From an uncultured archaeon (GTDB lineage: Archaea > Nanobdellota > Nanobdellia > Pacearchaeales > GW2011-AR1): a DNA stretch of 64,000 nucleotides. The DNA lies in NCBI GenBank assembly GCA_902386025.1, contig CABMHR010000001.1:177108-241107 (forward strand), read 5' to 3'. Below the pieces are notes generated by a model. It ran no database searches. It saw nothing but the letters and a program-made list of their open reading frames with translations, and had not been told where the DNA came from. How positions within the stretch are numbered: position 1 is the first letter of the stretch; the number at the start of each line of letters is the position of its first letter. Shown here one piece after another: positions 1-64,000 of this stretch. The position numbers were made by a program, and so were the translations under genes.

Positions 1-708
1 AGATTCATTCTGAAGACAGTTCTTCTTCCTTTTAGTTTTGACATTATTTCCAAACTTTTGTTAAGAAGCTCCCACGCATTCTTTTTTAAGCTTCTGTGAA
101 ATTTTTTGTAAAGTTCTTCGTTAGGAGTATTGACAGAGATATATAACTGCGTCGGAAGCTGTTTTGCTTTTTTAAGCTCCTCAAGTTTTTCAGGATACAA
201 TCCGTTTGTAACAAGAAAACTTGTCTTCCCTCTTTTTCTAATCTCTTCAATCAGCCCGCCGATATTTTCATAAACCATCGGCTCTCCTGAAAGTGAAATT
301 GCAAACTGCATAGGCTCCTGTGCTTCAAGATATTTTTTCATATTCGCTCTGCTTAACTGTTTTTTCTTTGATTTTTCGTCTCTATTAAATCCAATCAGGA
401 GTTCTCTCTGCGCTTTTATGCATCCGTCAATAATTTCTTTTGGAGAATCAACATTTCCCTTCAGTTCATTGTCAATAGTCATTTCAATTGCTCTCCAGCA
501 GTGCAGGCATCTGTTTGGGCACCACATTACAGCAGGAGACATCTGACAGCATAGATGAGATTTTATCCCGTAGAATTGCTCTTTATAGCAGATTCCTTCA
601 TCTAAAAGAGATTTTTTAGTCCATCTGCATATTTGAACAGCAGAATGTTTTCCGACTAAATAATAATGCTGTTTTTTCAAAAGTTTTTTGATTTTATCAG
701 GAATCATA
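1..708 (-). CDS. taw1: tRNA 4-demethylwyosine synthase TYW1/Taw1 (radical SAM), partial; runs off the 5' window edge
   Basis: Minus-strand translation from ATG at 708..706 gives MIPDKIKKLLKKQHYYLVGKHSAVQICRWTKKSLLDEGICYKEQFYGIKSHLCCQMSPAVMWCPNRCLHCWR. This matches the TYW1 Cys-rich radical-SAM region. There is no stop inside the window. Confidence 0.7.
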
Positions 709-738
709 AAAAAAGAAACAGGGGGTAGATTTTAAAGC

Positions 739-2163
739 TTACTTAAACAAGCCAATTGCCCAGAAAATCATCATAACCAAAACTAACAGAAGGAATACAT
801 AAGTAACTATCTTGAACATTCTTTTTGCCCATTTCTTGCTCTTTGTGATTGCGAACATTGCAAGATAAAAGAATCTTCCTCCGTCAAATATTCCGACAGG
901 AAGCATATTCACCAATGCAACGCTGAATCCAATTAAAACAAGCCACCATAGGAAATTGTAAATAAATTCAGCAGCTTCAAAATTAGGAGCATAATAAACA
1001 GCAGGGTTTTTGAAATTAAACGCGCTCATTAATGTTCCTAAAATTCCTGAACTTTGCCTGCTGATAAATCCAACCCCCAGATAAGACTGGCTTTCATTTA
1101 ATGGATTTTTTCCTAAAGCAATTTCATAATCTTTGTCTGTCCCATCTTCAAGAATTGTTATTGTGACTTTATCCCCTGGAGAATATTTCATAAGTTCATC
1201 TCCAAGTTTCTCCCTGCTTGTTATTGCGATTCCGTTAAGTTTTATGATTGTATTGCTTAAGTTTGCCTTTATTGCAGGAGCATCATCATACAGAAGAACA
1301 TATTCATTTATTCCTGACTGGCTTTCAAGGAAACTTTCAGTTGCAAAATAGCTTTTATTTCCTGCTTTTATCTCGCTTATCCCTGTTGTGTTTGCGAAAT
1401 AAAGCAGTTTGTCAAATGCAATATTGCTGACATTTACCTCGTTTATTGAAGTTATTGCAGAAATTCCCACAGCAGAATATGTGTATGTGTCAAATACAAC
1501 CCCAGAAGGAGTGAAGGCAAGAGAGAAAAATAATACTAATATTCCAAATGATAAAATTGCAATCAGCAGGTTTGCAAATGTTCCTGCGGAAAGAATCGCC
1601 ATCTGATTCTGGATTTTTTTCTTTTCCATTTTTTTCTCGTCAAGTTCAACAAATGCTGCAAGAAATATTGGAAGAAAGAATGGAAAGAATCCAATCCCTG
1701 TGCTTTTTATTCTTACTTTTTTATTTACCGCAAAAATTCCGTGGCTGAATTCGTGGCTTATTGCAACAATTGCAAGAACAATTATCCAATAAATGAAATA
1801 AAACGGAGGAAGATAATTGACTTTGAAAATCTGCGGAAGATAAGGAAGCAGAGGTGCTATTGGAGGAATTTTTATCAAGCTTACAATTTCATTATGAAAA
1901 ATATAAGTCCAGACTATTTTTCCAAAAAGATAAAGCATTGTCGCCATCAGAAAAAATCCAATAATAATTGAGAGATAGCTCAAAAAATTAAGCAGTTTGG
2001 TGTATTTTTTTCCAATATGTTCTATTATTCTCATTCCGACTTTTGTTTTATACAGCCACAAAAGCCCTTCTCTTTTCAGATTCTCCCGTCTTTTGTATAA
2101 AAAAACAGAGGTAAACACTAAGAATATCACTAATAGCACTATGTCGTAAATCATAAAATTCAT
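739..2163 (-). CDS. Site-2 protease family (M50) zinc metalloprotease with PDZ-like region
   Basis: HEFSHG (HExxH) lies in a polytopic membrane protein. A LDG/FDGG-type distal motif is present. Confidence 0.65.
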   Translation of the reverse strand: MNFMIYDIVLLVIFLVFTSVFLYKRRENLKREGLLWLYKTKVGMRIIEHIGKKYTKLLNFLSYLSIIIGFFLMATMLYLFGKIVWTYIFHNEIVSLIKIPPIAPLLPYLPQIFKVNYLPPFYFIYWIIVLAIVAISHEFSHGIFAVNKKVRIKSTGIGFFPFFLPIFLAAFVELDEKKMEKKKIQNQMAILSAGTFANLLIAILSFGILVLFFSLAFTPSGVVFDTYTYSAVGISAITSINEVNVSNIAFDKLLYFANTTGISEIKAGNKSYFATESFLESQSGINEYVLLYDDAPAIKANLSNTIIKLNGIAITSREKLGDELMKYSPGDKVTITILEDGTDKDYEIALGKNPLNESQSYLGVGFISRQSSGILGTLMSAFNFKNPAVYYAPNFEAAEFIYNFLWWLVLIGFSVALVNMLPVGIFDGGRFFYLAMFAITKSKKWAKRMFKIVTYVFLLLVLVMMIFWAIGLFK

Positions 2164-2185
2164 TCTATTCCCTCTTTATTTCAGT

Positions 2186-2347
2186 TTATTTTTTTCTTAG
2201 CGGACGAAATGCTTTCTTCTTGCACTTCCTGCATTTGACTTTTCCCTTCAAAACTTTCTGCGAGTCTGCTTTCGCTTTTGTTCTGCAGTTCTTGCACACA
2301 AAAACATTCTTGTATAATCTGTTTGTTGCTTCTGGAATTTTAGCCAT
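2186..2347 (-). CDS. rpl40e: 50S ribosomal protein L40e
   Basis: 53-aa ORF, not in the ORF track: MAKIPEATNRLYKNVFVCKNCRTKAKADSQKVLKGKVKCRKCKKKAFRPLRKKK. It has the C4 zinc ribbon and basic composition typical of L40e. Confidence 0.65.
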   Translation of the reverse strand: MAKIPEATNRLYKNVFVCKNCRTKAKADSQKVLKGKVKCRKCKKKAFRPLRKK

Positions 2348-2409
2348 TGTATTATTGTGAAATTATGCTATTTAAAATATATGATTTTAATTCTAAGATT
2401 TCTGCCATC

Positions 2410-2796
2410 TTATACCTTTCGTTTTATTACTTTAACACCTTCAACATCCCAGTATTCAGCAGTGTCATTTCCCGCCAATTCGCTTTTGATTTCTTCAGGG
2501 CAGTCGACTTCAAGAGTCTCAAAATTTTCCAAATCCATCAGGCTTACTTTGTCTCCTACAGAAAGAACCTGCCCCTTTCTTTTTTCAACAAGGGGGATTT
2601 CCAGCCTGTCGTGCCCAGGGATTACAAAAACTTTTTTCTGTTCTGAAATTATTCCAACAGCTTCAATTCTGCATTTTGCGTGTCCGTGCTTTCCTGTCTT
2701 GCTTGTATCAATCTTTTTTATTGTGCAGGGCTCTCCATCAACAATAATATTAGTTCCGACTTTCGCCTCTGTTGCATTAATTATTTTCAAAACCAT
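2410..2796 (-). CDS. eif5a: Translation initiation factor 5A (aIF-5A)
   Basis: Hypusine-site motif STSKTGKHGHAK is present. The likely start is the internal Met (MVLKIINATEAK...), since the track ORF is N-terminally over-extended. Confidence 0.85.
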   Translation of the reverse strand: MVLKIINATEAKVGTNIIVDGEPCTIKKIDTSKTGKHGHAKCRIEAVGIISEQKKVFVIPGHDRLEIPLVEKRKGQVLSVGDKVSLMDLENFETLEVDCPEEIKSELAGNDTAEYWDVEGVKVIKRKV

Positions 2797-2847
2797 TATT
2801 AAACAAAAAAAAATACATTTATAAACATTTTTACTCAAACAAATAAA

Positions 2848-3507
2848 ATGGTGCTGCAAAAAAAAGACTTTATTGAGATTGAATTTACGGGAAGAATAAA
2901 AGACGGGGAAGTATTTGATTCAAATGTAAAAAAAAATCTGGAAAAATTAAACCCGAATGAAAACCCAAAACCCCTGATTTTTTCTTTGGGAGAGGGGATG
3001 TTTCTCAAGGGGATTGATGATTTTCTGATTGGAAAAGAAATTGGGGAATATACAATAGAACTTTCCCCTGAAAAAGCATTTGGGCCGAGAATAAAAGAAT
3101 TTGTCCAGATGGTTCCTTCAAAATTATTCAGCGGACAGAGATTAAATCCTGTTCCTGGAGCAGTATTCAACTTTGACGGAAGAATGGCAAAAATTCTCTC
3201 TGTCTCTGGCGGAAGAGTGATGGTTGATTTTAACAATCCTCTAGCAGGAAAAGCTGTGGTGTATGATGTCAAGGTTATAAGAAAAATAGACGACTTGAAC
3301 GAAAAAGTAAAATCATTTCTAAATTTCCTTTTCAGAAGAGACATAAAATTCTCTGTTGACAAAGAAAACAAGAAAGTGATTGTTGAAGTTGAGAAAAATC
3401 TCTCCCAGTTTGTTGAAATGTTCAAAGAGAAATTCAAGGATGTGATGGGAATGGAGCTTGAGATAAAAGCCGGTGAAAAAGAAAAGCCAAAACAGGAAGC
3501 ACAATAA
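2848..3507 (+). CDS. FKBP-type peptidyl-prolyl cis-trans isomerase (SlyD-like, with IF insert)
   Basis: Motifs: FDSN...PLIFSLGEG...DFNNPLAGK. Confidence 0.7.
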   Translation: MVLQKKDFIEIEFTGRIKDGEVFDSNVKKNLEKLNPNENPKPLIFSLGEGMFLKGIDDFLIGKEIGEYTIELSPEKAFGPRIKEFVQMVPSKLFSGQRLNPVPGAVFNFDGRMAKILSVSGGRVMVDFNNPLAGKAVVYDVKVIRKIDDLNEKVKSFLNFLFRRDIKFSVDKENKKVIVEVEKNLSQFVEMFKEKFKDVMGMELEIKAGEKEKPKQEAQ

Positions 3508-3564
3508 TTATTCTTCCTTTTTTAGAACGATAATTCTTATAAATCCATCTTAATTCTATTTGTT

Positions 3565-4668
3565 ATGGCAGAAATTTACAAAAAAGGTGCTTCGGCTATG
3601 TCAAATGTTTCTGAAGAAGTCAAAGAAATAGACAGGGAGCTTGAAGAACTTATAAAAAAGCAGTCAGCAAAAATAAAAGTTATTGGAGTTGGCGGTGCAG
3701 GAAATAATTCTTTAAGCAGAATGAGGGAAATAGGGATAAAAGGAGGGGAATTAATTGCAGTTAACACAGATGCTCAAGATTTGCTGTATGCAAATGCAGA
3801 CCAGAAAATACTTATCGGGAAAGATTTGACGCAGGGATTGGGTGCAGGGAGCAACCCCAAAATAGGAGAGCAGGCAGCAAAAGAATCAGAATCAGAAATA
3901 AAGAAAAAAATTGCTTCAAGTGATATGATTTTCATAACCTGCGGGATGGGCGGAGGAACAGGAACAGGCGCAGCTCCTTTTATTGCAGGGCTTGCAAAAA
4001 AACAGGGAACATTAACTATTGGTGTTGTAACACTTCCCTTTACAATTGAAGGAAAAAAAAGAATTGAAAATGCAATGGAGGGGCTTGACAAGATGCAGTC
4101 TGTTGTAGACACGCTTATTGTTATCCCCAACGACAAATTGCTGGAATTGGCTCCTGAACTGCCTTTGCATACTGCATTCAAAATTGCAGATGAAATTCTT
4201 ACAAATGCAGTAAAGGGAATTACAGAATTAGTTACAACAACAGGATTGGTAAATCTTGACTTTGCAGACATTAAAGCAGTGATGGTTGATGGGGGAGTTT
4301 CACTAATCGGCTTGGGAGAATCAGATTCTTCCCAGAGGGCAGTTGATTCTGTTGAGAAAGCAATTCAAAATCCCCTTCTTGATGTTGATATTTCGGGAGC
4401 AACAGGAGCATTGGTAAATATTGTCGGAGGGCCCGATATGAGCTTGGAAGAATGCAAGACAATAATAGAAGCAGTTGGAAATAAATTAAGCAGGGAAGCA
4501 AAGCTAATTTGGGGAGCCCAGATTTCAGATGATATGGAAAAATCAGTGAGAGTTCTTCTTGTTGTTACAGGGGTAAAAAGCTCCCAGATTATCGGACACG
4601 AAGATTCAATTGATGACATAAAACACAAGGAAATTGAAGAAGAACTCGGAATTGAATTTTTTGAATAA
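3565..4668 (+). CDS. ftsZ: Cell division GTPase FtsZ
   Basis: GVGGAGNN and the tubulin signature GGGTGTGAAP are present. Confidence 0.9.
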   Translation: MAEIYKKGASAMSNVSEEVKEIDRELEELIKKQSAKIKVIGVGGAGNNSLSRMREIGIKGGELIAVNTDAQDLLYANADQKILIGKDLTQGLGAGSNPKIGEQAAKESESEIKKKIASSDMIFITCGMGGGTGTGAAPFIAGLAKKQGTLTIGVVTLPFTIEGKKRIENAMEGLDKMQSVVDTLIVIPNDKLLELAPELPLHTAFKIADEILTNAVKGITELVTTTGLVNLDFADIKAVMVDGGVSLIGLGESDSSQRAVDSVEKAIQNPLLDVDISGATGALVNIVGGPDMSLEECKTIIEAVGNKLSREAKLIWGAQISDDMEKSVRVLLVVTGVKSSQIIGHEDSIDDIKHKEIEEELGIEFFE

Positions 4669-4687
4669 ATAATTTTAAAAACCCATT

Positions 4688-5020
4688 ATGCTGCATAAAT
4701 TTATGAAAGATATTGATGAAAGGCGTGCATTGCTGATGAAAGTGCATTATAATTATACAGAGCTTAGAGCAAAAAACAGAAATGATGAACTCCTTGGACT
4801 CTGCGACTATGATGCCCCTTCAGGAAGGTTGTCAATCAACAGAACTGTAAATGAACTTATTAAAAGATTTTCTCCAGAAAAAAGAGAGCTCAACGACGCA
4901 CTTAGAAATTATAATGCAAGCTTGGAAGAAGTCATAATGGGAGACAGAATAATACTTTCAGATAATTTGGTTTTCTCAAAAGAAGAACTAAAGGCGCTTA
5001 GCGAAGAACTTCCATTTTAA
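4688..5020 (+). CDS. Hypothetical protein (immediately downstream of ftsZ)
   Basis: 110-aa ORF with no recognised motifs. Confidence 0.35.
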   Translation: MLHKFMKDIDERRALLMKVHYNYTELRAKNRNDELLGLCDYDAPSGRLSINRTVNELIKRFSPEKRELNDALRNYNASLEEVIMGDRIILSDNLVFSKEELKALSEELPF

Positions 5021-5078
5021 TTAATAAGATATATTCGCATACACAAATCTTAAAAAACTATTTTTTAATTCATAAGTT

Positions 5079-5330
5079 ATGAAAAAAGATGAATATAATT
5101 CTTTTTTGTCCAGATATGACAAAGGAACAAGATTCGAGATTGTAACGGACAGGGGGAACGGAAGAATGTCATCAGAAGCAACACTAAATTATTCTGACAA
5201 GGCAGGAATTATTAAACCAGAATTGGAATTTGACGGAGGGGCAGTATTTAATCCGCGATTAGTAGGTGGGATTGAAAACGGAGTTATTTCTTTAAAACCG
5301 CTCTTCAATTTTTCATCAGATAAATCTTAA
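5079..5330 (+). CDS. Hypothetical protein
   Basis: 83-aa ORF. Confidence 0.3.
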   Translation: MKKDEYNSFLSRYDKGTRFEIVTDRGNGRMSSEATLNYSDKAGIIKPELEFDGGAVFNPRLVGGIENGVISLKPLFNFSSDKS

Positions 5331-5354
5331 AAACCCTGTTTCTCTAATTAATAT

Positions 5355-5573
5355 ATGAAAATTTTTACTTCACTGAAATCTTTTCTTGAGAAATGCAAAA
5401 GAGTTTGGATGGTTCTTAGAAAGCCAACAAGAGAAGAATTCCTCAAGATTGCAAAAGTTTCTGCAGTCGGGATTTTAATTATAGGAATTCTTGGATTTTT
5501 AATTTCTATTGTCATAAAGCTTTTTACAAAGTGATTTCTCCTTCAAAAAGTTTATAAACCTGACTTTCAAATA
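5355..5573 (+). CDS. secE: Protein translocase subunit SecE / Sec61-gamma
   Basis: 72-aa ORF, not in the track: MKIFTSLKSFLEKCKRVWMVLRKPTREEFLKIAKVSAVGILIIGILGFLI... It has a single C-terminal TM and sits directly upstream of spt5-rpl11, which is the conserved synteny. Confidence 0.7.
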
Positions 5574-5632
5574 AATTATATCTTTCTAAGATATTATGTC
5601 TTAGACGGAGCTAAACAAATAACGACGATAAA

Positions 5633-6091
5633 ATGATTTTTATTGTAAAAGTAACAACAAACAAGGAAGAAAGGGTATTGGACATGATTGCAGAGAGAGC
5701 TCAGAAAAAAAATCTGAATGTTTTTGCAGTTCTTCGCCCTCACGGACTTAGAGGATATGTTCTTTTGGAGGCAGAAGACAGGGAATCTGCAGAAGAATCT
5801 GCTTTTGATTTGCCTTATGTAAAAGGAATCATAGGAAAAACAATCAACTACGACGAGATAAAAAATATGATTGAACCTTCTGCAACAACTATTTCAATAA
5901 AAGAAGGAGATATTGTTGAGATGATTGCAGAGCCATTCAAGAAAGAAAAAGCAAAAGTTTTAAGAATAGACAAGCAGAAAGAAGAAGTTGTAGTAGTATT
6001 GCTTGGGGCAGTTGTTCCTTTATCTGTAACGGTTAAACTGGACAATGTCAAAGTAATAAGAAGAGAAGAAGGAGAAGAAAATGCAAATTAA
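5633..6091 (+). CDS. spt5: Transcription elongation factor Spt5 (NusG family, NGN + KOW)
   Basis: NGN-like N-terminus and a KOW motif (GDIVEMIAEPFKKEKAKV). Context is SecE-Spt5-L11. Confidence 0.8.
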   Translation: MIFIVKVTTNKEERVLDMIAERAQKKNLNVFAVLRPHGLRGYVLLEAEDRESAEESAFDLPYVKGIIGKTINYDEIKNMIEPSATTISIKEGDIVEMIAEPFKKEKAKVLRIDKQKEEVVVVLLGAVVPLSVTVKLDNVKVIRREEGEENAN

Positions 6092-6764
6092 ACTTTTGGT
6101 TGATGGTGGAGCAATGAAGCCGGGTCCTGCACTTAGCCAGAAGCTCGGCCCATTGGGGATTCCAGTAAATCAAGTTATTCAAAAAGTAAATGAAGCAACA
6201 AAGCCTTTTGACGGAATTCAGGTTCCTGTTGAATTGAATGTCAATCCTTCAACAAGAGAATTTGACGTAAAAGTTTTCTCGCCTCCTGTTTCTGGATTAG
6301 TAAAAAGAGAATTAAAAATTGAGAAAGGTTCTGGACTTCAGAAAAAAGTAAAAGTTGGAAATGCTTCAATAGAACAAATAATTTCTTTAGCAAATACAAA
6401 ATCCCAAAACTTGCTGTGCAAGGATTTTAAGTCAGCAGTAAAAACTATTGTAGGAACCTGCGCCAGCTTGGGAATATTAATTGAAAACAAGCCCGCTGTT
6501 GAGATAGAGCAGGAAATTAATGAAGGAAAATATGACAAGGAGATAAATGCAATGAAAACAGAAACTTCTCCTGAAAAGAAAAAAGAGCTTGAAGCATACT
6601 TTTCAAAGATAAAGAAGGAACAGGACAAGCTATTGCAGCAGGAACAGGCTGCTAAAGCAGCAGCTGAAGAAGCCAAGACAGCTGAAGCTCCTGCCGCATC
6701 TGCAGAAAAGAAACCAGAAGAGAAAACTGCCAAAGCTCCTGCCAAGGCTTCGCCGAAGAAATAA
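6081..6764 (+). CDS. rpl11: 50S ribosomal protein L11 (uL11) with ~65-aa Lys/Ala/Glu-rich C-terminal extension
   Basis: Core reads MKPGPALSQKLGPLGIP...VKVFSPP. The tail reads KAAAEEAKTAEAPAASAEKKPEEKTAKAPAKASPKK. Confidence 0.85.
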   Translation: MQIKLLVDGGAMKPGPALSQKLGPLGIPVNQVIQKVNEATKPFDGIQVPVELNVNPSTREFDVKVFSPPVSGLVKRELKIEKGSGLQKKVKVGNASIEQIISLANTKSQNLLCKDFKSAVKTIVGTCASLGILIENKPAVEIEQEINEGKYDKEINAMKTETSPEKKKELEAYFSKIKKEQDKLLQQEQAAKAAAEEAKTAEAPAASAEKKPEEKTAKAPAKASPKK

Positions 6765-6805
6765 TAAGAACAATTTATAAATTAATAATTGTTCTTTTTT
6801 TTAAG

Positions 6806-6878
6806 GGGGCTATGGGGTAGTCTGGTAGCCTTCGAGGTTTGGGACCTCGCGACCCCGGTTCAAATCCGGGTAGCCCCA
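6806..6878 (+). tRNA. tRNA-Pro (anticodon UGG)
   Basis: Hand-folded cloverleaf. Acceptor GGGGCTA/TAGCCCC, anticodon stem CGAGG/CCTCG, loop TTTGGGA, T-arm CCCGG-TTCAAAT-CCGGG, discriminator A. No encoded CCA. Confidence 0.85.
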
Positions 6879-6957
6879 TTGCACGAGTGCCGTGCAAGAA
6901 ATAAAATGCAACGAGAGCAGGCTTGAGTTCGGTAGCTCAATTTAAGGAAGACAAAAA

Positions 6958-7176
6958 ATGCCATCAAAATCAAAAAAAACAAAATCAGCAGGAAGATTCG
7001 GAGCAAGATACGGGCGTTCAGTGAAAACTAAATTAGTTAATGTAGAGCAGAAGCAGAGAAAAAAGCAAAAATGCCCATACTGCGGAAAACTTGGAGTGAA
7101 AAGAGTTTCAAAAGGAATATGGGAGTGTTCAAAATGCGATAAAAAATTTGCATCAGACATATACTACTTACAATAA
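6958..7176 (+). CDS. rpl37ae: 50S ribosomal protein L37Ae (eL43)
   Basis: GRFGARYG...CPYCGK...WECSKCDKKFA zinc ribbon. Confidence 0.8.
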   Translation: MPSKSKKTKSAGRFGARYGRSVKTKLVNVEQKQRKKQKCPYCGKLGVKRVSKGIWECSKCDKKFASDIYYLQ

Positions 7177-7183
7177 TAATAAA

Positions 7184-7321
7184 ATGGTTACCTACAAATG
7201 TTTCAAGTGCGAGAAGAAAGTTCTTAGTAACAACCTGGATAAGAGATTTGTCTGCCCTTTTTGCGGAAGCAAGATTTTTTACAAGCCAAGAACACATGTT
7301 AAGAAAATAAAGGCAGAATAA
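7184..7321 (+). CDS. rpoP: DNA-directed RNA polymerase subunit P (RpoP/Rpb12)
   Basis: 45-aa ORF, not in the track: MVTYKCFKCEKK...RFVCPFCGSKIFYKPRT. Conserved L37ae-RpoP-PfdB synteny. Confidence 0.75.
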   Translation: MVTYKCFKCEKKVLSNNLDKRFVCPFCGSKIFYKPRTHVKKIKAE

Positions 7322-7323
7322 AA

Positions 7324-7641
7324 ATGGACGAAGAAAAAATTCAGGAAATGCAGCTTCTTGAACAAAAACTGCAGAATACAATTCTTCAAAAGCAGGCGTT
7401 TCAGATGGAGCTTGCAGAAACTGCTTCTGCATTGGCTGAATTGGAAAAATCAGGAGATGAAGTCTTTAAAATAATCGGACAGTTGATGATTAAATCTGAA
7501 AAGTCAAAGATGAAAGAAGAACTTCTTGACAAGCAGAAAATTCTGAATTTAAGAATAGCCTCTTTGGACAAGCAGGAAAAAATTCTGGCAGAACAATCGG
7601 AAAAATTCAGGGAAGAAATAACAAAATATTCAAAAAAATAA
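7324..7641 (+). CDS. pfdB: Prefoldin beta subunit
   Basis: Coiled-coil, ~105 aa, downstream of rpoP. Confidence 0.65.
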   Translation: MDEEKIQEMQLLEQKLQNTILQKQAFQMELAETASALAELEKSGDEVFKIIGQLMIKSEKSKMKEELLDKQKILNLRIASLDKQEKILAEQSEKFREEITKYSKK

Positions 7642-7780
7642 ATGCATAAAAAAGATATAATTTTTTATTTTATTCTCTTTTCTTTTTAAAACCTCGTCGG
7701 TAAAAAAAGAATAGACACACTTTCAAAATATATAAATAAACTTGCGAAATCTTTATAAATAAGTCATATCTAACTTTAAT

Positions 7781-8179
7781 ATGGCATTTGATAAATTAAA
7801 AAAGGTTTTTAGCGGTTCTCCAAAAAGTTCAGGTTCTGCTGAAGATTATCTTGAGATTGACTTAGAGAAAGAGGAAAAAGAGAGCAAAATATTGGTTAAG
7901 CTTTTTGTACTGAAAAAATATGATGATGTAAACCCAATCTTGAATGTTTTGAGAGAAGGCTACACAATTGCAATCATTGACATAAAGGTTTTGAAAAGCA
8001 AAGACCCAATTGAGCTGAAAAGAGCTGTTTCAAAAGTTAAGAAAACAGCAGATGCTCTTGAAGGGAACATTGCAGGGTTCGGAGAAAATTTATTGATTGT
8101 AACTCCTCCTTTCGCAAAGATTGAAAGAGATACAACTGTAAGCACAGAACCAGAAAGAAAGCCAAATAAGTTTGAATAA
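7781..8179 (+). CDS. sepF: Cell division protein SepF (FtsZ membrane anchor)
   Basis: SepF/DUF552-like core ILVKLFVLKKYDDVNPILNVLREGYTIAIIDI...LLIVTPPFAKI. Confidence 0.6.
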   Translation: MAFDKLKKVFSGSPKSSGSAEDYLEIDLEKEEKESKILVKLFVLKKYDDVNPILNVLREGYTIAIIDIKVLKSKDPIELKRAVSKVKKTADALEGNIAGFGENLLIVTPPFAKIERDTTVSTEPERKPNKFE

Positions 8180-8220
8180 TTCTTCAAAACCTTTAAAACT
8201 TCTGCTTTTCTATTAATTTT

Positions 8221-8835
8221 ATGAAGATTGTTTTTATTCCCGCAAAAATAAATTCAGAGATAGATGCAAAAAAGATGCAGAATCTGAAACTGCCTGTTAA
8301 CATAGCAATTGCTTATTCTATTCAATATAAGGATATTACATTTAAAATAAAGGAAATTCTATCTAAAAATCATAAAATCACTTCCATAACTCAAGTTTTA
8401 GGATGTTCAAAGCCAAAGTTTATACGGGGAACAGAAGCAATACTGCTTGTTTCTTCAGGAAAATTTCACGCAATTTCCCTGTCGGCAGAGACAAACCTGC
8501 CTGTTTATGTTCTTGAAGCAGGAGGAATAAAAAAAATATCAAAAGAGGAAGTTGATTCTTTTGCAGTGAGAAAAAAAGCATCTTACTTGAAATTCCTTAA
8601 TGCAGAGAAAATTGGAATCCTAGTTTCAACAAAGTCAGGGCAGGAAAACCTGAAAAAAGCAATCTCTTTCAAAAACAATCTGAAAAATAAAAAATCCTAT
8701 TTGTTTATGGGAAATAATATTAATGTAAAAGAATTTGAAAACTTTCCAGACATCAAGGCGTGGGTTAATTCTGCCTGCCCAAGAATGGATTTTGACAGTT
8801 CAGCTATTAATATAAGCGATTTGGAGAAGAATTAA
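8221..8835 (+). CDS. dph2: Diphthamide synthesis Dph2-like protein lacking the N-terminal domain
   Basis: Aligns by eye to Dph2 domains 2 and 3 (VLGCSKP... and ...NSACPRMDFD). There is no domain-1 equivalent. Confidence 0.5.
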   Translation: MKIVFIPAKINSEIDAKKMQNLKLPVNIAIAYSIQYKDITFKIKEILSKNHKITSITQVLGCSKPKFIRGTEAILLVSSGKFHAISLSAETNLPVYVLEAGGIKKISKEEVDSFAVRKKASYLKFLNAEKIGILVSTKSGQENLKKAISFKNNLKNKKSYLFMGNNINVKEFENFPDIKAWVNSACPRMDFDSSAINISDLEKN

Positions 8836-8990
8836 TTTTATAATAAATTATCCCCCTTTTAAAATAATCATCTCACTTGGACAGCACGTTAATTCTTATT
8901 CATTAACTATTTTTTGTTATGATATAAAATTCTAAACGCGTGATTAAACTTACTTTGTTGTTTTGAAAAAGAGGGGATAATAAATTTTCC

Positions 8991-9380
8991 CTAAACTCTC
9001 GCCATTCCAAAAACTGTCTTTATGGCTACAATAATAGTAGCCGGAACAAATAATGCAAGCAGTGCAGCGAATATTGATGATGCAGTGTCTCCTGCTCCGA
9101 TTCCTATAAGAGAACTAATAACACTTTCCATTCCAAATCTGCTTACTATCACAATTATCGCACCTGTTATGAGAAATGTCTGTGAGTCTCTGCCTGTCGT
9201 GTTTATTGAAGCTCCAACAACTATTCCGAGAATAACAAGTATAAAATAAATAAAACTGCTGTATCCTGTCAGCTTTGAAAGGGGAATCAAAGTTGTCAGC
9301 AGTCCTGCAATCACAGCAAGAACAACTGCTATAAGAAAAGCCCACGCGCCTATAGAATTCTCTTTTGCCTTCATCATCAT
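8991..9380 (-). CDS. Hypothetical membrane protein
   Basis: Three or four predicted TM helices. Confidence 0.4.
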   Translation of the reverse strand: MMMKAKENSIGAWAFLIAVVLAVIAGLLTTLIPLSKLTGYSSFIYFILVILGIVVGASINTTGRDSQTFLITGAIIVIVSRFGMESVISSLIGIGAGDTASSIFAALLALFVPATIIVAIKTVFGMARV

Positions 9381-9510
9381 ATTAAATAGTATGCAGGGAA
9401 ATATATAAATTTTCTTGCTTCCTCATTCCCTCGTTATTTTCAATAAAAAACGGCATTCCAAATCTATATTTTGCAAAATACAAAACCTTATAAACCATAG
9501 TAACTCCGAA

Positions 9511-11118
9511 ATGATTACACAAATGACAAACAAATCATTTACATTTGCGATTTTAAGCATCTTTGCAATGCTGACTCTAATGAGTTTTGCAAGTGCAGCA
9601 ACATTAACAAATCAAAATCCAACTACTTTTCTAACAACAAGCGGGTCTCACACTCTTACTATTGATGTTACTGGGACTGCTTCAGAAGTTGTTACCTTAT
9701 CTTTGCCTGATATAACTCAGGATGGGAAGACAATTGACTTCACTGTTGCACCTTCTGTAACTATTGTAGCAACAGGGGTTGCTCAATCAATAACAATTAG
9801 CTATACTGTTCCTACTGACTTCGTATTCAATTACGGAAAAACTTACTCTACAATTTTAACTGCTACAGCAGCTTCAGGAAATACAAGCCAAACTTTTTCT
9901 TTCCCTGTTACTAATCCTACAAAATACACAGACAACGGAGATTTAAGTATAACAATTGATGACTTGTCTGTTAAAAATGGATTTGGAAAAGATGATGATT
10001 GGTTCCCTCTTGATGATGTTAATGCAAAAATAGTTGTTGAAAATAGCGGAACAGACAAGATCAAGAATATAGTTGTAGAATGGGGATTATATGATCAGAA
10101 TACAGGAAAATTTGTTATGAAAGAAAAGGAAAGCGATTTCAACTTAAATGACGGGGATGACAAGACATTAAACATTCCTTTCAAACTTGATGAAGTGAAC
10201 AAATTTGACAATAGTGATACTTATGTGTTCTACGCTTGGGCTACAGGAGAAGACGAAGCTCACAGCGATGATAAAACTTCAACTTATGATTCAGCTTCTA
10301 TTAATATGATAAATGATGAAAGCGATTTTGTTGTTCTTGGCAATATTCAGATTTCAGATTCTGTCTCATGCGGAGATGATGTTCATATCACAGCAGATGT
10401 CTGGAATATTGGAACAGATGACCAGGACAAGGTTTATGTAATCATATCTGAATCTACTTTGGGAATAAATCAAAAGGTTTCTATTGGGGATATAAGTTCT
10501 TTTGACAATGGAATCTTGGATGCAACCATAAAAATTCCCCAGGATGCTGAATCAGAAAAAAATTATGTCCTAAAACTCTCTGTTTATGGAGAAGACGGGC
10601 TTTATCAGAATGATTATGACGATTCAAAATCTCAATCTGATGTTTGGTTTAAAGTTTCAGGAACTTGTTCTGCTCCTGTAACAATTGCAGCAAGCTTACA
10701 GTCAGAAGCAAGAACAGGGCAGGAATTGAAAGTAAAAACAACTATTACAAACACAGATTCAAAAGCAGGCAATTTCACTCTTGATTTGAGCGGATACTCT
10801 TCTTGGGCAGAATTAGTAAATGTTAATAAAACTTCATTCACGGTAAATGCAGGAGCATCCCAAGATGTTATAATTACATTCAAAGTAAACGATGATGCTT
10901 CTGGAAGCCAGAATTTCAATATAGGATTGCAGGAAGGAACAAAGACATTTTCACAGCAGGTTTCTGTTCCATTGACACAGTCATCAGGATTTTCATTGTC
11001 AGGAATTACAGGCTTGTTTACAAGTGGGAATAAGCTGATTTGGGCAATCGGTGCATTGAATGCGATTTTGATATTAGTCATCATTATTGTAGCAGTAAAG
11101 GTTGTAAGAAAGAAATAA
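9511..11118 (+). CDS. Secreted cell-surface protein with C-terminal TM anchor
   Basis: Signal peptide MITQMTNKSFTFAILSIFAMLTLMSFASA. The body is Thr/Ser/Asp-rich with a C-terminal TM + RKK. Start chosen at the internal Met. Confidence 0.55.
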   Translation: MITQMTNKSFTFAILSIFAMLTLMSFASAATLTNQNPTTFLTTSGSHTLTIDVTGTASEVVTLSLPDITQDGKTIDFTVAPSVTIVATGVAQSITISYTVPTDFVFNYGKTYSTILTATAASGNTSQTFSFPVTNPTKYTDNGDLSITIDDLSVKNGFGKDDDWFPLDDVNAKIVVENSGTDKIKNIVVEWGLYDQNTGKFVMKEKESDFNLNDGDDKTLNIPFKLDEVNKFDNSDTYVFYAWATGEDEAHSDDKTSTYDSASINMINDESDFVVLGNIQISDSVSCGDDVHITADVWNIGTDDQDKVYVIISESTLGINQKVSIGDISSFDNGILDATIKIPQDAESEKNYVLKLSVYGEDGLYQNDYDDSKSQSDVWFKVSGTCSAPVTIAASLQSEARTGQELKVKTTITNTDSKAGNFTLDLSGYSSWAELVNVNKTSFTVNAGASQDVIITFKVNDDASGSQNFNIGLQEGTKTFSQQVSVPLTQSSGFSLSGITGLFTSGNKLIWAIGALNAILILVIIIVAVKVVRKK

Positions 11119-11119
11119 A

Positions 11120-11986
11120 ATGAACAAGATAAAAAGAACATTAGCTGGATTGTTATCTCTTCCTATAATGGGATGTGCTTCTTCTTTAAGGCCTGTTGGA
11201 AGCATTGACATTGCTTATGTTCCTGAAAGAGTTGATTCATCTTCTTCCTATTCTAATGAAATAAAAGTAGCTTCAGAATTGGGAATGGCATTAAGAGTTG
11301 GGGAAAATTTTGACTTTACAATAGGCGGAGAAGGAAAATTATTATTGACTCCTTTTGCAGATTCAGTAACAAAAATTATAGATTTGCAGAATTGCGGAAT
11401 CTACGCAAAAGCAGACATAGGAAAAAATCTTGAACTTTACGCAGAATACTCTATTAATTCACCTGTAAATGGAGAGCCATTGACACTTACAGGTGCAAAC
11501 GGAAAATCCCACGCAATAAACTACGGCGAACTTGCAGAAATTGGTTTTTTGCTTGACTGGAAAAAATTATCAGGATGGAAATTTCCTTTATTAGGACTTA
11601 ACCTTTCATTAAGCCCGGCCGTAAGTATGAGTGCAGCTTATGTTCCTGAAAGAGTTGATTCATCTGCCTCTTATCTTAATGAACTTGAAGCAGGGATAAA
11701 TGCAGGAATGACATTAAATATAGGAGAAAATTTTGACTTTACAATAGGCGGAGAAGGAAAAGTTTTTATTAATCCTCTTGCAAATTCTGTTACAAAAGCA
11801 GTAGATTCCCAGGAATATGGGATTTATGCAAAAGCAAATATAGGAAAGAATTTTGAACTTTACGCAAAATATTTTATTGATATTCCTGTAAGCGGGGAGC
11901 CATTGACACTTACAGATGCAAACGGAAAATCCCACGCAATAAACTACGGCGAATCAGCAGAAGCAGGAATTAAATTCACCTTCTAA
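11120..11986 (+). CDS. Lipoprotein with two tandem ~115-aa repeats
   Basis: Lipobox LPIMGC. The unit AYVPERVDSS...GENFDFTIGGEGK...GEPLTLT.ANGKSHAINYGE occurs twice. Confidence 0.55.
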   Translation: MNKIKRTLAGLLSLPIMGCASSLRPVGSIDIAYVPERVDSSSSYSNEIKVASELGMALRVGENFDFTIGGEGKLLLTPFADSVTKIIDLQNCGIYAKADIGKNLELYAEYSINSPVNGEPLTLTGANGKSHAINYGELAEIGFLLDWKKLSGWKFPLLGLNLSLSPAVSMSAAYVPERVDSSASYLNELEAGINAGMTLNIGENFDFTIGGEGKVFINPLANSVTKAVDSQEYGIYAKANIGKNFELYAKYFIDIPVSGEPLTLTDANGKSHAINYGESAEAGIKFTF

Positions 11987-12593
11987 AAATTTTATTAATT
12001 ATTCTCTCGCTGAATTTTTCTTCGTTCTCTAATCTTACAATAATAAGCCCTATTATATACCCGATTAATGCTCCTAAGATTACATCGCTGAAGAAATGCA
12101 GTCCGAAATAAACTCTTGAAAATGCAATAAGCACAGCGAATATTATCCAGAACTTTTTTAATCTTGGAAACTGCTTGGCTAAAATGGGAATAGCGCAGAA
12201 TGCAAACATGCTTTGGAAAGAAGGGAAAGAATAATTCCATACTGCAAAACTTGCTTCCTGCAGTCTTGGAAGAAGTGAAACAATCCCTAATTGGAAAGGA
12301 CGCAGCCTCTGAATTGTAAACTTCAGCAAAAAGCTGACTATTGCAGAAATTCCAAGACAGCTCCACAAAGGAATAATCCATCTTCTTTTATTCTCTCTCC
12401 ATAAAAAAAGAGCAGTCAAGATAAAGAAGATTAATATCTCTGAACTTAAGTAAGTTATAACAAGAAAAAATTTGTCAAGGAAATCATTTCTTAAAAGAGA
12501 AGCGTATTCAGACAGCTTGACATCAAAATAAAAACTTATAAGGATAAGGAATGCAAACACAATAAAAAGTATTGCTCTTTTATTTTTTTTCAT
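11976..12593 (-). CDS. PAP2-superfamily membrane phosphatase
   Basis: KFTIQRLRP (KxxxxxxRP) and SRVYFGLHFFSDV (SRxxxxxHxxxD). Confidence 0.65.
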   Translation of the reverse strand: MKKNKRAILFIVFAFLILISFYFDVKLSEYASLLRNDFLDKFFLVITYLSSEILIFFILTALFLWRENKRRWIIPLWSCLGISAIVSFLLKFTIQRLRPFQLGIVSLLPRLQEASFAVWNYSFPSFQSMFAFCAIPILAKQFPRLKKFWIIFAVLIAFSRVYFGLHFFSDVILGALIGYIIGLIIVRLENEEKFSERIINKIFRR

Positions 12594-12632
12594 ACTCTTA
12601 TTAACAAAAAATTATTTAAATAGATTTCCTCT

Positions 12633-13202
12633 TTGTTAGTTATGAAGAAAGAGGGAAATTCTGCACTGAATATTTTTTTGAGATATGCAATTATGATTTT
12701 ATTCGGAATTTTAAATGCAGGTTTTTTTTATATTATCTTCACACCTCTTACAATTTATCCTGTTTATTTTTTGCTGAAGATTTTTTTTGGAGCATCTCTT
12801 ATTGGAAATGTCCTATTTGTTCATAATTTTCCTGTTGAAATAATAGGCGCGTGCGTCGCAGGTTCTGCTTATCTTCTGCTCTTGGTTTTAAATCTGTCAA
12901 CTCCCAAGATAAAATTGTCAAGGAGAATCGGGATTTTCTTTTTTTCATTTTCTCTTTTGCTGGCGGTTAATGTGTTGAGAATTTTTACACTTTCAGGAAT
13001 ATTGGTTTCAGGAAGTTCATTATTTGACTTGGCGCATAAAATATTCTGGTATGCAGGAAGTATTTTGTTTGTTGCAGGGATATGGTTCTTGAGTGTTAAG
13101 TTATTTAAGCTGAAAGAAATTCCATTCTATTCTGATATAAAATATCTTTGGAATAAGCTAAGAAAAGATATGAAGAAATCCAAGCATTCCAAGAAGCATT
13201 AA
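12633..13202 (+). CDS. Exosortase/archaeosortase-domain membrane protein (small archaeosortase-like)
   Basis: Polytopic. Has a conserved Cys in IIGACVAGSAY and Arg in AVNVLRIF, like the archaeosortase catalytic Cys/Arg. Confidence 0.45.
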   Translation: MLVMKKEGNSALNIFLRYAIMILFGILNAGFFYIIFTPLTIYPVYFLLKIFFGASLIGNVLFVHNFPVEIIGACVAGSAYLLLLVLNLSTPKIKLSRRIGIFFFSFSLLLAVNVLRIFTLSGILVSGSSLFDLAHKIFWYAGSILFVAGIWFLSVKLFKLKEIPFYSDIKYLWNKLRKDMKKSKHSKKH

Positions 13203-13204
13203 AA

Positions 13205-13996
13205 TTATATTGCTTGTCCTTGGTTCAGTTTTGTATTCACTTCAGATAAAGCTTCAAGCATAAATCTTTCTGTTGTATCTAAAATCTCGCAATTTTGGAC
13301 ATTAATATTATAGCAAGCAGGCCCTGATTTGTCGATTAATGATTCATTTCCTTCTCTGATATTTAGAAATCCATATCTTCCTTGTGAATCACAGCTCGCA
13401 TTCACGTCTTTTATCATATTTCCCCCAATAACTTCATATAATCTTAATAAGTTAGCAATTGCTATCATTCCGTCTCCATTGCAGTTAAAACTGCTGCTTA
13501 AATTTATTACATTTTCCTTTTTTAATTTTATAACCCCCTGAAATGGAACAGAATCTTCCAATTTTCTTGGGTCTTTTCTGAAATAAAAATTATAATCTGC
13601 TTCTTTCCCTGTTTTTGAGCTTCCAATGACAAATGCTCCGCTTTCATTGATAATGCCCGGAACAGATGTTCTATACAATGTCAATTGTCCGACTTTTTCA
13701 GTTGCAAATTTTACTCCTTTAACTTCAAAATGATTAAAAGAATAATTAATATACCAAACTGCAGCAACCATCAAAACAAGCCCAAGCATTACTGCTCCAA
13801 GAGTTATAAAAATCTTAGTTTCTTTTTTAAGCTGGTTTTTTGAAACTATTTTTTCCTCTTCAATTCCTTTGGAAATTATTGTCTTTTCCTTCCCTTCTTT
13901 TTCAACATCAAAAATCTCCTTGACTTCTTCCTTGATTAAGTTCTTTTTTGGAATATCTGATTCGCTCTTTTTTGCTTCTTTTCTCTTTTTTTCCAT
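13205..13996 (-). CDS. Hypothetical membrane-anchored extracellular protein
   Basis: Lys/Glu-rich N-terminus, single TM, then a Cys-containing ectodomain. Confidence 0.4.
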   Translation of the reverse strand: MEKKRKEAKKSESDIPKKNLIKEEVKEIFDVEKEGKEKTIISKGIEEEKIVSKNQLKKETKIFITLGAVMLGLVLMVAAVWYINYSFNHFEVKGVKFATEKVGQLTLYRTSVPGIINESGAFVIGSSKTGKEADYNFYFRKDPRKLEDSVPFQGVIKLKKENVINLSSSFNCNGDGMIAIANLLRLYEVIGGNMIKDVNASCDSQGRYGFLNIREGNESLIDKSGPACYNINVQNCEILDTTERFMLEALSEVNTKLNQGQAI

Positions 13997-14073
13997 TATG
14001 TAAATTCCTTTTTTACTTATCCTGAATTTTCTATTCAGTCATTTTAATAAATTTGGATTGCTGTTTATAAGGT

Positions 14074-14652
14074 TTATTGTATTCCAGTTATCTTATACAA
14101 AAAACTATCACTTAGCTTGATTAAATCTTCGCTTTTCCCCTCGATAAAAACACAGCTTTTATTCTGGCTTATTCCTATATTGCTGCTTTTTCTTATTACT
14201 ATAAAATTATCATCGCAGGTTTTTGCAGGCGCATTTTCTGCGCATTTGTCTGCTTCAAGACACGCTTCCTGCACTCTCTGGACTATTTGGTTCTGATAAA
14301 ATAAATTTCTGTAAATTTCTGTTCCTGCTTCTGAATTTTCTGTATAAATATACAATGGCTTTCCCTGATAACTGCTTAATGGATTCAAGACAGAATTTGT
14401 TTTTTCTGCTTCATTTGGATTATACTGGAAAGAAAACTGGAAACTGCCTGCATTGGTGTTCCATAATCCTGATGTCTTTGTGAATTCAAATCCATTATAT
14501 TTCAAGCTTGTTGAACTGCTTTTATTGCTTCCGCTTAAAGAATATCCAATAGTGCTCAGCGCCATGACTAATATCAGAATTCCTCCGATAATCAGCTGAT
14601 TCCTTCTTCTCTTTTTTTCAACTTTTTCCTGCGAAATTATCTTCCTCATCAA
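14074..14652 (-). CDS. Hypothetical signal-anchored extracellular protein
   Basis: N-terminal TM. Confidence 0.4.
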   Translation of the reverse strand: MMRKIISQEKVEKKRRRNQLIIGGILILVMALSTIGYSLSGSNKSSSTSLKYNGFEFTKTSGLWNTNAGSFQFSFQYNPNEAEKTNSVLNPLSSYQGKPLYIYTENSEAGTEIYRNLFYQNQIVQRVQEACLEADKCAENAPAKTCDDNFIVIRKSSNIGISQNKSCVFIEGKSEDLIKLSDSFLYKITGIQ

Positions 14653-14764
14653 TAAAAATATTTTTCATACTATAAAAAACTTATGAAACACCAGATTAGT
14701 TTTAATTTAGTTATCACTAATCTCTAAAAAAAAGAAAAAGAAAAAATAAAATAAAAAATTGTTT

Positions 14765-17242
14765 TTATGCAACTACAAGTGTAGCAGTTGTAGCAGAAGT
14801 ACCTTTGTATTTCTTTCCAACTGTTGTATCTACAGTTTGTGTTCTTAAGTAAGTAGCAGCATTTACAGTATCAGCAGCTTCATAACCCGCAACGACTAAA
14901 GCAACTTTCCCTGTTGAGTAAGTGCTTGCTAAACTTTGGATCAAGAATTGTCCTGAGCCAATGTCTGTCTTTGTTGTGAAATCGCTTCCACAAGTGCTTC
15001 CTAATAAATTAGCAGCAACAGAGTTAATACAGCTTCCACCAACAACAATCAAGTTCTTTGAACTTACAGAGCTAACTTCAGAGTCTTTTACAAGAACATC
15101 TCCAAGTTGTGTTGCTCCTCCTGTTGTTGAGCTTACAGATATGTCTCCACTATTAATGTATACTAATGGATTTGCAATGCTCTTTGGTATTGAAGCTTCT
15201 ATGCTTACTGGTGAATCTGCAGGGTCTGTGCTGATTATATGTTGTCCGTAAAGTCCAATATACTCTTGTACATTTGAATCATCTGGACTAGTTAACCATT
15301 TGCTTGTTCCTGCTTGAGTGACTTTTGCATCTCCAGAACTGTTTGTAACATTTACATAGAATACTGCTCCTTGGTTAGGAAGAGTGAACTGATCGTCATC
15401 TCTTGTTGTATCATCTATTGTTACATTTAAGCTCCAAGGGTCTGATACACTTGAGGTACCCACCGTATTGGTAGGATCAATTATCTCATTAACAAAGGTA
15501 GCATTTTTATCTGTTATATTAATCAACGTATTGTAATACGTTCTAATATAATTAGATACGCTTGCATTGCTTAAATCAGTAGTTGATTCTTTACTTCCAT
15601 AGTCCCCGCTACTGAATGCAATTAAACAATCATTAGCGCTTGAACAGCTTGAAGCATTTATGAAAGTAAAGTCTGCTCCAGCTTCTTGCAATGTACCATG
15701 TCCCATAGATCCAGCTGCTGTAGTCATAACTACATCTCTATCTACTTGGTTTGAACCAGGGTTTAGAGTAAAGTGGAATACGGGATTAGTATCTGTAGTT
15801 TTATCTGCTCCTTTATATTGAATCACAACTGTTTTAGCATTACTTGTAGGAACCTTAGGATTTCCAGTGTTTAGAATGACATAATCATTCTTTGAAACAT
15901 TTTGGAAAGTTGAAAGCAATACTAAGCTTTTGTCTGCATCAGCTCCACCATAGACTCCTGAAGTATTTGTGTATAATACAGGCAATTCAACTTTATCCCC
16001 ATTGTAGTTTACAAAATCAAGGGTATATTTTTTGTCATTTCCAGAAACTTTAAAGCTAATATTTTCATAACTTTGAGCTTTTAATCCTGCAAATGATATA
16101 TCCCAATTCTGTCCAACTAATACTTCTGGTTTATCCAAATCTGAAGCCTGGCTTAATTTCTTTCCAACTGGAACATATAAGTCATCTTCTGCAGTCATGT
16201 TAATTGCAATTTGGCTGATGGATACATCAGACACATTGCTTGCAGTTATATCAACATGTGCATCGCTTACTGTTTCTCCATTTACAACCATTGCAGAGTT
16301 ATTGTTCAATTCAAGTTTATCTGCTCCTATGTAGAATACAGCATTATTATCTGCTCCAGCAATACCCTGATAAGTTATATCAGTTACAGCTAGATATTTT
16401 CCATTGGCTAATTTTTCAATATCGCCTTTGTCCATCTTAGCTGTTGTTTCAGTTCCACTTGCTGAAGTAATAGTGAACTTTGCTTCAGTAGCACTTGTAA
16501 CTTCTGCACTAACAGTATATTCTCCTATAGTTAATGGTGTTGCACGGGCAGTTCCTGTTAAAGCACCGCTCATTAAAGTCAAATCTACACCTTTTGAAGT
16601 CATATAAGCACTTGTTATAGTGTAAGTTTTTCCCAAAAGAGTTATTTGTTTGTCCTCTATGTCTGATAATTTGTTGTCTGCTGTGTCAATATCAGATCCT
16701 AAAGCAGTACCAAAACTCATAACATACTTTGCAATCTGTTGTCCGCTTGGTATCTTAAAAAACAATCCTAAAGCATCTGTATCTGGGTCTGAAGTGTAGA
16801 TAACTCTACCTGGGTCGGATAAATCAGTTGTTTCAAAATAGAGATACTGCTTGTAAGTAGAATCTCCTTTCTCGTTAGAGAGAGAACCATCTGCTAAAAT
16901 AGCTAAGTCGCCAGAACTAATATATGAAGTAACTTCTGCTATAGATTCATTAATCTCCAATATATCAGAACTTGTTCCAACCTGCCAAGCATCTCCGCCA
17001 GTTACAGTAGTGCTTCCGCTTGTTCCAGTCATATATGATTGCAAGTTTGACTGAATGTTTCCTGCCTGAACTAAATCAAGTGAAGAAACACCAGAACCTG
17101 TACCATAAACAACAGCGACATTTGCAGCTCCTCCAGCAACGAAAGGTGCGGGATAATTTGCAGCTACAGCAGTGCCCATAGTTAATCCTACCATCAATGC
17201 GCTAGCAGCGATTGCCGTTACTTTTTTAAAATTTAATCTCAT
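14765..17242 (-). CDS. S-layer-like major surface protein
   Basis: Sec signal MRLNFKKVTAIAASALMVGLTMGTAVA. 825 aa, Thr/Ser/Gly-rich. There is a strong RBS (GGAGGT) and a long structured 5' leader. Confidence 0.55.
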   Translation of the reverse strand: MRLNFKKVTAIAASALMVGLTMGTAVAANYPAPFVAGGAANVAVVYGTGSGVSSLDLVQAGNIQSNLQSYMTGTSGSTTVTGGDAWQVGTSSDILEINESIAEVTSYISSGDLAILADGSLSNEKGDSTYKQYLYFETTDLSDPGRVIYTSDPDTDALGLFFKIPSGQQIAKYVMSFGTALGSDIDTADNKLSDIEDKQITLLGKTYTITSAYMTSKGVDLTLMSGALTGTARATPLTIGEYTVSAEVTSATEAKFTITSASGTETTAKMDKGDIEKLANGKYLAVTDITYQGIAGADNNAVFYIGADKLELNNNSAMVVNGETVSDAHVDITASNVSDVSISQIAINMTAEDDLYVPVGKKLSQASDLDKPEVLVGQNWDISFAGLKAQSYENISFKVSGNDKKYTLDFVNYNGDKVELPVLYTNTSGVYGGADADKSLVLLSTFQNVSKNDYVILNTGNPKVPTSNAKTVVIQYKGADKTTDTNPVFHFTLNPGSNQVDRDVVMTTAAGSMGHGTLQEAGADFTFINASSCSSANDCLIAFSSGDYGSKESTTDLSNASVSNYIRTYYNTLINITDKNATFVNEIIDPTNTVGTSSVSDPWSLNVTIDDTTRDDDQFTLPNQGAVFYVNVTNSSGDAKVTQAGTSKWLTSPDDSNVQEYIGLYGQHIISTDPADSPVSIEASIPKSIANPLVYINSGDISVSSTTGGATQLGDVLVKDSEVSSVSSKNLIVVGGSCINSVAANLLGSTCGSDFTTKTDIGSGQFLIQSLASTYSTGKVALVVAGYEAADTVNAATYLRTQTVDTTVGKKYKGTSATTATLVVA

Positions 17243-17630
17243 TTTTTTAACCTCCTTTCAACTCTATTTAATATGTTGTCTATGACAACCTCTCCTCTCA
17301 ACCGATGAGATAGGGTAACCCATCCTGTCGAGATGAACATGAACGCCCTATTAGAACACTCAATAACGAGTGTTAAAAGAAAAAATTCATTTTGCTTTAA
17401 AAAACTTGTTGTGATATTTTCACTTACCCTATCAAAACTATGTAGTTTTACTACATTTATTTATAAAGATGGTGATATCACTCTAATATGATTACACTTA
17501 TTGAGGGTTCTGTGAGAAAGATTTATTAACATATATTCTTTTTGCAGAATATATAACTAAATATATCATACTCTCTGATTATATATATCATAGATATATT
17601 ATTAAAAAAAACATATATTGGTAAGAAGGG

Positions 17631-17975
17631 ATGGTAACAAGGGAAATAACAATAAAAGAAGCAAAGGGGGCATTTTCTATATTTAAGAAGCCCTCTAAGG
17701 GGAAGGAAGAATATGATTTCTCTGGGATATCTGCATTGAGGCAGGTGCTGGGCAATGAAAAAGCGAGGATATTAAGCGTCATAAAAAATGACAAGCCGAG
17801 TTCTTTATATGATTTGTCCAAGAAGCTTGGCAGGAATTTCAAGTCTGTTTACGCTGATTCTAAACTGCTTGAAAGATTTGGTTTTATAGAACTGGCTGAA
17901 GAGAAAGTAAATAACCGGACAAGATGCAAGCCAAAGATAGTAACAGATACCATAACAATACAAATTAAGATTTAA
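17631..17975 (+). CDS. Predicted winged-helix transcriptional regulator
   Basis: wHTH-like segment SLYDLSKKLGRNFKSVYADSKLLERFGFIEL. Confidence 0.4.
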   Translation: MVTREITIKEAKGAFSIFKKPSKGKEEYDFSGISALRQVLGNEKARILSVIKNDKPSSLYDLSKKLGRNFKSVYADSKLLERFGFIELAEEKVNNRTRCKPKIVTDTITIQIKI

Positions 17976-18451
17976 CTGTAAAGATTAAGGGAAACCTGAT
18001 AGTCTGTTCCTCCTCTTGTAAAGTCCTGAAATGCCCCCTGATAACTTGCTGTTTTATTCCCGCCTTGGAATTTTATCTTTTCCTGCTCATCTGCTGTAAT
18101 TTTAAATTCATATCCTTTTACTGCACTCTGGGTTCCAACATTCCATCCTTTTGTAACCATATTGCCTAAATTAGATTTTAATACATCACAGCTGTCTCTT
18201 CCATCAATGCATATATCTCCATTCTCGCAGGAAATTATCAATTCCTGCACAGGAAGAAATCCTATCTGGCTGTCGCAGTCTGTTGTATACTGCAGGCTTG
18301 ATTCTATAAAACTTTCAATTTCAGAATCTTGAACAATAGTCTGATCAGGAGTTTTTATCAAAAAACTAAGCAGGATTAGAAGGATTACCCCCACAATTAC
18401 TACAATCACTGCAAATCCAACCATCTCCTCTTGCGCTAATTTATCTCTCAT
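17972..18451 (-). CDS. Type IV pilin-like protein (class III signal peptide)
   Basis: MRDKLA|QEEMVGFAVIVVIVGVILLILL. A basic leader and +1 Gln are followed by a hydrophobic segment. Confidence 0.5.
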   Translation of the reverse strand: MRDKLAQEEMVGFAVIVVIVGVILLILLSFLIKTPDQTIVQDSEIESFIESSLQYTTDCDSQIGFLPVQELIISCENGDICIDGRDSCDVLKSNLGNMVTKGWNVGTQSAVKGYEFKITADEQEKIKFQGGNKTASYQGAFQDFTRGGTDYQVSLNLYS

Positions 18452-19074
18452 TGTGTTTTGTCCTCAGAACTAACCATTAATCTGGCAAGTTCGCATTTAT
18501 CATAAGCTCCTGTCCCGCCTGATTTCTTCCTGCACAGCGAGATAAAACTTGAACTGGAAGGCAGTGTTTTTACATTCTTGTCAAGGATTTTAAGAACCCC
18601 GCAATTTGGATAATTTTCCATATTGCATTCTATATTTCCAGAATCAGGATAAACTTTCCTTATTTCTATTTTTGCAACACCCCAGAAACCAGAAAATTTA
18701 TCTTTATTTTCTGAAAGAATTATAACTTTATCAAAATCAACGCAGTCTGTTCTGCTGCTCCCAAATGCATTTTCGCAGGATAACTCTGGAGAATTTGCAA
18801 GTTTTGATACAAGAAGAGTAGCTTCTTTTTCTGCAAGATTTGTAGCTGTTTTCTGAAGATTCTGCATTATTATGGATAGAAAAAACAATCCGACAAGAAC
18901 AAACAGGAAAGTAACTGCTATAATCATAAAAACCATCTGCTGTATTTTCATCTGAGCCGAGCGATTTCGCGGTATTAAGGCACGTGTCATGCAAGCGAAG
19001 TCGGGAGTAGAGCGATTTCGCGGTATTAAGGCACGTGTCATGCAAGCGAAGTCGGGAGTTTTTTTGTTTACCAT
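18448..19074 (-). CDS. Type IV pilin-like protein with two tandem copies of a 17-aa leader insert
   Basis: MVNKK[TPDFACMTRALIPRNRS]x2 AQM + hydrophobic. Confidence 0.55.
   Translation of the reverse strand: MVNKKTPDFACMTRALIPRNRSTPDFACMTRALIPRNRSAQMKIQQMVFMIIAVTFLFVLVGLFFLSIIMQNLQKTATNLAEKEATLLVSKLANSPELSCENAFGSSRTDCVDFDKVIILSENKDKFSGFWGVAKIEIRKVYPDSGNIECNMENYPNCGVLKILDKNVKTLPSSSSFISLCRKKSGGTGAYDKCELARLMVSSEDKTQ
18958..19059 (-). repeat. Two tandem copies of a 51-nt GC-rich in-frame element in a prepilin leader
   Basis: Sense strand is actcccgacttcgcttgcatgacacgtgccttaataccgcgaaatcgctc(t/g), twice. Confidence 0.85.
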
Positions 19075-20006
19075 AGCAGGCAGTCTCCGGCATTATTTAT
19101 TTCAGTTATAGCATCTGCTTCTGTCTTGACAATTCCCAATTCAGAAGAGCTTGTTAAATCTCCTGCAAGCTGGCTTAATTCATCCAAACTTCCTCCTGCA
19201 TTGTTGTCACATCCTTCTTTCTGGATAAGCATCCCTTTGTCTTTATACAGCAGAGAAATTTCTTCTAATCTAAGCATTAATCTTTTTATCTGGCATTCAT
19301 ATGCATCTTTGTCTGAAAATATTGCAGCATACATCAATGCGCTTGTCCCTTCTCCTGTTTCAGCAAAATACATAATTTTTCCGTCTTTCTCAACAGATTC
19401 AGAAGACAAGTCAACATTTATGTCGCAGTTTTCATTGTTGAAGCATATTCTTATTCCATTCTGGGCGCAGTTGTCTATAAGCAGATTGCTCTGGTTTAAA
19501 TTGAATATTTCCTGGCTTATCTCTTCAGGAGCGTCGACAAAGCAGTAGCTTTTTTTTGAAGAAGTCATGTAAATCAAGTCTGCAATTTTGAATGGGAAAT
19601 CAAAGGGTTTTGAGAAAATGTAAAATGTTTTTCCTTCTGTTTCATTGTCTGAGAAAATATATTTGTTTTCAAAAAAAATGTTCACGTCGGTTTTTACCCA
19701 TTTGTTGAAGCTTTTTTGCTCCAGTTGTATTCCCTGCTTCCCAAAATTCCCCGCACTGTCGCAGATGTTATGAATTCTTGTCTCTGTTGGGATTGTTATG
19801 GAAGTTGTCTGCGCTGTTTCGTAGCTTGTTTCCAGAGGATTTAACAAAGCATCTATTTCCTTTCCTGTCTTAGCGCTTACTGTTTCCTGCCCAGAATTAA
19901 TTAATTTTGAACTGAAATAAATAGCAAGAAAAATTATGACAATTCCCGCAATAAGAGCAAACAGCCAGCCAAAAGAAATTTCAAGCGCCCCTTTTTTTTC
20001 TTTCAT
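19068..20006 (-). CDS. Type IV pilin-like protein
   Basis: MKEKKGALEISFGWLFALIAGIVIIFLAIY. Confidence 0.55.
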   Translation of the reverse strand: MKEKKGALEISFGWLFALIAGIVIIFLAIYFSSKLINSGQETVSAKTGKEIDALLNPLETSYETAQTTSITIPTETRIHNICDSAGNFGKQGIQLEQKSFNKWVKTDVNIFFENKYIFSDNETEGKTFYIFSKPFDFPFKIADLIYMTSSKKSYCFVDAPEEISQEIFNLNQSNLLIDNCAQNGIRICFNNENCDINVDLSSESVEKDGKIMYFAETGEGTSALMYAAIFSDKDAYECQIKRLMLRLEEISLLYKDKGMLIQKEGCDNNAGGSLDELSQLAGDLTSSSELGIVKTEADAITEINNAGDCLLW

Positions 20007-20110
20007 AAATAAAAATACCGAATATAACTTATAAATTTTCCTAATATTTTTTTCTTTCTTATTCTCTTGCCCCTTTCTATCATTGTAGGTTCTTTTTTAA
20101 AAGAACCTCA

Positions 20111-20593
20111 TTATCTTGTAATAGTTACTAATGTCTCCCCGTAATTTTTTACAATATTCATGCTTATTTTTCCCTTGACATTCTGGATGCAGAATGGATT
20201 TTCATCTTTGATTGTTTTTGCAATATCAATATTTTCAATTTTCTTTCCTGCAATTATGCTTTTGGAGGTGAATTTCATATTTTCAAACTCATCATTCTGA
20301 AAACATACAGAACTAATCTTTGTGGGCAGAGAATATTTCACGCTTTGGCTTCCTTCGCTGCTCTTCCACATTTTGTTTACATCTTCCTGAAAATTTTGCG
20401 AGAAGGTTTGTATCTGCACATCCTGCTGCATATTCAAAAATTTTGTTATAGCATAAAATCCAAAGACAAGAAAAACAATTATAAGAATAATGGAAAAAAT
20501 CATTCCGAATGATAAATTCATCTGTGCCGAGCGATTTCGCGGAATTAAGGCACGTGTTATGCAAGCGGGTTCGCGAGTTTTCTTATCCATCAT
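20111..20593 (-). CDS. Type IV pilin-like protein with leader insert
   Basis: MMDKK[TREPACITRALIPRNRS]AQMNLSFGMIFSIILIIVF. Confidence 0.55.
   Translation of the reverse strand: MMDKKTREPACITRALIPRNRSAQMNLSFGMIFSIILIIVFLVFGFYAITKFLNMQQDVQIQTFSQNFQEDVNKMWKSSEGSQSVKYSLPTKISSVCFQNDEFENMKFTSKSIIAGKKIENIDIAKTIKDENPFCIQNVKGKISMNIVKNYGETLVTITR
20528..20578 (-). repeat. 51-nt GC-rich in-frame element copy
   Basis: Sense strand is actcgcgaacccgcttgcataacacgtgccttaattccgcgaaatcgctcg. Confidence 0.85.
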
Positions 20594-20732
20594 TAAAAAT
20601 GCCGAATATAACTTATAAATTTATCGAGACAATCCTTTATTACTATTTTTTATTATCAACATCTTTTGAAGACAATCAATCATACCTGCTCGTAACCTCT
20701 CGCAGATTTTTGTTAAATTTTATACACAGAAG

Positions 20733-21083
20733 TTAAATCCAATAACATCTCGTGGCAACCATAAAAATCTCATGCTGTTTAAATCTTCTTTTTAATGTCT
20801 CTTTATATTCTTTTAATTCCTTTATCTTTGCAACATTGCAGATAGTCATCTTATCTTCTGAATCAATTAAGATAGTATAAACAACTGTTTTATCATTATA
20901 TCTCTTTTTGTTATTTGGATTTATCCAAGAACCAATTATAGGGGTGTTGGTTGTATTTATCCCACCTGCCATTTTTAATAATTCTTCATAAGTATCAAAG
21001 AAAGATTCCTCTGGAATTTTCCCTCCCCCGTCTTCAAGGTTAAAATTAATAGGTAATTGTATATCTACTTTAAAATGAGTCAT
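20733..21083 (-). CDS. Hypothetical protein
   Basis: 116-aa ORF. Confidence 0.3.
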   Translation of the reverse strand: MTHFKVDIQLPINFNLEDGGGKIPEESFFDTYEELLKMAGGINTTNTPIIGSWINPNNKKRYNDKTVVYTILIDSEDKMTICNVAKIKELKEYKETLKRRFKQHEIFMVATRCYWI

Positions 21084-21313
21084 TATTCTTCTTGATTTAT
21101 CGGTAATTCAGTAAAAGAAATATTATTATCACTCAAAATTCTAAGAAATCTTTTTTCTACAATAAACTCGTCCTGTTTGTCTGAGTAAGTATTTCCATTA
21201 GTCATTAACAGATAAAATCCCTTTATTTTATTCTCTCTTGAATGATTAATTTTTATTCTTACATAAATATGTTCATTTTCATTGTTAACACAAGAACAAA
21301 TTTCATCAGGCAT
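21083..21313 (-). CDS. Hypothetical protein
   Basis: 76-aa ORF. Confidence 0.25.
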   Translation of the reverse strand: MPDEICSCVNNENEHIYVRIKINHSRENKIKGFYLLMTNGNTYSDKQDEFIVEKRFLRILSDNNISFTELPINQEE

Positions 21314-21383
21314 ATTTTTTAAACCTCTTTTTTAATATAAAGATATGTATAATAAACTATATATTCTTTTTGGATTTTTCTAA

Positions 21384-24300
21384 TTAGTAAGAACTGACAG
21401 GCCTTGCAATCAAGCTGCATTCAGCAGGAGATGGCTGGTTTCCAAATTCATCCTTGCACTTTATGTAGAATATGCTGTTAATATTCCAGTCTGTTGAATG
21501 AGCTAAATTATCTGCGGTTGTCATCTTTAGCCCGTCTTTAAAGTCATATCCGCAGTTGGTTGTGTCATAAACGCAGTCTGCTTTCTCGTTTGTTGTAATT
21601 TTCAGCTGATTGACGTCGTTGTAAACTCTTGTAACTATGGGGGCAGTTGTATCTGTCTTGACTGTAAATGTTGTTGCTTGTGTCTGGCAGTTTAATCCGC
21701 TGTCACAGCATTTTATTGAATAAGTATAAGTTCCTGAATCCAGCCATAAATCCTGTGAATGCTGATAAGAATCTGTGTTGGCAAATTTGGCGTAAATTGT
21801 TTCTGATGATTCTTTGAAGAAGCAGGCTGCTTCTCCGTTTTGATATCCTGCAGAAGTTACTGCTTCTAACTTAACGTGGACGCTTTGAGTTGAATCTTTT
21901 ATTGTTGTTCCGTCTAAAGGAGCAATGCTGTTAATTACTAAATCTCTTGTTCCGATTAGCTTGTAAACATAAGATTGTGTCATTGCTGTTCTTTCTGATT
22001 CTTTGTCTGTTCCCTGCTTTGAAGGATAGCTCTTGCATCTAAAGTAAAAGTTATTTTCAACTTCATCTCTTATTCCTGTTAATGTAGTTGTGCATTTGTA
22101 GAGCATATTTGCGCTTATTTCTGTGCTTTCCTGTGCGCAAGTCATTGTATTAGTCATTGCATCATAACTCTCGTCGTTGTGGCTCCATTTGCAGTCTGAT
22201 GGCTTGTCTGTATAAACATCAACTGATTTTGAAGTAACTCCTTTTTGTGTTGGCGCTCCGTTGGATGGGTTTGTCAGTTCAACAGAAGGGGCAGTTGTAT
22301 CTGGCTGGCTCTGGACGCAGTATTTGAATACAAATGTTCCGGCAGTTGAAACTCCATTCTTGCTCTGGCATCTTACATAAGTTTCATAATTTCCTCCATT
22401 TTCTATTTGAACTCCCTCGTCGCTTAACTCGCTTGTTCCTGGATGGAATGAAAGGATGCTGTGATTTTCTATGAAATGTCCTTGGCTGATTAATCCGGGA
22501 TTTGTCATACTGTCAAAAGTGCTTTTTCTGACAGTGTCAATTCTGCATTGTCCTGGCTTGTCTAAATTTATTCCGTAAGTTATTTTTTGGAATGGAAGTG
22601 CGCATCCGTCGCTGGTTTCTGTGTTGATTATTTTCACTCCCTTGTCAGATGCAGATGTTGTTGCAGGCTCGTATTTGAATCCTTCCTGCAATGCTCCTTC
22701 CCATGCAGACATTGTAGGAGGTGTGACATCATTTCTATTATTGAAATAACATTTCTCTTCGCTTGTTCCTTCATTCAGCAATTCACAATTCTGCCCCAAG
22801 CTCTCGCATTTGTATTTTGTGCAGGGCAATTGTCCTGTATTGCATTTCTCGCAGTTTGCTCCGCCTGTTGCAGGCTGCCACGAGTTGCAGGTATATTGAA
22901 CTGCTACAACTTCTCTTTCTCTGTGAAATATTACAAAGAGGATAGCAGAAATTCCAAGTCCAATCAATCCTCCTACAAATCCTGTAAATAAGAAAGTAGT
23001 ATCTTTTCCAATAACACCCAATCCAAATAATAATGTTTCAATTGCAGAACCTGCTGCATATCCTATTCCTAATACAATTCCTGCATCACTCCATGCCTGA
23101 GGATCTGGATTTCCAGGGATAGTGCTTATTCCCCATAATCCTGCCCAAAGTCCAACAGCAATAACAGAATTTCCAACTATCGCCCATATTCCTCCGTTGT
23201 TAAATATATTGCTTAAAAAATTTGGTGCTTCATCTTGAGTGTATCCCTTATATCCTGTTCCAGGAGATGCACTATTTGGATTTGTATTCCCTTGTTGTTG
23301 TGAAGTTAAATCAGTTACAGCTGTTTTCGCTTTTCCATACACATCTAAATAACCCCCTGCTAAACTAGCCATATCAACAGCTGATGGGGTGCTGGATGGT
23401 TCTTTTGATGTTTCCTTTTCCCCTATCAAGTCTAATTTATCACAACAAACACCATTTCCATTTAACTCTATAAATCCTGTTCTAACATTACAAGAAGTTC
23501 TAGTAGTCCCATATTTTGCATTTAAATCAACACACTTATTTTTATCTACGCAACTTGCTCCAGAATTGCATTTTTTATTTGCCTCTTCATTATTGTTTGT
23601 TCCAGTTCCAGTGGTTGCTGTTCTTGGATTTATTGTTAAAGTAAAAGATTTTGTATCTGTTCCTTTAATTTTTTGGCTTCCCCCCCCTGCAGAACAATAT
23701 GCTTTTGCAGTTACAGAGAAACTTGTAGAGCCTGCATTTTTTACTCCCCCCAATGAATAAAATTCCCCACTAAATTGATTATAGTCTATATTATGGCCTG
23801 CACTTCCAATAGTGCTTGCTGCGTTTGAAACTTCCCAATGAACTTCGCACCCGCTTAAACTATATATAGACTTTATATTTGTGGTTAATGTAAAAAGAGT
23901 ATCTTTTTGTCCAACAGTTACAGAAGGTGAAGCAGAATTTATAGCAAATGATGTTGATGAAGTTGTTGATGCTTCTGGGTTAATTATTGTTAAAGCAAAA
24001 GTTTTTGGATTTGATACATATAATGGATTATTCCCTTCACTTATTTGTGTTTGAACTTTAAAAGTATATGTTCCTGCTGTTGTTGGTGTCCCAGAAAGAA
24101 TCCCCGTTTCTGTATTAAAAGATAATCCTGGGATTATTAATTGAAAATTCTCTGGAGTCATTATTTTCCATTCATAATAAGCAAGAGAGGGTTTATACTT
24201 TGTTCCATAATTTACACTAAGTTGAAGAGAATATCCTGATTTACCTGCTTCCCATATTAATTGTGAATCTGTTACATCGTTTATGTCTATGGATGAGGCA

Positions 24301-24440
24301 GTAGCACTCACGATTTTGAATTCATTCCCAAGAAGATAAGCGAAAGCAGCGATGCTGACAACTAAGATAAAGATTTCAAATATTGACATTCCTTTTTCTG
24401 CTTTCCTCTTCAGCGAACTTTTGTTTTTTATTTTATCCAT
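21384..24440 (-). CDS. Giant pilin-like surface protein: N-terminal signal/TM, He_PIG-like Ig domain, central multi-TM segment, Cys-rich C-terminal domains
   Basis: KAEKG|MSIFEIFILVVSIAAF. LSGTPTTAGTYTFKV is a He_PIG-like motif. Residues ~420-500 are strongly hydrophobic. There are many Cys residues. Confidence 0.55.
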   Translation of the reverse strand: MDKIKNKSSLKRKAEKGMSIFEIFILVVSIAAFAYLLGNEFKIVSATASSIDINDVTDSQLIWEAGKSGYSLQLSVNYGTKYKPSLAYYEWKIMTPENFQLIIPGLSFNTETGILSGTPTTAGTYTFKVQTQISEGNNPLYVSNPKTFALTIINPEASTTSSTSFAINSASPSVTVGQKDTLFTLTTNIKSIYSLSGCEVHWEVSNAASTIGSAGHNIDYNQFSGEFYSLGGVKNAGSTSFSVTAKAYCSAGGGSQKIKGTDTKSFTLTINPRTATTGTGTNNNEEANKKCNSGASCVDKNKCVDLNAKYGTTRTSCNVRTGFIELNGNGVCCDKLDLIGEKETSKEPSSTPSAVDMASLAGGYLDVYGKAKTAVTDLTSQQQGNTNPNSASPGTGYKGYTQDEAPNFLSNIFNNGGIWAIVGNSVIAVGLWAGLWGISTIPGNPDPQAWSDAGIVLGIGYAAGSAIETLLFGLGVIGKDTTFLFTGFVGGLIGLGISAILFVIFHREREVVAVQYTCNSWQPATGGANCEKCNTGQLPCTKYKCESLGQNCELLNEGTSEEKCYFNNRNDVTPPTMSAWEGALQEGFKYEPATTSASDKGVKIINTETSDGCALPFQKITYGINLDKPGQCRIDTVRKSTFDSMTNPGLISQGHFIENHSILSFHPGTSELSDEGVQIENGGNYETYVRCQSKNGVSTAGTFVFKYCVQSQPDTTAPSVELTNPSNGAPTQKGVTSKSVDVYTDKPSDCKWSHNDESYDAMTNTMTCAQESTEISANMLYKCTTTLTGIRDEVENNFYFRCKSYPSKQGTDKESERTAMTQSYVYKLIGTRDLVINSIAPLDGTTIKDSTQSVHVKLEAVTSAGYQNGEAACFFKESSETIYAKFANTDSYQHSQDLWLDSGTYTYSIKCCDSGLNCQTQATTFTVKTDTTAPIVTRVYNDVNQLKITTNEKADCVYDTTNCGYDFKDGLKMTTADNLAHSTDWNINSIFYIKCKDEFGNQPSPAECSLIARPVSSY

Positions 24441-24452
24441 TTTCCTGTATTT

Positions 24453-26060
24453 TTATGCAGTTCCTGTGCTCAAGTTTGTTTTTGTTATGCTTTCCTGAAC
24501 ATTCCCCTTTGCTCCTGCATAATTTGTTTTGTCTCCGCAGTCTCCTAATTTAGTGCAGATGCTGTTCATCTTGCTTGCCCAGGTTTTTCCTCCGTCGTAA
24601 TTTCCATTTGCGTCATTTACGCAAGAGCAGTTATTTCCATTCCACCATAAATTATTGAGATCAGGCCCTTCGCATACATAGTTGGAGTTTATTATATCCT
24701 TCTTCATCTGAACATAGCATAAAGTATTCGCCAGCTGACAGGAATCTATTGCATCTGTTGTTCCGTCTCTTGCAAATCCTGGCTGGATTTTTGGAACGCA
24801 CAATCCTGCAGAGCTTGAATTGACAAGCTTTCCTTCTTCAACCGAATAAGAATATCCGCTGCTTGCTATCCAAGAGCAGTCTCTTACATTGACATCATTG
24901 CAGTCTTCTTCTTTTGTTTGAAGTATGCAGTCCTGCCAGACATTTGCCCTGCAGTTTGCAGACATAAAAGGGCTGTCTGTTGTTCCTATGTCTGATTCAG
25001 AGCAGACTTTCTGCCTTGTGGAATCGCATTCTTCCATTGTAACTTCTCCATTATAGCACATCATTCTGAAAGAAGTTGAACCAGGAGAATTTTCATTCCC
25101 TGCCTTCGCATCTGTTGCACACCAAGTCTCTCCGTGTTTTGGCTTTCCTGTTCCGCTGTAAATTCCATTGTAGCTGCTGCAGTCAAGGCTTCTGCATAAA
25201 TTATTTCCCACACTCACAGATTCTCCTGCTTTTTTTGTCTGACACATGCTTCCAGAATAATAATCGCAGTCTCCGCAGGTTGCAGAATTTTTATTTCCGG
25301 GATTGCTTGCAGCAGTGCAGTCTGGCTTTTGTATTGTTGTCCAATAAGGAACACTGTCTTTTTTGCTCGCATCATAAATATTTGCAAGATTTCCGCAGGT
25401 ATCTGTAAAATAAACATCATCTCCGCTGCATATTGTGTTTGCACTCTTTGCGCATATTGTTCCAAGTTCAGGCGCACTGCATAAAAATCCCTCGTGGAAA
25501 GATACATCTGACAATGTTTTTGCATTATTCTGGCAGTTTTCTTTTGTTGTCATCTCGCAGGTTTTTGCAGAAGTTTTTGCATCAGTATAAACACACGCCC
25601 CCTTTGCATTTGGGTTCGCGCTTGCGAGGCAGGTTAATTCATCATTTATATTCGCATTCCAGTTAATTGTTAATCCGTATGTTGAAGCCATCCTGTTGCA
25701 CGCAATCTGTGTTACAAATGCAACCTGATCTCCGAGAAGACAGCATCCCAAACTGCACTGGGATAAATCGCTTTCTGATTTATCGCTCCATATTCCTCCG
25801 TTGTTTGTGCAGACGCTTTCTGTTGAAGCAATGCAGGTTCCTTCCTTCTGGTTGATGCAGGTTCCTGTTTTGCAGTATGAAGTTGATTCGCATCCGGCAG
25901 AAATTGCATTATACGACGGATTGCATTCTGATTTTGAACTTTCTTCCTGGCACCATGCTCCAGAATTTGTTTTTTCACAGCAGTAATTTGCAGAACTTGC
26001 AATTCCAATTAAAAAAATTCCTAAAATTAAAAACGAATAAATTATTTTTCCTCTTTTCAT
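24453..26060 (-). CDS. Cys-rich secreted protein
   Basis: Signal MKRGKIIYSFLILGIFLIGIASSA, then a large number of Cys residues. Start trimmed to the internal Met. Confidence 0.5.
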   Translation of the reverse strand: MKRGKIIYSFLILGIFLIGIASSANYCCEKTNSGAWCQEESSKSECNPSYNAISAGCESTSYCKTGTCINQKEGTCIASTESVCTNNGGIWSDKSESDLSQCSLGCCLLGDQVAFVTQIACNRMASTYGLTINWNANINDELTCLASANPNAKGACVYTDAKTSAKTCEMTTKENCQNNAKTLSDVSFHEGFLCSAPELGTICAKSANTICSGDDVYFTDTCGNLANIYDASKKDSVPYWTTIQKPDCTAASNPGNKNSATCGDCDYYSGSMCQTKKAGESVSVGNNLCRSLDCSSYNGIYSGTGKPKHGETWCATDAKAGNENSPGSTSFRMMCYNGEVTMEECDSTRQKVCSESDIGTTDSPFMSANCRANVWQDCILQTKEEDCNDVNVRDCSWIASSGYSYSVEEGKLVNSSSAGLCVPKIQPGFARDGTTDAIDSCQLANTLCYVQMKKDIINSNYVCEGPDLNNLWWNGNNCSCVNDANGNYDGGKTWASKMNSICTKLGDCGDKTNYAGAKGNVQESITKTNLSTGTA

Positions 26061-26061
26061 T

Positions 26062-26850
26062 TTATGATGTTGCATATCCCGCAGCCCATATCTGGCTCTT
26101 TGATGCAAATTCAAATTTATTTCCTGTATTTCTGTCTGTTATTGAATATATTTTCTCTCCGCTGTCTCTCAAATCTTTTTCAACTTTCAAATCGTGGTAA
26201 TACGCCATATAAGTTGTTACTTCTGCATCTCCGTAGGCAACTTCCCACTGCAGTATGCTATTAGCTATTGCAACTAATTCATAAAGATTATTGTTCAGAA
26301 TTACAACAAATGAATCATATTTCTGCGTGTCTCCTTTTGTCAATGTCAGTGAGTAATTGAATGTTGAGACAATTCTCTTCGGAAGAAGTTCAACTGATGT
26401 AGCTCCTGATTTCAAATCAACGCTGTATCCCTGACTTTCATAGCTGGATTTCATCGACGAGAAGCACGAATTAACTTCAGAAGAAATTGCATTTTTTATT
26501 TCTGATTCAATGTGCTGCTTCAGCATTGGCTGCTGGACAACGCAGAAAACTTTGTTTGTTGCCTTGAAATACTGGTTTGTGTAGCATAAAAATTCAACTT
26601 TATTGTTGTCTTTAAGAATAAAATTCTCTGGATTTAAACTTCCCCCCTGCAGCGATATCTTGGTTACTGCGTCGGTGATTCCTTTTTCAATGCAGGTTTG
26701 AATGTAAGACTGCGGAGTTTTTGCCTGTGCTCCGAAAGTTGTTTTAATCTGCGGATAAAAACTATAAATCAAAAAACCTGCAACAACAATTATTATTCCA
26801 ATAATAATAAATATAGTAATCTGCCCCTTTCTGTTCCACCTCTTGTTCAT
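26062..26850 (-). CDS. Archaeal type IV pilin (class III signal peptide)
   Basis: MNKRWNRKG|QITIFIIIGIIIVVAGFLIY, a canonical KG|Q site. Confidence 0.65.
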   Translation of the reverse strand: MNKRWNRKGQITIFIIIGIIIVVAGFLIYSFYPQIKTTFGAQAKTPQSYIQTCIEKGITDAVTKISLQGGSLNPENFILKDNNKVEFLCYTNQYFKATNKVFCVVQQPMLKQHIESEIKNAISSEVNSCFSSMKSSYESQGYSVDLKSGATSVELLPKRIVSTFNYSLTLTKGDTQKYDSFVVILNNNLYELVAIANSILQWEVAYGDAEVTTYMAYYHDLKVEKDLRDSGEKIYSITDRNTGNKFEFASKSQIWAAGYATS

Positions 26851-27057
26851 TCTATTTTTAAGATATCTTTATTTATAAACTTTAAGAATAAAAAGAATTT
26901 ATAGAAACGCATAAGCTGAAAGAGTTAAAAACTTGAGATATATAAAATAAGTATATACCCCCTAGGATTGACTTTGAGCAAACCTGGGTTTATCTTTAAA
27001 TATTTATTAAAGAAATTTTGTTTGGATAATTATACTTAAATAATCTTCTCATTTATA

Positions 27058-27540
27058 TTGTTTATGAGATTTGAGGTAGATTTAAGCGGATGTGATATTT
27101 TTATTGAAAATAGTGTTTTGGGACTTTCTAATTGTAAAGGGTTAATAAAAGGTTTTCAGATGAATAATAAGATTATTGGGGGTTTACAAACTAATTGGAA
27201 AGCAGGGAAATATTCGTGCAAATATTCAAAAAGGGGGTTGGGGTTTTTTAAGGCAATGGTTTATTCTTCAATAATTTGCGGGTTATTAGAATCTATCCAA
27301 GCGAAAGAAGTAGAATTAGAAATTTGCAGGGATCTTAGATTCCATGAGAATAACATTAGACAAAGATTAAATAAATTATTAAGAAAAAAGCTTGGAGTAA
27401 AAGTAAATTCAATTATTTTCAAATCTATGAAAGGGACTGATGTAGATAATTATGTTTATTTAATGTTTAAAGATAACTATAACTTGCTTCCAACATATGT
27501 TAATTTATCTTTATTGGACATAGAAAAATTCTTAATTTAA
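27058..27540 (+). CDS. Hypothetical protein (orphan, Cys-containing)
   Basis: 160-aa ORF in an intergenic island. Confidence 0.3.
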   Translation: MFMRFEVDLSGCDIFIENSVLGLSNCKGLIKGFQMNNKIIGGLQTNWKAGKYSCKYSKRGLGFFKAMVYSSIICGLLESIQAKEVELEICRDLRFHENNIRQRLNKLLRKKLGVKVNSIIFKSMKGTDVDNYVYLMFKDNYNLLPTYVNLSLLDIEKFLI

Positions 27541-27714
27541 CGCATTACGGGCTTTTTACACCGATTCCTAGTCCGCCTCCTATATCATTTTCGGCAAGCT
27601 CGCTAGCATTAATGCGATAAATCTCTTAAGAAAAAGACGTTTATAAATCTTTATCTTGATTAATTTAACCCCTTGCTTAGATTAGCAATCGCTTGTTGAG
27701 TAAATAATCTCGTG

Positions 27715-28440
27715 CTAATCTTCTGTTTCTACTCTCGGAGCCAGAAGAAAATTAAGCTCCATATGTTCTGTTTTCAAATCTATTCTAAGTGGATGGTCAT
27801 TTGCAAAATTCAAAATTGTTTTGTCGCAGATTTTCGCACCCTTCATAAATTTCTGCAGATATTCCAGGCTGTATTTTGATTTGCAGTCTTCTGCTTCAAT
27901 TTTTGCCTCATCTTTTGAAAATGCAGAGCGTGCAGAATTCAGCCCTCTTGATTCAATTATGAATCCCCCGTTGTTTATCACAAAAGAGCAGGCATCAGAA
28001 ACGACAGAGCAGTCTTCAATTGACGAAATTAAATCCATAGAAGATATCTCTACCATTGAGCTGTAATCCAAATTTGGCATTTCTTTTTCCTGTCCTTCAA
28101 CTTCAATTAGGTTCAGGCTGAAATTTCTTCTGATTCTGTCCTGAATCTGTATTTCAAGGCAGTTTTCTCTTTTTTCAAGAATCAAGGGGGTTCCTGTATT
28201 GCATCTTTTCAAAATTCTCTTTAAATTGTCAAGATTTATTCCAAGAACTTCATCTCCTGTTTCAAACTGAGAGAAAGCGCTTTTTGGAAGCCTGAATCTT
28301 ACCATTGCGACATTTGCAGGGTCTATTGCAGTAATGCTCATTCCAAATTCGCTGATTTTGATTCTTACTTCTGTCACTAATTCTGATATAACCTCTATCA
28401 CCCTTGAAAGCAGACTTGGGTCCTCTAATTTCACTAGCAT
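27715..28440 (-). CDS. pcn: DNA polymerase sliding clamp PCNA
   Basis: Length and pattern are typical of archaeal PCNA (MLVKLEDPSLL...). Confidence 0.75.
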   Translation of the reverse strand: MLVKLEDPSLLSRVIEVISELVTEVRIKISEFGMSITAIDPANVAMVRFRLPKSAFSQFETGDEVLGINLDNLKRILKRCNTGTPLILEKRENCLEIQIQDRIRRNFSLNLIEVEGQEKEMPNLDYSSMVEISSMDLISSIEDCSVVSDACSFVINNGGFIIESRGLNSARSAFSKDEAKIEAEDCKSKYSLEYLQKFMKGAKICDKTILNFANDHPLRIDLKTEHMELNFLLAPRVETED

Positions 28441-28525
28441 GTTTATGGGAATATTGCCTCTCTTTTAAGTATTGCTATTTTTGAGTATAGGTTATTTATT
28501 TAAACTTTTCATATTTCTCCCTTTT

Positions 28526-29860
28526 ATGGAAACTTCTCCAAGCATAAGGGATGACAAACAGGAAGTTAGTCGCTCATTCGTAAAATCCGAACGAGAAGAA
28601 AGGATAAGAAAGATAACAAAAGTTTATTATTCAAAGCCAGAGATTCAAAAAGCAATCTTTAACTTTTCTATTAATAGGGAAGTTGTTCCCCGCTACTTTG
28701 AAGGATTTGGAAAACGCCCTGACTGCCTGCAGTATGAATCTGATATTTTTGAACTTGTGAAAAAAGGAGCAACTTCTTTTCATTGTTCAGAAGAGATTTG
28801 GGACAATCCCCTCAATATTCAAACAGGAATGACAGAGAAACAGCTGAATGGATTGAGAACAGGATGGGATTTGATTTTGGATATTGACAGCAAATATATT
28901 GATTACAGCAAGATAATGGCGAAAATAATAATCAATTTTCTAGAATTCAGCGGAGTAAGGAATGTAGGGGTAAAATTTTCAGGAAGCAAGGGATTTCATA
29001 TGATTATTCCTTGGAAAGCTTTTCCAAAAGAAATCAACGGAGTAAAAACTTCGGATATGTTTCCCGAATGGGCAAGAATTATTACAAAGTATATTATGGC
29101 TAAAACTCACGATTATCTCATAACAGAAATAACAAAACTTTATTCTCCAAACAAATACATAAAAGACAGAGAAGCTCCAAAAGAAGTAATGCCTGATTTG
29201 ATTCTTGTCTCCCCCCGCCATTTATTCAGAATGCCTTATTCTCTCCACGAAAAAACAGCGCTTGCAAGTGTTGTGATTGACAAGAGCAAGATTTCAGATT
29301 TCCAGCCCACAGATGCAAATCCGTTGAAGGCAGAAATAAAAAATTTCATTCCCAACTGTAAAGAAGGAGAAGCAACAAGATTGCTGATGCAGGCTCTTGA
29401 TTGGAACAGGGAAAATGCTCCGAAAGAAGAAAAGAAAAATTTTGAATACAAGCCAATTCAGATTACAGACCGCTCTGAAAAAAATTTTCCGCCCTGCATA
29501 AAAAAAATTCTTCTTGGAGTTCAGGATGGAAAGAAAAGAGCTTTGTTTGCTTTGATAAATTTCTTCCGCTCTGCAGGAACAGAAAAAGACGAGCTTGAAA
29601 AGATTCTTTATTCTTGGAATGAAAGAAATCAGCCCCCTCTTCATCAAGGTTATATCAAGACGCAGATTTCATGGGCTTTGAAAAGAAAACCAATAATGCC
29701 TCCAAACTGTATGGAATTTTATCAGGGAGTCGGCGTCTGCTCTCCAGATGAATTATGCAGGAGAATAAAAAATCCTGTGAATTATCTTGTTAGAAAAAAT
29801 TTTCAGTCAAACAGAAAACAATTGCCGAAAAATAAGGATAATTTTAAAAACAATAATTGA
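28526..29860 (+). CDS. priSL: Fused DNA primase: PriS catalytic domain + PriL-CTD-like Fe-S domain
   Basis: PriS motifs LILDIDSKY and FSGSKGFHMIIPW. The C-terminus has four Cys (PPCIKK...NCMEF...GVCSPDELC). Confidence 0.65.
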   Translation: METSPSIRDDKQEVSRSFVKSEREERIRKITKVYYSKPEIQKAIFNFSINREVVPRYFEGFGKRPDCLQYESDIFELVKKGATSFHCSEEIWDNPLNIQTGMTEKQLNGLRTGWDLILDIDSKYIDYSKIMAKIIINFLEFSGVRNVGVKFSGSKGFHMIIPWKAFPKEINGVKTSDMFPEWARIITKYIMAKTHDYLITEITKLYSPNKYIKDREAPKEVMPDLILVSPRHLFRMPYSLHEKTALASVVIDKSKISDFQPTDANPLKAEIKNFIPNCKEGEATRLLMQALDWNRENAPKEEKKNFEYKPIQITDRSEKNFPPCIKKILLGVQDGKKRALFALINFFRSAGTEKDELEKILYSWNERNQPPLHQGYIKTQISWALKRKPIMPPNCMEFYQGVGVCSPDELCRRIKNPVNYLVRKNFQSNRKQLPKNKDNFKNNN

Positions 29861-29871
29861 GTGTATAAAGA

Positions 29872-31665
29872 ATGAACAAAAGAGTGTGTTTTTTATTTTT
29901 GCTTGGTTTGGTTTTATGTTCATTATTTGCTGCTGCAGCCAATGATACAACTACAGACATACAGACAAAAGCTTATGCCTGTCTGGGAAATAAAGTAAAC
30001 GGACATTGTTCTTCTCTTTCAACAGAAGAAAAAATATTCTCTCTTTTATCAATAGGGCAGTGCAAATCAGAACTTCTTTCAGATTCATTTTCAACTCAAT
30101 GCTGGCCTGAACAGAAATGCACAGTAAAATCAACAGCACAGGCAATTCTTGCATTAAGCAAGGCAGGAATTGACACATCAAAAGCAGAAACTTGGCTGTT
30201 GTCGCAGTCAATAAACTCAAAAGATATTGACTGGTTCCTGCAGGTTGAGGCAAATACTGCTGCTGGAGAAGAAACATCCTGTTCAGTTGCTTATTCGGAT
30301 AATTCAATTCATCATTTTTCTATAAATGAAGACAAGACATTAAGCGGAGATGCAGGAAATTGCTTAAGTGTTTATCAGGATTATTGGTTCAAGGTATCTT
30401 CTTCGTGCTACAACGAGCAGTTTAAAGTTTCCTGTTCTGATTCTTTTCAAACTTCTGTATTGTATCAAAAAACAGATGCAGGCACAAATGATTTTTATGT
30501 TTCAGACAAGACAGCTTCTGCATCAGGCGAGGGGACAACAACAGAAAATATAAATTTATCCTGCTTCAAGACAGGCTCTGTCTGTGATTATGAAGGAACA
30601 TTATGGGCAGCAATTGTTTTAAAATATCTGAAATATGATGTATCTTCTTACATTCCATATTTAATTGCAATGTCAGGAAACAATCCCCAATATATTCCTG
30701 AATCTTTCCTTTACACACTGACTGATAATTTCAGGACAGATTTGCTGACAAGACAGCAGGAGAATCAATGGTGGGCTGCATCAGGGGACAAATTTTATGA
30801 TACTGCTGTTGCACTTCTTCCTTTCCAAAATGAAGATATAACCGAAAAAGCAAATTCAAAAGCTTGGCTTAGCGGCGTTCAGGGAGCAGATGGATGCTGG
30901 CAGGACAATATAAGGAATACTGCATTTATTCTTTATTCTCTTTGGACAAAAAATATTAATGTTACAGTAACCCAGAAAAATTGCGAAAGTTCAAATCATT
31001 TTTGTATGTCAAGCGCTTCGTGTTCAGGCATAAGTGGAACAGAATTAACAGATTACAGCCAGTCTTGTTTGGGAACAAATATTTGCTGTGATAGGCAGAA
31101 AGTATTAGCAAGCTGTTCTGCTCAAGGAGGAAAATTATGCTCTTCAGGAGAGCAGTGTCTTGGAGGAAGTGATATAGATGCATCTGATTCTTTAAACAGC
31201 ATATGCTGTGTAAGCGGGACTTGCGGAGTTCAGCAGCAGACAGCGTGCAGTTCTTCAGGAGGAATATGCAGAGATTCCTGCTTCAGCACAGAGCAATTTT
31301 CTTCATCTTCCTGCTCTTCATCTCAAGTTTGCTGTGTTTCTTCATCAGCATCGCAGAAATCTTCAGGAAGCTTGGTTATTATTCTGCTCGTAATATTAAT
31401 AGTTCTTGCTTTGGCTGGAATAATCTTCAGGAAGAAATTAAGAGAACTTTTCTTGAAATTCAAGTTTGGCGGGGGAAAAGGAAAAGCTCCAACAACTCCA
31501 AGCCCAAGATTCCCTCCAACATCATCTTCAAGAGTTTATCCGGGATTAATTCCAAGAACAATAATTCCGCAGAGAGCTCCTGCTACAAGAGCGCCTGTGA
31601 GAAAACCTGCAGGAAGGGATGAAGTGTCAGATGTTCTCAAAAAATTAAAAGATATTGGGAAATAA
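29872..31665 (+). CDS. Cys-rich secreted protein with C-terminal TM and Pro/Arg-rich cytoplasmic tail
   Basis: Signal peptide, many Cys, TM LVIILLVILIVLALAGIIF. Confidence 0.5.
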   Translation: MNKRVCFLFLLGLVLCSLFAAAANDTTTDIQTKAYACLGNKVNGHCSSLSTEEKIFSLLSIGQCKSELLSDSFSTQCWPEQKCTVKSTAQAILALSKAGIDTSKAETWLLSQSINSKDIDWFLQVEANTAAGEETSCSVAYSDNSIHHFSINEDKTLSGDAGNCLSVYQDYWFKVSSSCYNEQFKVSCSDSFQTSVLYQKTDAGTNDFYVSDKTASASGEGTTTENINLSCFKTGSVCDYEGTLWAAIVLKYLKYDVSSYIPYLIAMSGNNPQYIPESFLYTLTDNFRTDLLTRQQENQWWAASGDKFYDTAVALLPFQNEDITEKANSKAWLSGVQGADGCWQDNIRNTAFILYSLWTKNINVTVTQKNCESSNHFCMSSASCSGISGTELTDYSQSCLGTNICCDRQKVLASCSAQGGKLCSSGEQCLGGSDIDASDSLNSICCVSGTCGVQQQTACSSSGGICRDSCFSTEQFSSSSCSSSQVCCVSSSASQKSSGSLVIILLVILIVLALAGIIFRKKLRELFLKFKFGGGKGKAPTTPSPRFPPTSSSRVYPGLIPRTIIPQRAPATRAPVRKPAGRDEVSDVLKKLKDIGK

Positions 31666-31790
31666 GATAATTTTTTTGCAGTGCTAAAGAGACATCTAAA
31701 CTCTTTTACCTGATTGATTATTATGCCCATAGTAATTTAATTATTTTCAATACAAATAAACTTTATTAACTCATTTTCTTTTAATCTTTA

Positions 31791-33062
31791 ATGAAAAAAG
31801 AGGTGATACTTGTATTAATGTTATTTTGTTTAGTTTTTCCTTTCGTTTCTGCAGTTGAATTTGATTTAAATCAGAATTTCAGCCAAGGAGAGACATTAGT
31901 GGAAAAAGTGTCAGGAAATTTTCTTTCTCCTTTGACAAAAAATAATATTTTCTTTTACGAAGGGCACGTCAGAATTCCTATGGAATACGGAGTATTGGGA
32001 ATAAACGGCGATTATTACATTTACGCTCTTTTATCTGGAAAATCCGAAGGCGATTATTCTGTATCAATTGAAAATGCGCAGTATATGAAAGGAGCAGAAA
32101 TATTGAGCGATAAAATAATAAAAAATTTTACAATAACAAATGAGACAGCAGATTTTTTTGTCAGTCCAGGAGTAATGATTTCAGCAGGGGATTTTTTTCT
32201 TGAACTTCAGAATACAGGCGACAATCAGGTAACAATCAGCATAAATACTGAAGCAAATAATTCTGGAATAAGGAAAGTAGAAGCTTCTGCAAATTCTGTC
32301 CAGTTAAAATCAGGGGAAATAAAAAAAATATACTTCAAGGTTGGAATAGGAAAGCCTGAACTGAAGACAATTGAATTGAAAACAGAAAAAACAATTTATG
32401 AAATTCCTGTTTACATATCTTCTGAACTTGAAGGAATATTGCAGCCGACTTTCAGCTTTGAGCCGTCAAGCGTGACTTATTCATTCCCAACAAATTCAAT
32501 TATCAAGGAAACAATTTATCTTTATAATACTGGAGAGAAAGAGATAAACAACATAAACATTTCTCTTGATGATTCTCTAATTTCTCTTGTGAATCTTTCT
32601 GTGACAAAGATTACAAGTTTAAAGCCGGATTCAAAAGTTTCCATAGAGCTGACTTTCTTCTCTAAAAACGAGACAACAGAATTGGGAAATCTAAAGGCAA
32701 AATCAGAAGACGCAATAGCATATTCTTCAATCTCATTGAAACTGATGAACAATTATACTCTTTCTCCTAACGAGACAATTCAATCATCAGCAAAAACCTG
32801 CACAGAACTTCTTGGAAGTGTGTGCAATATCTCCACAGAAAAATGCAGCCAAGAGCCTGTATATGCAACAGACAATTTGTGCTGTATGGGAACCTGCGAT
32901 AAAATTCAAAAATCAGGTTCATCAGCTAAAGTAATCGGAATACTTCTTTTTATTCTCGTTGTTGCAGGAGGAGCTTGGTTTTATTTCAAGAAATACAAAA
33001 AGGCAAAAAAACCTCTTAATCTGCTTGAAGTAGCAAAAGGAAAACCTGCTGTCAAGCAGTAA
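31791..33062 (+). CDS. Secreted protein with C-terminal TM anchor
   Basis: Signal peptide. C-terminus reads CCMGTC...VIGILLFILVVAGGAWFYFKKYKK. Confidence 0.5.
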   Translation: MKKEVILVLMLFCLVFPFVSAVEFDLNQNFSQGETLVEKVSGNFLSPLTKNNIFFYEGHVRIPMEYGVLGINGDYYIYALLSGKSEGDYSVSIENAQYMKGAEILSDKIIKNFTITNETADFFVSPGVMISAGDFFLELQNTGDNQVTISINTEANNSGIRKVEASANSVQLKSGEIKKIYFKVGIGKPELKTIELKTEKTIYEIPVYISSELEGILQPTFSFEPSSVTYSFPTNSIIKETIYLYNTGEKEINNINISLDDSLISLVNLSVTKITSLKPDSKVSIELTFFSKNETTELGNLKAKSEDAIAYSSISLKLMNNYTLSPNETIQSSAKTCTELLGSVCNISTEKCSQEPVYATDNLCCMGTCDKIQKSGSSAKVIGILLFILVVAGGAWFYFKKYKKAKKPLNLLEVAKGKPAVKQ

Positions 33063-33262
33063 TATTCACATCTCTTCCAAAAATATTTGTTTCTATTAAT
33101 TTCCCCTTTAAATCATAAATTTTCTGGACTGATTCTTTTTCTTTGTCAAATTTTCTTTTTAATCTTTCTTCTTCTTTTTCTTCAGGAACTTTTCCAGCAT
33201 CCAAGCCCTGCTTTATTAACTGATGAAAATATCCTGTGTACGTCGCCATTGTGGGAGAAATT

Positions 33263-33751
33263 TCATTTATTCTCATCTCTTTTTTTGTTTTTTTCCTTAA
33301 CCTCTTCTCCAAGTGATTCTCTTAATTTCTTCTCCAGAATTGTTTTTTCTGTCTGCAAAATTCTTGTTATTTCCTCGTAGCCGTGCAGTCTTCTTGTCAA
33401 TTCATTGAGGATTTCCCCAAAACTTGCATTTGTCAGCTGAATATTTTGGGGGGAAGTAATCTCAACATATGCAGGCATATATTTGAACATCAATCCAACA
33501 ATAGACAAAAGCTCTTCAGCTTCAATCTCAATCTCTGCAAAACTCGTGTAAAAATCTTTCTGCTCTTTCATAATGACAGGCGGATTTATTTTTGTCTCTC
33601 TTAATTTTATCCCTTTTTCCTGCCCAATCCTCTTTACCAAGTCGTTCAAGGTTTCAGTCAGGAATTCTGCAGGCCTTCCAAGGACTTCAAGAATGAAAAC
33701 TGCATTTATTTTTTTCTCATTTGAACTCATTTTTATTTTTTCTCCTTCCAA
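33263..33751 (-). CDS. Hypothetical protein
   Basis: 162-aa ORF. Confidence 0.35.
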   Translation of the reverse strand: MEGEKIKMSSNEKKINAVFILEVLGRPAEFLTETLNDLVKRIGQEKGIKLRETKINPPVIMKEQKDFYTSFAEIEIEAEELLSIVGLMFKYMPAYVEITSPQNIQLTNASFGEILNELTRRLHGYEEITRILQTEKTILEKKLRESLGEEVKEKNKKRDENK

Positions 33752-34316
33752 TCAAAAACAAAATACCGAACATAACACAGAAGGTTATGATTCCGTAAAA
33801 AGATAAATTCTTTTTCAAAATTTCTTTATTATCTTCGCTTTTTATACTTTTTGCATCTTCAGTATCTGCATTAAGAGTTATTGCAGGAAGCTCTACTGCC
33901 TTTTCAGAATTTTTTGCATTGCTGCTTGGCATAGAAGTTGTGTGGGGGATGTTCTCTGATGCTTCTGTATCTTTGTCTGTATTTGTATAATTATCTTCTA
34001 TTGTTTCATTTTCCTTAATTTCTGTTGTGTTTTCATCATTTGTTTCTTCATCTTCATCCACACAAGCCAGCCCTTGAGATTTTATTTGATTTAATCTTGT
34101 TCCATTTCCTATCCCGCTAACTCTTGCTAAATCATCAACAGAACCAAATGGGCGCAGTTCAATAATGCTCTGCGCTCTTGCAGGGCCTATTTGAGTTATT
34201 TCCTGCAGGGCAGTTAAATCAGCAGTGTTAATATTAATTTGAGTTGAATTGCATAATGCGAAGGCGTTTGATATTAATGCAACTGCAATTAAGAAAATCA
34301 TCAACCTCTTAATCAT
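33717..34316 (-). CDS. comEA: ComEA-like helix-hairpin-helix DNA-binding protein, membrane-anchored
   Basis: ININTADLTALQEITQIGPARAQSIIELRPFGSVDDLARVSGIG. Signal at the N-terminus and a TM at the C-terminus. Confidence 0.6.
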   Translation of the reverse strand: MIKRLMIFLIAVALISNAFALCNSTQININTADLTALQEITQIGPARAQSIIELRPFGSVDDLARVSGIGNGTRLNQIKSQGLACVDEDEETNDENTTEIKENETIEDNYTNTDKDTEASENIPHTTSMPSSNAKNSEKAVELPAITLNADTEDAKSIKSEDNKEILKKNLSFYGIITFCVMFGILFLIGRRKNKNEFK

Positions 34317-34340
34317 ATATAGAACAGCAAAAAAGGATTT

Positions 34341-34631
34341 TTATTTTTTGTTATATCTAACATCAAAATCAATATATTCAATTTTGCCTCTTTCTTTTGA
34401 TTTTTTTGCAATCCATATCTTTGAGAAAATTTCTTTTTGTAGATACCACCTACACTTCTCTTTCTCTTCTTTTGAAAGAATACCATTCATTTTAACTTCA
34501 ACTCCAATTACGCTATATAATCCATCATGAATGTGTCTCATTATAATGAAATCAGGAAACCCCGCACCCAAAACAAATAACTTCTTAAAAGGATTATATT
34601 TTCTAGCAATGATTAACTTTCCCTCTTTCAT
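34341..34631 (-). CDS. hjc: Holliday junction resolvase Hjc, C-terminal fragment (PD...EVK)
   Basis: GFPDFII...IGVEVK carries the PD-(D/E)xK core. It lacks the N-terminal helix with the first catalytic Glu. Confidence 0.5.
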   Translation of the reverse strand: MKEGKLIIARKYNPFKKLFVLGAGFPDFIIMRHIHDGLYSVIGVEVKMNGILSKEEKEKCRWYLQKEIFSKIWIAKKSKERGKIEYIDFDVRYNKK

Positions 34632-35296
34632 TTTATAACCTCTAAAATTTTATCTTTACAAAATTCTAAATTTGACTTAATCTCATGTTCCCATAATCTT
34701 AAAATAATATATCCCTTGTTCTGCAACTCTTTGGTTCTAATTTTGTCTATCTCTCTTCCAGAAGGGTAATTGTGATAATAATCTCCATCACATTCTATAA
34801 TTATTTTTTTGTTTATGATAATATCACATTGATATTTGTGTACAATATCTGTAATCGGTTGGTGTTTTATAAAAGGAATATTTAATTCAGTTAATAAATT
34901 TTGGATAATCAACTCAGGTTTAGTATCTTTTTTTAGTATCTTTTGGTAAAGTCTCTTTTCTTTTATTTTAAGGATTGTTTCTTTGGATTTATTAACACCC
35001 GGATTTGTTTTACCTTTGATAAAAGTGTGTCTAAATGGGTTATCTCTTATTCTCTCTTTTGTATCAAGAGAATGTTTATATCCTTTATGATATTGATTAT
35101 TTAAATTATTTTTTATAAGTTTACTCTCTTTAGCCAATTTGCTTAATTTTTCAGATTTAAAATAACAAAATCTGTTACAATAGATTTGGGTTTTTCTTTC
35201 AGTTTTTATTTCTTTCTTGCATGTTGGACAAATTTTTGTATAAATCTTAGCTTTTTCCCATTCTATCTTTTTCTTCCCCTTATTAAATGGAATCAT
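34628..35296 (-). CDS. Free-standing homing-endonuclease-like protein (NUMOD3 motifs + Vsr/DUF559-like nuclease domain)
   Basis: NUMOD3-like HSLDTKERIRDN and GKTNPGVNKSKETILKIK. C-terminal ECDGDYYH...REIDKIRTKELQNKGYIILRLWEHEI is a Vsr-like PD-(D/E)xK domain. Confidence 0.5.
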   Translation of the reverse strand: MIPFNKGKKKIEWEKAKIYTKICPTCKKEIKTERKTQIYCNRFCYFKSEKLSKLAKESKLIKNNLNNQYHKGYKHSLDTKERIRDNPFRHTFIKGKTNPGVNKSKETILKIKEKRLYQKILKKDTKPELIIQNLLTELNIPFIKHQPITDIVHKYQCDIIINKKIIIECDGDYYHNYPSGREIDKIRTKELQNKGYIILRLWEHEIKSNLEFCKDKILEVIK

Positions 35297-35308
35297 TATT
35301 TTTTAATC

Positions 35309-35569
35309 CTATTTATTTTCCTCTTTAAACTCAACATTATTTACCCATTTACTTACTATCCAGCCTTTTCCTTCTAAGTCTTTTCTAACTTTTAATTCAA
35401 ATCTTCCCCCCTGTGCTCTGGATAAACTGCCTTTTTTAATTCTGCTTTTTTCTTTAATTTTATGTATTGTCCCATTATTATCCCAAGAGGTTTCATAATT
35501 TTCCGGGTCTCCTGCTTTACGGATTATTTCCATAATCTTATCTTTATGCTCTTTTTCTATTCTTTCCAT
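35309..35569 (-). CDS. hjc: Holliday junction resolvase Hjc, N-terminal fragment
   Basis: GGRFELKVRKDLEGKGWIVSKW matches the Hjc N-terminal helix and strand (G.RfERel...L...G). Confidence 0.45.
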   Translation of the reverse strand: MERIEKEHKDKIMEIIRKAGDPENYETSWDNNGTIHKIKEKSRIKKGSLSRAQGGRFELKVRKDLEGKGWIVSKWVNNVEFKEENK

Positions 35570-35819
35570 AAATTTATACTAAAAAGGAAGTTTATATTTT
35601 TTTAGAATTTCAAAAGATTTAAATATAAAATTAATTTTATATTAATAAGGAGAGGTGATTATGAAAAAAACAAAATTTAAATTTAAGTTTCACCCATTGG
35701 GGCTTTTGGGATTTTTGGGTTTTCTTGGATTCTTAGGAATAATAAATCCTTGGCAGTATTTGATGTTTTTTAATTTCCTTTATTTCTTAAGATTTTTTCA
35801 TAAAGTTAAAGGATAAAAA

Positions 35820-36005
35820 TTACAAGTCCCTTGACTGAATTGTTCTCCGCTTGTTTGCTTTGGCTCTTTCAATTGCATTGACTAATATATCTTCAACTTT
35901 TTTGTCAAGTGCAGTTGCAACTTCATCAGCAACAGAAGATATTGCATTTTCTTTGTCAAGCTCCTTAATCAAGGGGCGTATCTGTGATTTTATTATAATT
36001 CCCAT
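35820..36005 (-). CDS. Archaeal histone (HMf family)
   Basis: Histone fold with RRTIQSRDL at the C-terminus (compare RKTIKAEDI). Confidence 0.65.
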   Translation of the reverse strand: MGIIIKSQIRPLIKELDKENAISSVADEVATALDKKVEDILVNAIERAKANKRRTIQSRDL

Positions 36006-36799
36006 TATTTGCCTTTAGCCTTTTTAATATCGTCGTCAAATTCTTTTATTGTTCCCCTGACTTGTTCAATTTCTTTTTCAGAGATTTTGTAATCCTCGTG
36101 GACAATTCTGTTATGCAGTGTTTCTATCTTGTTCATTCTTTCTTTTGTGTCTAATTTTATCCAGTTGTTTTCCAGCAAAAGATTTGAAGCCCCTTTTATG
36201 TCAATTGATTCATCTTCTTCAATTGGGATATTCATCTTTTCCACAATTGCATTCTTCACCATTGAATCCAATATAAGATAATACCTGATGAATTCAGCAA
36301 CATTATCTTTGTTTGCAGGCTCTAATTTCAGCTTTTCAATTTCTTCTTCAAGCTCCATTGAATCATTTTCCCTGTCTTTTTTCTCTGACCAGATTGAAGC
36401 GAAAATTCCCGAAGTTGCGAATATAAGCGAGATAATTGTCAAGATTGCTCCTTTAATAAATAAAGATTGTGCAACTAAAATTATCAATATATAAAAAGGA
36501 GAAAGGAAAGATATAAACCAAAGCACTGATGCAGTCCAGTTCATTATTCTTTTAACCCTGTTCAATGGGTCTTTTATCACATAATTGATTCCATAAAAAT
36601 AAATTGACAGGAACTGGATAAAAATAATTGCGTTTAGAAATTGGTCTGGGGAAATATCAAACCATAAAATTTTGAAGGTTATTCCAGAAGAGAAAAGCGA
36701 AATGATGGAATCCCTTAATGTAAAAGTTATCAGCAGGAAAGACAAGGAGTAAACTACCTTGCTGTCAATAAATGCAAATAATTTATTTTCGTCTGTCAT
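36005..36799 (-). CDS. Hypothetical membrane protein with C-terminal coiled coil
   Basis: Four TM helices, then a charged helical tail. Confidence 0.35.
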   Translation of the reverse strand: MTDENKLFAFIDSKVVYSLSFLLITFTLRDSIISLFSSGITFKILWFDISPDQFLNAIIFIQFLSIYFYGINYVIKDPLNRVKRIMNWTASVLWFISFLSPFYILIILVAQSLFIKGAILTIISLIFATSGIFASIWSEKKDRENDSMELEEEIEKLKLEPANKDNVAEFIRYYLILDSMVKNAIVEKMNIPIEEDESIDIKGASNLLLENNWIKLDTKERMNKIETLHNRIVHEDYKISEKEIEQVRGTIKEFDDDIKKAKGK

Positions 36800-36828
36800 T
36801 TTTCACCTTTTTTAATTAATAACCCCCC

Positions 36829-37215
36829 TCATTTTTTATGTTTTTTCTCAATCAAACCCTCTACAATTCCCAAAGCAATAAACCAAATAAGGAAATCAAT
36901 CAATACTTGAATTGTTGAATTAACTTTTATATTGGATATTAAAAAATAATGAACGATTAAAATAGGGATAATCATTAAATACATAAGATAATATTCCCAT
37001 TCTGTCTTTTTTCTTTTTCTGGATTTCCTCCTTATTTTAACCACTCCCAATATCACAAATGAACTTGTAAGCATAATCCAAAATATTACGAAATCAATAA
37101 AAACCTGAATAGTTGAGCTAAAATTAATTTTTGAGATTAAGAAATAATGGATAATTAGTATAACTAATGTGGAGATACCAATTCCTAAACTACTTTTTTT
37201 ATATTTTTCTTTCAT
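36829..37215 (-). CDS. Small membrane protein with internal duplication
   Basis: Two ~45-aa repeats (HYFLISKINFSSTIQVFIDF / HYFLISNIKVNSTIQVLIDF). Confidence 0.35.
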   Translation of the reverse strand: MKEKYKKSSLGIGISTLVILIIHYFLISKINFSSTIQVFIDFVIFWIMLTSSFVILGVVKIRRKSRKRKKTEWEYYLMYLMIIPILIVHYFLISNIKVNSTIQVLIDFLIWFIALGIVEGLIEKKHKK

Positions 37216-37217
37216 AT

Positions 37218-38678
37218 TTATTTTTCCTTCCGCTCAAAGCTCGGCTTCATCAATGGAAATATGACGCATTCGCCCACAGGCTTATTTTCAAGAAATGCAA
37301 ATAATCTTTCTGAAATTCCAAATCCTGTTGTGGGGGGCATTCCGTATTTCAATGCTTCAACAAAATCATTGTCAGTCATCTGTGCTTCCTCGTCGCCTGC
37401 TGCCCTTAGTTTTGCCTGTTCCGCAAATCTTTCCATCTGTTCTATCGGTTCATTCAATTCGCTGAACCCCTTTCCAACTTCAGAGCCTGCAATTAATATT
37501 TGGTATCTTTCAACAACATCTGGATTTTTTTCAGAGCGTTTTGCCAAGGGTTCCATACTTACAGGAACATTTATCAGAAATCCAGGCCCGCCGATTTTTT
37601 TCCTGCAGTATTTCCACAGATTGTCAATCCCCCTTGTAAGATTAAATCCTTTTTTTTCATATTCTATGTTTAATTCTTTTAATTTTGATTTTATCTCTTC
37701 AGTATTTGTCTTTAATATATTCACTTTTGTCATTTTTTTTATTATTTCTATGAAATCATATGTCTCCCACTTTTTTCCCAAATCAACATCAAATCCCTTT
37801 ATCTTGAATTTGAGTGTTCCGTAGACTTCTTTTGCTATATACTTGTACATCTCTTCTGCGAGCTTCATTCCGTCGTTGTAATCAGCATATGCCCAGTAGA
37901 ATTCCATCTGCGTGTAATCCTGAAGATGTTCTGCATCCATTCCTTCATTTCGGAATATTCTCCCTATTTCAAAAACCTTGGGATAACCTGCAACCATCAA
38001 TCTCTTTAGCCATAATTCAGGAGAAATTCTAAGATAAACATTAAGATTCAATGCATTATGATGGGTAATAAAAGGTTTTGTCTCTGCCCCTCCGGGAGTA
38101 TTCTCAAGAACAGGAGTTTCAACTTCCATAAATCCTTTTGACAGCAAAAAATTCCTGATTGACTGCCAGAATTTTGCTTTTCTTATGAACAAGTCTCTTA
38201 TTTCTGGATTCATCATTATTTCAAGATATCTTTTTCTTAATCTTTCTTCATCATCCTGCAAGCCGTGGAATTTTTCTGGGAGAGGGAGAATTGCTTTTGA
38301 AAGCAGAGTCAGATTTTTCACAAGTATTGATGTTTCATTTGTCTTTGTTTTAAATATTTCCCCTTCAATTCCAACAAAATCTCCAGCATCAATATATTTG
38401 CTGAAGAAAGAGAATACTTTTTCAGGAGTGTTCTTTTCCTGAAAGACAATTTGAATATCTCCTGTTGAATCTCTCAATTTTGCGAAAGAAATTTTTCCCA
38501 ATTCTCTTTTTGTAATCAATCTTCCTGCTGTTTTTACTTTGGAATTTATCTTTGACTTAAGGCACTCTTCTGCATTTTCTTTTTTGTCAAATCTGTGCGG
38601 ATAAGGATTAACTCCTTTTTTTCTAATTTCTTCAATTTTTCTTATTCTTTCGTTTACTATCTGCTCTTCACGTCCCAT
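37218..38678 (-). CDS. lysS: Lysyl-tRNA synthetase, class II
   Basis: NPYPHRFDK, FMEVETPVL and FEIGRIFRNEGMDAEHLQDYTQMEFY. Confidence 0.85.
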   Translation of the reverse strand: MGREEQIVNERIRKIEEIRKKGVNPYPHRFDKKENAEECLKSKINSKVKTAGRLITKRELGKISFAKLRDSTGDIQIVFQEKNTPEKVFSFFSKYIDAGDFVGIEGEIFKTKTNETSILVKNLTLLSKAILPLPEKFHGLQDDEERLRKRYLEIMMNPEIRDLFIRKAKFWQSIRNFLLSKGFMEVETPVLENTPGGAETKPFITHHNALNLNVYLRISPELWLKRLMVAGYPKVFEIGRIFRNEGMDAEHLQDYTQMEFYWAYADYNDGMKLAEEMYKYIAKEVYGTLKFKIKGFDVDLGKKWETYDFIEIIKKMTKVNILKTNTEEIKSKLKELNIEYEKKGFNLTRGIDNLWKYCRKKIGGPGFLINVPVSMEPLAKRSEKNPDVVERYQILIAGSEVGKGFSELNEPIEQMERFAEQAKLRAAGDEEAQMTDNDFVEALKYGMPPTTGFGISERLFAFLENKPVGECVIFPLMKPSFERKEK

Positions 38679-38750
38679 ATTTTATCTAAATAAAACTATT
38701 TTAAATATTTAACCAAAAAGATTTATTAACCTAGTTTTGCTGATATAATT

Positions 38751-38978
38751 ATGAAAAAGAGAGGAATGCACGGATATTTATTCAAGCACGGCAAAGAAGA
38801 CAAAATGAAATGCAGTTGCCGCTGCGGAACATGCGGAGGGGGGATTTACTTTCTTGGATTTATCGGTGCTGCAGTTTTTTACCTTCAGCAGTCAACAACT
38901 TTCTGGACAGGCGTTCTTGCTGTATTAAAAGCAATGGTTTGGCCTGCAATGCTTGTGTATAAGCTTCTTGGATTTTAG
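38751..38978 (+). CDS. Small membrane protein with Cys-rich N-terminus
   Basis: CSCRCGTCGGG followed by two TM helices. Confidence 0.3.
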   Translation: MKKRGMHGYLFKHGKEDKMKCSCRCGTCGGGIYFLGFIGAAVFYLQQSTTFWTGVLAVLKAMVWPAMLVYKLLGF

Positions 38979-39009
38979 AAAGAGGTGATAATTATTTTCC
39001 TCTTCCCAA

Positions 39010-39411
39010 TTATTCTCTGTCCAGCTCATTATTAAGCAATTCATCAGCCAACACTTGAAATTTGTCTTCTCTTCCTACGTGCTGATATTTTATTTTTTTG
39101 AAATTTTCCTGAAGCTTCTGGACTTTTAAAAATAAAGGAAGAAGATGCGGATTTCTGACTTTATACTTTCCCAAAAGCTGATTAACAACAAGTTCAGAAT
39201 CAAGAATGCAGATAAGTTCATCATTTGTAAATTTTGAAGCGAGTTCAAGAGCTTTTATCAGCGCTTCATATTCTGCGATGTTATTTGTCACGAATTTCCC
39301 AATCTTTGTAGAATATTTTGTGAGGATTTTTTCATCTTCTCTGACAAGAACTCCTATTGCTCCTGCTCCAGGGTTTCCCCTCGCACCGCCATCGGAATTT
39401 GTATATATCAT
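39010..39411 (-). CDS. rnhA: Ribonuclease HI
   Basis: DGGARGNPGAGAIG...TNNIAEYEALIKAL...DSELVVNQ. Confidence 0.8.
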   Translation of the reverse strand: MIYTNSDGGARGNPGAGAIGVLVREDEKILTKYSTKIGKFVTNNIAEYEALIKALELASKFTNDELICILDSELVVNQLLGKYKVRNPHLLPLFLKVQKLQENFKKIKYQHVGREDKFQVLADELLNNELDRE

Positions 39412-39458
39412 AAATAATAAAAAGAAAAAGGATTTTTATAATTTGTTAAGAGAGATAA

Positions 39459-39764
39459 TCAGGTTATCTTATTAATCAATTCATTCTTTATTAATTTCTT
39501 TTTCTCTCCAGAAAGATTGGATATAAATTTCTTAACCATGCTCTTTGATATCGTAAAAATATAATTTAATTTTATCACGCTATCCCTTGGAAGCCCTTCT
39601 TTTTTTGGGATAAAAATGCCTTTCATTTTTGTATTGCTTGTTATACCCGCGACAACAATATTGCCCTGTTCTTCAAATAAAACAAGTGCTGGGCGGGTTT
39701 TAACCTCAAATGTATCTGTATACTGAATCTGTGCTAATATTATCTGCCCAAAACTAAATTTCAT
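39459..39764 (-). CDS. mazF: MazF/PemK-family toxin
   Basis: Typical MazF pattern (FEVKTRPALVL...GITSN...RDSVIKLNYIFTI). Confidence 0.6.
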   Translation of the reverse strand: MKFSFGQIILAQIQYTDTFEVKTRPALVLFEEQGNIVVAGITSNTKMKGIFIPKKEGLPRDSVIKLNYIFTISKSMVKKFISNLSGEKKKLIKNELINKIT

Positions 39765-39981
39765 CCCAAATTTCGTCCTCTTTATTATTCCAAAGTTCTT
39801 TCATTTTTGGCTGTTGGATTTTATGAAGAAATTCATCATACTGATTTCTTTTTTTCAACATCAAAAAGAATTTAGCCATCTGGCTTAATAATTCATTATA
39901 TGTCTGCTGGGGGTAATCTTTTGCTTCTTTGAGCATTTCAATAACTTTTTTGTCCAGCAGAATAGTGGATTCTTGTGGCAT
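39754..39981 (-). CDS. Putative antitoxin paired with MazF
   Basis: 75-aa upstream ORF that overlaps the toxin start. Confidence 0.4.
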   Translation of the reverse strand: MPQESTILLDKKVIEMLKEAKDYPQQTYNELLSQMAKFFLMLKKRNQYDEFLHKIQQPKMKELWNNKEDEIWDEI

Positions 39982-40016
39982 ATATAAATAAGGTATAAGT
40001 AATTATATAAATATTC

Positions 40017-40292
40017 CTATATATGTAGAACTTTGAACTCTTTAAAATCTTGGAATTTTTCTTCCTTAACTTCAACTTTTCCTATTTTCGCGTGCTTTGG
40101 GCCTGTTTTGCACAATTCAATCATCTTGTCAACCTTATCATTATTTCCTTCAATAAAAACTTCAACTCTTCCGTCTTCAAGATTTCTGGCAAATCCTCTT
40201 ATGTCATTCCTCTCTGCGTTTTCTTTTATGAACTGCCTGAAAAAAATCCCCTGAACAGTTCCTTCAATGTATAATCTTACTGCTTTTTTCAT
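40017..40292 (-). CDS. acyP: Acylphosphatase
   Basis: VQGIFFRQF...GFARNLEDGRVEV. Confidence 0.75.
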   Translation of the reverse strand: MKKAVRLYIEGTVQGIFFRQFIKENAERNDIRGFARNLEDGRVEVFIEGNNDKVDKMIELCKTGPKHAKIGKVEVKEEKFQDFKEFKVLHI

Positions 40293-40439
40293 AATAATTA
40301 TAATTGAAATTGATTATTAAAGATTTGGATTAAATTCTCATTCCCAGAAAAGACAGAAATTTTTATCACCTCTTTTTAATCACAGCCACAAGTTTATCCC
40401 ACGCGTTGAGTTTTTATTATTAACTAATTTTCTTTATTC

Positions 40440-41021
40440 TTATATTCCTCTGTAATCCAATTCATTATTAACAACAGCAACTGTTTGGGAAGCGAAGTAC
40501 ATTTTATTTCCAACAGAAACAAGATTCATTATTTTTTTCAGCCGCTTGAATTCTTTCTGCGGAATTCCTTCGTGGTCTCCAAGAATGAATACGCAGTTAT
40601 CTCTGATTTTAGCTTTTCTTATATCTTCTCCTTTTTTGTCAAGCAGAAATATCTCTTTTCCCTCTTCGCTTAATTCCTCAATAACTTTCATAAAACTTTT
40701 CTTCTCAACAAAACAGCCGGGCAGGGCTTCTGTCCTTTTGCCTTCTTTGTATTTGTAAAGAATTTTCTTTATCAGGTTTCCTACATCTTTTTTGCTTATT
40801 TCCAATTCATCTTTTACTTGAATCTCAATATGCTTTGGAGGGTCTGGCTGTCCATAGAAGACAAAATGAAATTTTGTGTCTTTTCTGAATCCATGGGAGA
40901 GAAAAACTCCCTGAATAAATGAATGTATTGCAATATCCATTCTTCCTGCTTTCATCAAATCACTGCTGTCAAAATTCCCAGATGTTCTGGCGCTTTGTGA
41001 AAAATAAACAAACTCACGCAT
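40440..41021 (-). CDS. trmY: tRNA (pseudouridine54-N1)-methyltransferase TrmY (SPOUT, DUF358)
   Basis: AGRMDIAIHSFIQGVFLSHGFRKD resembles Methanocaldococcus TrmY. Confidence 0.55.
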   Translation of the reverse strand: MREFVYFSQSARTSGNFDSSDLMKAGRMDIAIHSFIQGVFLSHGFRKDTKFHFVFYGQPDPPKHIEIQVKDELEISKKDVGNLIKKILYKYKEGKRTEALPGCFVEKKSFMKVIEELSEEGKEIFLLDKKGEDIRKAKIRDNCVFILGDHEGIPQKEFKRLKKIMNLVSVGNKMYFASQTVAVVNNELDYRGI

Positions 41022-41059
41022 AGGGAAAATAGGGAGAAGGAAGTTAAAAAGGTATTGAT

Positions 41060-41995
41060 TTAATTCCTTATTTCCTGCATAACAAACATTCCTTTTGCAA
41101 AAACATTTACTTCGTTAAGAACTTTGAACATTCCGACAAATCTGCTATTTGAAAACCCGCAGACAATTTGATTCTTTTCAGCTTTCACTTTATTTTCCAA
41201 ATCCTTTTCATATACTGGCTGTCCGTGCATTATTCTTTCTACAGGCTCTTCCTTAATTTCCACAACAGGATAAACTTCGCTGATAATTTCAGCAGGAATA
41301 ATAATTTCTCTAATCAGTTTATCATTTCCCTTTTCATATTCCTCAACTGCCTTTTCAAATTTCTCCTTGCTAACCATCTCTTTACTTTTGAAAATTCCTG
41401 CTCGGATTCTTTTTAATCCAGTCATATGCGCCCCTATTTTCATTTCCTCCCCCAAATCATGAATAAGTTTTCTTATGTAAGTTCCGCCTTGGCATTCAAC
41501 CCTGAAATAAACTTCTTTTCCGTCTTTTTTCAGCAGTTCAAATTTTTTTATTTCTCTTTCTCTTTCCTGCCTTTTGACTTTTGAGCGAACAGGGGGAAGC
41601 TGTATAATCGTCCCCATAAATTTTTCTTCTATAACTTTTTTTATTTCCTCAAGAGAAACATCTTCGTGAATTCTCATCACTCCTTCATATTCCTTGTCTT
41701 CTCCTATAAAAAATCCGCTTAATTTTACTGCTCTGTTTAACGCAACAGGCAAAACTCCAGTAACCATCGGATCCAATGTTCCAAAATGGCTTGTTTTCCT
41801 TAATTTCAGTTTTTTTCTCACAAAATCAACAACATCAAAGCTCGTGCAGTCCGAACGACTTTGCGATGATGAAGCCAGTGATGAGTGAGCGGGGTCGAGA
41901 GTTGTAGGTTTGTCAAAATTTATAATTCCAAATTCAAGAAGTTCCTTAATCGATTTTGTTGATTTTATTTTTTCAAGATTTATTTTTGCATCCAT
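41060..41995 (-). CDS. cbf5: H/ACA RNP pseudouridine synthase Cbf5 (TruB family + PUA), with a 19-aa GC-rich in-frame insert
   Basis: FDKP...KTSHFGTLDPMVTG. An extra TLDPAHSSLASSSQSRSDC segment lies between the motifs. Confidence 0.7.
   Translation of the reverse strand: MDAKINLEKIKSTKSIKELLEFGIINFDKPTTLDPAHSSLASSSQSRSDCTSFDVVDFVRKKLKLRKTSHFGTLDPMVTGVLPVALNRAVKLSGFFIGEDKEYEGVMRIHEDVSLEEIKKVIEEKFMGTIIQLPPVRSKVKRQEREREIKKFELLKKDGKEVYFRVECQGGTYIRKLIHDLGEEMKIGAHMTGLKRIRAGIFKSKEMVSKEKFEKAVEEYEKGNDKLIREIIIPAEIISEVYPVVEIKEEPVERIMHGQPVYEKDLENKVKAEKNQIVCGFSNSRFVGMFKVLNEVNVFAKGMFVMQEIRN
41846..41902 (-). repeat. Diverged 57-nt copy of the GC-rich element, inserted in-frame in cbf5
   Basis: Sense strand is actctcgaccccgctcactcatcactggcttcatcatcgcaaagtcgttcggactgc. 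It shares an exact 10-mer and ~70% ungapped identity with the pilin-leader element. Confidence 0.5.
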
Positions 41996-42681
41996 TTTTT
42001 CCTCTCCTCTGGAGAAAACTTCTCAATAGAATATCTAAGCATTGTCCTAGGCATTTCCTTGTTTCTTGAAGCAAGAAATATTTCAAGAACATTTTTGTTT
42101 TTCTTTCCAACTTCTCTCAAAGCCCAGCCGACAGCCTTGTGGATTAAATCGTGCTCGTCGTGAAGAAGCATTTCGGATATTGCAAGAGTTTCCCCTAATT
42201 TTCCTTTGCGTATGAACTGAAGTGTTGATATTATCGCAATTCTTCTCTCCCAGAGATTGTCTGATTTAGCAAGCATCTTCAGAATATCTGTTCCTTCTCT
42301 AATCAGAAAATCTCCGACAATATTTGGGGCAGACAAATCAACCAAATCCCAGTTGTTTATGTTTCTTGTATTCTTCATATAAAATTCATAAATTTTTCTT
42401 TTTTCAAGATTGTCTTTTTTTGCTTTTTTATATTTATTATTAAGTATTAAAAGTGCAGCCATTCTGTATTCGTGAAATTTGCTGTTAAGAAGAGTTTGCA
42501 ATTCTAAGAAGGATAAATTGGTGTATTTTTTTATGATTGCCCTCTGCTGTGGCATTGTCAGCCCAAGAAATACATCTCCTTCTCCGTATTCTCCTTTTCC
42601 TGTTTTGAAAAATCTCTGATATCCTTTTGCTTTCTCGGGATTTCTGCTTTTCTCAATCTCATTTGTTAATTCATTAAGCAT
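41980..42681 (-). CDS. DNA alkylation repair protein (AlkD/AlkC-like HEAT-repeat glycosylase)
   Basis: YQRFFKTGKGEYGEGDVFLGLTMP...NNWDLVD...WALREVGK. Confidence 0.6.
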   Translation of the reverse strand: MLNELTNEIEKSRNPEKAKGYQRFFKTGKGEYGEGDVFLGLTMPQQRAIIKKYTNLSFLELQTLLNSKFHEYRMAALLILNNKYKKAKKDNLEKRKIYEFYMKNTRNINNWDLVDLSAPNIVGDFLIREGTDILKMLAKSDNLWERRIAIISTLQFIRKGKLGETLAISEMLLHDEHDLIHKAVGWALREVGKKNKNVLEIFLASRNKEMPRTMLRYSIEKFSPEERKKWMQK

Positions 42682-42682
42682 T

Positions 42683-43702
42683 TTAAACCTCTTCTGATTC
42701 TGTTTCAATTCTGTCGTAAGTGGGAAATTCTTCAACTCTTGTTATCTTTTCTTTCCCGAGAAGCTTTCTTGCAATTGGTTCTGAAAGGATTGTTCTTTTC
42801 TTTTTCTCGTCGTAAAAAACACCTTCTCCTTTCATCTTTTTATTCACAATAAGGTAGATAACTGTTCCGTCTTCTGTTCTTTTTCCGTAAGGGAGAATTT
42901 TGTGCTTTTTCAGCCTGTTCTTATACTGATAATCATTCTTGAGTTTTGCAGAGCACAGATGAATTTTCAGTTTTGATTTTTCTTTTGACAATTCTTCCAA
43001 AATCCATTTTCCAGATTCAAGGCTTCCAGCAATAACATATCCACCTTCTTTTAATTTGTATCTTGCAACTATTGCCTGAAAATTTGTTTCTGAAAGTTCA
43101 AATTCATTAAGATTCACAAATCCTATGTAATCTTCTGCTCCTTTTATAAAATCAAGAATTTCCTCTTTTCTTTCTGGAATCATAGGAAGTTCTATGCCGA
43201 TATTTTCTTTTTTCCAGAATTTTGAAGCCATTTCTATTTTCTTCAAATCTTCTACAGTTGTATCTGGCTTAATAAGGAATTCGGGGTGAAAGCGGACTTC
43301 ATCAGCAACTCTTGCTATTCTTTTCAGTTTTCTTTCTGCAACAAGTTTTGTCGGAAGATAAATATGAATATGAAATTCCTTTCCAAATCTTTTTTTTAAT
43401 GCAGAAGCAAGCCGAACTGTTCTCCCTGTGCAAAGCAGAGGGTCTCCTCCTGTTATTCCTGCCCCTGTTGCCCTGCTTTCATCTGCTTCCTGAATTATCT
43501 CTTTTGCATTTCTGCATGTTCTCTCATTTGCATATGTTTCATTCTTGTTTTTTCTTTTCCTGCTTAAAGAGCAATACCAGCAGTTTCTTGAGCATTTTCC
43601 TGTAACAAACAAAACAAGCTTGTCTCCTTTTACGCAGTGTCTGCATCCTTCTGCAAATCCATTAAGGCAGTAAGAATCAAATTTTGTTTTCTTGATTTTC
43701 AT
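42683..43702 (-). CDS. Radical SAM protein with N-terminal zinc-ribbon-like Cys cluster
   Basis: CSRNCWYC (Cx3Cx2C). Confidence 0.55.
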   Translation of the reverse strand: MKIKKTKFDSYCLNGFAEGCRHCVKGDKLVLFVTGKCSRNCWYCSLSRKRKNKNETYANERTCRNAKEIIQEADESRATGAGITGGDPLLCTGRTVRLASALKKRFGKEFHIHIYLPTKLVAERKLKRIARVADEVRFHPEFLIKPDTTVEDLKKIEMASKFWKKENIGIELPMIPERKEEILDFIKGAEDYIGFVNLNEFELSETNFQAIVARYKLKEGGYVIAGSLESGKWILEELSKEKSKLKIHLCSAKLKNDYQYKNRLKKHKILPYGKRTEDGTVIYLIVNKKMKGEGVFYDEKKKRTILSEPIARKLLGKEKITRVEEFPTYDRIETESEEV

Positions 43703-43737
43703 AGAATTAGGAAAAAATGAGGGTATAAAAATTATTC

Positions 43738-44316
43738 TTAATGCCCTTGGCTCATTCTGTTATAGGTAGATTTCATATTCTTCTGTTCTTTTGGAGATTT
43801 TACCTTTGTTTCGTGCTTTGCTTTCTGTGCAATTTCTTTTTCAATCTCTTTGCCTGCTTCAATTGTTGCTGATTTGTCTTCTTTTTCTTCAATTTTTTCT
43901 TCTTCTGTCTTGGCTTCTGTTTTTTCCTCTGTTTTCTCTTCAGCTTCTTTCTTCTTTTTCTTTGTCTCTTGGCTCTTGCTGTTTTGTTTTTCTTCTCTTA
44001 ATTTTTTGAATTTTATTTTTGCAGGCATTTCAGCAAGCTCTACTCTGACAATGTCGTCTTCTTTTATTGCTTTGACTTTGATTTTTGCAGGAGGATTTTT
44101 TATTCCCCTGCTCCAGATTGCTTCATTAAGATATTTGTCGACTCTTACTTTGTCCAAATCTCTGTCTCTTATTTTCATATGCTTGACTAAAAATTCCTTG
44201 ATTGTTTTGACAGCTTTGTTTGCTCTCTTGTAAGTTGGAACTATCTTCCATCTTGTTCTAAGAGGAATGACATATTCTCTTTCAATGCGATTGTTTTTTT
44301 CTTTTTCCATTTTCAA
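43738..44316 (-). CDS. rpl31e: 50S ribosomal protein L31e with long Lys/Glu-rich C-terminal extension
   Basis: REYVIPLR...HMK...KYLNEAIWSRGIKNPP. Confidence 0.7.
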   Translation of the reverse strand: MKMEKEKNNRIEREYVIPLRTRWKIVPTYKRANKAVKTIKEFLVKHMKIRDRDLDKVRVDKYLNEAIWSRGIKNPPAKIKVKAIKEDDIVRVELAEMPAKIKFKKLREEKQNSKSQETKKKKKEAEEKTEEKTEAKTEEEKIEEKEDKSATIEAGKEIEKEIAQKAKHETKVKSPKEQKNMKSTYNRMSQGH

Positions 44317-44381
44317 TCGTGTTGATTGTAAACTTTATGTTTACTTTCAATTTTTTCTGTTTTTTTATCTGCCATTATTTA

Positions 44382-44708
44382 CTATCCTAAATGCCATTTC
44401 TTTATTCTTCTTGGCTTAATATGAAGTTTTGTTCTTCTCCATGAACGCTTGTATTTTGTCATAGCAGAAGGATGTATCTTTTTTCCTGTTCCGTGTTTTC
44501 TCAAAACAGCCCATACAGGAGCCCATTTTGTCTGCCTTGCTTTCACTGCAAGTGTTGCTTTCTTCTCGTCAAATCCTCTTTGTCTTTTTGAAACGTGAGG
44601 CTTCTGAATAACTAAAGGCTGTTGAACTGCCTTTGCTTCTGTTTTCTTTTTCTTGAATATATTTTTTTTCTCTTTCACTTTTTTTTCAGTTTTTTCTTTA
44701 TCTGCCAT
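44382..44708 (-). CDS. rpl39e: 50S ribosomal protein L39e with N-terminal basic extension
   Basis: KWAPVWAVLRKHG...RSWRRTKL. Confidence 0.65.
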   Translation of the reverse strand: MADKEKTEKKVKEKKNIFKKKKTEAKAVQQPLVIQKPHVSKRQRGFDEKKATLAVKARQTKWAPVWAVLRKHGTGKKIHPSAMTKYKRSWRRTKLHIKPRRIKKWHLG

Positions 44709-44709
44709 T

Positions 44710-45147
44710 TTATTTTATTTCCTCCATAAACTTTCTTCCCTTTTCTGTAAGTTTTCTTCCCATTCTCTTTCCTTTCAAGCCCTTGACATCTTTTACAGAT
44801 TCTGTAAATCCTGCCTTGTCTGCCTGCTGAAGAACAGTTCTTATGATTTTTCCGCCTGATTTCACAAATCTTTCAGGCTTCATTCCCCTGTTTTTTTTGC
44901 TTCCGTATTTTGTTCTTAATCTGTTTACTCCTACAACTTTCTTTTTGTAAATCTGCTTGAGTATGCTTGCTGCTCTTTTATACCAGAAATCAATATCTTC
45001 AATTGGACGCTCTTTGCTTGAAGATGATTTTATGAATTTTGCCCATTCTGGCTCCTGAAATTCAGAAACATTTTTCAAAGCTGCTGCTAATTTAAGATTA
45101 TATTCCTGCGGTTCTATTTCATACACTAAATTTTTTCTTTCTGTCAT
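44710..45147 (-). CDS. rps19e: 30S ribosomal protein S19e
   Basis: PEWAKFIKSSSSKERPIED...WYKRAASILKQIY...GSKKNRGMKPERFVKSGGKIIR. Start at the internal Met. Confidence 0.7.
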   Translation of the reverse strand: MTERKNLVYEIEPQEYNLKLAAALKNVSEFQEPEWAKFIKSSSSKERPIEDIDFWYKRAASILKQIYKKKVVGVNRLRTKYGSKKNRGMKPERFVKSGGKIIRTVLQQADKAGFTESVKDVKGLKGKRMGRKLTEKGRKFMEEIK

Positions 45148-45366
45148 GTTGATTATATAGGCACATCTTGCGATGTTTAGATACGCCGAAGCGTTTAACC
45201 TAAAAGTTAGGGGAAATGGGGATTTATAAATGTTGGGGGAGACTTTGTAATCTCCCTGACACTTATACTCCAGTTTCACATATTTCTGAAAGATGGTTTG
45301 GTATTTTAAATGAAAGATTTAAATAAATAAAAAACCAATGTAATAATAATAGATGGAAAGAGTAAA

Positions 45367-45576
45367 ATGCCAGCAGAACAACTAATAAAAGAAGAAACTT
45401 ATACAGCAGTGGGATATAAAGATGATAATGGGAGATTTCACCTTATTTTTCAGAATAAACAAAATCCAGATGTTCAACCTTTAACCGATGAAGAGATAGA
45501 AGAGATTAAATCCAATCTTAAAGATTGGGGAAAATGGATTAAATTTAAAGAATTAAAGAAAGATTTAAGAGATTAA
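45367..45576 (+). CDS. Hypothetical small protein
   Basis: 69-aa ORF in a small-ORF island. Confidence 0.3.
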   Translation: MPAEQLIKEETYTAVGYKDDNGRFHLIFQNKQNPDVQPLTDEEIEEIKSNLKDWGKWIKFKELKKDLRD

Positions 45577-45792
45577 ATGGTAGAGATTGAATTTAACAAA
45601 AGAAATAATAAAAGAATAAGAGAAATAAGCCAACAAAAAGCAAATGAAATTATTAGAAAATACAAAAGAGATGGAATAGAAGTTAAAGAGTTGGCTGAAG
45701 CTGAACAAGTATTAATTAGTATTGGCGGAATGATTTTGGGATATTTTGCAATAGATATTGCAAACAGAATTGCACAAGAATTAAATAATTAA
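45577..45792 (+). CDS. Hypothetical small protein
   Basis: 71-aa ORF. Confidence 0.3.
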   Translation: MVEIEFNKRNNKRIREISQQKANEIIRKYKRDGIEVKELAEAEQVLISIGGMILGYFAIDIANRIAQELNN

Positions 45793-45793
45793 T

Positions 45794-46027
45794 ATGTTAA
45801 AAGAAATACTATTTAATAAAAAGCTCTATTTTTTACCACCAGTTCTTCTTCTTTGTATTGAATTTACACTTGGGACTTACAAAGAGACTTTTAACTTATT
45901 TTATCAAAAGCCAATATTTATTCTACCTTATTTAATAATCTACTTTTTTATCTCTCTGATTTTAATATGTATTTTAAACTTATATAAAAAATTAACAAAA
46001 ACTAAATTTTTTAAAACCAAAAAGTGA
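45794..46027 (+). CDS. Hypothetical small membrane protein
   Basis: 77 aa with two TM helices. Confidence 0.3.
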   Translation: MLKEILFNKKLYFLPPVLLLCIEFTLGTYKETFNLFYQKPIFILPYLIIYFFISLILICILNLYKKLTKTKFFKTKK

Positions 46028-46084
46028 CGCAGATGTTATAATACGGGGAGGAAAAATTAGATTATCATTAAAAAAGAAAGATAA

Positions 46085-46555
46085 TCATCTTTCTGTTTCT
46101 CTTGCACTATTAAATGCACTAAAAAAACCTTTTATTACATTTATGGCTTTTTCTCCAGATACTATTTGTAAATTAGTTATACCTTGATAATGTTTATTAC
46201 TTTCATATTCTCTTTGTTTTTCTGGTGAAGTAAATAAATAACATTTAAATGGGGGGTCATCAGTTAAATTTATTCCGAAAATAATATTTTTAGTTATCTT
46301 TTCTTCATATTTATCCAATAATTCTGGTTCTTCGATTACTTTAAAAGCTCCACCGAGGTATTTTGAATCAAGTTTGTCTTTACATAACTCTGCTTCTTTT
46401 TTTAAAATAAGATTATGTTCTCTTTTACAATATTCAGAAGAACTTTTTATATGCATAAGATAAGAGAGAATTGTCTCTTTTCCTTGCTGTGTTGAAAGCC
46501 AAAGAATAAAATCAGCATCACATAATAACCTATGAGAATATGATACCGAAACCAT
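46085..46555 (-). CDS. Hypothetical protein
   Basis: 156-aa ORF. Confidence 0.3.
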   Translation of the reverse strand: MVSVSYSHRLLCDADFILWLSTQQGKETILSYLMHIKSSSEYCKREHNLILKKEAELCKDKLDSKYLGGAFKVIEEPELLDKYEEKITKNIIFGINLTDDPPFKCYLFTSPEKQREYESNKHYQGITNLQIVSGEKAINVIKGFFSAFNSARETER

Positions 46556-46561
46556 TTTAAA

Positions 46562-46810
46562 TTACTTGAAAGCAGAAGCAAGAAGCTTTTCATTAACTTC
46601 TTTTACGGAAAGAATAGTAATTGAAGAACCTATCTTCTTTTCTATTTCTAAAAGGGTCCCAATTGGAAATGCTTCTATTTTTTTCTTCACATTTAAATCA
46701 TCAAATTTAATATCTGAATTCTCATTATAAGATTCGACTAAATCTTCTTTTAATTCAAAGTCTGTAAAAAAAGTTTCTTCATTTGTCATGATAAATAAAC
46801 TATTTAGCAT
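46562..46810 (-). CDS. Hypothetical protein
   Basis: 82-aa ORF. Confidence 0.3.
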   Translation of the reverse strand: MLNSLFIMTNEETFFTDFELKEDLVESYNENSDIKFDDLNVKKKIEAFPIGTLLEIEKKIGSSITILSVKEVNEKLLASAFK

Positions 46811-46897
46811 ATTTTAAATCTTGCTATTAAGTAAGATTAATCTAATAAAATGAGATAGATATTTATATTTTTCTATCTAGTTCAATTAAGGTAAGAA

Positions 46898-48208
46898 TCA
46901 AAGTTCCTTTTTATAATTAACCGCAGTTGGAGCTTCTCCGCCGTGCCATGTGAATCTCGGGCGGATGCGGACAGGATAAATTCTTTCTGAATTATCGTCA
47001 AGAACAATCGCGCTTCCTTTAAGCGGAGGCAAATCATTCATATATCCGCTTATTCCCTGAAGAAGATAGCTTTGCATTATAAAATTCAATGCGTCAATAT
47101 CTGGCTGTGCAGTAACTCTGTGGGAAATTACAATGTCTGACTGCGTCATAGCATCTCTGTGAATCTGCCCTGGCTGCTGCGTTGCTAAAACCAGAGAAAT
47201 TCCTGGCTGTCTTCCTTCTCTTAAGAGCTGAACAAGAGCGTCTGTAGCAGCAGTCTTTCCATTAAGAGGGAGAAATTCATGCGCCTCGTCAATAAACATC
47301 CACACAAGAGGGTTTTCTTTTTTTTCAGAAACAAACGATAAATTAATTCCCCTTGAAACAGAAGACACTTCTTCTGTTTTTCTCGCATCCATTCTTTCAT
47401 TGAAAATTTTTCTTGAAACTAAACTGATAACAAGAGCTCTGATATTGAATGCGCCGACAGAATTGTAAATGCTTAAATCAAGAACAGACGTCATTCCTGC
47501 ATTAATCAAATCTTTTATCTGCGTAGGCTCTTCTCCGCCTTTTGCAAATATTCCCCATTCATCTGCTGCTTCAAAAAGCCCGACTGCTGCATTTTTTACT
47601 TCTTCCCCTGTTTTTTCATCGCCTTCAATAAGTGAAATAATGTCACTTATCTCAAATTTTCCTTTCTCGCTTAATCTTCCAAGAGTTCTCTGTATTAAAA
47701 TGGAAACAGGGCTTGTAATATCCAATCCAAATGTTATAATCCAGTCTTCAGAAGTCAGTTCTTTTATGTCAAGAGCAAATCTTTCATCAACAGGAATTCC
47801 TTTTTCAATATAGTTGTCATAATGTCCTGAAGGAACAAAAACTTTTACAGGCAGATTTTTTGACTTCAAATCCCATTCAGCCAGAAGCTTCCTGTCTTTT
47901 TCGTTTTCAAATTTCATTGTCCAATAAATTCCCATTGTGTCAAACATGAGGGAAGCAATGTTCTGGCTCACGTCTTTCGGCAGATTTGAAATCTCTTCTG
48001 CCATAACTCCAAGTGTGTAAGATTTTCCGCTTCCTCTCTTTCCTGCAACAAGAACAACATGGCTTCTTGCAACATCCATAAATATTTTGTTGCTTAATGA
48101 AGTGTATTGCCCCATCTTTACATAGCCCTTTCCAAGAAATATCAATCCCCTGTCTCCAAAATTCTTTTTGTCAGATTCATCTCTTCCTAAAATAATGTCA
48201 TATACCAC
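46898..48208 (-). CDS. HerA/FtsK-superfamily P-loop ATPase (DUF87-like)
   Basis: Walker A GKRGSGKSYT and Walker B WMFIDEAHEF. Confidence 0.55.
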   Translation of the reverse strand: MVYDIILGRDESDKKNFGDRGLIFLGKGYVKMGQYTSLSNKIFMDVARSHVVLVAGKRGSGKSYTLGVMAEEISNLPKDVSQNIASLMFDTMGIYWTMKFENEKDRKLLAEWDLKSKNLPVKVFVPSGHYDNYIEKGIPVDERFALDIKELTSEDWIITFGLDITSPVSILIQRTLGRLSEKGKFEISDIISLIEGDEKTGEEVKNAAVGLFEAADEWGIFAKGGEEPTQIKDLINAGMTSVLDLSIYNSVGAFNIRALVISLVSRKIFNERMDARKTEEVSSVSRGINLSFVSEKKENPLVWMFIDEAHEFLPLNGKTAATDALVQLLREGRQPGISLVLATQQPGQIHRDAMTQSDIVISHRVTAQPDIDALNFIMQSYLLQGISGYMNDLPPLKGSAIVLDDNSERIYPVRIRPRFTWHGGEAPTAVNYKKEL

Positions 48209-48285
48209 CTTATAAAATGTATGAATAACTTTTTATATTTGTCGCAGAATAATTGAGGTGTCAGTCTCTGATTATTATTTATTGA

Positions 48286-49392
48286 ATGCACATCCACAAA
48301 GTTTTTAAAAGGGGTTTATTTAATCTTGAAATGGAAGAAGAGAGAAAAGAGAGCGAAAATATGGTTGAATCTCATCATAAAAAAATTAATCTGACAGAAA
48401 AAATGAGGGAAAACCCTTGGATGCCTGCAACAATTGTTTCTGGAATTTTAATATTAGTTCTTCTGTTCTCTGTATTTTCAGGAGCACTCACAGGAAATGC
48501 AGTGTCTTCAAAAACTGCAGGAGAAAAACTTCTCGCTTTTTATCAATCAATGGGTGTTGAGAACCTGACTCTTGATTCTGTAAGCGAAATTTCTGGACTT
48601 TATCAGGTAAATGTAAATTATAATAACAAATTAATCTCCTTATACATAACTAAAGACGGAAAAAATGTAGTGCCTTCTTTAACTCCTATAGAAATAGCTT
48701 CTTCTGATTCTTCAACAGCACAAACAGAAGTTCCAAAAGCAGACAAGCCAAAAGTTGAACTTTATGTTTTCACATACTGCCCTTATGGACTGCAGATGGA
48801 AAAGGCAGCTATTCCTGCTGTTGAATTATTTGGAGATAAAATTGATTTTAGTATAAGATATATAGGAGATATGCACTCACCTAAGGGCTGTTCTGGAAGC
48901 GCCTGCTTTGAGAAAACAGAAACAGAAAGGCAATTATGCATAGAGAAAAATTATCCAGATAAATATTTAGATTATGTTTCTGCATTTGCATCAGACACAG
49001 CAATCGGAGCATGCAGCGGGGACGCATCGTGCCTTGCCCCTAAACTGATTGCATTATATTCAAAGCTTGGAATTGATAGTTCAAAGATAGATTCCTGCAT
49101 AGCATCAGACGGAGAAACAATGTATGAAGCAGAAGTAAGCAATTCACAAAAAATTAATTCTCAGATTACTGCTATAAACCCAAAAGGCGGACTTGGTTCA
49201 CCATATTTAATTATTAATGGACAAGTTGAGGAACAACAACCAAGCAGAAGAAGTCCCGAGGAAATTAAAGGTGCAGTTTGTTCTGCATTCAATAATGTTC
49301 CTTCAGAATGTTCTACATCATTAAGCACAACATCTGCATCAGCAGGATTTGGTGCAGGAACAAGTTCTTCAAGTTCAACAGCAAGCTGTTAG
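48286..49392 (+). CDS. Secreted/membrane-anchored protein with thioredoxin-fold-like CPYG motif
   Basis: TM anchor. YVFTYCPYGLQ is present. Ser-rich tail. Confidence 0.35.
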   Translation: MHIHKVFKRGLFNLEMEEERKESENMVESHHKKINLTEKMRENPWMPATIVSGILILVLLFSVFSGALTGNAVSSKTAGEKLLAFYQSMGVENLTLDSVSEISGLYQVNVNYNNKLISLYITKDGKNVVPSLTPIEIASSDSSTAQTEVPKADKPKVELYVFTYCPYGLQMEKAAIPAVELFGDKIDFSIRYIGDMHSPKGCSGSACFEKTETERQLCIEKNYPDKYLDYVSAFASDTAIGACSGDASCLAPKLIALYSKLGIDSSKIDSCIASDGETMYEAEVSNSQKINSQITAINPKGGLGSPYLIINGQVEEQQPSRRSPEEIKGAVCSAFNNVPSECSTSLSTTSASAGFGAGTSSSSSTASC

Positions 49393-49494
49393 TTATTCTT
49401 TACAATTTACTAGATTAAGCAATTAGTTAATGATAAAACTTTAACGCGGTGTTTAACTGATAGCAACTTCTGTGAAAAAGAGGTGATAACTTTC

Positions 49495-49737
49495 CTACCT
49501 TTTAGCTTTTCTCCACTTTCTTATTATTATCTTAAATCCAATAAGTTTTGAAGTGTAATTAACTCCAAGTTTTTCCAAAAGTTCATCAGAATATTTTTTT
49601 ATTGTTTCTTTTTCGTGCCCTGCACTTTTCAAAACAGAAATTCTTATGCTTTCCCGTGTTTGAAATGCATTCTTTAATGTCTGGATAAAATTTTCTGTTA
49701 TCCCGTTTTTTCCCAACTGCATTTCTGTAAAAGTCAT
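49495..49737 (-). CDS. YhbY/CRM-domain RNA-binding protein
   Basis: QLGKNGITENFIQTLKNAFQTRESIRISVLK. Confidence 0.55.
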   Translation of the reverse strand: MTFTEMQLGKNGITENFIQTLKNAFQTRESIRISVLKSAGHEKETIKKYSDELLEKLGVNYTSKLIGFKIIIRKWRKAKR

Positions 49738-49750
49738 AAGAAATTAAATT

Positions 49751-50137
49751 TCATTGAGTTTTTATATGTTTATTAACAAGCTCTTCAATTTCTTTTTTCT
49801 TGGCTTTAATTTCCTTGTATTTTCTAACGCCAAACATTCCTGCTTTCATTTTCTTGTCCTTGTAAGTTTCTTTTCCTGAAAAAATATGAACAGCCACATC
49901 ATTCTTGTTGTCTCTCCAGTCTTGGCTTTTTGAAGCGCAGAAAATTGCAGTTTCTTTGATGTCTTTTTTTGCCGGCTTCAAATCTTCAATTATGCAAAAA
50001 GGGCTTCCTGATGCTGAAGTATGCATAATTATATTGCTTTTTCCAAGAAACTGCTTTACCAGCTCGTCGTTGCTTTCTGCATCTTTGCCTGCCAGAACTT
50101 TTTTCCCAGAACTTGTTATAAATTCTCTAAATTTCAT
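49751..50137 (-). CDS. NFACT-R/DUF814-domain protein
   Basis: KKVLAGKDAESNDELVKQF...IIMHTSASGSPFCII. Confidence 0.5.
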   Translation of the reverse strand: MKFREFITSSGKKVLAGKDAESNDELVKQFLGKSNIIMHTSASGSPFCIIEDLKPAKKDIKETAIFCASKSQDWRDNKNDVAVHIFSGKETYKDKKMKAGMFGVRKYKEIKAKKKEIEELVNKHIKTQ

Positions 50138-50564
50138 ATTTTAACCAATTATTTACTATCTTTAAACATTTCTTCTGGTTTTTCCAAGTAAGTTTTTTCA
50201 TTGCTTCATTAAAATTCATCCATTTGTATCCAGAATGCTCTCTTGAATCAATCTTGACATTTCCTTTTTTTACTCTAACAGCATACAGCGAATATTTCTG
50301 TCCAACAACCCCCTTTCTGTCAGGAAACTTCTTTTTGTATTTATACAATCCTGCAACATTAAATTTTTTTATATTTAAAATTTTCAGCCCAGTTTCTTCT
50401 TTTATTTCTCTTCTGACAGCCATCTTTTTTGTTTCCAAGAATTCAATTCCCCCTTTTGGAAATTCCCATCCAATCCAGTGCTTTTTTCTTTTCAAGATTA
50501 AATATTCAATTTTGTTTTTGTTTCTGGAATAAGTTAATGCAAAAATAGCTTTTCTAAACCTCAT
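50127..50564 (-). CDS. NUDIX hydrolase
   Basis: Nudix box GWEFPKGGIEFLETKKMAVRREIKEETGL. Confidence 0.75.
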   Translation of the reverse strand: MRFRKAIFALTYSRNKNKIEYLILKRKKHWIGWEFPKGGIEFLETKKMAVRREIKEETGLKILNIKKFNVAGLYKYKKKFPDRKGVVGQKYSLYAVRVKKGNVKIDSREHSGYKWMNFNEAMKKLTWKNQKKCLKIVNNWLKYEI

Positions 50565-50601
50565 TTATCTAATAAGTTAGAATGGTTTTTATATTTTCAG
50601 A

Positions 50602-51954
50602 TTATTCTATTCTTCCCTTTCCTTCATCAGAATCGTCAACTCTTACTTTTGTTCCTTTTTCAACCATATAAACATTCTTTATGCCTGTGCTTTTATCTAC
50701 AACTATATTTCCAGAAACAAAATTATAATCAGGATGAATCACTTCAACTGAAAGCTCTGACGGGGCAAAAACCTTTAATCTAACCTCGCTGCTGCAGTCA
50801 TTTGCTGTCATTGAACCTGTCAGATAATTGTTTATGCATCCTTCTGCAAAATCTGCAGTTTCTCCTGTAAAATAACGATGAGCAATCTCTCTCTTTTCAG
50901 GAGCATTGCTTGAAAATGTAAATCTTTCCCCGCTTATTGGATAATGTGTTAAATCATCTTTCACTAAAAAGTCAATTGTTTTAATTGAGGAATTTATCTC
51001 TCTGTCAACAAACCCCTTCACAATATTGTATATTGACTGATTGCTTAATTCTGGAACATTAGCATTTAATATTCCGTCATAATCCTTAATTATGTCTTCG
51101 CGGAAATATCCTTTGCAATCTGTTTTCAAACTCATCCTTAATTGTTTTGTGTTTATGCTATTAATCAGTTCATTCATTAATTTTTCAAATGTCTCTGGCT
51201 TTATTCCAGCAACAAGAGGAATCTGCTTCATTCTTTCTATTAATCCTCGTCCTGATTCATTCGCAGGCCTGAAAAAATAATTTGGATTTTTTTCAAATAT
51301 ATCTGAAAGATTAATTTCTCCGTTATTGTCTGTGAGATATAATGAATTGTCAAGAAATACTCTGACTCCTTCACCTACAATCGCTTCTTCAAGAAGATTA
51401 TATTTCACAGAACTTGTCTGCTTTTTAGTTGGAGTAATTTCTGATTTGTATCTTCCTGTAGATACTATTTCTGCTCTCTTTGAACTTCCCCACATTAATC
51501 CATCAATGCCTACTCCTATAAGCAGTCCTGATGAACCGAATACTAAAACTTTAGTAGCTTCATTTCCTTTGCTTCCATCAAAAGCGAAACCAAGAGCAAT
51601 TGTTGCTAATGGAGTTAGAAATGTAAAAAGAGGATTAAATGCATCCTGTTTATTCACATTCTGCGTCTCTTTATAGATAGTTTCATTCCCAAATGTATCA
51701 ACAGAAGAAATAAATTCTCCTGCTTTTTGAGTAACTCTTGACTTATAAACTCCATCTTCAAGAAATGAATTAATACTAAATGCTCTTTCTTTTTCACGGA
51801 CTATTTCTGTATTGATAATTTTAGAACCGCCTGAAGAAGAAACTTCCCATCTGCTTCCTACAACTTTTGATGTTGAACTGCATCCCATTATCATTGCAGG
51901 AATCAAGGCAAGCAAGGGAGTGGTTTTCTTGTTTAATTTTTTTATTAAACTCAT
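50602..51954 (-). CDS. Hypothetical lipoprotein
   Basis: Lipobox IMGCSS. 450 aa. Confidence 0.4.
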   Translation of the reverse strand: MSLIKKLNKKTTPLLALIPAMIMGCSSTSKVVGSRWEVSSSGGSKIINTEIVREKERAFSINSFLEDGVYKSRVTQKAGEFISSVDTFGNETIYKETQNVNKQDAFNPLFTFLTPLATIALGFAFDGSKGNEATKVLVFGSSGLLIGVGIDGLMWGSSKRAEIVSTGRYKSEITPTKKQTSSVKYNLLEEAIVGEGVRVFLDNSLYLTDNNGEINLSDIFEKNPNYFFRPANESGRGLIERMKQIPLVAGIKPETFEKLMNELINSINTKQLRMSLKTDCKGYFREDIIKDYDGILNANVPELSNQSIYNIVKGFVDREINSSIKTIDFLVKDDLTHYPISGERFTFSSNAPEKREIAHRYFTGETADFAEGCINNYLTGSMTANDCSSEVRLKVFAPSELSVEVIHPDYNFVSGNIVVDKSTGIKNVYMVEKGTKVRVDDSDEGKGRIE

Positions 51955-51990
51955 AGAATAATTAGGGATATCAAGTCTTTTTAAAGATTT

Positions 51991-53250
51991 TTATTTTCTC
52001 CAGACTCTTAGGGCTTCTTCAAGTTCAACGTGCGTTTTCGCATATTCTTCAAGAGGAATTTTATTCAGCGAAGCGTCAACTGCCTGCCTCATTGCTCTTG
52101 CTCCTGCTTCTGTTCCAAATGGGTGTCCGTGGATTCCTCCGCCTGCCTGTATAACCAAATCTTTTCCAAGATTTTTAATCAAGAAAGGAACATATCTCGG
52201 ATGCAAACCTCCTGATGAGACGCCCAAAACAGGTTTTATATTTGCCCATTTTTGAGCAAGGCGTTTTTTTGTTTCAGCGACTTTCATTTTTTCAATTTCT
52301 TCCTGAAGTTCTTTTATTGTTTTTATATCTCCTTCAAGTTTTCCTATTCCTGTTCCGATATGAAGAGTATCAACTCCTATTACTCTTGCAAAATCAGCAA
52401 TAACCATCATCGCCATTCCGTGTTCGGGATTTCTGTCGAGGGCAGCGTGCATTGCTCTGTGCGCGTGGATAGCCATTTTGAAATTTGCTTCTCTCAATGT
52501 CTGCACAGCAGCCCAGCCTGCAGTAAGAATATCAATCATCACAAACTTCCCTCCTTGATTCTCAACAAGCTGCGCCCTCTTAATCATTTCCTTTGTTTCT
52601 GCAGTAACATTCACAAAATATCCTTTTCTCTCTCCTGTTTCACTTTCTGCTTTGTCAGCCATCTCCAAAGTTTTTGTCAGGCGGTTCTCAAACATATTAA
52701 ATTTCTGTGATGCGAGATTTTCATCATCCTTTACAATATCGCATCCCCCAATCCAAGATTCGTAGGCACTCTCGCTGTGATGTTCTGTATTCAGCCCAAT
52801 CTTTGGCTTTATTATTGTCCCGACAAGAGGGCGATTGCTTACTCTCATCATTTTTCTTATCCCCCCAATCCCGTATTTCGGCCCCTTAAATCCATTAAGA
52901 ATTGATTTTGGAAATGAAGCATCTTCCAGCCTTATTGTTTTTACTGCTTTCATTCCGAAAATATTTCCTGCAATAGAAGATAATATATTTGGGACATTGT
53001 CTCTTTCAAAAAGCGCTTCAGGATAAGCAATTTTTACATAATTTCCTTTTATGGAAAAAACTTTTGCTCTTAATTTTTCAACATATTCCTGCCCGCTGAC
53101 TTTTGTCCAAGTTCCGACGCTGGATTCCAAGGCAACAGTGTTAGCTGCTTCTGCCATTGACATTTTATTCGGAGAAATCTTGAACAAGCAGACTAAATCA
53201 TTCTTAGGCTTGTATTTCAAATTGACAAAATAAAGTTTTTTTTCTTTCAT
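51991..53250 (-). CDS. rbcL: Ribulose-1,5-bisphosphate carboxylase large subunit, form III
   Basis: GGCDIVKDDENL and adjacent catalytic motifs. ~420 aa is the archaeal form III length. Confidence 0.8.
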   Translation of the reverse strand: MKEKKLYFVNLKYKPKNDLVCLFKISPNKMSMAEAANTVALESSVGTWTKVSGQEYVEKLRAKVFSIKGNYVKIAYPEALFERDNVPNILSSIAGNIFGMKAVKTIRLEDASFPKSILNGFKGPKYGIGGIRKMMRVSNRPLVGTIIKPKIGLNTEHHSESAYESWIGGCDIVKDDENLASQKFNMFENRLTKTLEMADKAESETGERKGYFVNVTAETKEMIKRAQLVENQGGKFVMIDILTAGWAAVQTLREANFKMAIHAHRAMHAALDRNPEHGMAMMVIADFARVIGVDTLHIGTGIGKLEGDIKTIKELQEEIEKMKVAETKKRLAQKWANIKPVLGVSSGGLHPRYVPFLIKNLGKDLVIQAGGGIHGHPFGTEAGARAMRQAVDASLNKIPLEEYAKTHVELEEALRVWRK

Positions 53251-53291
53251 ATCACCTCTCTATAAATATGTCAAATCGGGTTTTTATATTT

Positions 53292-54620
53292 TTATCCCTT
53301 TTTTATTTTTGTTCCTTCTGCAGTATCATCAATCTGGTATCCGAGCTTTTCAATTCTTCTTCTTATGTTGTCTGCTTCTTCCCAATTCTTTTTCTTTCTC
53401 ATTTCTTCCCTCTCTTTTGCTAATTTTTTAACATCAGAGGGGATATCAATCTTTTCTTCCTTGTTCAAATTAAGCCCGAATACCTTGTCAATTTCTTTTA
53501 TTGTTCCGGCTTTTCCTTTTGCATCTTTGTCTCTAGCCAATTTCCACAGGACAGCAAGGGCTTCAGGGGTATTCAAATCATCGTCCATTGCATCCCTGAA
53601 TTCTTTCAAATATTTTGTATTTATTTCCTCATCATCTTTCAAATCAAGAGTTATATTTTTCAGCCTTTCATATGAATTCTTAGCGTCATTCAGCGCGTTT
53701 TCTGAAAAGTCAATAGGTTTTCTGTATTGCGTTGATATGACAAAATATCTTATCACTTCTCCGCTGTAATTTTTTAGAATGTCTCTTATTGTTTTGAAAT
53801 TTCCAAGGCTCTTGCTCATTTTTACTTTGTTTACATTAACCATTCCGTTATGCACCCAGTAATTCACAAATTTTTTTCCTGCTGCAGCTTCGCTTTGGGC
53901 AATCTCGTCTTCGTGATGCGGGAAAATTAAGTCCTGCCCTCCTCCGTGTATGTCAAGAGGAAGCCCTAAAATTTTTTCAGACATTGCAGAACATTCAATA
54001 TGCCAGCCAGGGCGCCCTTTGCCCCAGGGAGAATACCAAGACGGCTCCCCTTTTTTTGAAAATTTCCACAAGACAAAATCTTCCCTGTTTCTTTTTTCTT
54101 CCTTAAGTGCAACTCTTTTCCCCGCAATTAAATTTTCTGTTTTCTGATGTGATAATTTTCCATAACCCTTGAATTTGGAAACATCATAATAAACTCCGTC
54201 TCCATTTATAATGTAAGTATATCCTTTTTCTTCCAGTCTTTTTATAAGATTAATCATTTCAGGGATATATTCTGTCGCTTTTGGCTGAACATCTGGCTTG
54301 TCTACTCCAATTTTTGCATAATCTTTAAGATGAGCCTTCAAATTTCTTTTTGTCAGTTCTTTTATGTCCTCTTTTAATTCATTTGCCTTGTTTATTATTT
54401 TGTCATCAACATCAGTAATGTTAGAAACAAACTTGACTTCAAATCCGAGAAATTTTAAATATTTTCTTAAAATATCAAACGCTATCTGCTGTCTCGCGTG
54501 TCCGAGATGAGGAACATCATTTACAGTCGGCCCGCAGACATACATCTTAACAATTCCTTTTTTGGACGGCTTGAAGATTTCTTTTTTTCCTGCAAGAGTA
54601 TTATACAATTTTATGGACAT
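53292..54620 (-). CDS. cysS: Cysteinyl-tRNA synthetase
   Basis: [17 protein letters not shown] (HIGH) and KMSKSLGN. Confidence 0.85.
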
Positions 54621-54667
54621 TAGACTTGTTGCCTCTTAAACTTTAAAAAACTTTATAAGAATAAAAT

Positions 54668-55270
54668 TTACTTCGCCTTTATTTTTACATCAAAGAAATC
54701 ACTTGCATAAGCAGTTTCTCCTGCCTTGACTTCTATCTTGAATCTTGCAGTGCATAACGGAGAGCCGACAGGAATGTCAAATAAAACTTTTCTGACTATG
54801 CTGTCCCCGCTTGGGATTGACAAACTATCTTCTGCTTTTCCTAATATAATCCAGCTTTCAGCTTCTTCCTTGCTTATTCCGCAGTTTCCAACATCAGATG
54901 CAGATACAGCATAAGAAAAAGTGCTCTGTGCATTTGCTCCTTCCTGCAGATTCTTAATTCCAAAACCAACTCCGTCAGTTGAAGTCTGCGCTATTTCAAC
55001 AAGTCTTGTTCCGGGATATACTGACATCTTGTTGTCTTCTGAAAATAATTTATTTATTTCATTTCTTAACTGCTGGTCTGTCAAATCAACAACACCTGTT
55101 GCAGATTTTGAAATTTTTTGTATTAAGAATATTCCTCCAATCAAAAGAGTAACAAGAAGAACAATTGTGACAATTGTTCCTATTGACATTTCCATTTGCC
55201 CCGAGCGATTTCGCGGTATTAAGGCACGTGTCATGCAAGCGGGGTCGCGAGCTTTATATTTGTTTTTCAT
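54668..55270 (-). CDS. Type IV pilin-like protein with leader insert
   Basis: MKNKYK[ARDPACMTRALIPRNRS]GQMEMSIGTIVTIVLLVTLLIGG. Confidence 0.55.
   Translation of the reverse strand: MKNKYKARDPACMTRALIPRNRSGQMEMSIGTIVTIVLLVTLLIGGIFLIQKISKSATGVVDLTDQQLRNEINKLFSEDNKMSVYPGTRLVEIAQTSTDGVGFGIKNLQEGANAQSTFSYAVSASDVGNCGISKEEAESWIILGKAEDSLSIPSGDSIVRKVLFDIPVGSPLCTARFKIEVKAGETAYASDFFDVKIKAK
55202..55252 (-). repeat. 51-nt GC-rich in-frame element copy
   Basis: Sense strand is gctcgcgaccccgcttgcatgacacgtgccttaataccgcgaaatcgctcg. Confidence 0.85.
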
Positions 55271-55271
55271 C

Positions 55272-55565
55272 TTATTCTGCAGGGAATGTATTTATGTTTT
55301 GAAGCCAGCTTTCAATTTTTGGAGCAATGAATATCAGATAAACAATTCCCAAAATAAATCCTATGACGCTTAATATCAATCCTGCTTTTCCTAATTTTGT
55401 CGGCTTGTTTCTCTGCTGAACAAGGCACATAAAGAAACCAGCAACAGCAAGAATCATTCCTAAATATCCTCCGAGAGCCAAGACGCTCAATAATCCGAGT
55501 GTAAATCCTGCTGCACCCATAGAATTTCCTTTAATCTTTGATTCTCTCACCTTTTTTTCTGCCAT
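55272..55565 (-). CDS. Small membrane protein
   Basis: 97 aa with three TM helices. Confidence 0.35.
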   Translation of the reverse strand: MAEKKVRESKIKGNSMGAAGFTLGLLSVLALGGYLGMILAVAGFFMCLVQQRNKPTKLGKAGLILSVIGFILGIVYLIFIAPKIESWLQNINTFPAE

Positions 55566-55782
55566 ATTTAATTATTGTCTTTTACTTTTATAAATGTTAT
55601 TAATATCAGCCCTGAGCAGTAATTCAAGGGGAAAGTCAAGCGAACAAAACCGCGTAGGTGTTGTCGCATTGGGACCACTGTACTCGAATCCCCACTCGTT
55701 GCATTAATTCTTCTTACCTGCACTCGTGAAAATCCTCGGAGTCGAACAGTTCGACAATCAATAAATATAATCTACGATTATA

Positions 55783-55854
55783 TGGGACCACTGGGAGTCG
55801 AACCCAGGACACCTACGTCTTCAGCGTAGTGCTCTCCCGCTGAGCTATGGTCCC
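55783..55854 (-). tRNA. tRNA-Phe (anticodon GAA)
   Basis: Hand-folded cloverleaf: GGGACCA-TA-GCTC-AGCGGGA-GAGC-A-CTACG-CTGAAGA-CGTAG-GTGTC-CTGGG-TTCGACT-CCCAG-TGGTCCC-A. Confidence 0.85.
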
Positions 55855-55916
55855 GCCGATTATAAAATAATAAAATGATAACTTTTAAAGTTTGGCTTTT
55901 ATGTTCTTGTTAAGGA

Positions 55917-56342
55917 TTAAAGAGACTTCATATTAGAAATAATCTTTCTCATTTCCGGAATTCTTTTTACAATGAAATATGCAGCCCCTTCTTGTGCAGG
56001 TGTTGGAATATTCATTCCGCTTTTTTCTTTGTTTCTCCATATCCCAAAATAAGTTCCTTCCAATCCTTCTTCTTTGTTTATTTTCTTCACCTCAAAATAA
56101 TCTAGAATCCAGCCGTCTCTTAAATCAAATTTTAAAATTGTTTCTTTTTTTGAGAATATTACTCTTCCTTCTAATTGGCTTGCTTTGTGATTTAATGGAG
56201 GTTCTTTGCAGAGATATCCTTTGATTTGAAGATTTCCTTCATCATCATTTTCTCTTGGTTCCATAATTCCTGCTTGAGGTATTTCTTCTCTCCCAGCAAG
56301 ATAAGTTCCCTGTATGCAATAATCTTCCATGTTTTTATTCAC
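55917..56342 (-). CDS. Hypothetical protein
   Basis: 141-aa ORF. Confidence 0.35.
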   Translation of the reverse strand: MNKNMEDYCIQGTYLAGREEIPQAGIMEPRENDDEGNLQIKGYLCKEPPLNHKASQLEGRVIFSKKETILKFDLRDGWILDYFEVKKINKEEGLEGTYFGIWRNKEKSGMNIPTPAQEGAAYFIVKRIPEMRKIISNMKSL

Positions 56343-56387
56343 TAAGGGCTACTTTTTAAGAATTTATGTCATAAAATAATATGAAAT

Positions 56388-56722
56388 GTAAGTTGGGTAT
56401 AAGCCACTTTTTGTCGTTCGTCGTTAAATTAATAGCAAACCAAACGTGTTAACATTCAACTATGCGGTTTCAAACCTTGCACCAGTCAAGTTGCTCGTTT
56501 CATCAAATCTCATCCTTCAAAGTTCCAACCAAGTTTTCATAACTCGGGATGAGCTGTGCCGTTTCTGTAACAGAGCTTTGCTTCACAGCAATCCATTTTC
56601 ACGGATGACTTTGTCGCAGACAAAATTGCCTGCGGGTGGGCGGACTTTCCTCAGAATTAGCGATTATATTTTATCACTTGTCTGTTTGGAGACTAAATCC
56701 CGAAGTTAACTGCCCAACTTAC
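56388..56722 (-). ncRNA. rnpB: RNase P RNA (archaeal type)
   Basis: Terminal helix GUAAGUUGGG...CCCAACUUAC. GAGGAAAGUCCGCCCACC (CR-I) lies ~66 nt from the 5' end on the minus strand. ACAGAAACGG and ...GUGGCUUAUACCC are near the 3' end. The region is GC-enriched relative to the AT-rich coding regions. Confidence 0.65.
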
Positions 56723-56772
56723 AAAAAACTCATGAAAGAAGAGTTTTTAAATTTTGTCTTCTATATTTCCTT

Positions 56773-57273
56773 ATGAAAAAGAGAGGGAAAAAGAAGCTGA
56801 ACAAAAAAGTAAACTGGAAGATTTTAATCACAAGTTTTATTGTGGTTTATGCTGCTGCATTTATTGGGAGCATATTCACTTCTCAAGGTGTAAATTCTGA
56901 CTGGTATCAATCAGTAAAACCAGTAATAACTCCCCCAAACTGGGTTTTCCCTGTTGTCTGGAATATTTTATTTTTCCTTATTTTTGTTTCACTTTATGCT
57001 TCATTGGTGAGCGCAAGAAAGAAAATTCTCAAATTAAGGATAGGGGTAATTTTCGGAATTAATTTCATACTGAACATTTTATGGAGCGTTCTTTACTTTG
57101 GGCTAAAAAACCCCCTGCTTGCTTATTTTGATTTGCTTCTGCTTATGATTTCAATCCTTTCTATGATTTTCATAATCTGGAAAATAAACAGAAAAGCATC
57201 TTGGCTTTTAGTCCCTTATTTTCTATGGGTTGGTTTTGCAGGAATACTGAATTATCTTAGCGCATTTAGATAA
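56773..57273 (+). CDS. tspO: TspO/MBR-family tryptophan-rich sensory protein
   Basis: PPNWVFPVVWNILF. Five TM helices, ~160 aa. Confidence 0.6.
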   Translation: MKKRGKKKLNKKVNWKILITSFIVVYAAAFIGSIFTSQGVNSDWYQSVKPVITPPNWVFPVVWNILFFLIFVSLYASLVSARKKILKLRIGVIFGINFILNILWSVLYFGLKNPLLAYFDLLLLMISILSMIFIIWKINRKASWLLVPYFLWVGFAGILNYLSAFR

Positions 57274-57492
57274 GAATAAAGAGGTTGTGAAGATAAGGGC
57301 AGAGCCCTTATCTTCAAGGGGTTGATGAGGTTAAATTTTTGAATATTTTAACTTCTTTTTACACTTATTTTAATAAAAAGTTCTTTATAAGCAGTGGGAA
57401 ATAAAAATCCATAAATAAAATATGTAGGATAACTACATATCGGAAAAATCAAAAACATAAAACTTTAAATAAGGAAAATAGGTTCAATTTTT

Positions 57493-58179
57493 ATGAGTTT
57501 GACTTCACTAATAATAGATAACAGGTGGGTGCTTGAAGTTCTTTACGCATTTGTTATAAGTGCAATCTGCATGGCTATTGTCTTCAAAACTGACAAGCTT
57601 TACAAAATAAGCCTCCATAAAGGAATAAGATATTTTAGAAATGTATTCTTCTTTTACGGAATTGCATTTATTGCGAGATATATATTCGGCGTTCTTTCTG
57701 ATTCAGCTTTTGAATATGTCCTGTTTGCAAAAGTAGCATTTGAATATTTTATTGTGATGGCAGGATTTTTCCTTCTTTACAGCCTGATATGGAGAAAATT
57801 TGAGTCGCAAAAAACCCATTACTTCACTTCTCTTTTCAATTCCAAGGTTGCAATATTTCACTTAATGGCTTTGATAATTGCAGTTCTTGATGTCTTGTGG
57901 GGGGCTTATGATTTCATGTTCTATTCCCAGATAATTGTTTTTGTCTTTGCATCAATAATTTCCTATAATAATTACATAAAAAACGGAAAAGAGCGAAAGT
58001 TCCTTAAGTTTTCATTCTTGGCGATGATTCTTGGATTATCTGCTTGGATTCTTAATCTTGTAACAGAGATGTATCTTAGCTGGAGCCACAAGGCATTATT
58101 CGGAATTGGATTGATTAACATAGCATTTTTCTTTTTATTCTTGTATGGGGTTATAAAAATTACAAACAGCACAAAATGA
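57493..58179 (+). CDS. Hypothetical polytopic membrane protein
   Basis: Six or seven TM helices. Confidence 0.4.
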   Translation: MSLTSLIIDNRWVLEVLYAFVISAICMAIVFKTDKLYKISLHKGIRYFRNVFFFYGIAFIARYIFGVLSDSAFEYVLFAKVAFEYFIVMAGFFLLYSLIWRKFESQKTHYFTSLFNSKVAIFHLMALIIAVLDVLWGAYDFMFYSQIIVFVFASIISYNNYIKNGKERKFLKFSFLAMILGLSAWILNLVTEMYLSWSHKALFGIGLINIAFFFLFLYGVIKITNSTK

Positions 58180-58451
58180 CAACAAAGAAACGTGAAAGAC
58201 TGGATGTTATAAGAGACATAATCAGCACAATAAAGGAAAACAGGCAGATAAAGCCAACAAGACTGCTTTATGCTTCAAACTTATCTCCTCAAATGTTCAA
58301 GGAATACATAAATGAACTTATAGAAAAGAAATTCATAAAGCTGGATGTTGACGGAAAAGACAAGAAATCATTTTCTCTGACAAAAAAAGGAAGCGATTTT
58401 CTTCAGGAATATAAAGTTATTGAAAGCTTCATTGAAAACTTTGGATTATAA
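58176..58451 (+). CDS. Predicted winged-helix transcriptional regulator
   Basis: 91 aa. Overlaps the upstream membrane gene by 4 nt. Confidence 0.4.
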   Translation: MTTKKRERLDVIRDIISTIKENRQIKPTRLLYASNLSPQMFKEYINELIEKKFIKLDVDGKDKKSFSLTKKGSDFLQEYKVIESFIENFGL

Positions 58452-58572
58452 CTCATTTTCTGTTATACAAACCTTTAAAAATGTGGGTTATTACGCTTTA
58501 TTATGAATTTAAATGAAGCAGTAGAGTCCATAAGATTTCTATTCATAAAATTGTAAGGAGGATATAAGCAAG

Positions 58573-58920
58573 ATGAAGTTACACGTAGGAAATTTACCTT
58601 TTAGCGTTGATGATGAAGAGTTGAAAAGCCTTTTCGCAGAATACAATGCTGAAGAAGTTACTCTTATCAAAGACAAGTTTTCAGGAAGATCAAAAGGTTT
58701 CGGATTCGTAACAATTTCCAATGATGAAGTTGCCCAAAAGGCAATTGCAGATTTGAATGGAAAAGATGTACAGGGACGAGAGCTTAAGGTTTCTGAAGCA
58801 AGGCCAATGGAAGAGCGCCCAGAAAGACCAAGAAGAAGTTTTGACAACAACAGAGGCGGTGGAAGAGGCTTCGGCGGTGGTTCTAGAGACGGCGGGTTTG
58901 GCGGAAGAAGAAGATTTTAA
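58573..58920 (+). CDS. RRM-domain glycine/arginine-rich RNA-binding protein
   Basis: RNP-2 LHVGNL and RNP-1 KGFGFVTI. RGG/GGF tail. Confidence 0.8.
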   Translation: MKLHVGNLPFSVDDEELKSLFAEYNAEEVTLIKDKFSGRSKGFGFVTISNDEVAQKAIADLNGKDVQGRELKVSEARPMEERPERPRRSFDNNRGGGRGFGGGSRDGGFGGRRRF

Positions 58921-59090
58921 GTAATCTCTCTAAAAAATCAGGTGATTTTTTTTCTTTTTTATTCAATTTTTATTTTGTTCGGTTTTTTTAATTTTATATT
59001 TAGTTAATGCTCGTAAATAATTATGAGGTTAAGTGTGTAACAGAAACATTTAAATATTATAACACTTATAATTATTATAATAATTATAAA

Positions 59091-59303
59091 ATGGAAAACA
59101 CAACAATTGCTCTAAGTAAAGAGTTAAAAGAAAAGATAAGCGAATTTGGAAATAAAGGAGAAAGTTTTTCTGACATCTTGCAGAGAATGTACAATAGTGC
59201 TGTTCAAAGACAGCTTAATGACTTTTTGTTTAATGAAAAAGGATTTATTCCCATAGAAGAAGCTATGGCGGAGGCTAAAAAGAAGTGGCCAAAGTCGAGA
59301 TAA
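59091..59303 (+). CDS. Putative antitoxin (small DNA-binding protein)
   Basis: MENTTIALSKELKEKISEF... Start chosen at the internal Met. Confidence 0.35.
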   Translation: MENTTIALSKELKEKISEFGNKGESFSDILQRMYNSAVQRQLNDFLFNEKGFIPIEEAMAEAKKKWPKSR

Positions 59304-59626
59304 GTGAAAAATTAAAAGAAGATATCTATAAAAAATTTAAAGAAGAATCAACTGAAATCTTTAATTTAATTTATTCTTTAAGAGAAAATCCAAAAAAAGG
59401 AAAAGAAGTAGGGCAGGTATCTGGAATACTTATAAAAGAGTTAAGATATAAATCATTCAGATTTTATTTTATTACAAATGGATATCAATTAAGAGTTCTT
59501 GACTTGGCTGAATTGCAGGATTTAGTCATAAGGTTTGTAAGAATGTCAGACAAGAAATCACAGCAGAAAGTAATTGATGAGATAAAGCAGATTTTAAGAA
59601 GTTTTGGGGAGAAAGGATTTAAATGA
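59285..59626 (+). CDS. RelE/ParE-superfamily (HigB/Gp49-like) toxin
   Basis: LIKELRYKSFRFYFITNG... Confidence 0.45.
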   Translation: MAKVEISEKLKEDIYKKFKEESTEIFNLIYSLRENPKKGKEVGQVSGILIKELRYKSFRFYFITNGYQLRVLDLAELQDLVIRFVRMSDKKSQQKVIDEIKQILRSFGEKGFK

Positions 59627-59850
59627 AATCAATTAAACTGAAACTTCCAAAAAGATTTAACCCAAAAATTGTAATATTCTCGCTAATTGCCCTCGGCTTT
59701 ATTGTTCTAACCTTTTTTGTAAATCCTTATTTTATCATAGGAGCAGTTGTGCTGATGATTCTAAATCGAAGAGAGATAATGGGAAAGAAAGGGAAATAAA
59801 ATTCCAAAACCTTTAAATTCCCCCTTGCTTTTTATTATAAAGGTGATAAA

Positions 59851-60141
59851 ATGGATGCAACTATTCTTGCAGGGCTTCTTGGAGGAATTGGCGGAGTTAC
59901 ACGCGGATTTGTCGGATTGCTGAAAGCATTATCAATGAGAAGAAGAATTTTATGGGGATATTATGCAATAACTGTTCTTGTTGCTTTAGTCATAGGAGTT
60001 TTTGTGGGAATTATTTTCAACTTCGATGTTCGGCTTTCGCTTCTTGCAGGTTATGCAGGAACAGATATTCTTGAGGGAATTTACAAGAGCTTTTCTGTCC
60101 AGAAAACATATATCGGAAGTGCAAAAGCAAGTAAAAAATAA
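59851..60141 (+). CDS. Small membrane protein
   Basis: Three TM helices. Confidence 0.35.
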   Translation: MDATILAGLLGGIGGVTRGFVGLLKALSMRRRILWGYYAITVLVALVIGVFVGIIFNFDVRLSLLAGYAGTDILEGIYKSFSVQKTYIGSAKASKK

Positions 60142-60181
60142 TTAGCGAAAAATTTATAAGGGTGTATCAATTGATATAACT

Positions 60182-60478
60182 ATGTTAAAATTAATAAGGG
60201 AACAAAATCCAACAGCAAGATTTCCAAGATTAGATACGGTTATGTTTATAGAAGAATTCATAAAAGAAAATGACGGAGAGTTCAGAAAAAAGCAACTTTG
60301 GGAACATCTTCCTAAAAAGATGATGTATCAAACATTCTCTGTTGTTTTGGACTATCTTATATTATCTGGAAAAGTGTCTGTTGATGCAGAAGGAAAAATT
60401 GGATGGATATTTTATCCTGAAGATGTTGAAAAACTGCTAAAGAGGACTCATTTATTCTGGAAGAGAAATGAAAAGTAA
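60182..60478 (+). CDS. Hypothetical protein (possible antitoxin for the downstream RelE-like gene)
   Basis: 98 aa. Its 3' end overlaps the toxin gene. Confidence 0.3.
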   Translation: MLKLIREQNPTARFPRLDTVMFIEEFIKENDGEFRKKQLWEHLPKKMMYQTFSVVLDYLILSGKVSVDAEGKIGWIFYPEDVEKLLKRTHLFWKRNEK

Positions 60479-60788
60479 TATCACTTTTATTGATAGTAAA
60501 ATAAAGATTGCCTTTGAGAAACTAGAAAGAACTGATTTGGAAAAATATAAATTAATTAAAAGGGCATTTGAAGATTTAGAGAATAATGCTTTCTGTGGGA
60601 TACAAATACCTAAACATTTAATCCCAAAAGAGTATATTAAGAAGTTCAATGTGAAAAATCTATGGAAATATAATTTACCTGGTGCCTGGAGATTGATTTA
60701 TAGTATTGAAGGCAAAAATCTAAATGTCTTCTCTATAATCCTTGAATGGCTTGACCACAAAGAATATGAAAGGAAATTCCATTATTAA
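60468..60788 (+). CDS. RelE/ParE-family toxin
   Basis: NLWKYNLPGAWRLIYSIEGKNLNVFSIILEWLDHKEYERKF. Confidence 0.5.
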   Translation: MKSNITFIDSKIKIAFEKLERTDLEKYKLIKRAFEDLENNAFCGIQIPKHLIPKEYIKKFNVKNLWKYNLPGAWRLIYSIEGKNLNVFSIILEWLDHKEYERKFHY

Positions 60789-60796
60789 TACATAAA

Positions 60797-61174
60797 ATGA
60801 CAAACCAGCAATTAGTTGATTTCATAAATGAAGCAAGAAGAAGAGGATTTTCTGACGCGCAGATAAAAGATGCACTTGTCAGGCACTGCTGGCCTGCTGA
60901 AAAAGTTGACTCTGCATTTGAGTTTTTAACTCCCAAATTCAAATCAAAAAATCAGGTTGCAATATTTCTTTCAGATGATTTGCTTGAAATAATAGAAAAG
61001 CGTGCAAAAAAGAATATGCAGACAATATCGGAACAAATTGAGGAAATTCTAAGAAAAAGCTGTGTTAGTTACAAGGGCGGGAAATCCATAAATACAAACC
61101 CAGAAAAGTTAGACGACACCTTGGTGGGTTTGTTCAGCAGGAGAAGAGGCGGTGGGAGAAGGAGAAAGGCGTAA
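60797..61174 (+). CDS. Ribbon-helix-helix (CopG-like) domain protein with Arg/Gly tail
   Basis: AIFLSDDLLEIIEKRAKKNMQTISEQIEEIL. Confidence 0.35.
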   Translation: MTNQQLVDFINEARRRGFSDAQIKDALVRHCWPAEKVDSAFEFLTPKFKSKNQVAIFLSDDLLEIIEKRAKKNMQTISEQIEEILRKSCVSYKGGKSINTNPEKLDDTLVGLFSRRRGGGRRRKA

Positions 61175-61214
61175 AAATGGGAGATTTTTAATATAGAAGC
61201 AAACTCTTGATTAC

Positions 61215-61778
61215 ATGGCTGATTTATCTGAAAAAGAAACAAGAAAGGAATTGATTGATCCTATTTTGGAAAGGACGGGGTGGAAAGTTAAGGGGCATTA
61301 TGTTAAAGAAGAAATTAATCCAGTTAAATCTAATTTTTCAACTAAAGAATATGTCGGGCTTGATGCAGTTATCTCTATGCCTTCGGGAATTTTCAAGCCT
61401 TACGCAGGAGTTTCAACAGCAGTTCTTTATTTCACAAAAGGAGAGCCTACAGAAAAAGTCTGGTTTTACAATATGGAAGCTGACGGGTTTAGTTTAGATG
61501 ATAAGAGAACAGAGCAACCCGATAGAAATGACATTCCTGACATTTTAGAAAGATTTGAAAAAAGAAATAAAGAAGATAACGAAAACAGATTTGAAAAGCA
61601 CTTTTTTGTTCCATTAGAGGAGATTAAAGAAAAGGATTGGGATCTCTCAATTAACAGATACAAAAAGGAGAGAGAAAAGAAAACCAATTACAGAGAAAGC
61701 AAGATTATTATTGAAGAAGCAAAGAAAGAAGTAAAAGAACTTTTGAAAGGATTTGATGAGTTGGAGAAATTAATTTAG
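61215..61778 (+). pseudogene. Type I restriction-modification remnant: HsdR-like N-terminal motif fused to the C-terminal region of HsdM
   Basis: N-terminus ETRKELIDPILERTGWKV (HSDR_N-like). Then AVISMPSGIFKPYAGVSTAVLYFTKGEPTEKVWFYNMEADGF...DLSINRY (HsdM C-terminus). There is no SAM-binding or NPPF region. Confidence 0.45.
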
Positions 61779-61780
61779 CT

Positions 61781-61820
61781 TTTTAGAAATCTATTTCCCT
61801 AAAATAAGCAGTAGAAGATT
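61781..61820. repeat. Direct repeat DR1 (38-40 nt) flanking the E1-like/TraB cassette
   Basis: ttttagaaatctatttccctaaaataagcagtagaagatt. Near-identical to 63622..63659. Confidence 0.8.
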
Positions 61821-62869
61821 TAAAATTCCCGCCACATAACATTAAAATCCATAAAATCAATTTCTGCGAATCTGTTTATATTCAAATTCCCTTTCCCGAT
61901 TAGATATTTGAAAATTTCCATTATCTGAATATTTGCAATCGCTCCTGCAATTGGTCCGAGATTGCCTGTTTGTTCAATATCTTTTACTTTTTCCAGACTG
62001 CTTAAAGAATCACTTGCTCTTTGAAACTGCAGAAATTCATTAAATGTTTTGCTCTTTCCTGGAACTATAATCGGTCCTACCATCCCAAGATGGAGATTAT
62101 ACCCCCCAGCAACACAATATGAAATATTTTCTCTCACAGCGTATTCATTGATAATCCTGCTGGTTTCCTCAACAGAGGGAGAATCTGCGCAATTAACAAG
62201 AAAATCAGAGCCAGAAACAATTCTTTCCAAATCTTCTTCTTTAGAAACCATTTTTTTAAAATGGAGAATTCTTGCATCAGGTAATCTATCTTTAATCGCG
62301 TCTACTTTATATTTTCCTATATCTCTTGAATCAAAAAATAGTTGTCTGTTAAGATTACTTTCTTCCACAACATCCGGGTCGCTAATTCTTATCTCCCCAA
62401 CACCTAACTGATACAGCCCATTCACAATCCATGTTCCTATTCCCCCAACTCCAAAAACAGAGACTGTTGAATTTCTGATTTTTTTCTGAAGAGAAAGTGT
62501 TTCTTCCCATGAATCACTTAATTCATCAATGAAAGAAATCTGTCTGGAGTATCTTTTTTCTATCTGGGTTTCATCATATCTTCTTGCAATTCCCTCATGT
62601 TCTAAAGCCATTAAACAATTATTTATTTTTTTCCAATTATACTTTCCGCCAAGGTTAGAAAATAACTCTTCTTCTGTTTTCCCCTCTTTTATTTCATTAA
62701 TTATTTCTTTGACTAAAAAATCTACTCCGAATTTTTTAATTTTTCTTGTAGCAGTAAAAATTACCTGATAAATGTCATCTGATTCTTTAAGAATATAAAT
62801 TGAATCCTTGAGCTTCAATTTTTTCATTTTACTTTTCTCCCCATGAAATTTTTTCATCTGTTGGTTCAA
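61820..62869 (-). CDS. E1-like ThiF/MoeB/MccB-family adenylyltransferase with N-terminal RRE/peptide-clamp-like wHTH domain
   Basis: RYSRQISF...VFGVGGIGTWIVNGLYQLGVGEIRISDPDVVEESNLNRQ. The ~110-aa N-terminal extension has a PqqD-like beta-beta-beta-helix pattern. Confidence 0.65.
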   Translation of the reverse strand: MNQQMKKFHGEKSKMKKLKLKDSIYILKESDDIYQVIFTATRKIKKFGVDFLVKEIINEIKEGKTEEELFSNLGGKYNWKKINNCLMALEHEGIARRYDETQIEKRYSRQISFIDELSDSWEETLSLQKKIRNSTVSVFGVGGIGTWIVNGLYQLGVGEIRISDPDVVEESNLNRQLFFDSRDIGKYKVDAIKDRLPDARILHFKKMVSKEEDLERIVSGSDFLVNCADSPSVEETSRIINEYAVRENISYCVAGGYNLHLGMVGPIIVPGKSKTFNEFLQFQRASDSLSSLEKVKDIEQTGNLGPIAGAIANIQIMEIFKYLIGKGNLNINRFAEIDFMDFNVMWREF

Positions 62870-63398
62870 GAACTAATTCTCCTTTTGAATTAGAAGGATA
62901 AATCATTTTATATCCCTTAAAAGAAGTCCTTAATGGGGAATCTTCCCTTAAGTGCCATGAACCTGTAATAACAATTATTGGTTTTGCAGTTTTCCCAAGA
63001 TATTCTTTAATTGTTTCAACATTTTTTCTTTCTCTTTTATCCAGCAAGGTTTCTATTTCTTTTTGCTCTTCTTCATTTAATTCACTTTGATTTTTAATTT
63101 TCTCCTGCAAGTTTTTATCAAACCCAAAATCTTTGAAATCCATTCCGATAAGGTTTATCTTTTTTTCCATGCATAATTTAATAAGATTTTCAATTTCGCT
63201 TACAGAAGTCATATTGGAAATATCCTTTTTTTCAAGAATTTCAATAAATTTAGCATCTGAATCTAAAATATTATCTTCTAGCATTTCAGATAAAATAAAT
63301 TCAGGATTATACTTTTTAATTACCTCTTCTTGCTTTTCAAAATCTTTAATAAATCCGTGGGTATCACCTAATAAAATTAATTTGGGAGACAGATTCAT
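62829..63398 (-). CDS. TraB/PrgY/Tiki-family protein (putative peptide-processing metalloprotease)
   Basis: LILLGDTHG...KPIIVITGSWHL (GxxH...GxxH). The track start is a TTG, so start trimmed to the ATG. Confidence 0.5.
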   Translation of the reverse strand: MNLSPKLILLGDTHGFIKDFEKQEEVIKKYNPEFILSEMLEDNILDSDAKFIEILEKKDISNMTSVSEIENLIKLCMEKKINLIGMDFKDFGFDKNLQEKIKNQSELNEEEQKEIETLLDKRERKNVETIKEYLGKTAKPIIVITGSWHLREDSPLRTSFKGYKMIYPSNSKGELVLEPTDEKISWGEK

Positions 63399-63403
63399 CT
63401 GAT

Positions 63404-63553
63404 TTACATCCAATATTTTATGCTTGTTCCGCCATAATGAACTTTTTCAGTCAAAAGAACCAAGCCTTCATAACTTCCTTTTAAATTTTGTTCTTTTTTC
63501 TCTTGTCCAGTTATGAGTTCTGCTTTCTCTAAACTTTTTTCAAGTTTTTCCAT
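63404..63553 (-). CDS. 49-aa candidate precursor peptide
   Basis: MEKLEKSLEKAELITGQEKKEQNLKGSYEGLVLLTEKVHYGGTSIKYWM. It sits 5 nt upstream of the TraB-like gene. Confidence 0.35.
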   Translation of the reverse strand: MEKLEKSLEKAELITGQEKKEQNLKGSYEGLVLLTEKVHYGGTSIKYWM

Positions 63554-63621
63554 AATAAATTATAATATATAGTCCTTTTAAGCATTTCTATATGTTACAA
63601 TTCCAATTATCCCCTAAATTA

Positions 63622-63659
63622 TTTTAGAAATATTTCCCTGAAATAAGCAGTAGAAGATT
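63622..63659. repeat. Direct repeat DR2
   Basis: ttttagaaatatttccctgaaataagcagtagaagatt. Confidence 0.8.
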
Positions 63660-63699
63660 ATATCCATCTTTATGATGGATTTTTCCTATTTCTAGAAAA

Positions 63700-64000
63700 A
63701 CATTAATGAGGCTTTTAGTAGTTGTCTGCTGAAATTCTCGCGTGAGCTTGAATCTTACACAGCAACTCTATCAACGTCTTCTTCTTAGACGGCCTTTGTT
63801 GAGTCGTTTTGCGGATGGCTTCGAGCTTAGATGCATTCAGCTCTTATCCATACAATGCGTAGCTATGCAGCCTGCCATATGACAACTGCTCACCAGAGGC
63901 ATCCGAATCCCGTTCCTTTCGTACTAGAGATTCGTTCCACTCACTCAACGACACACCTAGTAGATATCATACAAACTGTCTCGCGACGTTCTTAACCCAG
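63700..64000 (-). rRNA. rrl: 23S rRNA, 3'-terminal region (partial; gene continues beyond the window)
   Basis: The reverse complement contains a sarcin-ricin-loop-like CTAGTACGAAAGGAAC, plus GATAAGAGCTGAATGCATCTAAGCTCGAAGCC and GACGTTGATAGAG. These are conserved LSU domain VI sequences. Confidence 0.85.

Follow-up and report, generated by a model that had tools for sequence, protein, structure and literature searches.

A GC-rich patch in an archaeal cbf5 gene is probably a decayed, translated copy of a dispersed 51-nt repeat found in prepilin leaders

The gene encoding the H/ACA pseudouridine synthase Cbf5 is located on the minus strand at positions 41060-41995 of the window, as we call the whole 64,000-nt stretch of DNA that was analysed, and encodes a protein of 311 amino acids. 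It contains a GC-rich, in-frame extra patch, which raises the question of whether this sequence is an intron or is translated. Archaeal mRNA introns are very rare, and the patch looked like a candidate for a second one; the evidence points away from this. We see in the patch an old, partly decayed copy of a dispersed, coding-compatible, GC-rich repeat of 51 nt, which is translated and which occurs in DPANN archaea of the Pacearchaeota/Woesearchaeota type, and we put the probability of this reading at roughly 0.7. Selfish DNA inside essential genes is unexpected in the tiny genomes of DPANN archaea. The window itself is AT-rich (~34% GC) and archaeal; its RNA genes are two tRNAs, an archaeal RNase P RNA and the LSU rRNA, of which it contains the 3' end.

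To define the insert, we compared the window Cbf5, which reads GIINFDKPT-TLDPAHSSLASSSQSRS-DCTSFDVV, with its 120 closest orthologs. Its closest relatives are annotated as Pacearchaeota or Nanoarchaeota, and its best solved structural homologues are archaeal Cbf5 structures. The motif runs without insert, DKP(A)DCTSFD, in 115 of the 120, and 17-18 extra residues follow DKP in the other five (the window protein, P0002, P0003, P0006 and P0010). The patch is present where the first-pass annotation had indicated it. The DNA of a syntenic ortholog shows the empty site as TTT GAT AAG CCT GCT/GAT TGC. Because the orthologs and this syntenic empty site keep DC as native residues, the insert comprises 17 amino acids and 51 nt, at 41852-41902 of the minus strand, between the Thr/Ala codon that follows DKP and the native DCTSF. 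The 57 nt and 19 amino acids given before were right as to extra sequence, whereas their length overshot by 6 nt, taking in the native DC.

Related copies are carried by the cbf5 genes of five lineages. At the DNA level the inserts of the window, L002 and L003 have both ends in common, ACTCTCGACCCYGCT... and ...CGCRAAGTCGTTCG; each of them follows an Ala/Thr codon and precedes GAC. The insert of L001 (P0010) is a complete unit of the type found in pilin genes, placed one codon upstream, between CCA and GCA. Thus cbf5 has been struck at two sites 3 nt apart. The middle of the cbf5 copies has drifted to a hydrophilic sequence rich in Ser, Thr, Asn and Asp, with zero stops. Codon-position identity is 0.79/0.86/0.57 in the flanks and roughly flat across positions in the insert. 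An AlphaFold2 (AF2) model shows Cbf5 residues 36-47 as a loop with pLDDT below 50, between the strand at 24-29 and the helix at 52-63.

A repeat search of the window recovered the pilin element as a 51-nt unit in four copies, all on the minus strand. The prepilin gene at 54668-55270 carries one copy in its leader at 55202-55252 (MKNKYK-[ARDPACMTRALIPRNRS]-G/QMEMSIG, the slash marking predicted cleavage), and the prepilin-like gene at 20111-20593 carries another at 20528-20578 (MMDKK-[TREPACITRALIPRNRS]-A/QMNLSFG). Two tandem copies, 18958-19008 and 19009-19059, occupy 18958-19059 in the leader of the prepilin-like gene at 18448-19074. With the unit taken out, the window pilins read MVNKK/AQM..., MDKK/AQM... 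and MKNKYK/GQM..., the slash here marking the point of removal. The element is absent from two paralogous prepilin-like genes of the same strand, at 19068-20006 (MKEKKG/ALEISFGWLFALIAG, that is MKEKKG/ALEISFG) and 17972-18451 (MRDKLA/QEEMVGF); two of the four clustered window pilin genes carry it. Element-bearing counterparts of both empty genes were found: L024 has MKKN-[17 aa]-G/VLDISFGWLFALIAG for the former, and relatives of the latter in L008, L020 and L045 have one or two copies before G/QEEMVGF. Read from sequence, the host genes encode a short basic leader with Gly or Ala at -1 followed by a hydrophobic helix, as in class III (prepilin) signal peptides, with cleavage predicted. No Pfam model matches the element-bearing pilin proteins.

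The cbf5 insert and the pilin element agree in length, 51 nt being exactly the unit length given by the tandem spacing, and in reading frame, as the first-pass annotation had noticed. The exact 10-mer CGACCCCGCT named by it lies at 41888-41897 and at 55238-55247; with up to one mismatch the 10-mer has five matches in place of 0.28 expected, a number reached in 0 of 100 shuffles. The ungapped identity, claimed as about 36 of 50 positions, came to 34 of 52 in our hand count against the 55-kb pilin copy. We then scored the window with a weight matrix (PWM) made from 16 copies of other genomes, leaving out the window and the cbf5 sequences. The cbf5 insert scored 35.7 bits and ranked fifth among 127,900 window positions, in the exact register 41852-41902; ranks 1-4 are the four pilin copies, and the next position after the cbf5 insert scored -12.7. 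When the insert was shuffled 100,000 times, the observed score was never matched. An nhmmer profile built from pilin copies only missed the window cbf5 copy (E <= 10), whereas it matched two other cbf5 inserts, that of L001 with E = 1e-11 and that of L003 with E = 0.008; when these two cbf5 copies were added to the profile, the window copy was found with E = 7.5e-7. Since the pilin-only profile reaches L001 and L003 and not the window copy, the link between the window insert and the pilin element is partly transitive. On the weight matrix and nhmmer, homology of the cbf5 insert to the pilin-leader element is solid.

Pattern scans of species-representative genomes and metagenome contigs returned chance matches in GC-rich bacteria and ~20 distinct true copies. 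The contigs with true copies are AT-rich, carry the DPANN labels Pacearchaeota, Woesearchaeota or Nanoarchaeota, and originate from independent MAGs and metagenomes. Taken with the five copies of the window, they lie in pilin genes, cbf5, pheT, one ORF (L047) and intergenic DNA, in keeping with the earlier suggestion of a family of small in-frame insertion elements that extends beyond pilin genes. Most copies are in prepilin-like genes, where orientation and frame are constant (T/A-R-D-P-A-C-I-T-L-x-L-T-P-R-N-R-S) and where the element always abuts, on the 5' side, the codon for Gly/Ala at -1 in the class III signal peptide, a placement that recurs in more than 12 different pilin families. Prepilin leaders hold one, two or three tandem units (multiples for example in L008, L017/L025, L019 and L045). 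The L047 protein, of no assigned function, begins MPTT-[unit]-GIVPVPG. An antisense, in-frame copy is located inside pheT in two genomes, L016 and L038 (Pfam B5 and PheRS-beta CLM domain), in a variable stretch between GRTAEI and IGFLGE, and intergenic copies stand beside tRNA genes in L011/L028, L027 and L041.

The consensus is free of stops in four of its six reading frames, and three of the four are seen in use. Sense frame 1 is read in pilins, cbf5 and L047, and sense frame 3 is the second frame used, in a long pilin leader of L005. No copy examined is so placed in an intact ORF that a frame with stops would be read. Most copies have 51 nt, and the length variants are all multiples of 3, namely 45 nt (L019 near position 1620-1664, L051 and P0204), 54 nt (L002, L019a and P0002) and 63 nt (P0222), evidence that comes in part from called proteins, which favours open frames.

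To learn what becomes of a copy with time, we followed the 55-kb pilin through 120 retrieved orthologs; the loci examined are syntenic and lie next to cysS. Short leaders of 5-17 residues with no insert are found in 90 of the 120, with Lys or Arg at -2 in 69 of these 90. A recognisable element ending ...NRS-[GA] is present in 12, all of which have Ser at -2. In a further 10 the leader is long and AT-rich, with clearly decayed units that are still in frame, such as MKNK-SQKLEIFSYNFLRKNRR-A/QMEMS and MKSK-RVHRNSLCNLPKDRK-A/AMEMS, and here Lys or Arg stands at -2 in 10 of 10. At the DNA level two of these decayed leaders are AT-rich and in frame, with 51 and 45 nt, and keep AAT-CG(T/C). The remaining 8 orthologs were called from an internal Met; we looked upstream of two of them for frame-broken copies and found ordinary empty sites with a mis-called start. 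Filled alleles share up to 92% identity with empty orthologs in the mature part, in four sub-lineages. Decayed leaders thus keep the frame and regain Lys or Arg at -2, indicating selection on a translated peptide. A sequence removed from the mRNA would neither keep its frame nor approach the signal-peptide consensus, which again indicates translation. By sequence, the insert is most likely retained in the mRNA, not spliced out, and its translation gives a harmless loop. Translation of the cbf5 insert would yield the peptide TLDPAHSSLASSSQSR, and removal would yield the junction peptide DKPTDCTSF.

At the nucleotide level, fresh copies are 85-96% identical between genomes and host genes; between the sense pilin copy of L023 and the antisense pheT copy of L038, 2 of 51 positions are different. 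The final 23 nt at the 3' end (CCTTAAYTCCGCGAAATCGCTCG) are nearly invariant across genomes, third codon positions included, and the changes in the 5' half do not favour third positions, indicating constraint or copy youth at the level of the nucleotide and not of the peptide. The Arg, Pro and Ser codons in CCTTAAYTCCGCGAAATCGCTCG are expected to be rare at ~34% GC. An effect of this kind on the 3' 23 nt could come from recent spread, from a recognition site or from another function.

The main home of the repeat is the prepilin leader, directly 5' of the -1 Gly/Ala codon, where a translated copy would lengthen a peptide that is due to be cleaved off in any case; occasional copies land in other genes in either orientation. 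In Cbf5 the copy would form a flexible, Ser-rich surface loop leading from the first strand (GIINFDKP) to the first helix (TSFDVV) of the catalytic domain. The element may accordingly be pictured as a non-autonomous selfish repeat whose survivors would be the copies in tolerated, frame-compatible places. We infer selfish or mobile behaviour here, and 'mobile element' is used as a label that carries no mechanism. That more than 12 pilin families carry the element at just this point before the -1 codon is not explained by random insertion followed by selection. It points to a preference for the site, or else to an exchange of alleles between the N-termini of homologous pilins.

Neither hairpin nor mobilising gene was found for the element. 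Terminal inverted repeats are absent, with 0-5 of 12 positions matching, and 19 of 21 copies have no target-site duplication; the two 'CCCA' cases share a longer common flank. The repeat resembles MITEs in being short, of non-coding size and multi-copy, in lying within genes or between them and in its presence/absence polymorphism, but it differs from them in having no terminal inverted repeats, no target-site duplication and no identified related autonomous IS, and we rejected MITE identity on the first two of these points. A blastn search of phage and plasmid collections gave no match, and a single pattern match on a viral contig proved to be a GC-rich chance match. A protein-level profile made from the tripled peptide gave 3 matches, at E-values that are too strict for 17 residues against 5.8 billion sequences. 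As a tentative extension, which we hold to be possible rather than probable, the 51-nt unit could represent a new kind of mobile DNA in archaea, with a 'safe harbour' at the codon boundary in front of the prepilin cleavage site, to which it would home and where the encoded peptide would be lost together with the leader. The enzyme or recombination route moving it would involve neither inverted repeats nor target duplication, and rare off-target insertions would give rise to loops in essential proteins such as Cbf5 and PheRS-beta.

That many unrelated pilin families have the element at an invariant point before the -1 codon would also be expected if the sequence were a functional nucleic-acid motif of prepilin genes, either a site at which recombination or gene conversion reassorts leaders with pilin bodies, or one bound by a regulator of pilin expression, the copies in cbf5, pheT and beside tRNAs being decaying by-products. 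Conservation of the 3' 23 nt at all codon positions across genomes, the tandem arrays of 2-3 units and the presence of the element in two of the four clustered window pilin genes fit such a motif. We nevertheless judge this alternative unlikely, given that 90 of 120 orthologous pilins do without the element and that it decays freely once present, that unrelated genes contain it in either orientation and intergenic DNA has it too, and that no recombinase or regulator is linked to it. In addition, the pilin copies are all oriented with the gene, so that recombination between them would delete and not invert.

A removal of the element from the mRNA, whether as a BHB intron cut by the tRNA splicing endonuclease, by another RNA excision or by ribosomal bypass, was the second alternative, and the first-pass annotation had thought an intron-like reading worth testing. 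What speaks for it is that excision of exactly 51 nt restores the consensus Cbf5 motif as well as textbook class III signal peptides, and that conserved ends around a variable middle recall the crenarchaeal cbf5 introns. The likeness to the latter includes the same gene, a short length of tens of nt and a lineage-specific occurrence (PMC2738675). Endonucleases of broad specificity are present in the TACK superphylum and in ARMAN archaea (PMC7714728). The crenarchaeal cbf5 intron, however, interrupts the codon of the catalytic Asp, in GTLDP, after its first base (PMC2738675), whereas the present insert follows DKP(A), ~25 residues upstream. The crenarchaeal introns differ further from the present family in that the latter has no BHB, that every copy is in frame and stop-free, and that homologous copies occur in other genes and in antisense.

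In a BHB substrate, two bulges of 3 nt stand on either side of a helix of 4 bp (PMC7714728), and the cut follows the second base of the bulge (PMC2738675). We enumerated all cut-site pairs in 8 copies and found no BHB at the insertion borders. When excision of the exact length was forced at offsets from -4 to +4 in 11 copies, at most three of the four central pairs formed, at inconsistent offsets. The pilins have no BHB because the end of exon 1 is A-rich (Lys codons) and the invariant 3' end of the element, AAATCGCTCG, offers no partner for it. The sole recurrent pairing, in which ACUC pairs with the start of the Gly codon and GCGA with UCGC inside the element, is mostly internal to the element, and its handedness is the mirror of the canonical one, the bulges being on the wrong side of the central helix. 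A structure drawn by hand for the 55-kb pilin copy (AA/A-GCUC-GCGA...UCGC-UC/G-GGGC) was set aside: its bulges lie 5' of the strands of the central helix and the other copies do not reproduce it. By comparison with the canonical tRNA intron, from which the handedness was derived, it would be the mirror of a real BHB.

Folding pointed in the same direction. Single sequences fold no better than their shuffles (MFE z from +0.46 to -1.0), and RNAalifold on 21 copies gave -2 kcal/mol with 6 pairs and one double change, with no conserved fold; the double change, CG to UA in a weak terminal helix, speaks for removal. Rfam gave no match at the gathering threshold or at E <= 10. A BHB intron would be expected to be free of the reading frame in length and content, and the copies have 45, 51, 54 or 63 nt with no in-frame stop, all length variants being multiples of 3. 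It would also be expected to act in the sense strand only, and an antisense copy lies in the open pheT ORF of two genomes, where there is therefore no strand-specific RNA signal. The decayed pilin copies described above, which stay in frame and regain Lys or Arg at -2, argue against removal by any route. Translational bypassing was dropped after hand inspection of the pilin copies revealed no matching take-off and landing codons. Altogether, a BHB intron is not supported, and we regard removal from the mRNA as highly improbable. That the likeness of the cbf5 insert to the pilin element is chance between GC-rich, low-complexity sequences is a negligible prospect, for although the middle third of the insert is unrelated to the pilin element and the pilin-only nhmmer profile has no match to the window copy at E <= 10, the rank of 5 among 127,900 at the exact register, the 0 of 100,000 shuffles, the equal length of 51 nt and the intermediates of L001 (E = 1e-11) and L003 at the same place in cbf5 refute it.

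Two other candidates were considered and rejected. C/D-box or k-turn motifs were poor by eye. A TATA-like TTAAYT promoter giving leaderless transcripts from a downstream ATG is inapplicable to cbf5 and to pilins that have no nearby ATG.

Returning to a translated, dispersed repeat, its closest analogue is provided by the Rickettsia palindromic elements (RPEs), selfish repeats that are inserted in frame in unrelated protein-coding genes (PMC10969869). Both are short multi-copy repeats dispersed in small AT-rich genomes, both lie inside unrelated housekeeping ORFs that are left open, and in both a copy encodes a conserved peptide at a place that the protein tolerates, and copies decay over time. 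The 51-nt repeat is present in multiple copies in unrelated genes and genomes, is in frame, and occupies tolerated sites, namely the low-pLDDT loop of Cbf5, the cleaved pilin leader and the variable pheT stretch. It differs from RPEs in its length, 51 nt as against about 100-150 bp, and in being neither palindromic nor hairpin-forming (consensus fold of -2 kcal/mol, 6 pairs). Its host is archaeal, it uses both orientations with frequent tandem units, and it strongly prefers one exact site, before the prepilin -1 codon. Short GC-rich or structured inserts that spread in AT-rich or compact genomes are also known from the mobile BHB introns of Thermoproteales tRNA genes and from the 'byp' elements of yeast mitochondria. 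In those cases the insert is taken out of the RNA or the ribosome skips it, whereas the evidence for the 51-nt repeat points to plain translation.

We searched the literature on DPANN pilins, repeats and introns and found no matching description of the 51-nt repeat, and an in-frame family of this kind in DPANN archaea appears to be previously undescribed. The series from a fresh copy through a decayed copy to a domesticated leader or loop would illustrate the birth of protein loops and of longer signal peptides. For annotation, GC-rich in-frame patches in such genomes should not be called introns, and pilin leaders with 17-51 extra residues may escape signal-peptide predictors. Finally, a 12-nt stretch of identity connects the element with tRNA-Pro, and copies adjoin the 3' ends of tRNA genes; at the level of sequence this is suggestive of a tRNA origin of the element.

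The pilin leader of L005, one of the element-bearing loci from other DPANN genomes and metagenome contigs, combines a native-looking leader (...KFFYLRNRRG/TILVENV; 1094-1140) with a fresh copy of the 51-nt GC-rich element farther upstream. The DNA of the native-looking leader (TTGCGAAATCGCAGAGGA) retains 9 nt from the 3' end of the element, apparently what is left of an earlier copy that occupied the usual site and has since decayed. The older copy, together with the fresh upstream one, would thus represent two insertion generations within a single leader.

Extended C-rich flanks, CCCA before the 51-nt unit and CCCACCC after it, are common to the copies of L005 (1031-1105) and L038 (726-800), which lie in differing contexts, and flanks of a similar kind are also found at the L016 and L027 copies. 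This sharing suggests a longer element subfamily rather than target duplication. Four copies have GGGC as their 3' flank, and in three of these, namely that of the prepilin gene near 55 kb of the window (55252), L039 and L017, the unit begins with G where A is usual; among copies lacking this flank, the first base is G in L001 only. The occurrence of G alongside GGGC may reflect junction microhomology or relatedness of the copies.

Antisense copies of the element adjoin tRNA genes at L011 (2270-2440; equivalent to L028), L027 (~960-1080) and L041 (6040-6190). The L011 copy lies 31 nt downstream of tRNA-Gln(CTG) and is bracketed by AGGTTCGA on one side and A-CTGGTGGGGCTA, followed by a T-run, on the other; the bracketing sequence is a second copy of the T-loop and 3' end of this tRNA, split by the element. 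The L027 copy is followed by TGGGTAGGGCTAA, and in L041 the element copy is located 18 nt downstream of a tRNA. In the window, 12 consecutive bases (CTCGCGACCCCG) are common to the 5' end of the element and a plus-strand tRNA-Pro gene (6806-6878), where they occupy 6845-6856, the top non-element position in the window for a weight matrix built from 16 copies in other genomes. The identity could be due to chance or hint at the origin of the element.

The four consecutive minus-strand prepilin-like genes of the window (17972-20593) encode class III-type leaders and gave no Pfam matches; two of them carry the element, one of these twice, and it is absent from the other two. The start of cbf5 overlaps by 16 nt (41980-41995) the end of an upstream DNA-alkylation-repair-like ORF (41980-42735), and the gene order radical-SAM, alkylation-repair, cbf5 is seen again at the locus of the cbf5 ortholog P0002 and at L002 and L055.

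We also noticed, at ~354-515 of L016 in the minus-strand pheT ORF, a second GC-rich in-frame patch, unrelated to the antisense 51-nt element of this gene. The stretch with the patch is ETGKVF-GGWGGRGAIGSDWA-ETENLALAIAPANF; at the corresponding place L038 (compared over 25-915) reads EIGKVF-NPN-ETENLALAIAPANF. The patch may belong to another in-frame insert family.

Follow-up and report, generated by a model that had tools for sequence, protein, structure and literature searches.

Direct repeats beside an archaeal 23S rRNA gene bracket a three-gene cassette: a probable insertion and a candidate RRE-ThiF-like peptide-modifying system

Two nearly identical direct repeats enclose three small genes just beyond the 3' end of a 23S rRNA gene in an uncultured DPANN archaeon. 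This locus lies in a stretch of 64,000 nucleotides that we analysed as a whole (hereafter the window), and it raises two questions: how did the genes come to lie between the repeats, and what might their products do? The best overall explanation, to which we would give a probability of about 0.6, is that the insertion of a cassette duplicated part of the rRNA trailer, and that the cassette encodes an RRE-ThiF-like RiPP pathway.

The repeats and the 23S rRNA trailer

The features of the locus, from the rRNA outwards, are as follows:

63695..64000, minus strand: 23S rRNA 3' end, truncated by the window edge (Rfam LSU_rRNA_archaea, 248.8 bits, model positions 2674-2987 of 2987)
63662..63680, minus strand: small hairpin in the part of the 23S trailer that separates the rRNA end from the repeat (stem ATCCATC / GATGGAT), read from the sequence
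63622..63659, no strand assigned: direct repeat copy 2 (rRNA-adjacent), 38 nt, reading AATCTTCTACTGCTTATTTCAGGGAAATATTTCTAAAA in the rRNA sense
63574..63593, minus strand: promoter-like element ATATAGAAATGCTTAAAAGG, 21-40 nt upstream of the peptide ATG
63404..63553, minus strand: precursor-like peptide gene, 49 aa, MEKLEKSLEKAELITGQEKKEQNLKGSYEGLVLLTEKVHYGGTSIKYWM, an ORF with homologues in ~60 loci
62829..63398, minus strand: minimal Tiki/ChaN/Ere-superfamily hydrolase, 189 aa, putative peptidase or esterase
61820..62827, minus strand: two-domain E1/ThiF-like adenylyltransferase, 335 aa (RRE-like clamp at ~62543-62827, ThiF domain at ~61829-62551)
61781..61820, no strand assigned: direct repeat copy 1 (distal), 40 nt
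61215..61778, plus strand: C-terminal fragment of a truncated type I methyltransferase (HsdM), outside the cassette (Pfam N6_Mtase positions 207-309 of 311; PADLOC MTase_I 349-489 of 491)

The rRNA match reaches the final model position, therefore the 23S 3' end can be placed at 63695, and the rRNA is the upstream, co-oriented neighbour of the cassette. Repeat copy 2 begins 35 nt downstream of this end; a comparison of trailers shows that the small hairpin in between is missing in a syntenic relative (L010). The two copies of the repeat differ by one mismatch and a 2-nt indel, and the 29-nt core has two matches in the window as opposed to 0 expected (100 shuffles). On the distal side, copy 1 overlaps the stop codon of the E1-like gene by one or two bases and at its other end 2 nt are left before the stop codon of the methyltransferase fragment, i.e. 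it fills the gap between the two convergent genes except for these 2 nt. The methyltransferase fragment forms the outer edge of the insertion and is a member of an accessory island (59007-61778) that is not present in the syntenic relative; the island around the cassette contains toxin-antitoxin and restriction-modification remnants. The G+C content of the cassette does not stand out from that of the neighbouring sequence, so composition gives no signal of foreign origin.

The first ~20 nt of the repeat, in the rRNA sense, are inferred to be the 3' strand of the helix that flanks 23S rRNA (the processing helix). A 21-nt stretch of the repeat is identical to the 23S 5' flank in two Woesearchaeota relatives (L006 and L010), and its reverse complement is present in the 23S 3' flank of L010. 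The predicted duplex energy of copy 2 with the L010 5' flank is -43.1 kcal/mol, compared with a shuffle mean of -15.4, and copy 1 reaches -36.1 kcal/mol against the 5' flank of the relatives; the one substituted base of this copy still forms a G-U pair there. The complementarity is directly seen for L010. At the present locus the flanking helix is likely, but it had to be inferred from the 5' flanks of the relatives because the locus's own 23S 5' flank falls outside the window. L010 has three syntenic genes in common with the window, one copy of the repeat sequence and no cassette, and only ~130 nt separate its 23S end from the next gene.

A 33-nt repeat with 82% identity was also seen in L001, close to the 23S end and after the cassette. 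It was judged to be at chance level and was discarded as a flanking repeat.

Recurrence of the unit and its possible movement

The same trio is found in dozens of DPANN contigs in which the gene neighbourhoods vary, and the E1-like protein has >100 full-length homologues with 61-73% identity. Locus-specific repeats of 19-68 nt (score of at least 38 bits) bracket the cassette in 9 out of 60 testable loci and are absent at 51. At that score, the controls gave repeats in 0 out of 150 random window segments and in 1 out of 24 off-cassette segments. The repeat sequences at different loci are unrelated; the left repeat ends 37-152 nt ahead of the peptide ATG, and the size of the unit is 1.84-2.19 kb in 7 loci. 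In L015 a 68-nt repeat duplicates the 3' end of the RtcB gene. All 6 differences between its copies fall within the first 18 nt and most are synonymous, a pattern that, we infer, is likely what an element bringing its copy from another lineage would leave. At seven or eight other loci with repeats, scans with Rfam and for tRNAs revealed no RNA gene.

The GC-rich repeat of a further locus, L086, has a 13-mer in common with the L015 repeat. The idea that it is an RtcB 3' end was dropped, since there is no open reading frame leading into the repeat.

As locus-specific repeats recurrently bracket homologous units, we infer that the trio moves as a block without a recombinase gene of its own; neither the ORFs nor Pfam searches revealed such a gene in or adjoining the unit. 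The scenario that we favour is inferred. A self-contained unit of ~1.8 kb (promoter, peptide, Tiki-like hydrolase and RRE-E1-like enzyme) would insert immediately downstream of the 23S helix and duplicate ~40 bp of the 23S 3' trailer, including the 3' strand of the flanking helix. This might take place by a single crossover (Campbell type) of a circular copy that bears a short stretch of conserved neighbouring sequence. No circular contig carrying the unit was found, and a scan of viral contigs turned up nothing related to the E1-like protein. Inspection of the unit boundaries by eye showed neither a conserved end motif nor a terminal inverted repeat, therefore the mechanism of insertion remains undetermined.

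Two other explanations of the repeats have to be discussed. Firstly, the repeat might be a functional RNA or DNA element that is kept twice, rather than an insertion scar. It might be a terminator serving both the rRNA and the cassette, or else a second 3' strand that pairs distally with the 23S 5' flank and loops out a transcript of 23S and cassette. This would agree with the ability of both copies to pair with the relatives' 5' flank (G-U being kept in copy 1), with a 10-nt palindrome (GAAATATTTC) inside the repeat, and with the way copy 1 occupies all but 2 nt between the convergent genes. On the other hand, there are just two copies in 64 kb, the repeats at homologous cassettes are unrelated in sequence, one of them being a protein-coding 3' end, the cassette has its own conserved promoter-like element, and the syntenic relative has a single copy without a cassette. 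We consider this alternative unlikely.

Secondly, an integrase or transposase might act in trans, in which case the repeats would be attachment sites or long target-site duplications and not the products of a single crossover. In support of this, it is the same unit, from promoter to stop, that the repeats closely enclose at several loci, the left repeat is always just upstream of the promoter-like element, and the window cassette sits within an island that has toxin-antitoxin and restriction-modification remnants. What speaks against it is the lack of a recombinase gene in or next to the unit, the spread of repeat lengths (19 to 68 nt) and their unrelated sequences, the lack of a common end motif or terminal inverted repeat by eye, and the polar and synonymous differences in L015 that fit a borrowed homologous arm. 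This possibility also seems improbable to us. An integron attC site and a Xer/dif-type element were rejected as well, the latter for repeats without a shared core, and so was an assembly artefact because most of the repeats have imperfect copies.

The initial annotation of this locus, made without database searches, had described near-identical direct repeats bracketing ~1.8 kb with the second copy by the 23S 3' end, and this held. Its proposal of an insertion into the rRNA trailer is supported, in view of the cassette-free syntenic relative and the flanking repeats at other loci. That the insertion is site-specific was not shown, as the repeats vary by locus and the unit has no recombinase gene. 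Its caveat that the repeat may be a common terminator motif was rejected, since the repeat is not a general motif, and where it had remarked that RiPP or peptide-nucleotide systems are rarely described in archaea, this cassette turned out to be widespread in Woese-, Pace- and Nanoarchaeia.

If the inferred movement of the trio is correct, the locus-specific flanking repeats would provide a clean case of a functional gene block that relocates without its own recombinase, and conserved sequences such as the rRNA processing stem and the RtcB 3' end would be its landing pads.

The three genes and their products

The three genes are co-oriented on the minus strand and tightly packed between the repeats: the start of the Tiki-like gene is 5 nt past the peptide stop, and the ATG of the E1-like gene is one base past the preceding stop (TAAAATG). 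The element ATATAGAAATGCTTAAAAGG fits a conserved GTATAGAAA-N2-TTTAAATA-type element upstream of the homologous peptide genes. When the upstream regions are aligned at the ATG, the best TATA-like match is at -27 to -31 in 25 out of 53 loci; the promoter role of this element is inferred from sequence alone. There is no exporter or immunity gene within the three-gene unit. For a fourth gene, a profile search against PDB sequences gave nothing useful.

The peptide was compared in a set of 55 distinct sequences taken upstream of the cassette in ~60 loci, with positions counted from the C-terminus. The peptides are 42-64 aa long and share a near-invariant C-terminus, G-[G/P]-T-S-I-K-Y-W-M. The most conserved positions are W(-2) (55 out of 55), Y(-3) and T(-7) (54 each) and M(-1) (53), and further in Y(-22) (54) and G(-20) (53), i.e. 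the conserved region spans 22 residues. The final residue is Met in 53 peptides, Ile or Val in the other two, and Asn in none. The second G of the GG that stands seven residues from the end of the window peptide is G in 30 and P in 22 of the 55. A library of 1.8 billion proteins yielded ten more representatives, and a search of a word-indexed protein database gave no match beyond the query.

The likely start of the hydrolase is the ATG at 63398, which gives 189 and not 194 aa. The protein has the fold of the Tiki superfamily, i.e. the common alpha/beta arrangement with a parallel beta-sheet core. Its two GxxH motifs, a Glu and an Arg are conserved, and the catalytic 2His/2Glu set is satisfied. 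H14, E38 and H149 are invariant among the homologue sequences, as are G11, T13, R122, G146 and W148; position 12, as we read these sequences, has D (as in the window), E or S. The Pfam scores for TraB_PrgY_gumN and Cofac_haem_bdg (17.7 and 18.1 bits) are below the gathering thresholds (26.8 and 27.7), therefore membership in the Tiki/TraB/ChaN/Ere group can be claimed at the superfamily level only. A search of PDB sequences with the Tiki-like profile gave no match. The Tiki/TraB/ChaN/Ere/RRSP superfamily includes enzymes that act on short peptides or on the ends of peptides (Tiki, PrgY, RRSP) as well as on esters (Ere) (PMC6254334), and predictions for graspetide loci include Tiki/TraB peptidases (PMC8939145).

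The E1-like protein probably starts at the ATG at 62827 and has 335 rather than 349 aa. Pfam ThiF (PF00899) covers residues ~93-333 (E = 2.6e-40), and the ATP-binding and catalytic residues (GxGGxG, D150, N-R-Q 160-162, K174 and D215) are invariant in 30 homologues. In the AlphaFold model (pLDDT 86.7), the N-terminal domain consists of strands 3-6, 10-16, 19-24 and 29-34, helices 37-46, 52-59 and 65-77, and a strand at 81-84. The only full-length, two-domain structural matches of the model are MccB and PaaA. We consider it likely, on the basis of the model, that the N-terminal domain is an RRE-like peptide clamp. The sequence evidence did not reach significance: PqqD matched only 4 out of 17 members, the best E-value being 0.075, faint winged-helix matches were seen as well (Pfam), and a profile of the domain found nothing useful among PDB sequences.

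With respect to the genes, the contents and architecture of three co-oriented genes given in the initial annotation held, with two start codons revised. The TraB/PrgY/Tiki-family assignment held by fold and motif at the level stated above, Pfam family thresholds being missed. The MccB-type architecture, an RRE-like N-terminus plus an E1 domain, is supported by the ThiF match and the model, at the fold level only for the RRE; where a strand-strand-strand-helix pattern had been described, the model has four strands, three helices and then a strand. A small ORF that is not conserved beside homologous cassettes had been named as a refuting result, and the opposite was found. The processing after GG that it had proposed to test for is not supported.

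Cleavage after GG, exposing a Gly-Gly end, is unlikely because the GG is not conserved and the TSIKYWM tail is. This bears on a rival explanation, namely that the locus is a ubiquitin-like or sulfur-carrier activation system in which the peptide is cut after Gly-Gly and the new end, once adenylated or thiocarboxylated, serves tRNA thiolation, the synthesis of cofactors or the tagging of proteins. Such a reading can rely on the GG of the window peptide, on sub-threshold NCBIfam likeness of the enzyme to ThiF, MoeB and UbaA, and on its name in the public record, SAMP-activating enzyme E1. However, the NCBIfam scores (65-90 bits) are far under the cut-offs (266-450), over its full length the fold matches MccB and PaaA and not MoeB or ThiF, and the only cysteines are at 71, 213 and 238, without a CxxC zinc motif. 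Moreover, the GG is variable and the next seven residues are near-invariant, the peptide ends in KYWM and not in Gly-Gly, and in our judgement, made without a fold model, 42-64 aa is too short for a beta-grasp fold. The initial annotation had also named co-occurring MoaD/ThiS-like genes as a sign of ordinary sulfur-carrier activation; no MoaD/ThiS, E2 or JAMM gene is present in the conserved unit across homologous loci. We thus hold the sulfur-carrier explanation to be very improbable.

Another possibility is that the E1-like protein does not act on the peptide C-terminus at all. It might be a docking scaffold as in YcaO azoline synthetases, or the trio might be an addiction or defence module. 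ThiF-like proteins do serve as docking domains in LAP pathways (PMC12596934), L004 has YcaO and nitroreductase genes 4-6 kb away, the unit, by our inference, is mobile and sits in an accessory island, and PADLOC gave weak matches to the E1 domain of CBASS E1-E2. Against this, the ATP-binding and catalytic residues are invariant, there is no YcaO gene in the conserved unit across homologous loci, and the PADLOC matches are limited to the generic E1 core, with none for the peptide and the hydrolase. We see very little room for this explanation.

A putative pathway and its known counterparts

By homology we infer that the cassette belongs to the RRE-ThiF-like RiPP systems, as an archaeal branch not described before; its peptide-modifying activity is likewise inferred, as are the chemistry and the cleavage site. 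In the proposed pathway, the N-terminal clamp of the E1-like enzyme would bind the peptide and the ThiF domain, with ATP, would probably adenylate its C-terminal carboxylate (Met). An intramolecular nucleophile in the T-S-I-K-Y-W-M tail might then attack the acyl-adenylate and close a macrocycle, or another acceptor might resolve it. The role of the Tiki-like hydrolase may be to trim the leader or to cleave an ester or amide in the product.

Objections to the RiPP reading are that the unit is without an exporter or immunity gene and that the conservation of core peptide and enzyme is unusually strong for RiPP natural products (61-73% E1 identity; W(-2) in 55 out of 55). A bolder reading would take the 42-64-aa product as a minimal, E2-independent modifier and not as a secreted natural product. 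The MccB-like E1 would activate the C-terminal Met and transfer the peptide to an amine on a protein, a lipid or another cell component, the hydrolase would be the processing or removal enzyme, and the recombinase-free cassette would spread among DPANN lineages via conserved anchors (23S processing stem, RtcB). EnfB can amidate C-termini with free amines. This capacity, the extreme conservation and the absence of exporter and immunity genes are the reasons why the bolder reading cannot be excluded, even though we think it very unlikely.

Returning to the RiPP reading, the characterisation of RRE-ThiF-like peptide-modifying systems, and the mining for them, has to date been confined to bacteria: bacterial RefSeq was all that one mining study scanned (PMC12150305), and ThiF enzymes go unmentioned in a survey of archaeal RiPPs (PMC12144867). 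If the reading is true, the class has an archaeal branch with a different partner hydrolase and a peptide tail kept in nearly every member examined. The presence of the cassette in genome-reduced DPANN archaea points to a part in physiology or in interactions with a host rather than to a sporadic antibiotic. Given its small size the trio could be reconstituted in vitro, therefore its chemistry is directly testable.

The locus can be compared with known systems at several levels. Like the archaeal pre-rRNA processing stem, the repeat is inferred to hold the 3' strand of a ~20 bp helix whose 5' strand, in the relatives, is upstream of 23S; the difference is the extra 3'-strand copy 1.84 kb further downstream. 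As in integrative elements (attL/attR) and Campbell-type integration, the repeats originate in the 3' end, or the flank, of an upstream gene that is conserved (23S here, RtcB in L015), but there is no integrase, the repeats vary in sequence and length by site, and the unit is only ~1.8-2.2 kb. A site-specific integrative element is expected to have flanking direct repeats, which are present, and its own integrase or recombinase and a common att core, which are not.

With MccB/MccA of E. coli microcin C7 the cassette shares an N-terminal peptide clamp (RRE) joined to a ThiF domain, and a short precursor gene in the operon. MccA has seven residues, and the succinimide and N-P chemistry depends on the Asn at its end. 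In contrast, the present peptides have 42-64 aa and end in Met, never in Asn, and the strict definition of microcin C is not met; there are no counterparts of MccC, D, E or F, identity is only ~20-23%, and the host is an archaeon. In the pantocin A system, PaaA modifies an internal Glu-Glu of PaaP, whereas none is evident in the conserved peptide core, and the cassette is without the PaaB oxygenase and the PaaC exporter. Within the Tiki superfamily, the cassette hydrolase differs in being a minimal 189-aa domain without membrane or accessory domains.

A further analogy is with the macrocyclases of Firmicutes (IndF/IndA/IndP, EnfB/EnfA and GrcB/GrcA), although it rests on architecture and pathway logic and not on a comparison of structures or sequences. 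C-terminal activation by RRE-ThiF enzymes has been described for MccB, GrcB, EnfB and IndF; the Enf family has a conserved WI(/V)V(/I)I(/V) C-terminal motif (WWIVI in EnfA), IndA has an NWYFI tail, and the ind cluster includes a peptidase (PMC12250964, PMC12596934, PMC12150305, 10.1101/2024.05.13.593846). Both sides combine an RRE-ThiF enzyme with a leader-core precursor that has an aromatic-rich C-terminal motif, KYWM in our case, and in the Ind, Enf and Grc systems the enzyme adenylates the C-terminal carboxylate, which is then attacked by an internal nucleophile. There are also differences. The archaeal cassette has no transporter or quorum-sensing gene, its partner peptidase has the Tiki fold and not an M16 fold, and its Trp at -2 is too near the C-terminus for an Ind-type ring. 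Finally, the conserved region of the archaeal peptides extends over 22 residues, and within one archaeal clade the family is found almost everywhere, with a high degree of conservation.

Composition of the cassette and its conservation

The three cassette genes of the window, which encode a 49-aa peptide, a Tiki-like hydrolase and an E1-like enzyme, are all co-directional with the rRNA, and their G+C content is unremarkable. With corrected starts, the hydrolase gene likely begins at the ATG at 63398 (189 aa), 5 nt past the peptide stop, and the start of the E1-like gene is the ATG at 62827 (335 aa), which a single base separates from the preceding stop (TAAAATG). In many loci, the window among them, a promoter-like element of the type GTATAGAAA-N2-TTTAAATA precedes the ATG at about -42 to -22.

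The initial annotation had noted that such systems are rarely described in archaea. The cassette is not rare but widespread: the E1-like protein has 396 matches in the protein database, the best 120 of which, from Woese-, Pace- and Nanoarchaeia, match over the full length at 61-73% identity. The trio was present in every neighbourhood examined, in surroundings that otherwise differ. Among 80 metagenome loci the hydrolase gene lies directly upstream of E1 in nearly all those with enough flank, and the small ORF follows further upstream; the gene order differs in L001, a locus from Nanoarchaeia (peptide, E1, hydrolase). The 55 distinct peptides have in common the motif ME[KNT]LE..L on the N-terminal side and the block Y-x-G-L...Y-x-G-[G/P]-T-S-I-K-Y-W-M on the C-terminal side. 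With positions numbered back from the C-terminus, W(-2) does not vary in any of them, and M(-1), Y(-3), T(-7) and Y(-22) hardly vary (n=55). An exhaustive search added 10 further peptide representatives, all with the same tail.

In a subset of cassettes a fourth gene, of about 300 aa, separates the peptide gene from the hydrolase gene; it is found at these loci of other genomes:

L020:1904-2788, fourth gene
L066:3462-4346, fourth gene
L076:3453-4388, fourth gene
L069:330-1259, fourth gene
L056:349-1272, fourth gene
L057:3410-4321, fourth gene
L072:938-1861, fourth gene

Its product carries a D-x-x-x-D-x-H...GKPT motif and shows a faint match to polyprenyl synthases (E = 0.11); no match was found among PDB sequences. 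Three of these loci, L056, L057 and L072, have an inverted hydrolase gene and an E1 protein whose C-terminal tail contains Cys.

The N-terminal domain of the E1-like protein is not recognisable as an RRE by sequence alone. In the predicted structure (pLDDT 86.7) it runs through four strands and three helices to a last strand, after which the ThiF domain begins, and Foldseek ranked 26 MccB and PaaA chains at the top (about 330 alignment columns), with ThiF next (about 230). One might suppose that the protein is merely a docking scaffold. The residues for nucleotide binding and catalysis do not vary in the family, which argues for an active adenylating enzyme and against a scaffold, even though the activity itself is inferred. 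The hydrolase did not reach the thresholds of Pfam families; H14, E38, R122 and H149 are invariant in its family. Note that all 30 aligned homologues keep C71 of the E1-like protein (62615-62617, minus strand), which belongs to the last helix of the RRE-like domain. They all keep C213 (N-C-A-D motif) as well, and C238 is close to invariant.

Flanking repeats and the 3' end of the 23S rRNA

The cassette of the window is bracketed by two direct repeats:

61781-61820, direct repeat copy 1 (40 nt)
63622-63659, direct repeat copy 2 (38 nt)
63695-64000, minus strand, 3' part of the 23S rRNA (Rfam, model positions 2674-2987 of 2987)

The Rfam placement means that copy 2 begins 35 nt past the 3' end of the rRNA. 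One substitution and an indel of 2 nt distinguish the copies, and their 29-nt core occurs exactly twice in the window (0 expected, 100 shuffles). The E1 stop codon overlaps the initial 1-2 bases of copy 1. A truncated type I methyltransferase fragment converges on the cassette from the other side, and 2 nt separate its stop codon from the end of copy 1.

A 19-mer of the repeat, searched in one genome per species, matched two Candidatus Woesearchaeota genomes, L006 and L010; the other matches were bacterial and were put down to chance. In both relatives the rRNA-sense strand has the match shortly before the 23S 5' end, and L010 has its reverse complement shortly after the 23S 3' end. It is this reverse complement that the window carries on the rRNA-sense strand, and we therefore infer that the repeat includes the 3' strand of the long helix in which the two 23S flanks pair. 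The inference rests on the flanks of the relatives, as the window ends inside the 23S gene and does not reach its 5' flank. The match to the relatives spans 21 nt in copy 2, and copy 1 has one change that would still allow a G-U pair. The predicted duplex with the L010 5' flank has -43.1 kcal/mol for copy 2 and -36.1 kcal/mol for copy 1, as compared to a mean of -15.4 and a best value of -29.5 kcal/mol for shuffled controls.

L010, which lacks the cassette, is syntenic with the window (a 232-aa membrane protein, a 94-aa protein and an RRM protein match at 44-66% identity), and its next gene follows about 130 nt past the 23S trailer. The window has about 4.6 kb at the corresponding place: the cassette, the methyltransferase fragment, genes for a RelE-like toxin and an RHH protein, and small accessory genes. 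This difference is evidence that DNA was inserted there. The accessory island, located between the conserved RRM-protein gene and the cassette, is absent from L010:

59007-61778, plus strand, accessory island; its small ORFs are two overlapping (98 and 113 aa), two small membrane ORFs and one of 98 aa
60468-60788, plus strand, RelE-like toxin
60797-61174, plus strand, RHH protein
61215-61778, plus strand, truncated type I methyltransferase fragment

Other non-coding RNA genes of the window include an archaeal RNase P RNA (56388-56722, minus strand, 123 bits) and a tRNA-Phe (55783-55854, minus strand), both a few kb from the region, and a tRNA-Pro (6806-6878, plus strand). In L001 (1-1937 and 5800-7614) the cassette is 3.9 kb downstream of the 23S rRNA 3' end. 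A weak 33-nt repeat there (82% identity), 35 nt past the 23S end and 43 nt past the cassette, was judged to be at chance level.

Inferred mobility of the cassette at other loci

The closest E1 homologue (73% identity) belongs to L015, where the cassette lies after RtcB, between two copies of a 68-nt repeat that is a duplication of the RtcB 3' end. Between the copies there are six differences, all within the first 18 nt and mostly synonymous, as expected if the incoming DNA brought the RtcB 3' end of another lineage. When 60 loci with flanks on both sides were scanned, direct repeats of at least 38 bits surrounded the cassette in nine (L015, L086, L040, L045, L084, the window, L029, L059 and L033). 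Controls reached this value in 0/150 random 1.75-kb segments of the window and in 1/24 off-cassette segments. The nine repeats are unrelated in sequence; the left copy ends 37-152 nt before the peptide ATG, and the unit measures 1.84-2.19 kb (7 loci). Assembly artefacts could be suspected, but most of the repeats are imperfect, which argues against them.

We infer that the cassette moves as a block, which was unexpected. No recombinase gene was found for the unit, no conserved end motif was evident by eye, and no circular contig or viral copy was found. Together with the locus-specific repeats, this leads us to favour single-crossover integration, in which a circular copy would be anchored by a short conserved sequence, although the mechanism is not established. 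The 'site-specific' insertion proposed by the initial annotation was not shown.

Several further observations concern these loci. An off-cassette control segment of L067 has a 63.9-bit direct repeat that possibly marks another repeat-flanked insertion. The L086 repeat (335-386 and 2319-2370) is 52 nt long and GC-rich, in contrast to its AT-rich genome; it is outside any open reading frame and matches no Rfam family or tRNA, and its 13-mer TTGAAGCCTTTGG is common to the RtcB-derived repeat of L015. An RtcB RNA ligase gene is found within about 3 kb of the cassette, in various orientations, in at least 8 of about 85 loci (L003, L015, L016, L022, L027, L031, L053 and L079). RtcB also ligates archaeal pre-rRNA cut at processing stems, which makes the pairing with the 23S-stem site of the window curious; the proximity could merely go back to ancestral synteny or to conserved sequences being used as anchors. 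Beside the L015 cassette (3070-4789) there is an apparent second RiPP-like cluster. It comprises another Tiki/TraB-like protein (208 aa; motifs GGTSYYIHG and GCAHE), an ORF of 81 aa rich in Cys, and one of 273 aa that has SPASM-like Cys motifs and is truncated at the contig end.

Likely function and comparison with known systems

The initial description of a RiPP-like cassette, and its main interpretation as a peptide-modifying system, held; the chemistry is inferred and remains untested. An alternative is that the E1-like enzyme activates a ubiquitin-like protein or a sulfur carrier. This is unlikely: the GG of the peptide is not conserved, yet the tail after it is; the partner peptide is very short (42-64 aa); the E1-like protein has no CxxC motif; and equivalog scores are far under the cut-offs. 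The suggested processing after GG is likewise unlikely.

Published mining of RRE-ThiF-like systems covered bacteria only (PMC12150305), a survey of archaeal RiPPs does not mention ThiF enzymes (PMC12144867), and no description of the archaeal cassette family was found in the literature searched. In another locus (L004:10747-12939), the strand opposite to the cassette carries, 4-6 kb away from it, a YcaO gene together with a nitroreductase-family gene and an ORF of 70 aa, and these may represent a separate azoline-type cluster.

It is interesting to compare the cassette with the known RRE-ThiF enzymes, which adenylate the C-terminal carboxylate of a precursor and then differ in resolution. MccB gives a phosphoramidate, GrcB a thiolactone, EnfB a macrocyclic imide or amide on peptides with the conserved C-terminal motif WI(/V)V(/I)I(/V) (WWIVI in EnfA), and IndF an indolylamide on an NWYFI tail, with a peptidase encoded in the same cluster (PMC12250964, PMC12596934, PMC12150305, 10.1101/2024.05.13.593846). 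The microcin C subtype is excluded because no peptide ends in Asn. By analogy with the RRE-ThiF enzymes, the E1-like enzyme would activate the C-terminal Met of the peptide. The attack would then come either from a nucleophile of the invariant tail (Lys, Ser/Thr, Tyr or a backbone amide) or from an external amine, and the Tiki-like enzyme may trim or hydrolyse the peptide. In these terms, the system appears to be a variant of an already known kind of peptide-modifying system, with an unexpected mobility as a block.
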